From a virus (taxonomy: Duplodnaviria; Caudoviricetes): a DNA stretch of 32,239 nt. Location: the IMG/VR virus record IMGVR_UViG_3300048861_000279, positions 1-32,239 of that record; one strand, given 5' to 3'. Each line of letters opens with the position of its first letter. Within the stretch, counting starts at the first letter, position 1. Positions 1 to 32,239 of the stretch are shown here, in pieces. Made by a program: the position numbers and the translations under genes. The notes beneath the pieces were generated by a model. It did not search any database and was not told the origin of the DNA. It saw only the letters and a program-made list of their open reading frames with translations.

Positions 1-738
1 TCAATCGACACCCCGCAGCCGCTTCCACGAGTCGATCGGCGTATCCATGGCCTTCCACCCCATGCCTTTGAGTTTGGATAATTCGTCTAGCACTACATCC
101 ACAGATACATCGTCAAGCTCGGAAAACGAGTCGATGACTAAGGAGTCTAGGTCCCAGCGTCCCGACGGGTAGCGGATCCATTTTCCCTGACCATGGAACC
201 GTAGAGTTCCACCGAGGTAATGTTGAGCCAACTCTTTCGCCCGCAGCTCGCCGCGGATTTGGCAGCGGACCTCTCGGCCCTCCGCGTCCCTAATCAAAAC
301 GGGAATAGTCTCGTCACGGCCACCAATCTTGATGACAATCCCGTCCACTGTCGTGTCCTGAGTCAGAGCATAGGACTCAACCTGCGGCGCCTTTCGGCCC
401 GGGAATTCAATGATTTTTCCAGTAGACGGCCGGCTAATTGCTCCTACCGCGTTGTCCTTGCGCAGCAATGCGTCAATGGCTTTGTAGGCCTTTTGAATGT
501 CCGGTTCCGGGCTAGCGCTTTTCGCGTTCTGAATACGCTCCACCACACGACCGACAGCCATATCTTCAATCGCAACTTGAAGGAGCGCACTTCCCTTTTT
601 GACCTTATCGAAGTGCACGCGATCTTTGCTTCCGTACAGTTCCGCTAGCTGCGCCAAATACTCGGCCAGCCGCGCCATAGGGAGCGTGTCCGGGGTAAAG
701 CTGTCTATGCGAAAGGTCAGAATTTCTCGGGTATTCAT
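1..738 (-). CDS. Accessory (moron-like) hypothetical protein, ~245 aa; possible toxin-antitoxin or defence component
   Basis: Long ORF, likely ATG at 738 (MNTREILTFRIDSFTPDTLPMARLAEYL); C-terminal half looks OB-fold-like (GIVIKIGGRDETIPV); lower GC than structural genes; candidate promoter upstream. Confidence 0.75.
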   Translation of the reverse strand: MNTREILTFRIDSFTPDTLPMARLAEYLAQLAELYGSKDRVHFDKVKKGSALLQVAIEDMAVGRVVERIQNAKSASPEPDIQKAYKAIDALLRKDNAVGAISRPSTGKIIEFPGRKAPQVESYALTQDTTVDGIVIKIGGRDETIPVLIRDAEGREVRCQIRGELRAKELAQHYLGGTLRFHGQGKWIRYPSGRWDLDSLVIDSFSELDDVSVDVVLDELSKLKGMGWKAMDTPIDSWKRLRGVD

Positions 739-759
739 AGCGTCACAAGTCCTGCAACG

Positions 760-787
760 ATTGTAGAGGATTGTGGCGCTCATACAA
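760..787 (-). promoter_or_regulatory. Candidate sigma70 promoter for the left-edge accessory gene
   Basis: Minus strand TTGTAT-16 nt-TACAAT, ending ~22 nt upstream of ATG 738. Confidence 0.4.
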
Positions 788-940
788 GCTCGCATGCAGG
801 CCCTGCTGGAGCGTCGTTTTTCAGGGCTGCTTGCGAGTGTCCCCTGGCATCCGACGAGATGATCGAGTTACATATGAGCGTAGGCAAAGTTCAACAATTC
901 GTACTTACGACGGCGAATTTAGTGCCTAAGATAGGATGCA

Positions 941-1150
941 TCAACGGGTCTTTTTTTCTCCTCGACCCGCTCGGATCTGATCAGCTATCCAGCCATCGAT
1001 CTCGGACTCTACCCAAACCGATAAGCGGCCGATTTTGATGCGTTTGGGAAAACGCCCGGTTCGCATGCGGACGTAAATTTCGTTTTTCCCGAAGCCAACG
1101 CGCTCGGACACCTTTTCGATGCGAAGCAAGCTTTCACCCGCGGCTGACAT
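941..1150 (-). CDS. alpA: AlpA-family DNA-binding protein / excisionase
   Basis: LLRIEKVSERVGFGKNEIYVRMRTGRFPKRIKIGRLSVWVESEIDGWI is a typical AlpA HTH pattern; last gene of the left early operon; start at the internal ATG 1150. Confidence 0.88.
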   Translation of the reverse strand: MSAAGESLLRIEKVSERVGFGKNEIYVRMRTGRFPKRIKIGRLSVWVESEIDGWIADQIRAGRGEKKTR

Positions 1151-1469
1151 CGCGGCCTCTATGCATGACGGTCGATTGAGCGCCGGCGGTAGCGAGCAGA
1201 TCACGACCGCGTGCGGCTGCTTCGGCCTGGCGGCTGGCTAGGCCCTCCGTAATCCTCACCATCGCCTCCAAGCCGGTGGCCATCGTGGCGCAGCGTTCGC
1301 GCATGTCCATCAGCGCGGCTGCGCCAGGGTTTGCGTCTCGAGCCGCGTGCAACTGCCGGCGAGCTTCCGTCAGTTGCACGAACATCTCATCATGCTGCCT
1401 GGTGATCTGCGCTCGTTGCCTTTGGCTCGCGCGCAGCTTGTGCTGCAGGTCGTATTCGCGGGGCGTCAT
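1134..1469 (-). CDS. Hypothetical coiled-coil phage protein
   Basis: ATGA overlap with upstream gene; helical heptad-like sequence. Confidence 0.7.
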   Translation of the reverse strand: MTPREYDLQHKLRASQRQRAQITRQHDEMFVQLTEARRQLHAARDANPGAAALMDMRERCATMATGLEAMVRITEGLASRQAEAAARGRDLLATAGAQSTVMHRGRDVSRG

Positions 1470-1966
1470 TTGATCCCCTTATCACTTAGGAAGTAGCTCG
1501 CAAGAACCGGACGCCGCTGCTGCAGTTCGTAGCCTAGCTCTACGAGCTGTTTTGTAGACGTGCGGAGCGACGAAGATAGTTCTCGGAATGCCATCCATTC
1601 GGCGCGCGCACCACCGACGTCATGGCCTTCACTTTCTAGCTGATCGAGTAGGGCTCCCATTGGCGAGATGAACTTCTCATCGGTCAGCATCCCCAGGTCC
1701 AGGCAAGGCTGCTGCCACACGCCATTCCCACCAAGGCAGAAATAGGCCTGCAGAAGCATGCTCGCCGGATATGCAAATTTTCCCTTGCGCCTTTTGGGCG
1801 GTGGCACGGGACGAATTTTTGCCGGAGCGTGAGCATTTTGTTCATCGATGTAGCGGTCCAAGCGGGCACGCCACACACTGGGCACGGACGCCGGCAGTCG
1901 ACCGCGCCGCTTTGCCTGTACGACAGGCGCACCATTCGCGCTCGGTAGATAGGTGACGTTGCTCAT
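1466..1966 (-). CDS. Hypothetical phage early protein
   Basis: ATGA-coupled on both sides within the left operon. Confidence 0.72.
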   Translation of the reverse strand: MSNVTYLPSANGAPVVQAKRRGRLPASVPSVWRARLDRYIDEQNAHAPAKIRPVPPPKRRKGKFAYPASMLLQAYFCLGGNGVWQQPCLDLGMLTDEKFISPMGALLDQLESEGHDVGGARAEWMAFRELSSSLRTSTKQLVELGYELQQRRPVLASYFLSDKGIK

Positions 1967-2409
1967 CGCGATGTTCCCCGTTCAATTGCCGTCATCGCAT
2001 CATCGGCGGCTTCAAGCGCGCGTCCGCATACAGATTTGCAGGATGCAATGAGGCCAGCCACGTTGCCGCTGTCGTTCTGCGCTTCGAGGCTTTCGATGAT
2101 GGCCAGGGTTTGCCATAGCCCTTCGCGCGCAGCGGCAAGGCCGGTGCAAGGGACGGGGAGGGCGACAAGCGCAGGCTCGGTGAATTCGCCGCCTTCGGCT
2201 AGGTCTGCCCACATTTGTGTTTCTTCCGCGGCTTCTCCTGCAATGCGCGTACCGATCTCGGAAAGTGACAAGGTGTCGATCTGCTGCTGGTCTTTCCCGG
2301 TGGCAATGGCATATTCGATCGCGTTGAAGATCGCGCCGATGTGTCGCAGGGTTTGTGCGGCGCCACCGAATTTTTCGGCGGCTCGGGTGGCCGTAGATAC
2401 GTTGCTCAT
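1963..2409 (-). CDS. Hypothetical phage early protein
   Basis: ATGA-coupled; GGAG SD upstream. Confidence 0.72.
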   Translation of the reverse strand: MSNVSTATRAAEKFGGAAQTLRHIGAIFNAIEYAIATGKDQQQIDTLSLSEIGTRIAGEAAEETQMWADLAEGGEFTEPALVALPVPCTGLAAAREGLWQTLAIIESLEAQNDSGNVAGLIASCKSVCGRALEAADDAMTAIERGTSR

Positions 2410-2621
2410 CGCTGCGCTCCTTCGGCCAGATCGGCGATTTCGCCGGCAAGCACCATCGATTGGTACTTCAGGGCGTCTTGCAGTGTTTCGGCCATGTAGC
2501 CGAAATCGCTGATCTTGCCCTGGCGCGACATGAGATAAAGCACGGCCTCAAGGGCTCGCGCTTTCATGCCGATGTTGCAGAGGGTGTCGGCCTGCACCGT
2601 TTCCATTTTGCTGGCCATCAT
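2406..2621 (-). CDS. Small hypothetical phage protein
   Basis: ATGA-coupled chain of ORFs. Confidence 0.65.
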   Translation of the reverse strand: MMASKMETVQADTLCNIGMKARALEAVLYLMSRQGKISDFGYMAETLQDALKYQSMVLAGEIADLAEGAQR

Positions 2622-2977
2622 GCAGCCCCTTGCAGCATCGGCAGGGCGGCACGTGCGACCGCTACCGCGTGGGATATTTCGATGCCGTCAGCGACCAAAC
2701 TGCCCGCCGCAGCGGCCACCAATACACCGGACGCGATGCGCATTTGGCTGTATTCATCGAATTCGGCCAGCAAGCGGAGGGCGTCCACAAGTGGCACGTC
2801 CAAGAAATGGCCGGAGCGGTAGGTGATGGTGATCGTGGCCAGTGCTGACGTGCCGAGATTGTCGCTGCGGCAGCGGAGCATGAACCCACTGGATGCATTT
2901 ACATCTTGTGGGAAGCGTGATAAATTTTCAGGCGTAGAAATCCCACCCAACTTGCGTTGGGATAATTGCTTGGGCAT
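2618..2977 (-). CDS. First gene of the left early operon, hypothetical (~119 aa)
   Basis: GGAG SD upstream of ATG 2977 (MPKQLSQRK); stop overlaps the next start. Confidence 0.6.
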   Translation of the reverse strand: MPKQLSQRKLGGISTPENLSRFPQDVNASSGFMLRCRSDNLGTSALATITITYRSGHFLDVPLVDALRLLAEFDEYSQMRIASGVLVAAAAGSLVADGIEISHAVAVARAALPMLQGAA

Positions 2978-3028
2978 GGTCATCTCCATGTGCCAGGTAA
3001 ATGGCAGCGGCCTCAACCGCTGTTCTCA

Positions 3029-3060
3029 TAAGCCTCATCAGTTCGAGCTGATGAGGCTTA
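3029..3060. repeat. Perfect 13-bp inverted repeat in the PL leader
   Basis: TAAGCCTCATCAG-ttcgag-CTGATGAGGCTTA. Confidence 0.9.
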
Positions 3061-3076
3061 ATCTTTTGACACAGCA

Positions 3077-3105
3077 ATTATCAGCAAGCTACTTATTCGA
3101 TGCAA
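3077..3105 (-). promoter_or_regulatory. PL-like leftward early promoter
   Basis: Minus strand TTGCAT-17 nt-GATAAT (same -10 hexamer as lambda PR), located between cI 3' end and the left operon. Confidence 0.7.
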
Positions 3106-3161
3106 GTATTTTACTAATAATTCGGATGGAATTTTGGCTATTGCTTCGACTGTATTGATAG

Positions 3162-4109
3162 TTAGAGCGCGCCAGCGCGGTACACGATCTGCCCAATAAT
3201 TCGGAAGCTTTCCGCAGTCAATGAGACGGACCTGCTCGGCGTCTGATTGTTGTGGGAGTGTAGGGTGAGCTGTCCGCCGCTCTCCTTGAAAACTTGTTTC
3301 ACCAAGACCTCGTCTTCAAAGCAGACGGCGAATATTCGGCCATCCAGAGGCATGACTTGAGCCACGTCTATCAACAAAAGATCGCCGTCGGAAATTAGTG
3401 GAGACATGTCCTCGCCGCGGTAGCTGACTAGCCGACAATCGTGAGGGCTCGATCCTAACGACTGGAAGAGATTCGATGCGAAGGACATTGCTTCATTTTC
3501 CAGCGGATGCCAGATGACTTCCTTAGAGTCTCGGTCATATGCCATCAAAAGCCGGTCGAACGTGAATCTGCGCGTGAGATTGGTCGAGCGCACCCCAGTA
3601 AGAGATCTTTCCTGCCGAGGCTGCGGCGCCTTTTGGGCGGAGACCGCCTGCATCGCGCCCCCAGTGTCAAACCAATGGGGGGGCAGGTTGAGAGCGTGCT
3701 CTATTTTTTCGACTAGATCGTCCGGGAGCCTCAGATCTTCAGTCATGCCGCCGGAAAGTAGTTGATATACCTTTTTCTTTGGCAGACCGGCTGCATCGGC
3801 AAATTCATCTGGCGAATTTCCAAACCGATCTCGGATCAGATCCTTTAGTCTGCGCGCCCGGAACGCATATCGTTTCAAGGCGGCTGCGAGGTCCGGGCCG
3901 CCCTGATCCAGCTCCTGGTCACCTTCGAACAGCCAGGCCGGTGACACCTCCAGCGCCTGCGCCAAGGGGAGTAGTAATTTTGTTCGCGTGTAGGCTCCCC
4001 GCTCGAGCGCAGCGATCAGACTTTGGCTCGAACCTATCATTTCGGCCAACTGCGCTTGTGAAAGCCCCACTGCCAAACGACGCTCGCGGAGCCGATCGCT
4101 AAGTGCCAT
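3162..4109 (-). CDS. cI: CI-like phage repressor: XRE HTH, second HTH-like domain, S24-like C-terminal domain
   Basis: N-terminal LSDRLRERRLAVGLSQAQLAEMIGSSQSLIAALERG; C-terminal GEDMSPLISDGDLLLID...VLVKQV...LHSHN...FRIIGQIV; divergent from cro; GGAGAG SD. Confidence 0.92.
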   Translation of the reverse strand: MALSDRLRERRLAVGLSQAQLAEMIGSSQSLIAALERGAYTRTKLLLPLAQALEVSPAWLFEGDQELDQGGPDLAAALKRYAFRARRLKDLIRDRFGNSPDEFADAAGLPKKKVYQLLSGGMTEDLRLPDDLVEKIEHALNLPPHWFDTGGAMQAVSAQKAPQPRQERSLTGVRSTNLTRRFTFDRLLMAYDRDSKEVIWHPLENEAMSFASNLFQSLGSSPHDCRLVSYRGEDMSPLISDGDLLLIDVAQVMPLDGRIFAVCFEDEVLVKQVFKESGGQLTLHSHNNQTPSRSVSLTAESFRIIGQIVYRAGAL

Positions 4110-4158
4110 TCATTCTCTCCTAGAAGTTTCCTGATATTAGCCTAATTGCGCCCGACCA

Positions 4159-4190
4159 TTGACAAGCGAAAATAGTAGATAGATACTATT
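4159..4190 (+). promoter_or_regulatory. PR-like promoter with overlapping palindromic operator
   Basis: TTGACA (4159-4164)-17 nt-GATACT (4182-4187), the same hexamers as lambda PL; inverted repeat AATAGTA-N6-TACTATT at 4171-4190. Confidence 0.8.
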
Positions 4191-4194
4191 CTGC

Positions 4195-4428
4195 ATGAAC
4201 TGGTCTCGAATTATTAGCCAACTGATGGATTGCGGCGTTCCGCAGGTAGTCATTGCTGCCCATTTGGATGTGAGCCAAGCCACTGTTAGCCAAATCTTGC
4301 GTTCCGAGGGAACGCGGAAGGTCGACTACGAAAAGGCTGTCAAGTTGCTCGATCTGCATCGACAGTGCCTTCAGTCACGAAACTCTTTATCCGAGTCGGA
4401 AAAGACATCAGGAGCGGTTTATGACTAA
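4195..4428 (+). CDS. cro: Cro-like HTH protein
   Basis: 77 aa with HTH-like segment PQVVIAAHLDVSQATVSQIL; divergent from cI. Confidence 0.8.
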   Translation: MNWSRIISQLMDCGVPQVVIAAHLDVSQATVSQILRSEGTRKVDYEKAVKLLDLHRQCLQSRNSLSESEKTSGAVYD

Positions 4429-4666
4429 CGCTCCAAGCGTGGCTCGGAACGGCGCCCGGCTAGCTCAATCCGATGGTGAGCAATCCGTCGCAGCAACGTA
4501 TCGGGGTGGATTTTGCACTGAGCTTTTGACGATCGCCCGCGGCCTACGGATGACTGCAGCGCGCACGTCCCTCAAGCGTTTTCTCATGGCCTTATACCGT
4601 CAGGGCCTAGTGCCCGCCTGGGCCGTGCGCGCGGCTTTCTTCCTCTTCCGCCTGCGCTCGCTATGA
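4421..4666 (+). CDS. Hypothetical phage protein
   Basis: AGGAG SD; stop overlaps the next ATG. Confidence 0.6.
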   Translation: MTNAPSVARNGARLAQSDGEQSVAATYRGGFCTELLTIARGLRMTAARTSLKRFLMALYRQGLVPAWAVRAAFFLFRLRSL

Positions 4667-5562
4667 AATGTGATCTTCACCCCCTTTGTACCCTGTTCCC
4701 GCGCATGGGCGGCCCAGAATTCGAAGCGCTCAAAGCCGACATCGCCGCCAACGGCTTGCGCCAGCGCATCGTGCTGCACAACGATCTGATCCTCGATGGT
4801 GGCAATCGGTACCGGGCCTGCGTGGAAGTCGGCGTCAAGCCACAATTCAAGAAGTTCGACGGCGACAACATTGTCGCGTTCGTGCTGTCGGCCAATCTTC
4901 ATCGCCGCCACATGAGCGCCGGCCAGCAGGCCGCGCTTGTGGCCAGCGCGCAGGATTGGGATAAAACGCACCGGCAAGGGGGCGACGGCAGCAACCAGCA
5001 TGGGGCGAAAGAGCAAACCGGCAAAATTGCCGCTTTGCAGACCGTCGCGGATCGCGCAGCCCAGTCTGGCGCCAGCGAGCGCACGCAGCGCATGGCTGAC
5101 AAGGTGGCGCGCGCCGATCCTGACCTGGCCAAGCGGGTCGCACAGGGCGATGTCAGCTTGTCCAAGGCGGTGGAACAGATCACGCCGCCCAAGCCGGTGG
5201 ACACCGGCGTCGTGCGAAATGCGACGCCCGAGCAAGCCCGCGCCATGTCCGAGCCGGCCCCAAGCGATGGCATGGAAGACCCGGTCGAATTGCTGGAACA
5301 GGCCTACATCGACATCGCCAAGCTCGAGGCCCAGCTTGAAGCGCTCACACAAGACGACATGCCCGCCGAGCTGCGCAAGGCGATAAGCACGCGCCAGGGC
5401 ATCGAGGCGCGGCTGGCGCTGGAAATGACCAAGTCCAACGATCTGGATAAGAGCCTGCGCCAGTTCGGCAAGCTGACTTCGGATCTTCGGGAATTTCTCG
5501 GCGTCGAGTCGAACAGCAAAATCCTCTCCGCCGTGAAGGCGCTGCGCAAGGAAGCCCCGTAA
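4663..5562 (+). CDS. ParB/Srx-like N-terminal domain protein with HTH-like middle and coiled-coil C-terminus
   Basis: LKADIAANGLRQRIV...ILDGGNRYRAC...SANLHRRHMSAGQ matches the ParB N-domain pattern. Confidence 0.8.
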   Translation: MKCDLHPLCTLFPRMGGPEFEALKADIAANGLRQRIVLHNDLILDGGNRYRACVEVGVKPQFKKFDGDNIVAFVLSANLHRRHMSAGQQAALVASAQDWDKTHRQGGDGSNQHGAKEQTGKIAALQTVADRAAQSGASERTQRMADKVARADPDLAKRVAQGDVSLSKAVEQITPPKPVDTGVVRNATPEQARAMSEPAPSDGMEDPVELLEQAYIDIAKLEAQLEALTQDDMPAELRKAISTRQGIEARLALEMTKSNDLDKSLRQFGKLTSDLREFLGVESNSKILSAVKALRKEAP

Positions 5563-7071
5563 ATGGATCTCCGCCCCTATCAGCTTGACGCACTGGAACA
5601 GGTGCGCGAACACATCCGAAACGGTAAGAAAAATATCCTGCTGTGCGCCCCCACTGGATCCGGCAAGACGTTGATGAGCGGCCATATGGTCGCCGAATCG
5701 GACCGCAAGGGAAAGCGCAGCGCTTTCGTGGTCGATCGCGTCAACCTGGTGGATCAGACGAGCGAGACATTTCAGGGCCTGGGCATTGATCACGGCATCA
5801 TGCAGGCCGATCACTGGCGTTTCCGGCCAGGCCGCAACGCGCAGATCTGTTCGGCGCAGACATTGGCCCGGCGCCGGTGGCCCGATACGGATCTAATCGT
5901 GGTGGACGAGTGTCACACCGTCAGCGCGGTGGTGAAGAAGCGCATTGAGCCGCGCGACACCATCGCGATAGGCCTCACCGCAACGCCATTCACGCGCGGC
6001 CTGGGCAAGCTCTATGACGCACTGGTCAACGTCACCACGACCAACAGGCTGATCGAGCAGGGCTTCCTGTCCAAGTACCGCATCTTTGCTGCCTCCGAGC
6101 CTGACATGAAGGGCGTGCGAGTGGTGGCAGGCGAATGGGAAGAGAAGGAAGCGAGCAAGCGGGCGATGGAGGTGGTCGGCGACTGCGTGGCCGAATACCT
6201 CAAGCACGGCAACGGCAAGAAATTCATTTGCTCAGCGGTGGATGTGTCGCACGTCGAAGAGCTGGCGCGCCAGTTCATGGCGGCGGGCGTGATGGTGGCG
6301 GCCTATACCTACCGGGTGAAGGACGACGAGCGCTCGGACATCGTCAAAGAATTCCGCAAGCCAGACAGCTACATCCGGGGGCTGATCACTGTCACCGCCG
6401 CGTCCAAGGGTTTCGACGTGCCGGACATCGGCGTCGTCATCATGGCGCGGCCGCTGCGCAAGTCCCTGGCGGAACACATCCAATTCTTCGGCCGCGGCCT
6501 GCGCATCCATCCTGATAAGGACGGCCTCATCGTGCTGGACCACTCTGGCAACAGCGCGCGGTTCTGGAACGCCTGGAACGAGTTTTTCGAGCTCGGCGTC
6601 ACCGAGCTGGACGACGGCGAGAAAAAGCCGAAGCCCAAGGGCGAGAACGCCAAGCCCGAGGACAAGATGGTGAAGTGCGGCAGTTGCCAGCACTTGCACA
6701 AGGCCATGCCGTTCTGTCCGCATTGTGGTCACGAATACCCGAGGCGGGAAGCAGTGAAGCACGTCGCCGGCACGTTGGCAGAGATGGTGGCCGGGGGCGA
6801 GAAGAAGGCCCTGAGCGCAAAGCTCTGGCCGCAGATCGTCGGCTATTCGGTGGACAAACGGGGGCGCACTGAGCACGGCCGCAACCAGGCCCTGGCCCTC
6901 TATCGGAAGATCACCGGCGACTGGCCTATTGGCGATTTCTTCACCACGACCCCGGCGCCTCTTACCCCCGAGGTGGTGGGCAAGATTCGGTCCCTGAACA
7001 TCGCATACCAGAGGGGGCGTCAAGCCGCCGAAGCCGCCGCCGCTGCTTCGACAGTGGAAGCGCGCGCATGA
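5563..7071 (+). CDS. SF2 DEAD/DEAH-box helicase with C-terminal Zn finger
   Basis: LRPYQ Q-motif, Walker A APTGSGKT, DECH, GLTATP, KGFDVPD, QFFGRGLR, CxxC...CxxC. Confidence 0.93.
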   Translation: MDLRPYQLDALEQVREHIRNGKKNILLCAPTGSGKTLMSGHMVAESDRKGKRSAFVVDRVNLVDQTSETFQGLGIDHGIMQADHWRFRPGRNAQICSAQTLARRRWPDTDLIVVDECHTVSAVVKKRIEPRDTIAIGLTATPFTRGLGKLYDALVNVTTTNRLIEQGFLSKYRIFAASEPDMKGVRVVAGEWEEKEASKRAMEVVGDCVAEYLKHGNGKKFICSAVDVSHVEELARQFMAAGVMVAAYTYRVKDDERSDIVKEFRKPDSYIRGLITVTAASKGFDVPDIGVVIMARPLRKSLAEHIQFFGRGLRIHPDKDGLIVLDHSGNSARFWNAWNEFFELGVTELDDGEKKPKPKGENAKPEDKMVKCGSCQHLHKAMPFCPHCGHEYPRREAVKHVAGTLAEMVAGGEKKALSAKLWPQIVGYSVDKRGRTEHGRNQALALYRKITGDWPIGDFFTTTPAPLTPEVVGKIRSLNIAYQRGRQAAEAAAAASTVEARA

Positions 7072-7964
7072 CGATGAGCTTTCACCAATTTGCGGAGGCC
7101 CACGGCCTCATCATCACGACGATGATGGAAGGGCGGTGGATCCGCACGCGCACCGCTGACAAGCCGAAGCACCGCAACGGCGCGTACAAATATCTAGGTG
7201 ACGTTGGGTTCGTGCAGAACCACGCGACGATGACGGAGGTGGCCACCTGGCGCTCCGACAAGCCGCCGACCGAGGCCCAGCGACGATTCTCCGATGCCCA
7301 GGCGCGCGCGCTGCGCGAACGCGAGGCGAAGAAGCGTATCACCGCGATCCGCCAGATGCGCGAGTATTGGGACCGTCTCCCGGCGTTTCGCGGCGAGCAC
7401 CCCTATCTGGTCCGCAAGGGCCTGTCGATGATGGGCTGCAAAGACCTGCGTATCGACGGTGACCTGCTGGCGATTCCGCTGTGCAGCGGGCCCTCGCTCA
7501 TGAGCCTTCAAACAATTGACCCGGACGGCGCCAAGCGGTATCGCTACGGCTGCCCGATCAAAGGCAATTCGCTCCTTCTCGCGCGCCCCCGATCGGTGGT
7601 CACCTGCCTGGTCGAAGGCTTCGCCACCGGCCTGGCCATCTATCAATCCCTGCCGCAGGCATCGGTAATCGTCTGCTTCGACGCCGGCAACATGGTCAAC
7701 GTGGCCGAAAAGTTGAAGGTTCGCGGGATGGTGGTGGTCTGCGCCGATAACGATTGGCAAACCCAGAACAAGATTGGCGTGAATACGGGCCTGGAGAAGG
7801 GCCGTAGCGCCGCCGCAGCCATCGGGTGCGGTATGGCCTACCCGGAAGGAATTTTCGGCTCTGACTGGGCCGACGCGCTGGCCGAATGGAAAGAAGCAGG
7901 GCCCGGCCGTTTGCGCGTGGAAATCATGCGGCACGCCAAGCCCGTTTCTATCGGCGCGCGGTGA
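7068..7964 (+). CDS. TOPRIM-domain DNA primase
   Basis: HPYLVRKG, SLQTI, VEGFATG, CFDAGN, CADND, SDWAD motifs. Confidence 0.88.
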   Translation: MTMSFHQFAEAHGLIITTMMEGRWIRTRTADKPKHRNGAYKYLGDVGFVQNHATMTEVATWRSDKPPTEAQRRFSDAQARALREREAKKRITAIRQMREYWDRLPAFRGEHPYLVRKGLSMMGCKDLRIDGDLLAIPLCSGPSLMSLQTIDPDGAKRYRYGCPIKGNSLLLARPRSVVTCLVEGFATGLAIYQSLPQASVIVCFDAGNMVNVAEKLKVRGMVVVCADNDWQTQNKIGVNTGLEKGRSAAAAIGCGMAYPEGIFGSDWADALAEWKEAGPGRLRVEIMRHAKPVSIGAR

Positions 7965-8161
7965 TGGGCGGGCATATGGAATATCTCGTACATCCACGCA
8001 AGCCGAGCCGCAAGGCGCACATCTGGGGCGCTACGGACACGCTTTGCCATGCCTACGCGAACGGCGTTATCAGCCGCAGCAGCAGCTTTGCAGTCGTTCC
8101 GAACTCCGGCTCGGCGCCTGTCTGCCGGCACTGCCGAGGCATTTCTATGAAGCCCAAATAG
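7964..8161 (+). CDS. Small Cys/His-containing hypothetical protein
   Basis: TGATG coupling to primase; AH...LC...CRHC pattern. Confidence 0.55.
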   Translation: MGGHMEYLVHPRKPSRKAHIWGATDTLCHAYANGVISRSSSFAVVPNSGSAPVCRHCRGISMKPK

Positions 8162-8180
8162 ACGGATCGAAGTTATTGCA

Positions 8181-8377
8181 CCTTCGTTGGTCGGACATCA
8201 TTTAACGACAGCGGCGAAGGCGAGAGGCCCTTACTGTGGGATAGATCTGAAACAGGGGCACTGGCGGCGAGGTTAGCACCAGGGATCGATAAGGCTGACG
8301 GGTTATGTGGCTCCAGGACGGATCAACATATGAAGGCCTCGTTGATGGATGGCGGGGCCTGTTCACCAGAACAGATC
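8181..8377 (+). ncRNA. Candidate structured ncRNA or structured replication element
   Basis: 258-bp ORF-free gap with at least five consecutive hand-folded hairpins, G-U pairs on the + strand, and a possible pseudoknot. Confidence 0.55.
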
Positions 8378-8419
8378 ATGGTTTAAAGCTTGAGTCTTTA
8401 AGGGTTTAAGGGGTTAGCG

Positions 8420-8638
8420 ATGTCACTTAAGAACACAGATGGGGTGCTGCCACCGAAAGTCGAAAAGCGGCTTTCGGATCTCATCGCGATGGGCGAATTT
8501 TCCACACCCGAAGCGGATTTCTGCCGGCGCACCTACTGGCACCGGTTTGCCGACGGCGCCGAGCAGCGCCACGAGTGGCACCAGATCCTGATCAATTGTT
8601 TTGACCGCGCGCAGAAGCGCATTGGAGCAGCAGCATGA
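8420..8638 (+). CDS. Hypothetical phage protein
   Basis: AAGGGG SD; stop overlaps the next ATG. Confidence 0.65.
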   Translation: MSLKNTDGVLPPKVEKRLSDLIAMGEFSTPEADFCRRTYWHRFADGAEQRHEWHQILINCFDRAQKRIGAAA

Positions 8639-8676
8639 GCATTTCTACCGCGAAGCCGTCGGAGGCCCACGAATGA
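8635..8676 (+). CDS. 13-codon mini-ORF (MSISTAKPSEAHE), translationally coupled on both sides
   Basis: ATGA overlaps at 8635-8638 and 8673-8676; GGAG SD at 8624-8627. Confidence 0.4.
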   Translation: MSISTAKPSEAHE

Positions 8677-9317
8677 CCATGACCATCATTGCTCAAGGAC
8701 ACCAAACCGCCGCGGCACCAGCGGAGGCGCCGCTCTTTTCCAGCGCCCACGCCGCGCTGACCTTTGCCTACAACCACTCGCACCAGGTCTACGAGCGGCC
8801 GCTCATGAACCGTATGGCGGATGGCCCTGGCGTGCGCACCGGGAAGGGTCTGGGCGGCGTAGACGGATCGGCGCAGGCTGGCATGGTGCTGAGCAGCCTC
8901 AAGCTGTTGCCGCGCTTGCACTTGGCGATCATCCAAGCGCGCTTCATGCCGCGCACCAAGGAATGCGTTTGCTGCAGGAGCAAGATCGACAACGTGGAAT
9001 GGCTGGACGCCATTCGGGAGATCTCGGATGTGGCCGCATGTCAGGCGTTATCCACACACCCTACCAGCCGCACGCTCCGCGATGCGATCATCCGAGGCTA
9101 TTTCGGGCAGAAGGTCGTGCTATCGCAGGAGGCCGATCGCGCCGGCGTTACGGCCAATACTGTGACGCGGCATAAGGGCATGATCGTAAGGTGGCTTCGC
9201 GGCTCGAGGACGGAAATTGGCGCAGACGGCGAGCGCGGCGCGGGGCAGATCGGTGTTGAGGCGGTTGCTATGGAGAGCATTGCGGCGATCCTTGGTGCAA
9301 AAGGCATTTGCAACTGA
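8673..9317 (+). CDS. Putative late-gene regulator / Q-like antiterminator
   Basis: GGAGG SD at 8661; last gene of the right early operon; CxCC motif and C-terminal HTH-like segment; followed by a promoter and terminator. Confidence 0.6.
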   Translation: MTMTIIAQGHQTAAAPAEAPLFSSAHAALTFAYNHSHQVYERPLMNRMADGPGVRTGKGLGGVDGSAQAGMVLSSLKLLPRLHLAIIQARFMPRTKECVCCRSKIDNVEWLDAIREISDVAACQALSTHPTSRTLRDAIIRGYFGQKVVLSQEADRAGVTANTVTRHKGMIVRWLRGSRTEIGADGERGAGQIGVEAVAMESIAAILGAKGICN

Positions 9318-9320
9318 CTC

Positions 9321-9349
9321 TTGTAATTGTAGATTTCGTCTGTTAAAGT
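9321..9349 (+). promoter_or_regulatory. pR'-like late promoter
   Basis: TTGTAA-17 nt-TAAAGT with extended -10 TG at 9341-9342. Confidence 0.6.
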
Positions 9350-9387
9350 CAGCCCTGTTTAGTTACTGTTGATCAGTATGCAGAAAA

Positions 9388-9440
9388 AAAAGCCCCGCAG
9401 CGCAAAAGCCCCGCAGCGCAAAAGCGCCGGGGCTGTTTTC
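9388..9440 (+). terminator. tR'-like terminator whose left arm is tandemly duplicated (16 bp)
   Basis: AAAAGCCCCGCAGCGC x2, then AAAAGCGCCGGGGCTGTTTTC; stems AGCCCCG/CGGGGCT and GCGC/GCGC. Confidence 0.65.
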
Positions 9441-9514
9441 GTTTGGCGCTAGATGTGCTGGCTAACTCAGCCATGCTCAGTGACAATGTGGTATTCCCAA
9501 AAGGAGATCACATT

Positions 9515-9994
9515 GTGAATTTTGTCCCTTACCAAGATGCCGCGTTAGATGAAGTGGTCGCGGAAGTCACCCAACGAAAGGACTTGGACTATTGGGCCGC
9601 GGAGTTTTACAAAGTAATCTTTATTTCGCCGCAAGCTAATGTTGACGAATTGAACGCGACCTTTGAGGCGTTCGGACCTGCCCCCGGCGTGCGGTTTCAG
9701 GCCTACCGGCAACGTGTCGTCAGCACGTATACCCAGGTGCGGGTGGAGGGGAAATTAATTGGTCGATTCATGTTTTACCTCGTGTCTGAACCTCCGCTAG
9801 TTCAGCCATCCCTAACTGCGATCTTTGCTCTTGATCTGGATTCCGAAGGTGGTTTCCGACTAGGTAATAAAGGTCCATTTGCGCACAGCATTCGTACAAG
9901 CCAGACCACACAAGAGCGGGTCAAACTGATTGCTCTTTTGAAGAAAAATCTGATGTGCGCGGTGACGGCAGCCCCCAATGGGCTGATAGTTTAG
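9515..9994 (+). CDS. Moron 1, hypothetical protein (~159 aa)
   Basis: AAGGAG SD then GTG at 9515; lower GC; own downstream terminator. Confidence 0.7.
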   Translation: MNFVPYQDAALDEVVAEVTQRKDLDYWAAEFYKVIFISPQANVDELNATFEAFGPAPGVRFQAYRQRVVSTYTQVRVEGKLIGRFMFYLVSEPPLVQPSLTAIFALDLDSEGGFRLGNKGPFAHSIRTSQTTQERVKLIALLKKNLMCAVTAAPNGLIV

Positions 9995-10089
9995 GAACAT
10001 CCTCGCGCGAGTTTTGCCTATTACGCGAACTTGGTGCCAGGGATTCACTCTAACTACAGCGATTTGAATTTGCTGCACGTAATACGACC

Positions 10090-10120
10090 GCCCCGGCGTG
10101 ATCCAGCCCGGGGCTTTGTT
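10090..10120 (+). terminator. Intrinsic terminator after moron 1
   Basis: GCCCCGG...CCGGGGC followed by TTTGTT. Confidence 0.6.
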
Positions 10121-10307
10121 ATGTGCGGCGTTCATACCGCCTTAATGTGTATCGAACGGGGAATGGTCTCGCAGCCAATTCTTTAGGGCGGCATCCATGC
10201 AAGGCTTTCATGCACCTTCGGAAGCCATATGTGAAGCTTTTGTCTCTACGCTGTTTGAGTAGCGCTGCGCTATAGTCGCGACATCCCATACAAGGAGCGA
10301 GGCGAGC

Positions 10308-11252
10308 GTGGCTGAAAATGAAGATATTGAGCTGAGAGCGGATCTGTTGAAGGACGTAACTACATCGTCCTTCGCTCAGAACATAAACGCGTTTCGGTCT
10401 GCGCTTCTCAAATACGACGCTGAAATCGCGACGAATAGTACCGACTGGCGACGGGCAGTCCACTTACTTCGTGAGGCGGATGCGCTCAGGCAGGAAGTCG
10501 AACGCCAGATGAAAGAGCAGCAAGCCGTGAAATACCAGCCTACGGTGCCACGCGAAGATATGGAGGAGGTTTTTGCCTTATTCAAACGCATCTGGGGCAA
10601 CACCATTGACGCAATCAGCAGGGGCTATCCCTACATCTTTGGCCCGCAGGCAGATTCCATTCTGACTGCAATTTCTGGTTTGCCTGATTCTGCGGAAAAA
10701 TCTGTGTTCTTAGGGATCGCAAAATTAATGCGCGATACCGCTCAGCAGATGAAAGATAGCCCGGCTACCCTTTCGCTTTTCTTCGGCGCTTTCGTTAAGA
10801 ATTTGGCTAAAACGCCCGAACCGTATGCCAAGTTGGCCACCCAGCTCATGGGTGCAGCGCCGCCGAGTCCTCCGCCCGTAGAGCACCGAGATGGTGGAAA
10901 TGAGGGCGGTGACATGAATCGGCGGGTTTCAAACCTTGAACGTTCTTTCGAGAAAATCTCCGAGGATGTGTCCGATATCAAGATTACCCTCGCGACCGTC
11001 AGTCAAGCGTTGAAGTATCTAGCGACGAAGGAAGATGTGGCGTCCGCTTCCAAGGGCCGAGAGGCAAACGTTTCTCTTCAGGGAATGGCGAGCAAGGAAG
11101 ACTTATCGCCCATTCTGGCAAAGATTGCCGAAATCAATTCACACTTGAAGCATGTTCCGACGAAATTTGGCCTATTGGTTGCAGTAGCCGTGCCGGTGGC
11201 CAGCGGCGGTTGGTGGATATTTCAGCAATTAGTGACGCGGGGCGTAATTTAA
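10308..11252 (+). CDS. Moron 2: helical N-domain, Pro/Gly linker, coiled coil, C-terminal transmembrane anchor
   Basis: GAGG SD, GTG start; GGDMNRRVSNLE...LATKEDV...ASKEDL; hydrophobic FGLLVAVAVPVASGGWWIF; lower GC. Confidence 0.78.
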   Translation: MAENEDIELRADLLKDVTTSSFAQNINAFRSALLKYDAEIATNSTDWRRAVHLLREADALRQEVERQMKEQQAVKYQPTVPREDMEEVFALFKRIWGNTIDAISRGYPYIFGPQADSILTAISGLPDSAEKSVFLGIAKLMRDTAQQMKDSPATLSLFFGAFVKNLAKTPEPYAKLATQLMGAAPPSPPPVEHRDGGNEGGDMNRRVSNLERSFEKISEDVSDIKITLATVSQALKYLATKEDVASASKGREANVSLQGMASKEDLSPILAKIAEINSHLKHVPTKFGLLVAVAVPVASGGWWIFQQLVTRGVI

Positions 11253-11305
11253 CGATAGCCACATCGAGCGGTTGGCTACCGCCGTTAACCGGTTCAGCCG
11301 CGCCA

Positions 11306-11404
11306 GCGCACGGGGACTGCCCAAGTCTTGCATCCGCGGTGCCACCGGGACTTACCTTTTGAGGTTGCTCGGTGCTGTGCGCATCGAATTCGCACGCCGT
11401 GCGC
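11306..11404 (+). ncRNA. Candidate cloverleaf / tRNA-like structured RNA
   Basis: Perfect 8-bp closing stem GCGCACGG/CCGTGCGC enclosing four hairpins; last loop contains TCGAAT. Confidence 0.5.
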
Positions 11405-11407
11405 ATT

Positions 11408-11764
11408 ATGGCGAAAACAAATCAACCGGTTGACCTGAGCCTGCCCTCTTGGCGCGGCTCCAAGCTGACCGCAGCGCAACGCGGGTACGACGGCAAGTGG
11501 CGCAAGGCGCGCATCTCGTTTTTGCAGGAACACCCGCTCTGCGAATATTGCGAGCAGGACGGCCGCATCGAGCAGGCCACAGTGGTCAATCACCGCATTC
11601 CACACAAGGGCGATCAGCAGCTGTTCTGGGATCGGTCGAACTGGGCCTCGGCCTGCAAGACCCACCACGACAGCACCATCGCACGTGAAGAGCACAGAGG
11701 CCACCTGATCGGCGGCGACGTGCAAGGAAACCCGCTTGACCCTGCCCACCACTGGAATCGGTGA
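11408..11764 (+). CDS. HNH endonuclease (HK97 gp74-like packaging cofactor)
   Basis: RGYDGKWRKAR..FL.EHPLC..C...VVNHRIPHKGD..LFWD.SNW...CKTHH; directly upstream of terS. Confidence 0.92.
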   Translation: MAKTNQPVDLSLPSWRGSKLTAAQRGYDGKWRKARISFLQEHPLCEYCEQDGRIEQATVVNHRIPHKGDQQLFWDRSNWASACKTHHDSTIAREEHRGHLIGGDVQGNPLDPAHHWNR

Positions 11765-11804
11765 CCTCGATGAGGCGATCCGGTGAACCCGCAGGATTTT
11801 GCAG

Positions 11805-11880
11805 CATAGCCCCGCCCTATGGGTGGGGGCGGGTCGAAAGTCCAAGGCGATTTGCCGGTAGACCGACCGGTATCTCGTCG
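11805..11880. other. Candidate cos site (cohesive-end packaging origin)
   Basis: Between HNH and terS; CCCGCCC-N9-GGGCGGG dyad followed by TCGAAAGT, in the position expected for HK97-like cos phages. Confidence 0.55.
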
Positions 11881-11905
11881 ATTAACGCTAACCGAGAATA
11901 TTCCC

Positions 11906-12382
11906 ATGAAACGCAGTCGATCCGACAGCGCAGCCGCTGCGGTGGCTGCCGCCCAGGCCGCGGCCGAAGGCCCGCTGCGCCCGCCGGCGCAGGTGGTTTT
12001 GCGCGATGTGGACATGCCGTATTGGGATGCAATCATCCTGGCGCGCGCTCGCGACACGTGGACCGTCGTTGATCTGGTGAAGGCCGCGAATCTCGCGCGT
12101 TGCCAGTCCGAAATTGAACGCGTCACCGAGCTGTTGCAGGACGCGCCCGACACAGTGCTGAACGGCGCCGGCACGCCCATCGTCAACCCGTTGCATACGC
12201 TGGTGGAAACGCTGACGCGCCGTGAGATTGCCCTGAGCCGCGCGATTCACGTGCATGCCGAGGCGACCGTCGGCAAGAGCGAGGACGCCGGCAAGAAACT
12301 GGCGACCGAGAAGAAGGCGCGCCAGGCTCTGCAGGCGACCGACGACGGTTTGATACCGGGCCGCGGCGCGCCCGTCCACTAG
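11906..12382 (+). CDS. terS: Terminase small subunit
   Basis: Position before terL; GTPIVNP motif; ATG at 11906. Confidence 0.85.
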   Translation: MKRSRSDSAAAAVAAAQAAAEGPLRPPAQVVLRDVDMPYWDAIILARARDTWTVVDLVKAANLARCQSEIERVTELLQDAPDTVLNGAGTPIVNPLHTLVETLTRREIALSRAIHVHAEATVGKSEDAGKKLATEKKARQALQATDDGLIPGRGAPVH

Positions 12383-12383
12383 C

Positions 12384-13976
12384 ATGCCGCGCAATGCGGC
12401 GGTAAGCCCGATAAAGTGCGGCCCGAAGCCACGGCTGCGTAACTGGCGGGCTCTGCCTACCGATAAACTCACCCGCGCCGAGCGCAACATGCGCTTCGTG
12501 GAGCGCTATTGCAAGGTGCCCGAGGGCTCACTCGTCGGCCAGAATATCCACCTGGCGGGCTTCCAAGAGCGGTTTTTCTACTCCCTCTACGACAACAAGC
12601 ACGGCACACGCCGCGCTTACCTGTCGATGGCGCGCAAGAATTCGAAGACGGCCACGATTGCCACGATCGTGCTGATCCACCTGGTGGGGCCGGAAGCACA
12701 GCTGAACTCCCATATCCAAAGCGGCGCGCTCTCGCGGGAGCAGGCCGGCCAGGTCTACAAATACGCATCGAAAATCGTGCAGCTGTCGGAAGAACTGTCC
12801 GGCATCGTGCGAATCGTGCCGAGCAGCAAGAAGCTGATCGGCTTGCCGATGAACGTGGAGTATCAGGCCTCGTCGGCGGAAGCGAAGACGGCGCACGGCG
12901 GCTCTCCCATCCTGGCCATTCTCGATGAGACAGGCCAGGTGCGCGGTCCGCAGGATGATTTCATCGACGCGATCGTGACCAGCCAGGGGGCTTATGACAA
13001 CCCGCTACTGATCGTGATTAGCACGCAGGCCGCGAACGACGCGGACCTGTTTTCGATTTGGCTGGACGATGCGGAGCGGTCAAAAGACCCCCACATCGTG
13101 AGCCACGTATACGCCGCCAAGAAAGACGCGGCGTTAATGGATAAGAAGGCCTGGCAGGAGGCCAACCCGGCGCTGGGATTGTTCCGGTCCCTCAAGGACG
13201 TGCAGGAGCAAGCCAAGCAGGCCGCCCGCATGCCATCGGCCGAGAACACATTCCGCAATCTGTTCTTGAACCAGCGCGTGTCGACCGTCTCGCCCTTCAT
13301 CTCACGGGACGTGTGGCAAGCGTGCGCAGGGCCCGTGCTGCCCTTTGGAGATGCCGAGGTATGGGCAGGCCTGGATCTCTCGGCACGCACCGATCTGACG
13401 GCCCTGGTGGTCGTTGGCAAAGTGGCGGGCAAGTGGCAGGTGCTCCCGCACTTCTGGACGCCCGAAGATGGGCTGTTTGACCGCGCGAAACGCGATCGCC
13501 AGCCCTACGACGTGTGGGTAAAGCAAGGGTATCTGCACACCACGCCGGGGAAAACGGTCGATTACGAGCACGTCGCGCAGGACATAGCGGCCATTTTGTC
13601 GGGGCTAAACGTCCAGGCGGTGGCCTACGACCGCTGGCGCATTGCCATTCTGCAGAAGGAGTTCGACCGCGAAGGCATCGAATTGCCGCTGGCTGAGTTC
13701 GGCCAGGGCTTCAAGGACATGTCGCCGGCGCTGGATGTTCTCGAATCGGAGCTGCTGAACGGTCGTATGGCGCACGCCGGGCACCCGGTGCTGCAGATGT
13801 GCGCGGCCAACGCGGTAACGGTGAAGGACGCCGCGGGAAATCGGAAATTAGACAAACACAAGGCGACCGGTCGCATCGACGGGCTGCAGGCACTTGCCAT
13901 GGCCATGGGTGCGGCATGCGGTGACGCTGAGGAATTGAACATCGATGCGTTCATCAGCAACCCGATCATCATTTGA
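12384..13976 (+). CDS. terL: Terminase large subunit (Terminase_1 type)
   Basis: MARKNSKT Walker A-like, ILDE Walker B, ISTQA, ANPALG, GLDLS, RIDG nuclease motifs. Confidence 0.96.
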   Translation: MPRNAAVSPIKCGPKPRLRNWRALPTDKLTRAERNMRFVERYCKVPEGSLVGQNIHLAGFQERFFYSLYDNKHGTRRAYLSMARKNSKTATIATIVLIHLVGPEAQLNSHIQSGALSREQAGQVYKYASKIVQLSEELSGIVRIVPSSKKLIGLPMNVEYQASSAEAKTAHGGSPILAILDETGQVRGPQDDFIDAIVTSQGAYDNPLLIVISTQAANDADLFSIWLDDAERSKDPHIVSHVYAAKKDAALMDKKAWQEANPALGLFRSLKDVQEQAKQAARMPSAENTFRNLFLNQRVSTVSPFISRDVWQACAGPVLPFGDAEVWAGLDLSARTDLTALVVVGKVAGKWQVLPHFWTPEDGLFDRAKRDRQPYDVWVKQGYLHTTPGKTVDYEHVAQDIAAILSGLNVQAVAYDRWRIAILQKEFDREGIELPLAEFGQGFKDMSPALDVLESELLNGRMAHAGHPVLQMCAANAVTVKDAAGNRKLDKHKATGRIDGLQALAMAMGAACGDAEELNIDAFISNPIII

Positions 13977-13983
13977 AGAGCAT

Positions 13984-15270
13984 ATGAGCGAAACCAAAAC
14001 CAAACAGCCTGGGCGCGTTAAGTCTGCGTTGCTCAACTGGCTGGGCGTTCCGATTTCGCTGACCGATGGCTCTTTCTGGGCGAGCTGGAACGGCGCGACC
14101 AACTTCTCGGGCAAGCACGTCACCGTGCAATCGGCGCTGCAGCTAAGCGCGGTGTGGGCGTGCGTGCGGCTCATTTCGGAAACGCTATCAACCCTGCCGC
14201 TCAACGTTTACAAGGATGGGCCTGGCGCGAAGGTGATTGCCCGGGACCACAGCCTCTATCGTTTGCTGCACTCGCAGCCCAACGCCGACATGTCGGCGGT
14301 GACGTTTTTGCAGGCCTATATCGCTTCGATGCTGCTGAACGGCGGCGGGTATGCCGAAAAGTATGTCTCCGGGGGCGTTATCACGTCGCTGGAATTCCTG
14401 CTGCCGGCCTTTGTCACCTGCACGCGCTTGCAGAGCGGCGCCGTGGAATGGGCCTATACCGACCCGATCACTAAGAAGCGTCGCGTCATCCCCGAAGATC
14501 GCATGTGGTTCACGCCGGCGTTCACGCTGGACGGCATCAACGGCATGTCGCCCGTGTCGATGGGCGCCAACGTATTCGGCGGCGCCCAGGCGGCCGACGA
14601 GGCCAGCGCCCAGACGTTTACGCGCGGGATGAAAGCCGCCGGCCTGGTAATGATGGACGTTCAGCTCAAGCCGGACCAGCGCGAAGACATCCGCAAGCAC
14701 GTCAAGACCGTGACCGACTCGGGCGGTGTGATGGTGCTGGAAAAGGGCGCTGGCTTCCAGCAACTGACCATGAATCCGCAGGATGCCGAGCTTTTGGCTA
14801 CCCGTGCGTTCAACGTCGAGGAAATCTGTCGCTGGTTCCGCGTGCCGCCGTTCATGGTGGGCCACTCGGAGAAATCCACGAGCTGGGGGACCGGCATCGA
14901 GTCCCAGATGATCGGCTTCGTGACCTTCGTGCTGCGGCCGTGGGCCGTGCGCATCGAGCAATCCATCCGGAAAAGTCTGCTCACGCCGGCCGAGCGCATC
15001 AATTATTCGGCGGAATTCGCTTTGGAAGGCCTGTTGCGTGGGGACTCAGCCGCGCGCGCCGCGTTCTACAGCTCGATGACCCAGAACGGGGTGATGACAC
15101 GCGACGAATGCCGAGTGCTGGAGAACTTAGAACCGAAGGGCGGCAACGCAGCTGAGCTCACCGTGCAATCGAACATGCTGCCCATCAACAAGCTGGGCGA
15201 GGCAACCGATGCCACGGCCGCGCAGAACGCACTGAAAAACTGGCTCGATGCCAGCGAGGAAAAACCATGA
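13984..15270 (+). CDS. Portal protein, HK97 family
   Basis: ALQLSAVWACV, GMSP, EEICRWFRVPP, LLRGD, MTRDECRVLENLEP. Confidence 0.96.
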   Translation: MSETKTKQPGRVKSALLNWLGVPISLTDGSFWASWNGATNFSGKHVTVQSALQLSAVWACVRLISETLSTLPLNVYKDGPGAKVIARDHSLYRLLHSQPNADMSAVTFLQAYIASMLLNGGGYAEKYVSGGVITSLEFLLPAFVTCTRLQSGAVEWAYTDPITKKRRVIPEDRMWFTPAFTLDGINGMSPVSMGANVFGGAQAADEASAQTFTRGMKAAGLVMMDVQLKPDQREDIRKHVKTVTDSGGVMVLEKGAGFQQLTMNPQDAELLATRAFNVEEICRWFRVPPFMVGHSEKSTSWGTGIESQMIGFVTFVLRPWAVRIEQSIRKSLLTPAERINYSAEFALEGLLRGDSAARAAFYSSMTQNGVMTRDECRVLENLEPKGGNAAELTVQSNMLPINKLGEATDATAAQNALKNWLDASEEKP

Positions 15271-15926
15271 ATCACAAAGAATTCGACTTCGACGTCAAGA
15301 GCATCGACGACAGCGGCACGTTCACCGGTTATGGCTCGGTTTTCGGCAACGTCGATGGTGGCAATGAAATCGTCGTGAAGGGTGCGTTCGCCGAAAGCCT
15401 CGCTGCGCGCGCCGCGAAGGGCCGGAAACTGCCGATCCTGTGGCAGCACCGAAGCGGCGAGCCGATCGGCGTCTACGACTCGGTTAAGGAAGACGACCGT
15501 GGTCTGCTGATGAGTGGCCGCCTGCTGATCAACGACGTCCAGCGCGCGAAAGAGGCCTATGCGCTCATGAAGGCCGGCGCCGTCACTGGCATGTCGATCG
15601 GCTACGGCGTCGTCGAGGACTCCGTCGACAGCAAGACGCGCGTGCGCTCACTGAAAAAGCTGAACCTCGAGGAAACCTCGATCGTCACGTTCCCGATGAA
15701 CGATGACGCCAGAGTCGAGCTTGTCAAGTCGATGGACCGAATTTTGAAGGCTGGCCTTATGCCGTCCCTCCCTGAATTTGAGGATTTCCTGTGTGAGGCA
15801 GGGTTCTCGAAAACGCAGGCCAAAGCCATCGCTGGTAATGGCCTGCGCAAGCTGCTTGATCGGTGTGAGGCCGATGGCAATACCAGCGATGCATTGGCCG
15901 CTCTGAAATCCTTCCGGCTCCCATAA
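15267..15926 (+). CDS. Prohead maturation protease, HK97 family
   Basis: FTGYGSVFGNVD, LWQH, GMSIGY, LEETSIVTFPMN. Confidence 0.95.
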   Translation: MNHKEFDFDVKSIDDSGTFTGYGSVFGNVDGGNEIVVKGAFAESLAARAAKGRKLPILWQHRSGEPIGVYDSVKEDDRGLLMSGRLLINDVQRAKEAYALMKAGAVTGMSIGYGVVEDSVDSKTRVRSLKKLNLEETSIVTFPMNDDARVELVKSMDRILKAGLMPSLPEFEDFLCEAGFSKTQAKAIAGNGLRKLLDRCEADGNTSDALAALKSFRLP

Positions 15927-15946
15927 CCCTGTCTCCCCACGAATCC

Positions 15947-15973
15947 AAAGCCCGCCACTGAGCGGGCTTTTTC
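15947..15973 (+). terminator. Terminator-like hairpin between protease and capsid genes
   Basis: AAAGCCCGC-cactga-GCGGGCTTTTT. Confidence 0.7.
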
Positions 15974-15988
15974 TATTGGAAATCCATC

Positions 15989-17149
15989 ATGACCGTCGAA
16001 ATCAAAGCTGAACTGGACAAGATCAGCGACCAAATCAAAGAGCAGGGCGAAAAGGCCCTGACCGAAGCCAAGAAGGCCGGCGACATGTCGCTCGAGACCA
16101 AGACCAAGGTCGATGAAATGCTCGTAAAGCAGGGCGAGCTGCAAGCCCGCCTGCAGGAAGCCGAGCAAAAACTGGACCGCCGCGCTGTGGGCGAGAACGA
16201 AGGCGCCAAGTCCGCCGGCCAGCAACTGGTCGAGTCGCAAGACTTCAAGGACTACGTGGCGAAGGGCGACTATCGGAAGGGCTTCAACTTTCCGACCAAG
16301 GCCGTCATCAATGTGACGACCACCAACGCTGGCGCCAACGTTGCGCCCGACCGCCAGGCGGGCCTGGTCGCCGCGCCGGATCGCCGCATGACCGTGCGCG
16401 ATCTGCTGACCCCGGGCACCACTGGCTCGAATCTCATCCAGTACGTGCGCGAAACCGGCTTCCAGAACATGACGGCCACCGTGGCGGAAGGCGGCCTCAA
16501 GCCGAAATCGGATATCACGTTCGATTTGCAGTCCGTGCCCGTGGTGAAGATCGCCACCTATGTGAAGGCCTCCACCGAAATCTTGGCGGATGCGGCGATG
16601 TTGCAAAGCTATATCGACGGCCGACTGCGCTACATGTTGTCGTACGTCGAAGAAGCGCAGCTGCTGAATGGTTCCGGCTCCGGCAATAACCTGAACGGCA
16701 TCAACACCCAGGCCACTGCCTACGCGGCCCCCATCGTCATCACGGCGCCCACTCGCATCGACATCCTGCGCCTCGCCCTGCTGCAATCCGAGCTGGCCGA
16801 GTTTCCGGCCACGGGCATCGTGCTCAATCCGGCTGACTGGGCGGCTATCGAGCTGCAGAAGGACACGACCGGCGCCTACATCTTCGCCAACCCGCAATCG
16901 CTGGCCCAGCCCGCGCTGTGGGCTCGCCCGGTGGTGACCACGCAGGCTATGGCGCTGGACAACTTTCTGGTGGGCGCGTTCAAGCTCGGCGCGCAAATCT
17001 TCGACCGCCAGCAAGCCAACGTCATCATCGCCACCGAAAACGAAGACGACTTCATCCACAACTTGGTTGCGCTGCTCGCCGAAGAACGGTTGGGCCTCGC
17101 CGTCTACCGCCCGCAAGCGTTCGTCAAGGGCGACCTGACGCCCGCCTAA
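15989..17149 (+). CDS. Major capsid protein, HK97 fold with N-terminal delta domain
   Basis: Coiled-coil N-terminus; VAEGGLKP, EEAQLLNGSG, LAEERLGLAVYRPQAF. Confidence 0.97.
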   Translation: MTVEIKAELDKISDQIKEQGEKALTEAKKAGDMSLETKTKVDEMLVKQGELQARLQEAEQKLDRRAVGENEGAKSAGQQLVESQDFKDYVAKGDYRKGFNFPTKAVINVTTTNAGANVAPDRQAGLVAAPDRRMTVRDLLTPGTTGSNLIQYVRETGFQNMTATVAEGGLKPKSDITFDLQSVPVVKIATYVKASTEILADAAMLQSYIDGRLRYMLSYVEEAQLLNGSGSGNNLNGINTQATAYAAPIVITAPTRIDILRLALLQSELAEFPATGIVLNPADWAAIELQKDTTGAYIFANPQSLAQPALWARPVVTTQAMALDNFLVGAFKLGAQIFDRQQANVIIATENEDDFIHNLVALLAEERLGLAVYRPQAFVKGDLTPA

Positions 17150-17155
17150 GCCCCT

Positions 17156-17180
17156 ATCCCCGGCTTCGGCCGGGGATTTT
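17156..17180 (+). terminator. Terminator/hairpin after the capsid gene
   Basis: ATCCCCGGC-TTCG-GCCGGGGAT-TTT (cUUCGg tetraloop). Confidence 0.75.
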
Positions 17181-17191
17181 CCAAGGAGACC

Positions 17192-17407
17192 GTGATGGTA
17201 CGAGTAACCGCGAAATACGCGTTTGTGCATGACGCCCACCGGCCGGCAAAGGGTGATTCGATCAATGTCAGCGACGCCGTGGCCGACGACCTGCTGAAAG
17301 CAGGCCTGATCGAGCCCTTCAAGGCCGAGAAGAAGGCACCGGAGCCCGAGAATAAGAAGGCACCGGAGCCGGAAAACAAGGCTGACCCGAAGGCCAAGAC
17401 GAAATAA
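17192..17407 (+). CDS. Small head-associated protein with a KKAPEPEN repeat
   Basis: AAGGAG SD; typical post-capsid small gene. Confidence 0.8.
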   Translation: MMVRVTAKYAFVHDAHRPAKGDSINVSDAVADDLLKAGLIEPFKAEKKAPEPENKKAPEPENKADPKAKTK

Positions 17408-17748
17408 TGGCCCTGGTCACGGAGCAACAGGCGCGGGCGCACCTGCGCGAGGCGGACGATGCCGACGTCAGCATCCCGCTGGGCGCAGCCGAAGAGCAGG
17501 CCCTCGAATTTCTGAACCGTGCGGTGTACGAGACGCCGGAGCAGATGGCGGCGGCTGTGCTCGACGGGTCGGCCGGCCTGTACCCGATGGTCTGCAATAA
17601 ATCCATTCAGGCGGCCATCCTGCTCACGGTCGGCCACCTCTGGGCGAATCGCGAAAACGCGGTTGTCGGTCCGACGGCGGCCGCGGTGGAATTGCCGTTC
17701 GGCGCTCAATCGCTCCTGTGGCCATTTCGTAAAGGGCTGGGCGTATGA
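17407..17748 (+). CDS. Head-tail connector (HK97 gp6-like)
   Basis: ARAHLR...AILLTVGHLWANRE...LPFGAQSLLWPFR. Confidence 0.92.
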   Translation: MALVTEQQARAHLREADDADVSIPLGAAEEQALEFLNRAVYETPEQMAAAVLDGSAGLYPMVCNKSIQAAILLTVGHLWANRENAVVGPTAAAVELPFGAQSLLWPFRKGLGV

Positions 17749-18074
17749 GCTTGGCCGCCGGCACCCTCAATCGTCTGGTGACGATCAGCCGTATCGGTGA
17801 CGCCCAGGACTCGACGGGTCAGCCCGTCGCGGATCCAGTGCCCATCGTCGTGTGCACGGTGTGGGCCTCGATCCGCAACCTTTCCGGCCTGGCCGCCGTG
17901 CGCGCCGGCGCCGAAGCGGCCGCTGTAAAGACGAGCATCCGTATCCGGTACCGCAAGGACCTGACCATCGACATGTGGGTCGAAAGCGATTCCACGAAAT
18001 ACAACATCAATGCCGTGCTTCCCGACGAAGCGAAGCGCGAATACGTCGATCTCGTCTGCGAGCCCGTGTCGTGA
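17745..18074 (+). CDS. Head closure / head-tail adaptor (SPP1 gp16-like)
   Basis: AGTLNRLVTI...VWASI...IRIRYR...YNINAV. Confidence 0.9.
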   Translation: MSLAAGTLNRLVTISRIGDAQDSTGQPVADPVPIVVCTVWASIRNLSGLAAVRAGAEAAAVKTSIRIRYRKDLTIDMWVESDSTKYNINAVLPDEAKREYVDLVCEPVS

Positions 18075-18529
18075 GCCGCCTCAGTAGTGGGTCCAACTCG
18101 CTGAGTGTGAGTATCGACACCGCGGGGGTAGAGGGGTTTCTCGACGATCTGTTGAACGACATCGATTCGGCGGTGCGCCCCGCCGCGCAGGCCGGCGCCC
18201 AGGTGATATACGACGAAGCCAAGCGCGCAGTGCCGGTCTCCCAGCACGCGCACTGGTTCTATGGCACTCACGATCGGTATCTGTTCAAGGCTGGCACGCT
18301 GCGCGATTCGATCTATCAGGCCTTCTCGGCGGATCACTCGGGCGTGGATCGCGCGACCTATCACATCAGTTGGAATTACCGTAAATGCCCTTACGGCTTC
18401 ATGGTCGAGTTCGGCACGATCAGCGCGCCGGCGCGGCCATTTATCCGGCGCGCGGCCGAAAAAGGCGAGCAGGCGATGGACGCCGCTGAGAAGAAATTGA
18501 TGGAACTCATCCACGGGCCGAACGCATGA
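18071..18529 (+). CDS. HK97 gp10-like neck protein
   Basis: GTGA overlap; GTLRDSI...MVEFGT..APARPFIR. Confidence 0.88.
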   Translation: MSRLSSGSNSLSVSIDTAGVEGFLDDLLNDIDSAVRPAAQAGAQVIYDEAKRAVPVSQHAHWFYGTHDRYLFKAGTLRDSIYQAFSADHSGVDRATYHISWNYRKCPYGFMVEFGTISAPARPFIRRAAEKGEQAMDAAEKKLMELIHGPNA

Positions 18530-18882
18530 CAGTTGAAGCGGACGTTTTCAGCCTGCTGGCGCCCCTTGTGTCCGGCCGCGTGTTTCCGGATATTGCACCG
18601 CCCAACACGCAGCTGCCGTACATGACCTACCAGCAAATCGGCGGCGCGGTGGTGACGTTCATCGACCCGGCCATCCCGAGCAAGAAAAACGGGGCGTTTC
18701 AGATCAATGTCTGGGCCGGCCGGCGCGCCGAAGCGTCCGCCCTGGCCCTGGCCGTCGAGACAGCCATGCTTGGCGCCACAGCGTTCCAGGCGCGTCCCAT
18801 GGCCGCGCTGCTGGCGACCAACGAGCCCAGCCTTTCGCTGTACGGAACGATCCAAGAATTCTCAATCTGGAGCGAGCGTTAA
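18526..18882 (+). CDS. Tail terminator-like protein (DUF3168 type)
   Basis: RVFPDIAP...PYMTYQQIGG...FQINVWA; position before the tail tube gene. Confidence 0.85.
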   Translation: MTVEADVFSLLAPLVSGRVFPDIAPPNTQLPYMTYQQIGGAVVTFIDPAIPSKKNGAFQINVWAGRRAEASALALAVETAMLGATAFQARPMAALLATNEPSLSLYGTIQEFSIWSER

Positions 18883-18896
18883 CGCTCCTCACCGAC

Positions 18897-18976
18897 AAAA
18901 AGGCCAGCCCTAGAAAGCTGGCCTTTTTTATTGCCCGACTGGGCCTAAGCCGACCGCCTCCCGAGGCGGTTTTTTA
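18897..18976 (+). terminator. Two tandem terminator-like hairpins before the tail tube gene
   Basis: AAAAAGGCCAGC...GCTGGCCTTTTTT and ACCGCCT-cccg-AGGCGGTTTTTT. Confidence 0.75.
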
Positions 18977-19012
18977 TCGCCCATTGGGCACCAACGACAA
19001 AGGTAAATCACC

Positions 19013-19660
19013 ATGAGTGTGCAACTGCCCAACGGCGTCATTATCTCGCTCGCCACCACCTATGGCGCGCCCAAGGCCGTCACCGCCGTGACGAATGCCA
19101 ATCCGGGCGTGGCCTCCAGCGCCGCGCACGGCCTCGCCAACGGCGCCATCATCGAAAGCACGTCCGGCTGGCAGAAGATTACCGACCGCATCCTGCGTGT
19201 CGCGGCTTCGGCCTCCGGCGCCTTCGCGTTGGAAGGCGTCGACACCACGAACACCACCTTCTACCCGCCCGGTACCGGCGTGGGCTCGGTGCGCGAAATC
19301 ACGGCCTTCACCCAGATCACCCAGATTCTGGAACTGAGTACGTCCGGCGGCGAAATGCAGTTCGCCAACTACAGCTTCCTCGAAAACGATTTCGAGTCGC
19401 AGCTGCCGACGCAGGCCAGCGCGCAAAGCCTGACCATGAGCATTGGCGACGATCCCTCGTTGCCGGGCTACCAGGCGTTGAAGGCCGCGGCCGAGTCGCG
19501 CGCCATTCGCGCGCTGAAACTGCAGATGCCCAACGGTTCCGTCATTTTGTTCAACGGCTATGTGTCGTTCAACGAGACCCCGACCATGACCAAGGGCTCG
19601 GTCATGGCGTGCGCCGCCACTTTCAGCCTGCAATCGCGCCCCGTGCGCTACGCCAACTAA
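19013..19660 (+). CDS. Major tail tube protein (Phage_tail_3-like)
   Basis: MSVQLPNG, TSGGEMQF..YSFLE, FNGYVSFNETP. Confidence 0.9.
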   Translation: MSVQLPNGVIISLATTYGAPKAVTAVTNANPGVASSAAHGLANGAIIESTSGWQKITDRILRVAASASGAFALEGVDTTNTTFYPPGTGVGSVREITAFTQITQILELSTSGGEMQFANYSFLENDFESQLPTQASAQSLTMSIGDDPSLPGYQALKAAAESRAIRALKLQMPNGSVILFNGYVSFNETPTMTKGSVMACAATFSLQSRPVRYAN

Positions 19661-19764
19661 AGCATTGCCCCCGCCTACCACTGCGCAATCGGTGGTGGGC
19701 GTTTTTACGCGCGCTTGGTCGCACCTCGCGCGTCTTTTTCCCTCCTCTATAGCAGATAAAAACC

Positions 19765-20145
19765 ATGGCAAAAATCAAACTCGGTGCTCGTCCGGAATCC
19801 TTCAAGCACACGGTGAAGTTCCCGATGCTGGACGGCACGCAGGGCACGATCGAAGTGCATTACCGCTACCGCACGCGCAAAGCATTTGGCGCGTTCATCG
19901 ATTCGGTGTTCGAGTCAGCCAACGAACCCCAGGTTGACGGCACGAAACCGAACCTGGCCGACATCATGGCGAAGACGGCCGGCGCCAACGCCAGCTACAT
20001 CATGCAGGCGGTCGTCGGCTGGAACCTCGACGAGGACTTCACCGAGGAAAACGTCCAGCAGCTGGCCGACGAGATCCCCGCCGCCGCCGCCGCGATCATG
20101 AACGATTACCAGAAGGCGATTCTGGAAGGCAAGTTGGGAAACTGA
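19765..20145 (+). CDS. Tail assembly chaperone (gpG-like)
   Basis: Position between tube and TMP; GWNLDEDF motif; ends LGN at a slippery site. Confidence 0.88.
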   Translation: MAKIKLGARPESFKHTVKFPMLDGTQGTIEVHYRYRTRKAFGAFIDSVFESANEPQVDGTKPNLADIMAKTAGANASYIMQAVVGWNLDEDFTEENVQQLADEIPAAAAAIMNDYQKAILEGKLGN

Positions 20146-20453
20146 GGGAAGCCGCCCTCGCTGTCTTCGGATCGTCAGCGCAGGACGCGGAACTCGCGGC
20201 CTGGGGCTTCATGCCCGAAGACATCGAAATCACCTATGAGGTGTTGCCGGACAACTGGCCTGTGTTCTGCCTGTTTGAACAGGTACGAACGCAGTGGCGG
20301 TCGGCCGGCATGGGCGGCGTGCTTGGCCTCGATTACACCGTGGTTTTCCGCCTGCTGGACAGGATCGCGGAAGGCACCGACTGGGACGAAATGCTCGATG
20401 ACCTCCGGGTCATGGAAACCGCAGCGATGTCCACGATAAACAAACGCAATTGA
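20136..20453 (+). CDS. gpT-like extension (DUF1799-like) reached by programmed -1 frameshift
   Basis: G GGA AAC heptamer at 20136-20142; the -1 frame is open to 20453 (TQWR...GLDY...LRVME). Confidence 0.85.
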   Translation, partial: GKLREAALAVFGSSAQDAELAAWGFMPEDIEITYEVLPDNWPVFCLFEQVRTQWRSAGMGGVLGLDYTVVFRLLDRIAEGTDWDEMLDDLRVMETAAMSTINKRN

Positions 20454-20464
20454 GCGGGAAAAAT

Positions 20465-23400
20465 ATGACCGAAGGGCGCAAGATCCAGGTAGAAGTCGGG
20501 GTCGGCGCCCAAGGTGCGCGTGAAGGCGCCGAAGAGGTAAAGCAGGTTGTCGGCAGCATGGCGCAATCTGTCGTCGAGTCTGGCAAGCGCGCCAGCAAGG
20601 CGATGGATGGCATCGGTGCCGGCAGCGAGGCCGCCGCCAAGAAGTTGGACCGCGACACCCGCACGATGGTGGCGTCGATCCAGCGGGCGACGGTCGCGGC
20701 CGAGGCCGGCGAGCGCGGCACCCGCAAGTTTTTCGAGACCGTCGCCGCGTCCAAGAATATCGGCGCCGGCGCGCTCGACCCCTATATTTCACAGTTGGAG
20801 GCGGTCCGCGCCAAGCAAGCCGAGCTCGACCGCGCCAGCCGCGACGCGGCTACGGCGTCGGCGTTCGTGGGCGGCCTGCGCGACCAGATAGCCGCGCTGC
20901 GCGAGCAGGCGGCCATGTATGGCAAGAGCGCCGACGAGGTGTTGCGCTATAAGGCCGCGCAGGCCGGCGCCGGCTCCGAAGCCGGTCCCCTGATTGCGCA
21001 GCTGCAATCGCTGCGCACTGCGCACGAGGCCGTGACGAATGCGGCCCGGGCGGAAGCAGTAGCCGAGCGCGACGCCGCGCAGGCGTCCACGAAGCGGGGC
21101 GATTTTGTCGCCAGCCTTAAATCCCAGTCGGATGCGATCGGGAAGACCCGCGCCGACCTCCTGCAGATGCAGGCCGCCCAACTGGGCGTGTCGGACGCCG
21201 CGGCGCCGTATATCGCGCGCCTGCGCGACGCCGATAAGGGCACCGCCAAACTCGGCATGTCCGCCGCTGCCACGGCCGCCGCCATGCGCAACGTGCCGGC
21301 GCAGTTCACCGACATCATTGTGAGCTTGCAGGGCGGCCAGAAACCGCTCACGGTGCTATTGCAGCAGGGCGGCCAGCTGAAAGATATGTTCGGCGGGGTG
21401 GGCAGCGCGTTCAAGGCCATGGGCACGTACCTGCTCGGCCTCGTGAATCCGTTCACCGTAGTGGCGGCAGCCGTCGCGGCCGTCGGGTATGTGCTTCTCA
21501 GCGGCGAAGATAAAACGCTCGGTTTCAACCGGGCTCTGCTGGAGACCGGCAACGCCGCGGGGCTGACCGCCCAGCGCATGGGCGACATGTCCAAAGCCAT
21601 TGCGGCATCCGCCAACGTGACCCAGGGGGCGGCGTCCAGCGCTTTGACGCAGGTTGTCAGTTCCGGCCAGATCGCGGCGACATCCATTCTCACTGTCTCG
21701 GAAGCGGCCGCCTCGATGGAGAAGGCGACGGGCCTGTCCGTCGACAAGACCATCGACATATTCAAGAAGTTGAGCGACGAGCCGACGAAAGCGTCGGCCG
21801 CGCTGAATGAGCAGTATCACTACCTTACCGCGTCGGTCTACGAACAGATTAAAGCGCTGGAGCAGCAGGGCGACAAGACCGGCGCCGTAACCCTCGCCAC
21901 GAACGCCTACGCCGGCGCCATCGCGGAGCGTACCCCCAAGATCCTGGAAAACCTGAGCCGCGTGGAGCGGGCCTGGAACGCGATCAAAGAGGCGACCAGC
22001 AACGCGAGCGCGACCGTAGGCAAATTTCTGCCCGGCGATGGCGGACTGAGTTCGCAGATTGCCACGATGCAGGAAGGCATTAAAAACATGGAGGCCCGGG
22101 CTAAGGGGCCTGCCGGACTGAACGACGATGGCAAGGCACGCCTCGAGCGCGCCAAGACCACGCTGGCCTTCTACCAAGAGCAGCAGGGCATCCTCACGAT
22201 CAACGCCTCGCTTGAAGCGAAGGCCGCCCGGGACAACGCCACGGCGATCGCTCAAAGCGGGGTGCGCGAATCGTACCTTTCCGCGCGTAAGGGCGACACG
22301 CTGGCGTCTTCGCTCAAGGCGGAGGACGTTGAATACAAAAAAGCGCTGGGTGGCCTCCAGGCGGGCGAGAAGGGTTACGACGACCTGGTGGCGGCGCATA
22401 ACGCCAAAGTCGCCAAGATCAATGAGCAGTTCCGCGATAAGAAGGGCGAGGCTTCCGGCGCGTCCAATGCGTCCGCCTACGCGCAGCAGGTTTCGGGCAT
22501 CAAGGCCCAGATCGACGCGGAAGATCAGTTGATAGCTTCCTTGCGTGAGCACGGCGCGGCCGCTGAAAAAGTGTCGGCCGGCGACAAGCTGGTCGCGCAG
22601 ATCCAGCAGCAAATGGAGCTGTCCGTGCAAACGCGCTCGGGCAAGCAGACCGATGCTCAGTTGAAGGTATTGCTTGGGCTCGCGCAAGAGCTCGCCGCGC
22701 GCGATAAGGTTTCTGCCGCGCTGGAAAAGCAGATCGCGCTCGACAAGGATTACCAGGGCTTCCAGGACAAGAACGCACAGGGCTTGCAGTCGCTAAAGGA
22801 TTCGCTGCGCGAGCAAACCGACCTCTTGGGCAAGTCCGGCCAGGCGCGCACGATCGCCGCGGCCCAGTCGAAGATCATGCGCGACGCGGAAGCGCTGCTC
22901 GACGCCGAGCGCAAGAAGGGTCTCCCGGTCGCGCAAGAGCAAATCGACCGCATCAACGACGAGGCCGCCGCCACGTCCAAAGCCACGGCCGCGCTCATGG
23001 GCAAGATTCAGGCGCAGCAGGGCGCCCAGGAACTGCTCGAAGCGAACAAGAAGTTTGCCGCCGATTCGATTCTCGACGAGACCGACCGCGCCAAAGCGCT
23101 GGTCGAAATCGACGCCGACACCTGGCGCGAGCGCATCCGGCTTGCCGGCGACGGCACGGCCGAACAAAAGGCGCTTTCCGACCAGTTCAACACGTACTAC
23201 GCGAACCAGCTGGCGAAGCCGCACATCGACGAAGCCAAGAAGATGTTGACGGACATCGACAACATCTTCCAGCAGAGTTTCGTCGACATGACGAACGGCG
23301 GGAAAAGCACCTGGGCGACGTTCACCAAGTCGCTCAGCACGACCTTCAAGACGATGGTGGCGAACGAAATCTACAAGGCTTTCCTCAAGCCCATCGTCGT

Positions 23401-26134
23401 CAACATCGTTGGTTCGCTTTCGGGCGTGACGGGCTTGGGCGGGTCGAGTGGCGTAGGCGGCGGAGATTTGTTGTCCGGCCTCGCCAGCTTCCTCGGTCTT
23501 GCCGGTGCAAGCGGCAATAACACCCCCTCGGGCACGGGTGGCGGGAACTTGGGCGGCCTGGGCACCTTGTCCAATGCCAATACCTTGTTTGGCGTTATGA
23601 AGTCCGGCTTCGGCGGAATCTCTGACACCATTGCCTCGGCCCTGGGGCATATCACGGGTGGCCTCTCGGCGGACAGCGCGGCGTCGGTCGCCAACGTGCT
23701 TGGCGGCGACAAGATAGGAAACCTAATCAGCCTCCTGGGCGGCCAGGCTGGCGGCGTGGCGCTGGACACCGCTGCCACTGCTGCTGCGACTGCGGCTCAG
23801 GCCGCTGCGGCGGCAGCAGCGTCACAGACAGCCGCCACCGCAAGCACCATGCTGATCGAGGAAGGCCTGAGCACCGCCGCGAGCGCGGCAGCGTCCACCG
23901 CGGCGACGGCAGCAGCCGGCCAGGCCGCAAGCGGCCTCGGCGCGCAGTTGGCATCCAAGCTTGTGGCGAGTTGGCCGGTGGCGCTGGCCTACGCGATCTG
24001 GCAGAACGACAAAATGTACAAGGACGGCGTCCGATACAAAGACATGGACGTGACCGGCGTTGGTTCGGTGGTCAACGCGCCCATGAAGTTCGTCGATGAC
24101 ACGCTGAACAAGATCGGCCTGAGCGGCCGCGTCGCTAACCTGCTTTCCGGCCTGGCGATCTCCGCGATGGTCTGGGGCAAGAACGGTATGTTCGGCGGCG
24201 AGACACGCTATGGCTCGGGCCCTTACGTGGGGTATTCGACCGACAACCAGGTGCAGGGAGAGGGCGGCCCGTCCGGCGGTGACCCGAACCTCGAAAGCAC
24301 CAAAGCCATGGTGCAGAAGAATTATGACAACAGTCGCGACCTGATTACCGCCCTGGGCGGCACGGCCGACGCGCTCTACATGTTCAACGACTGGGAGCTG
24401 TCCCCGAAGAAAGGGAATTCCTTCGTGCGCTCGGTGGTGCGCAACGATGCCGGCGACGGCGGGCCCGACTTCGATAACCGCATCGATCTGGACACCAAAG
24501 ACTACGCCGACGTGATGGCGGCGTATGTGACCGAAATGAAGCGGTCGATGCTTGCGGCGGTCGCCAATTCGAACGTTAGCTCTGTCTATAAAGACTATCT
24601 CGCCAACAACGGCGATCTGAAAACCGCTGACGATGCGACCCTCACGGGCCTGATGGCTGGCATCCAGAAGATCCAAGCTTTCAGCGTTGCTTTGAAGGAA
24701 TTGCCGTTCGCCAACATGCGCGATCTGACGCTGGACGCGGCAATGTCGCTGGCGAACTTCATGGGCGGTCTGGACAAGTTCCAGACCTCGATGGATTCGT
24801 ATTTCAACAACTATTACTCGGACTCGGAAAAGTTCAACAAGCTGACCACCGATATGACGCGCCAGTTTGCGAATATCGGGCTGGATCTTCCGACGAGCAA
24901 GGCGCAGTTCCGCCAGATGGCGGAAGCGCTCGACCTGTCCACCAAGTCCGGGCGCGACACGTATGTCGCCATGATGAACCTGCAGCAGGGGTTCTCCGAT
25001 TACGAGGGCACCGTGGCGAGCGTGGCCGACGCGATCACGCAGGCCGCGCAGCAGCAACAGGCCGCGTCTGACCAGTTGCGCCAGTCGATGACCGGCGACA
25101 TCCAGGCAGCTTACGACCGCGAGTCGTCGGCCCTGCAGGACCGGATCAGCAATATGGAAGCGTTCATCGACACGCTGAACAAGCTGAAAGATTCATTGAA
25201 CCTGGGCGATCTGTCGCCCCTGAGCCCAGAGCAGAAGCTGGCCGAGGCGAAACGCCAGTACGAATCCACGCTGGCCGCCGCGAAGGGCGGCGACGAGGGC
25301 GCGCAGGGCGATCTCGCCACCGCGGCGCAGAACTATTTGGACGCGTCCAAGGGCTGGAACGCATCGAGCGAGGCCTATGCCGCCACGTTCAACCAGGTGC
25401 AATCGGATATTGCCGGCCTGCAAGGTTCGACCGAGACGGCACTGAGCGTTGCCAAGCAGCAGCTGGACGAGATGAAAAAGCAGGTAGACGGCATTTTGAA
25501 GCTGAACGATAGCGTGCTGTCGCTGGCTGATGCCCTGGCGGCGTTCGGGAATGCCTTCGGTGGCGGTAACGCCTACATGGCGGCCAACCCGGACGTGTAT
25601 GCGGCCTATCAGAAGGACTCCGGCGGCCTGACGCCTGACCAATACGCCGCCTACCATTACTCGACCTACGGCGCGGGCGAAGGGCGCGGCCAGGCCGGCA
25701 CCGGTTCCTCGATGACTCCGGAGCAGCTTTATCTGGTCAATAACCCGGACGTGGCGGCCGCCTATCGCGCCGGCAACGGCGGCGGTATGACGCCCGAAGA
25801 GTACGCGGACTATCACTACGCCGTTTACGGCGTGGGCGAGGGCCGCTCATTCGCGGTGGGCACCAATTTTGTGCCCAACGACATGACGGCGCAGATCCAC
25901 AAGGGCGAGCGCATCATCCCGGCGGCCGATAACCGCATGCTCATGGATCGGCTGCAGGGCCCGAATGACATGGCCGATGTGAAGAAACTGCTGGCGTCCC
26001 TGGGCGCGAAGGTGGACCAGACGAATTCCCGCCTGGACGCCCAGATCGTGCAGCAGGCCGCCATCGCGGATAAGGACACCGGCGAGCACAAAGAGCTTGT
26101 GGCCACCGCGCGTAAATCGGCTTTGGTGGGGTAG
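20465..26134 (+). CDS. Tail tape measure protein, lambda-family N-terminal part, ~1890 aa
   Basis: Ala-rich helical; PAQFTDIIVSLQGGQKPLTVLLQQGGQLKDMFGG; C-terminal FAVGTNFVP..MTAQIHKGERI. Confidence 0.95.
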   Translation: MTEGRKIQVEVGVGAQGAREGAEEVKQVVGSMAQSVVESGKRASKAMDGIGAGSEAAAKKLDRDTRTMVASIQRATVAAEAGERGTRKFFETVAASKNIGAGALDPYISQLEAVRAKQAELDRASRDAATASAFVGGLRDQIAALREQAAMYGKSADEVLRYKAAQAGAGSEAGPLIAQLQSLRTAHEAVTNAARAEAVAERDAAQASTKRGDFVASLKSQSDAIGKTRADLLQMQAAQLGVSDAAAPYIARLRDADKGTAKLGMSAAATAAAMRNVPAQFTDIIVSLQGGQKPLTVLLQQGGQLKDMFGGVGSAFKAMGTYLLGLVNPFTVVAAAVAAVGYVLLSGEDKTLGFNRALLETGNAAGLTAQRMGDMSKAIAASANVTQGAASSALTQVVSSGQIAATSILTVSEAAASMEKATGLSVDKTIDIFKKLSDEPTKASAALNEQYHYLTASVYEQIKALEQQGDKTGAVTLATNAYAGAIAERTPKILENLSRVERAWNAIKEATSNASATVGKFLPGDGGLSSQIATMQEGIKNMEARAKGPAGLNDDGKARLERAKTTLAFYQEQQGILTINASLEAKAARDNATAIAQSGVRESYLSARKGDTLASSLKAEDVEYKKALGGLQAGEKGYDDLVAAHNAKVAKINEQFRDKKGEASGASNASAYAQQVSGIKAQIDAEDQLIASLREHGAAAEKVSAGDKLVAQIQQQMELSVQTRSGKQTDAQLKVLLGLAQELAARDKVSAALEKQIALDKDYQGFQDKNAQGLQSLKDSLREQTDLLGKSGQARTIAAAQSKIMRDAEALLDAERKKGLPVAQEQIDRINDEAAATSKATAALMGKIQAQQGAQELLEANKKFAADSILDETDRAKALVEIDADTWRERIRLAGDGTAEQKALSDQFNTYYANQLAKPHIDEAKKMLTDIDNIFQQSFVDMTNGGKSTWATFTKSLSTTFKTMVANEIYKAFLKPIVVNIVGSLSGVTGLGGSSGVGGGDLLSGLASFLGLAGASGNNTPSGTGGGNLGGLGTLSNANTLFGVMKSGFGGISDTIASALGHITGGLSADSAASVANVLGGDKIGNLISLLGGQAGGVALDTAATAAATAAQAAAAAAASQTAATASTMLIEEGLSTAASAAASTAATAAAGQAASGLGAQLASKLVASWPVALAYAIWQNDKMYKDGVRYKDMDVTGVGSVVNAPMKFVDDTLNKIGLSGRVANLLSGLAISAMVWGKNGMFGGETRYGSGPYVGYSTDNQVQGEGGPSGGDPNLESTKAMVQKNYDNSRDLITALGGTADALYMFNDWELSPKKGNSFVRSVVRNDAGDGGPDFDNRIDLDTKDYADVMAAYVTEMKRSMLAAVANSNVSSVYKDYLANNGDLKTADDATLTGLMAGIQKIQAFSVALKELPFANMRDLTLDAAMSLANFMGGLDKFQTSMDSYFNNYYSDSEKFNKLTTDMTRQFANIGLDLPTSKAQFRQMAEALDLSTKSGRDTYVAMMNLQQGFSDYEGTVASVADAITQAAQQQQAASDQLRQSMTGDIQAAYDRESSALQDRISNMEAFIDTLNKLKDSLNLGDLSPLSPEQKLAEAKRQYESTLAAAKGGDEGAQGDLATAAQNYLDASKGWNASSEAYAATFNQVQSDIAGLQGSTETALSVAKQQLDEMKKQVDGILKLNDSVLSLADALAAFGNAFGGGNAYMAANPDVYAAYQKDSGGLTPDQYAAYHYSTYGAGEGRGQAGTGSSMTPEQLYLVNNPDVAAAYRAGNGGGMTPEEYADYHYAVYGVGEGRSFAVGTNFVPNDMTAQIHKGERIIPAADNRMLMDRLQGPNDMADVKKLLASLGAKVDQTNSRLDAQIVQQAAIADKDTGEHKELVATARKSALVG

Positions 26135-26136
26135 GC

Positions 26137-27603
26137 ATGGCAACTTCACTGGAAATCACGGGCCTGCGGCTTGCCACGGGCGCGGTGGAGAAGTTTTACT
26201 TCGCCACCCATGGGTACACCACCACGCCCAGCGACACGCCGCCCAACGTCTATTTTGAGCCGCGCGTTACGACCGCGCCGGCGCTGGGCCGGGTCATATT
26301 CGACTCGGCGGCGGTGTATGGCGCCAGCCGCGCCACGATTGGCAGCGCGGAGCTGATAAACGCGGACGGCGCGCTCGACTTCCTGCTGACCGATTTTGCG
26401 TTCGAGGGTCGACCTTTCGTCGTGAAGTCGGGCGATTGGGCGGACGGCTATGCCGCCTGGACAGTGGTGATGAGCGGCAAGCTCGGCAAGCCCAGCGCGG
26501 ACCGTAGCGCGGTGTCGTTCGAGATCCGCGATCGCCTCGTGGATCTGGACACGTGGACGCGCCCGACCTACGCCGGCACGAACGTGTTGCCGGCCGGGCT
26601 TGAGGGCACGGCCGCCGACTTGAAGGGCCAGACCAAGCCGCGCGGCTATGGCCGCAATTTCAACGTCACGCCAAAGCTGGCGAATACGGCCCGGTTGATC
26701 TTCCAGGTGAGCGATCAAGCCGGGACGGTCACGGCCGCCTACGACTTGGGCGTTTCGCTCACGCGCGACCCTGATTACGCCAGCCTGGCGGACCTGGAGG
26801 CGACCGCGCCGGCCGCCGGCCACTTCAAGTGTTTCCAGGGCTATTTCCGCGTCGGCAGCAGCCCGAGCACGATTACCTGCGATTTCGAAACCGCAGAACT
26901 GCGCGCCACGTATTTGCTTCGCCAGATCGCCCTCGACGCGGGGATCCCGGCGCCGGATATCTCGGCCGACGTGCTGCCCAACTCAGCGCCCGTGGGCGTC
27001 TACGCGGACGGCGACGCCACGCCGCGCCAGCTGATGGACATGATCGCCGCATCCGTAGGCGCTTGGTACCTGTTCGATCGTTTGAACAAGCTGCGCATGG
27101 GCGTGCTGGTCGCACCCGCCGGCGCTCCGGTACAGACATGGGACAACAGCACGCAGACCTCGCTCGAGGTGAAAGAACTGATCGCACCGGCGTGGAGTGT
27201 CACGGTTCGCTATGGCAAGAACTGGACCGTGCAAACGCAGCTGAACACGTCGGTGTCGACGACGCCGCGCGCCGGGTTCCTGGCGGAAGAGTTCCGTTCC
27301 GCGAAGGTCGAGGACGCCACGATAAAGACGGCCTGGCCGAACGCAGAAGAACTGAGCTTTGACACCTATCTCACCACCGAGGCCGACGCGCAGGCCCTGG
27401 CCGCCGCGTTATTCGCGCTGCACAAGGTGCCGCGCATGTTGCTGAGCGCCACCGTGCCGGCATCCGAGCTTGGGGCGGCAGATCTCGGTCTCGTGGCGGG
27501 CATCAACACCACCCGGTACGGCCTGGCTGGCAAGCCGTTGGTGGTGACCGGCATGGACCCTGGCGCCGGGCCGCAAATTTGTGAATTGGCGTTATGGGGG
27601 TGA
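26137..27603 (+). CDS. Tail tip / hub-like structural protein
   Basis: Directly after TMP; beta-rich; KPRGYG motif; function inferred from synteny. Confidence 0.75.
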   Translation: MATSLEITGLRLATGAVEKFYFATHGYTTTPSDTPPNVYFEPRVTTAPALGRVIFDSAAVYGASRATIGSAELINADGALDFLLTDFAFEGRPFVVKSGDWADGYAAWTVVMSGKLGKPSADRSAVSFEIRDRLVDLDTWTRPTYAGTNVLPAGLEGTAADLKGQTKPRGYGRNFNVTPKLANTARLIFQVSDQAGTVTAAYDLGVSLTRDPDYASLADLEATAPAAGHFKCFQGYFRVGSSPSTITCDFETAELRATYLLRQIALDAGIPAPDISADVLPNSAPVGVYADGDATPRQLMDMIAASVGAWYLFDRLNKLRMGVLVAPAGAPVQTWDNSTQTSLEVKELIAPAWSVTVRYGKNWTVQTQLNTSVSTTPRAGFLAEEFRSAKVEDATIKTAWPNAEELSFDTYLTTEADAQALAAALFALHKVPRMLLSATVPASELGAADLGLVAGINTTRYGLAGKPLVVTGMDPGAGPQICELALWG

Positions 27604-27604
27604 T

Positions 27605-28462
27605 GTGGCAAACGTGACTTTTATTTATCCCTGCATCTCGGATCAAGCGACGCTGACCCCGGGCGGCGCGCCGTGGCAAATGCCGCTGGCCGCCATGCAG
27701 GACCGCCGGCTGTCGAAGGTGGCGCGCTCCGCCAGCGCGTCTCTGGCAGATGCGTCGTTCAACGTCGACTTGGGCCGCTTGCGCACGATCGGCGGCGTCT
27801 CGATGGTGCGCAACAACCTTTCTTTGGTCGGCCGGTGGCGCGTGCGCATCGCCAACAGCGCGGACATGGCCGCTCCGCTCTACGACAGCGGCTGGCTGGA
27901 AGGGTGGGGCCGGGTCTATCCGTTCGGCACGCTTCCGTGGGGTTCGCCCAATTGGTGGAACGGCAAGATGACCGAGGCCGAGCGCGCTACCTACCCGGGT
28001 CTCATGCTCGCCCTGCTGCCTATGCCCGTTGTCGGGCGATACCTGCGCGTCGAGGTAGACGACACGACGAACCCGGCCGGCTATATCGAGTTCGGCCGGC
28101 TGTTCGTGGGCGAGGTGTGGAGCCCGGAATACAACGCATCGTCGGGCGCCTCAATCCAGTGGAACACCGCTACCACGGTCGAAACGGCTATCGACGGTAC
28201 CGAATATCCGGATCGGCGTGAAGGGCTGCGCTCCTTTTCCTTTTCGCTGGAGCGGCTCAGCACGGCGGAGGCATACGCCCGAGTCTTCGAGATGCAGCGA
28301 ACGCTGGGGATCGACGGCCAGCTGATTTTCCTAAAGAACCCGGCCGACAAGGTGAACGCACTGCGCATTTCATTCCTGGGGACGATCAAGACCCCAAGCC
28401 CAATCTCAAACCCCTATTTCGACGTTCACACCGCCGCCTTTGAAATAAAGGAATCTCGATGA
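27605..28462 (+). CDS. Tail structural protein (possible distal-tail-like with an N-terminal beta-sandwich)
   Basis: GTG start after GGGG; GRYLRVEVDD..NPAGYIEFGRLFVG; coupled to the next gene. Confidence 0.7.
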   Translation: MANVTFIYPCISDQATLTPGGAPWQMPLAAMQDRRLSKVARSASASLADASFNVDLGRLRTIGGVSMVRNNLSLVGRWRVRIANSADMAAPLYDSGWLEGWGRVYPFGTLPWGSPNWWNGKMTEAERATYPGLMLALLPMPVVGRYLRVEVDDTTNPAGYIEFGRLFVGEVWSPEYNASSGASIQWNTATTVETAIDGTEYPDRREGLRSFSFSLERLSTAEAYARVFEMQRTLGIDGQLIFLKNPADKVNALRISFLGTIKTPSPISNPYFDVHTAAFEIKESR

Positions 28463-29193
28463 CCACGCAGGTGACATTCCCCAACGGGAACAAATACAGC
28501 ACGGATGGCAGTAGCCCGCACGACATGCAGGGCTACGGCTACACCGAAAACCTGCTGGCGCTCGCGGAAGATCAGATCAGCATGGCCGCGCAGATCGTGC
28601 TCGACAAGGAGGCGGCCGCCGCCTCGGTGGCTGACGCGGCGGAGCAAGTGGGCCTGGCGGAAGACGCGGTAACTGCCGCCGAGCTATCCGAAGCGCACGC
28701 GGAGAATTCCGCCGTTGATGCGCTGGCGAGCAAGAACGCGGCCGCCGGGAGCGCAGCAGATGCCGACACTTCCGCCGCCGATGCTGATACCGCCAGGATC
28801 GCAGCCGAAGCAGCGGCCGAGGCAGCCATCGGCGTGGGCATCAACGATACCGGTACTGGCATCGGCGTGACCGGCCAGGCCCGGTCGGCTGACTATCTGG
28901 CGAAGGACCACACGCCGGCCGTGCTGACGAGTAATCAGACCGTGGTGGCGGGCAATGGGTACCCGATGGATACCACGGCGGGCGCGCTCAGCCTGACGCT
29001 GCCCGCTGGCGCGGATGGCAACAAATTTTGGGTGGAGGACATGGGGGGCAAGTCAGCGACCAACGCCATCGCCCTCATTCCAAACGGCACAAACAAAATT
29101 TGCGGGGTCAACGACACGGTGACGATCACCATTCCATACGTTCGCCTCTGCTTCGTCTTCAAAGCTTCTATCAATGGGTGGGTTCTCGCATGA
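28459..29193 (+). CDS. Tail fibre-like protein with Ala-rich coiled coil and C-terminal DTTAGA..LTLP domain
   Basis: ATGA coupling; Ala-rich stalk; C-terminal motif typical of phage fibre proteins. Confidence 0.7.
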   Translation: MTTQVTFPNGNKYSTDGSSPHDMQGYGYTENLLALAEDQISMAAQIVLDKEAAAASVADAAEQVGLAEDAVTAAELSEAHAENSAVDALASKNAAAGSAADADTSAADADTARIAAEAAAEAAIGVGINDTGTGIGVTGQARSADYLAKDHTPAVLTSNQTVVAGNGYPMDTTAGALSLTLPAGADGNKFWVEDMGGKSATNAIALIPNGTNKICGVNDTVTITIPYVRLCFVFKASINGWVLA

Positions 29194-30368
29194 CAACTAC
29201 GCTTCTTTCTCTTCTGGGTGGCTCGCAGGCCGCCAACCCGTTGATAGTGTTTAACGCAAGTGGCACGTTCACTCCGTTGGTCACTGGTGTTTACGATGTT
29301 TACGTCCTGGGCGGTGGTGGTAGCGGGGGTGTTGCGTCTGTTGGAAACAACAGCACTATTCCCGTTTTCGCCGGTGGTGGCGGTGCCGGTGGATGGGCTA
29401 AAAAACGCGTGACTTTAACCGCGAATATCACCTACACGCTTATGGTTGGCGGCGGTGGCTTGTCTAAAGTTGTGGTTGGAACGAGTAGCCAAACATTTTC
29501 GCCTGGAGCTAGCGGTGGGCAAAGCTCTGTGAGTGGAACCGGATTTACCACCATTAGCGCAAACGGCGGTGCAGGTGGTGTGACAACCTTAGTTGCCAGC
29601 ACGGCGCTAGCGGGCGCGGCGGGTGGGACAGCGACTAACGGCGATGTCAACGTTACCGGTGGGGCCGGTGGTGGCGTGGTTGCGGGAATAATACCTGGTA
29701 GCACCGCTCACGCTGCCAGTGGCGGCGGTGCCCCAGGGGTTTTGGGAACGGGTCGAAGCGCAGGAAATATAGGGGCTAATCTCGCCGTTACAGGCGGGGC
29801 CGGGGCGGGCGGAAATAGCACCAGTGCGGGTGGGGCTGGCCTTCCTACCGTGGGAGGTGGAGGCGGGGCTGGTGGATCTTCTACTGGGACTGTTTACATG
29901 GTCGATAATACTTGCGGTGCAGGTGGCCCTGACATTTTCGGTAGCTACCAATTTGTGCCAGTTATCCGAGATACCGAACATGCTTTCGGGTCTGCAAATA
30001 TTGCCCCTAACGCACTTGAATCTATATTCAGCTTAACAGCTGGCGGCGGTCCGGGCCTGTTGATAACTCTGAATTTTGACGCTTTTGTTTTGAAAAAACG
30101 ATTGCCGCCGGGCAGTGGCAGCGGAGGCGTACAGGTCAATGCAGCGATGGCATCTTTGGATGTACCGAGAAGTCAAAACTCTGGCCTTTTTGCGGGTACG
30201 GGTGGAGTCGTTATTGCTGCTGGCCTTAACTCATTAGCGCGGTCTGGCGATGCTGGTGCCGGTGGGGGGAGCGGCGGTTGTGCAAATTACAACCCCGGCG
30301 GCAATGGCTCAACATGTACCAGCGGCTTCGGTGGCAACGGTCTTATCGTTCTTCAAAAGGTGGCGTGA
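29190..30368 (+). CDS. Glycine-rich tail fibre / receptor-binding-like protein
   Basis: ATG at 29190; SGTFTP..TGVYDVYVLGGGGSGG, GGGGAGG repeats, C-terminal GGNGLIVL; lower GC. Confidence 0.78.
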   Translation: MTTTLLSLLGGSQAANPLIVFNASGTFTPLVTGVYDVYVLGGGGSGGVASVGNNSTIPVFAGGGGAGGWAKKRVTLTANITYTLMVGGGGLSKVVVGTSSQTFSPGASGGQSSVSGTGFTTISANGGAGGVTTLVASTALAGAAGGTATNGDVNVTGGAGGGVVAGIIPGSTAHAASGGGAPGVLGTGRSAGNIGANLAVTGGAGAGGNSTSAGGAGLPTVGGGGGAGGSSTGTVYMVDNTCGAGGPDIFGSYQFVPVIRDTEHAFGSANIAPNALESIFSLTAGGGPGLLITLNFDAFVLKKRLPPGSGSGGVQVNAAMASLDVPRSQNSGLFAGTGGVVIAAGLNSLARSGDAGAGGGSGGCANYNPGGNGSTCTSGFGGNGLIVLQKVA

Positions 30369-30805
30369 TGTCTCAACGATTTGAAGTACTGGATGAAGAT
30401 GGAAACGTCGCAAACGTTGTGATCGCTGATGCGGAAACCATGGCGCTGATTTTTCCTGATACGCCGTATCGTGAGCAAGTGTTCGAAGCGCCGGAGGTTG
30501 TGCCGTTGACCTGGGACAATGCACCGGCCGAGTATTGGTGGATCAGCCCCGGGGCATTTCGCGACCGCTTCGGCGCGGCGAAGCTGGCGGTGCTCATGAG
30601 CCAGAACCCGGTGGCTATGGCTTTGCGCGAGGACGCGGCCGACCGCGATTACATCGACCTCAAGCGCGCCGACATGCCGCAGCTGATCGCGGCGCTCGCC
30701 GGCGTGGTGCCGGAAGTCACCGCCGACATTCAGGAAGCCATCCAGCACGCGCCCACGACGGAGCTTGAACGCTTCGTGAAGGGCCTGCCGCAACCCTCCG
30801 AATAG
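30368..30805 (+). CDS. Small protein after the fibre gene (possible fibre assembly chaperone)
   Basis: TGATG coupling; VLDEDGNVANVVIAD; ISPGAFRDRF. Confidence 0.7.
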   Translation: MSQRFEVLDEDGNVANVVIADAETMALIFPDTPYREQVFEAPEVVPLTWDNAPAEYWWISPGAFRDRFGAAKLAVLMSQNPVAMALREDAADRDYIDLKRADMPQLIAALAGVVPEVTADIQEAIQHAPTTELERFVKGLPQPSE

Positions 30806-30827
30806 CGTCACACGCCCCGCCATCCAT

Positions 30828-30850
30828 GCCCGCCTTGAGCGGGCTTTTTT
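30828..30850 (+). terminator. Terminator-like hairpin before the lysis cassette
   Basis: GCCCGC-cttga-GCGGGC-TTTTTT. Confidence 0.7.
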
Positions 30851-30865
30851 ACGCCTGGAGCAAAC

Positions 30866-31396
30866 ATGCTGAAGGAAGATTTTGCGAAGGCCGCTGGCCT
30901 CTCGCCGGCTCTGGCTGATCGCTGGTACGACCCGGTTGAGCGCGCCATGATGGAGTTCGCCATTGTGTCACCCGCGCGCGCCTCGGCGTTCATCGCGCAG
31001 TGCGGCCACGAAAGCGCCGGCTTCACGACCGCGCGCGAGATATGGGGGCCGACGCCGGCGCAATCTCGGTATGAGGGCCGCGCCGACCTAGGCAACGTCC
31101 ACCCGGGCGATGGCAGCCGGTATCGGGGGCGCGGCCTGATCCAGATTACCGGCGCCGGCAATTACGCAGCGGCCTCGATCGCCCTGGACGTCGATTACCT
31201 GGCCGACCCGGAATATCTGGAGCGGCCGGCCGACGCCGCGCGCGCAAGCGCCTGGTGGTGGAATGCGCACGGCTGCAACGAATTGGCCGACAGCGGCGAC
31301 TTCGAGGCGCTGACGCGGCGCATCAATGGCGGGCTCAACGGCTACGACGATCGCAGACAGCGATGGGAAACGGCCAAGGCCGTGCTGGGGGCGTGA
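30866..31396 (+). CDS. Endolysin, glycoside hydrolase family 19
   Basis: FIAQCGHESAGF, DGSRYRGRGLIQITG..NY, TRRINGGLNG. Confidence 0.93.
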   Translation: MLKEDFAKAAGLSPALADRWYDPVERAMMEFAIVSPARASAFIAQCGHESAGFTTAREIWGPTPAQSRYEGRADLGNVHPGDGSRYRGRGLIQITGAGNYAAASIALDVDYLADPEYLERPADAARASAWWWNAHGCNELADSGDFEALTRRINGGLNGYDDRRQRWETAKAVLGA

Positions 31397-31788
31397 TGGA
31401 ACAGATGAGCCTCAGCGAGATCATCGGGTATCTGCTGGTGGCGGTCGCCGGCGGCGGGGCAGTTTGGAAAGCCTTGCCGCTGTTCCTGGGCAAGCTCACG
31501 GCAGCGATCGGCAACGTTCATGCCGAGAAAGACATGATCGATCGGCTGTCCACCCAGTTGGACAAAGCCAACGAGCGCGCGGAGGCGGCCGAGAAGTGGG
31601 CCAACGATGCATTCAAGGAACGGAACGATTTGCTGCGCGAGCTTGGCCAAGTCAGTGCCCAGCTTGCCGGCCTGACCGAGCGGCTAACGCTGCAAAGCCA
31701 GACGATCGAGCGGCAGAACACGGAGATGGCGAGCATGAAAGACGAAATCAAATCCCTGCGGGAGGCGGTCAATGGCAAGGTTACTTGA
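31396..31788 (+). CDS. Single-TM coiled-coil membrane protein (holin-like candidate)
   Basis: N-terminal hydrophobic IIGYLLVAVAGGGAVW followed by a long coiled coil; coupled to the endolysin. Confidence 0.6.
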   Translation: MEQMSLSEIIGYLLVAVAGGGAVWKALPLFLGKLTAAIGNVHAEKDMIDRLSTQLDKANERAEAAEKWANDAFKERNDLLRELGQVSAQLAGLTERLTLQSQTIERQNTEMASMKDEIKSLREAVNGKVT

Positions 31789-32239
31789 GTGGCTGGAGGG
31801 CCGGCGCCCGCGCCTGGCGCACGCAACGCGCGTGCTTTATGCCTGGGTCCTAATCCTGGGCATGGTCGGCGGCGGTGCTGCGCTGGGCGCGCTATTCACC
31901 TGGAGCCGCGCCGATACCATCATCGCGGAGCAGCGCGCCGATTATCAAGAATCGCTGTACCTGATTGGCGCGAAGCTCAATTCGGCGGCCGCTGCGAACC
32001 AAAAGACGGCCGGCGCGCTGGAGGAAACGGCCGGCGCCGTGCAGGAGGTGGTGAAGACTGCCAACGGTGCGGCGAAAACGGCCGGTAGCGCGGCATCCGC
32101 AGCGCGCGGCGCCGCATCGACAGCCAAGGCGGCGGCTAGCACGGCCAAAAGCGCCGCTGATGATTTATCGGAAGCGCTCGCGCCACAGGCGCCCGCCCCG
32201 CCTGCGCCGGTCAGGCAGGAATGGATAGAGGGTTCGTGA
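31772..32239 (+). CDS. Membrane-anchored Ala-rich coiled-coil protein (lysis accessory / spanin-like candidate)
   Basis: GGAGG SD; TM segment VLYAWVLILGMVGGGAALGALFTW; Ala-rich helix; Pro-rich tail. Confidence 0.6.
   Translation: MARLLEWLEGRRPRLAHATRVLYAWVLILGMVGGGAALGALFTWSRADTIIAEQRADYQESLYLIGAKLNSAAAANQKTAGALEETAGAVQEVVKTANGAAKTAGSAASAARGAASTAKAAASTAKSAADDLSEALAPQAPAPPAPVRQEWIEGS

Follow-up and report, generated by a model that had tools for sequence, protein, structure and literature searches.

Folded non-coding RNAs of phages and plasmids are the closest described systems for the element reported here. The put RNAs of phage HK022 consist of two simple stem-loops, are about 70 nt long, and form part of the sense strand of early transcripts, where they closely follow an early promoter and precede the terminators that are suppressed. 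The C4 immunity RNAs of phages P1 and P7 and the CI immunity RNA of phage P4 are small, are released by processing of an early transcript and carry complementary words specific to each phage, and many small self-cleaving ribozymes sit between genes in phage operons. Other structured non-coding elements are found beside replication functions, including ColE1 RNA II and the ARRPOF, PAGEV and GEBRO motifs, the last three of which occupy plasmid regions tied to replication by experiment or origin prediction (PMC5737381).

Rfam also catalogues the Betaproteobacteria-1 RNA (RF02932), which has the type 'Gene; sRNA' and no assigned function. The family was reportedly described by Weinberg et al. 2017 in their survey of 224 motifs. 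A literature search judged by titles and abstract openings returned no paper naming Betaproteobacteria-1 or RF02932 as an RNA, and the main text of PMC5737381 makes no mention of the motif.

The window analyzed here is a 32,239-base provirus record with an estimated completeness of 78%, from a temperate phage of HK97-like type, and it carries a structured RNA in a gap between two + strand ORFs. Like HK022 put, this is a phage-encoded folded RNA that lies sense in (predicted) early transcripts and needs no promoter of its own; however, it has no sequence or family match to put, is much larger and pseudoknotted, and is located ~4 kb from the predicted early promoter with no terminators predicted for it to suppress. 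As with C4 and CI, the RNA is embedded in a probable early phage transcript and has a short phage-specific word repeated nearby, but the word copies have the same sense, no complementary third site was found in the 20 sequences checked, and there is no Rfam C4 match. With ARRPOF, PAGEV, GEBRO and ColE1 RNA II it shares the character of a structured non-coding element beside replication functions, although none of these gives an Rfam match at E values up to 10, and a replication role, to which the plasmid regions of the three motifs are tied, would be hypothetical for the gap RNA.

Genome organization around the RNA

The left part of the window contains a leftwards-transcribed CI-like S24 repressor gene (3162–4109, − strand) and a Cro-like gene (4195–4428, + strand), both assigned by Pfam and PHROG. 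A predicted early rightward promoter (5′-TTGACA—17 bp—GATACT; 4159–4187, + strand), identified by consensus scan only, is ahead of the Cro-like gene, on the same strand as the RNA and ~4 kb upstream of it. An array of same-strand genes starts with a ParB-like protein gene (4663–5562, + strand) and continues with an SF2 (ResIII/DEAD) DNA helicase gene (5563–7071, + strand; Pfam ResIII 6.6e-23, PHROG 16 at 2.1e-83) and a full-length Toprim DNA primase gene (7068–7964, + strand; Pfam Toprim_3, PHROG 2249 at 9e-42). Residues 3–293 of the primase align with those relatives whose stop codon is 8–17 nt before the RNA. A small ORF (7964–8161, + strand) is situated between the primase gene and the RNA; the program lists it as 7886–8161 (91 aa), and by reading of the sequence an ATG overlapping the primase stop codon would make it ~65 aa. 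It has no Pfam or PHROG match and no homologue in the other loci at E≤1e-3, and is missing from most relatives.

The gap (8162–8419) lies between the + strand ORF ending at 8161 and a 72-aa ORF (8420–8638, + strand), and was initially described as free of ORFs and folding into consecutive stems. This description is borne out: the two ORFs within the gap (8202–8366, − strand, 54 aa; 8305–8409, + strand, 34 aa) are short and unconserved. A coding role for the 34-aa ORF was rejected, as the corresponding frames in 25 relatives are of 1–52 aa and unrelated, with the ATG absent in eight. The right end of the gap (8369–8419, + strand) is an unconserved spacer in the alignment of relatives and contains the ribosome-binding region (AAGGGG) of the next gene. 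The 72-aa protein, the first encoded after the RNA in the program ORF list, has no Pfam or PHROG match, and tblastn finds homologues 3′ of the RNA in only two other loci (L029 and L004; E values of 2e-11 and 1e-10). Farther along the window are HNH, small and large terminase, portal, protease and capsid genes.

Predictions return neither a promoter nor a + strand terminator at the gap. The stretch from the RNA to the packaging genes (8300–11900) likewise lacks a predicted + strand intrinsic terminator, Rho-dependent sites not being predictable; terminator-like matches are at chance level (12 versus 9.8±3.5). Pfam and PHROG identify no Q- or N-type antiterminator among the 23 window ORFs scanned. 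Iterons are absent from 7900–8700, where repeats are of two copies only and at chance level, and no lambda-type initiator is evident in the window, both in keeping with what had been noted earlier. Searches of 50,697 phage records (blastn with the gap; megablast with 16 kb) reveal no similar DNA in named phages. Of the sequencing runs listed as matching 7000–9500 none is an RNA run, and the two that cover it completely are DNA runs from soil metagenomes, from which the record itself may derive.

Membership in the Betaproteobacteria-1 family

When the whole window is compared with Rfam 15 by cmscan, the sole match at gathering threshold is to RF02932 at 8180–8303 (+ strand), with 83.4 bits against a gathering cut-off of 49.4 and an E value of 3.7e-14. 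The match is full-length (model positions 1–120 of 120) and is not truncated. A permissive scan of 7800–8800 (E up to 10) otherwise yields noise, in which FourU ranks highest with 15.6 bits (cut-off 60). The unpaired consensus nucleotides of the family (GGuCGG, CAGCgg, CUGuGGGa, CUGAAA, GGCGAAG and CGGGU) are all present in the window in the cmscan alignment, and correspond to invariant or nearly invariant columns in our alignments A1 and A3. With near certainty, the gap RNA belongs to the catalogued phage RNA family Betaproteobacteria-1. The initial annotation had put forward the element at 8162–8419 as a candidate novel non-coding RNA or structured origin and had itself named a strong Rfam match as speaking against novelty; such a match was found, and the element is not novel but a member of a catalogued family without an assigned function. 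For the window the result is thus mainly a correction and no discovery.

Relatives were collected at 51 loci (46 sequences distinct over the RNA), some on phage contigs and others in genomes of Paraburkholderia, Achromobacter, Pigmentiphaga and Thauera. The viral relatives were fetched with a 20-base degenerate pattern from the conserved core, which gave 29 viral contig loci; RF02932 scores above its cut-off in 24 of these 29 records (80.7–102 bits), with one copy per record. The same pattern hits 95 loci in genome contigs, of which just seven are true members by profile search: Paraburkholderia phenoliruptrix, Paraburkholderia sp., Achromobacter xylosoxidans (MAG), Pigmentiphaga daeguensis, Thauera propionica, a Burkholderiaceae MAG and a 'Proteobacteria' MAG. 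One further locus (L083) with a weak 42-nt match (E 1e-4) was dropped as a chance match.

Helices and pseudoknots of the 5′ domain

The 5′ domain is the RF02932 match itself (8180–8303, + strand), supported by both cmscan and covariation, and it shares with the Rfam model helices P1, P2 and P3 and the conserved loop nucleotides. Covariation was evaluated in alignment A3, a MAFFT alignment of 27 sequences. Helix P1 (8181–8189/8212–8220, + strand) is an Rfam helix in which 100% of alignment cells are paired and seven of eight pairs show compensatory changes. The outer part of P2, GCCCUU/AGGGGC (8227–8232/8254–8259, + strand), is also an Rfam helix, with 93.8% of cells paired and five of six pairs compensatory. 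Inner extensions of both stems had been drawn at the outset, and these fare less well than the outer stems, GUCG/CGAC in P1 and CUGU/ACAG in P2 being fully formed in just 14 of 27 sequences each. The Rfam helix P3, GUUAGC/GCUGAC (8272–8277/8294–8299, + strand), has 98.1% of cells paired and three of six pairs compensatory.

Two additional helices, neither of which is shown in the structure line of the cmscan output, are supported by covariation here. PK-A pairs CUGG with CCAG (8261–8264/8279–8282, + strand) and encloses the 5′ arm of P3, such that the two helices cross as an H-type pseudoknot. All four Watson-Crick combinations occur at positions 3–5 of PK-A in relatives (e.g. AUGGG/CCCAU, GAGCGG/CCGCUC, ACAGG/CCUGU and CGCGC/GCGUG). 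With positions set by sequence anchors, at least four consecutive pairs form in 34 of 45 sequences with their own partners, as against 261 of 1810 mismatched combinations. The pairing itself had been recognized as a third stem in the initial annotation, which missed the Rfam P3 and hence its crossing by PK-A. The second, PK-B, is a loop–loop pseudoknot between GAUC in the 3′ part of the P2 loop (8244–8247) and GAUC directly after PK-A (8284–8287, both + strand). Pairs in relatives include GUGUC/GACAC, GAUGC/GCAUC, GUUUC/GAAAC, GACUC/GAGUC, GCCC/GGGC and GAGC/GCUC, and at least four consecutive pairs, again positioned by sequence anchors, form in 43 of 45 own combinations versus 442 of 1808 mismatched ones. 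A pseudoknot of the P2 loop with CAGATC at 8372–8377 had been suggested instead; this is the best partner in one of 20 sequences, the window itself, and the real partner is the GAUC at 8284–8287.

With eight helices annotated in A3, 87.7% of cells are paired, compared with 34–41% when the partners are slid by 1–3 columns; P5 and PK-B are misplaced in some rows, so the A3 counts understate those helices. Compensatory changes are seen in 28 of 42 pairs, the covariation score is 0.443 versus at most 0.12, and none of 500 shuffles reaches any of the observed covariation measures. Helices P1–P5 and both pseudoknots are thus shown to be supported by covariation. Of the stems initially proposed, P1, the outer P2, the stem now designated PK-A, P4 and P5 all have such support, and the conservation and covariation looked for in relatives are present.

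A conserved 3′ domain beyond the Rfam model

The RF02932 model ends at CGGGU (8303) whereas the conserved RNA goes on for ~65–75 nt, forming a 3′ domain at 8304–8368 (+ strand) in alignments A2 and A3 that includes P4, a UGAAGG motif, P5 and a CACCA tail. No Rfam family matches this domain in the permissive scan (E up to 10). P4 pairs UAUGU with ACAUA (8304–8308/8326–8330, + strand), and the loop contains an almost invariant GGCUCC (8309–8314, + strand). It is followed by UGAAGG (8331–8336, + strand), which is UAAAGG in some relatives; an anchor of this type is present in 45 of the 46 distinct sequences. P5 is formed by GGCCUCGU and GCGGGGCC (8335–8342/8352–8359, + strand) and has a purine-rich loop of the type AGGAUGGGCU, and the domain ends with the tail UGUUCACCA (8360–8368, + strand), of the GCYCACC(A) type. 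Both helices covary: at least five P4 pairs form in 34 of 46 sequences with their own partners versus 414 of 1936 mismatched combinations, and at least six P5 pairs in 40 of 46 versus 970 of 2042 (means of 7.9 and 5.8 pairs, respectively). The alignments show a conserved RNA of ~190 nt, extending from 8180 to about 8368 (+ strand), with two pseudoknots. This model, with two covariation-supported pseudoknots and a conserved 3′ domain, improves on the catalogue entry.

Divergent subgroups, read by eye, elaborate on this pattern: P4 gains a hairpin, the region of UGAAGG and P5 is framed by a long-range helix, or a hairpin precedes P1 on its 5′ side. Three further candidate features were rejected. 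A pseudoknot between the P5 loop and the tail forms no better with own than with foreign partners (scores of 4.1 versus 4.15), and a mini-ORF in the P5 loop (AUG GGC stop) is seen by eye in some relatives only. The GGA motifs in the P2, P4 and P5 loops gave the idea of a CsrA/RsmA sponge; PF02599 is found in none of five carrier genomes, and the search is positive in the Escherichia coli, Bacillus subtilis and Thermotoga maritima controls.

A duplicated phage-specific word

The 3′ half of P4 recurs as an exact word ~47–54 nt downstream, just after the CACCA tail, or 65–77 nt downstream where P4 is longer. The word varies between phages (ACGGGAAG, GGTTCATG, GGTGATGT, AGGGGCAT, TCAGTCAGA and others), whereas the locations of its two copies are constant when counted from the end of the Rfam model (+12 to +21 and +58 to +98). 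The longest word common to P4 and its own tail reaches at least 7 nt in 15 of 46 sequences, as against 142 of 2024 foreign pairs. In 11 of 20 checked sequences, typically those with longer words, it is present exactly twice within ~900 nt on either side. The window copy is weak, consisting of the 5 nt GATCA at 8321–8325 and 8374–8378. No consistent complementary partner of the word is found in 20 sequences, in which the best partner is at inconsistent places. Pairing of the P4 5′ strand with the tail gives −9.4 kcal/mol for own and −8.3 kcal/mol for foreign combinations, with 13 of 45 in the best tenth, which is a weak signal for an alternative pairing across the family, although some members could form strong alternative helices (e.g. 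L008 at −18.9 kcal/mol).

Strand specificity and folding energy

Five G-U pairs are present in the window RNA on the + strand. In relatives (alignment A3) the wobble positions are retained as U-G or C-G on this strand, and the − strand folds 22 kcal/mol worse (−55.9 versus −78.2 kcal/mol for the + strand); the evidence for the RNA level, and for this strand, is therefore good. The earlier argument from these wobbles, that a single-stranded molecule is favored over a double-stranded DNA site, accordingly stands, and the element is a structured, strand-specific, non-coding RNA and not a protein site in double-stranded DNA. The expectation that its folding energy would exceed that of shuffled sequences is not upheld: z-scores are −0.5 for the 258-nt + strand, −0.25 for the − strand, −0.5 for 124 nt, −0.9 for 200 nt and −0.2 when folded as DNA. 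Such z-scores are uninformative for this G+C-rich RNA, and it is homology and covariation, not energy, that indicate structure above chance.

Genomic context of the family

The RNA is always sense-oriented in arrays of phage early, replication or recombination genes. In at least 21 of the 51 loci an SF2 helicase gene and a Toprim primase gene precede it on the same strand (all-against-all BLAST), so the association with these genes noted at the outset extends beyond the window. These context counts are lower bounds because relatives' ORFs were called with a simple longest-ORF heuristic in G+C-rich DNA and several loci, among them the L004, L008 and L045 groups, were wrongly assigned minus-strand genes. 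The primase stop codon is 8–17 nt from P1 in 18 loci; the window, L006 and L016 have ~200 nt more, which in the window corresponds to the unconserved small ORF (7964–8161), since the primase there is full length. In one large clade, then, the helicase and primase genes are immediately followed by the RNA.

Other members have different neighbors. In L017 the RNA has a Cro-like gene before it and an RNase H gene after it, with a strong promoter-like site 320 nt upstream; it follows an HNH gene in L003, is between recombination genes and a primase-helicase in L013, and precedes an O-like initiator in L143. The downstream genes are not conserved, and a downstream protein cluster is common to at most five loci. 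The constants are the phage early region and the sense orientation, not any particular neighbor. The RNA is accordingly one of temperate-phage early regions in Burkholderiales-type bacteria, very often right behind the primase gene. A G/T-rich, C-poor tract follows the RNA in several relatives.

Possible functions of the RNA

We consider it probable, at roughly 70%, that the element is a ~190-nt RNA of the catalogued family, likely transcribed as part of the early operon, that acts through its RNA fold rather than as a DNA origin. It would be co-transcribed with the prophage early replication operon from the predicted promoter near 4159–4187, since the gap has no predicted promoter or terminator and relatives have just 8–17 nt between the primase stop codon and P1. 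The RNA would then be made once early transcription starts, and would be stable or processed out of the polycistronic transcript. Because both its neighbors and its position in the early region vary, and because the invariant nucleotides are in loops and junctions, it may work in trans by binding a host or phage protein partner, with GGUCGG, CAGCGG, CUGNGGGA, CUGAAA, GGCGAAG, GGCUCC and UGAAGG as the putative binding surface. An early-made, stable or processed trans-acting RNA with such a putative partner is our leading guess, held at somewhat less than even odds. With no promoter or terminator of its own here, the RNA could be a cis-acting element just as readily as a processed product. Its closeness to the primase stop codon in 18 loci would be equally compatible with a part in replication or with a cis effect on the transcript of the operon. 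The duplicated word of the 3′ domain, which protein binding leaves unexplained, may in turn point to two alternative states or to a specificity mechanism.

One such cis role would be that of a put-like readthrough element, in which the nascent RNA modifies RNA polymerase or blocks Rho loading such that early transcription continues downstream. The consistent sense orientation in same-strand gene arrays, with no promoter or terminator belonging to the RNA, and the variable downstream genes would suit a gene-independent element of this kind, as would the location of some members shortly behind an early promoter (e.g. L017) and the lack of a Pfam or PHROG match to Q- or N-type antiterminators among the 23 window ORFs. 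We nonetheless consider it unlikely: the DNA from the RNA to the packaging genes contains no predicted intrinsic terminator on the + strand, with terminator-like matches at chance level, the window RNA is 4 kb from the early promoter, and at ~190 nt with two pseudoknots it contrasts with the smaller and simpler put RNAs. Quite doubtful is a replication role, in which an origin for the SF2 helicase and Toprim primase would use the transcript for priming, for R-loop formation or as a loading cofactor. The primase stop codon close by in 18 loci points this way, as do the helicase and primase genes that precede the RNA in 21 of 51, other members being located beside an O-like initiator, primase-helicase or RNase H gene; no lambda-type initiator with iterons is evident in the window, and the G/T-rich, C-poor tract after the RNA in several relatives has a composition that favors RNA–DNA hybrids. 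However, early operons contain replication genes anyway, so that adjacency is weak evidence, and there are members behind HNH or Cro-like genes without an adjacent primase. No iterons or above-chance repeats are present in 7900–8700, the permissive Rfam scan contains no match to a plasmid or replication RNA family, and we know of no primer RNA with two pseudoknots and invariant loops of this kind. What was advanced initially, an origin, primer or R-loop, thus finds no direct support, given the lack of iterons, the members away from primases and a DNA fold no better than shuffles. Very doubtful is the more specific idea of an RNA-specified origin for an SF2 helicase and Toprim primase replicon, where the fold would replace an initiator protein and iterons by recruiting or priming the enzymes and the duplicated word would set phage specificity.

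The duplicated word could also belong to a two-state switch or specificity element, by analogy with the P1 C4 and P4 CI immunity RNAs. The 5′ strand of P4, with its anti-Shine-Dalgarno-like GGCUCC, would pair with either copy of the word or with the downstream ribosome-binding region, controlling the next gene or phage-specific recognition. The sharing of words of at least 7 nt (15 of 46 own versus 142 of 2024 mismatched pairs) at fixed positions, the presence of exactly two copies in 11 of 20 sequences checked and the strong alternative helices of some members (L008 at −18.9 kcal/mol) are consistent with this, but pairing of the P4 5′ strand with its own tail barely beats that with foreign tails (−9.4 versus −8.3 kcal/mol), the word has no consistent complementary partner in 20 sequences and is merely 5 nt (GATCA) in the window, and the downstream genes are not conserved; we give the switch little probability. 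Catalysis by the RNA, through self-cleavage or otherwise, with the early polycistronic transcript being processed as a result, would account for a compact, doubly pseudoknotted fold with invariant unpaired nucleotides located between genes in phage operons, as are many small self-cleaving ribozymes, yet with no recognizable catalytic core and no Rfam ribozyme match even at E up to 10 it is highly improbable.

Distribution in bacterial genomes

The hosts of the relatives, apart from those on phage contigs, are represented by Burkholderiales and Rhodocyclales genomes. RF02932 is found in 13 of 151 sampled genomes of the carriers' GTDB family and in one of 151 genomes of a class-wide sample, that one being the centre genome itself. 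Whole-genome searches identify the RNA in all five named betaproteobacterial carriers, one of which has three copies above the cut-off, and the family is a well-defined experimental target in a cultivable carrier.

Genes flanking the RNA

The first large gene of the early operon (4663–5562, + strand) has no Pfam match and a weak match to a ParB-like partition nuclease PHROG (2.8e-6); its product may serve this replicon as initiator or origin-binding protein. A small + strand ORF (7964–8161; ~65 aa from an ATG overlapping the primase stop codon) lies between the primase gene and the RNA and encodes a Cys/His-rich product that matches no family and has no homologue at the other 50 loci carrying related RNAs. 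Most relatives lack a gene at this position. Four further + strand ORFs (8420–11252; 72, 238, 183, and 314 aa) separate the RNA from the HNH and terminase genes. None of the four has a Pfam match, the sole PHROG matches are to two families of unknown function, both with the 314-aa ORF, and no late-gene regulator was recognised among them.

A recurrent G/T-rich, C-poor tract of the type GGGAUGUGGUGUUGGGGUUGAAGAG is found ~85–120 nt past the end of the Rfam model at seven of the related loci (L002, L005, L010, L012, L017, L021, and L025). Its counterpart in the window is AAGGGUUUAAGGGGUU (~8398–8413), in which the following gene also has its ribosome-binding region.

Variation in the RNA among relatives

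The 3′ half of P4 contains a phage-specific word of 5–9 nt that recurs once, ~47–77 nt downstream and directly past the CACCA-type tail. The two copies are at 8321–8325 and 8374–8378 in the window; in relatives including L002, L004, L062, L074, L128, and L056 they lie 12–21 and 58–98 nt past the end of the Rfam model. Eleven of 20 sequences checked have no further copies within ~900 nt on either side, and a search for a complementary partner of the word found none.

Divergent subgroups (loci L127–L130, L133–L138, and L140–L145) have an extra hairpin immediately 5′ of P1, in the 30 nt preceding it, that varies compensatorily (e.g. CUCUUC/GAAGAG, CCUUC/GAAGG, and CCGUC/GACGG), and because of this covarying sequence the RNA may start further upstream in these subgroups. 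At the 3′ end, the topology of the domain in L056, L132, L135, and L137 differs from that of the main group; UGAAGG and a P5-like hairpin lie inside a long-range helix of the type GAGGCUGA / UCAGCCUC, and ACCA follows this helix. One chromosomal copy (L130; genome G280, contig C4) retains the 5′ domain and GGCUCC, diverges completely ~12 nt past the Rfam end and lacks both UGAAGG and P5; it appears truncated or disrupted.

Multiple copies in a Paraburkholderia genome

A single Paraburkholderia genome (G032) contains four RF02932-type copies, three of them above the gathering score (49.4 bits). One is on contig C5 (194886–195006) and the other three are within 41 kb of contig C8 (212951–213067, 248798–248914, and 253622–253732); this cluster may represent either neighbouring prophages or a single multi-copy element.
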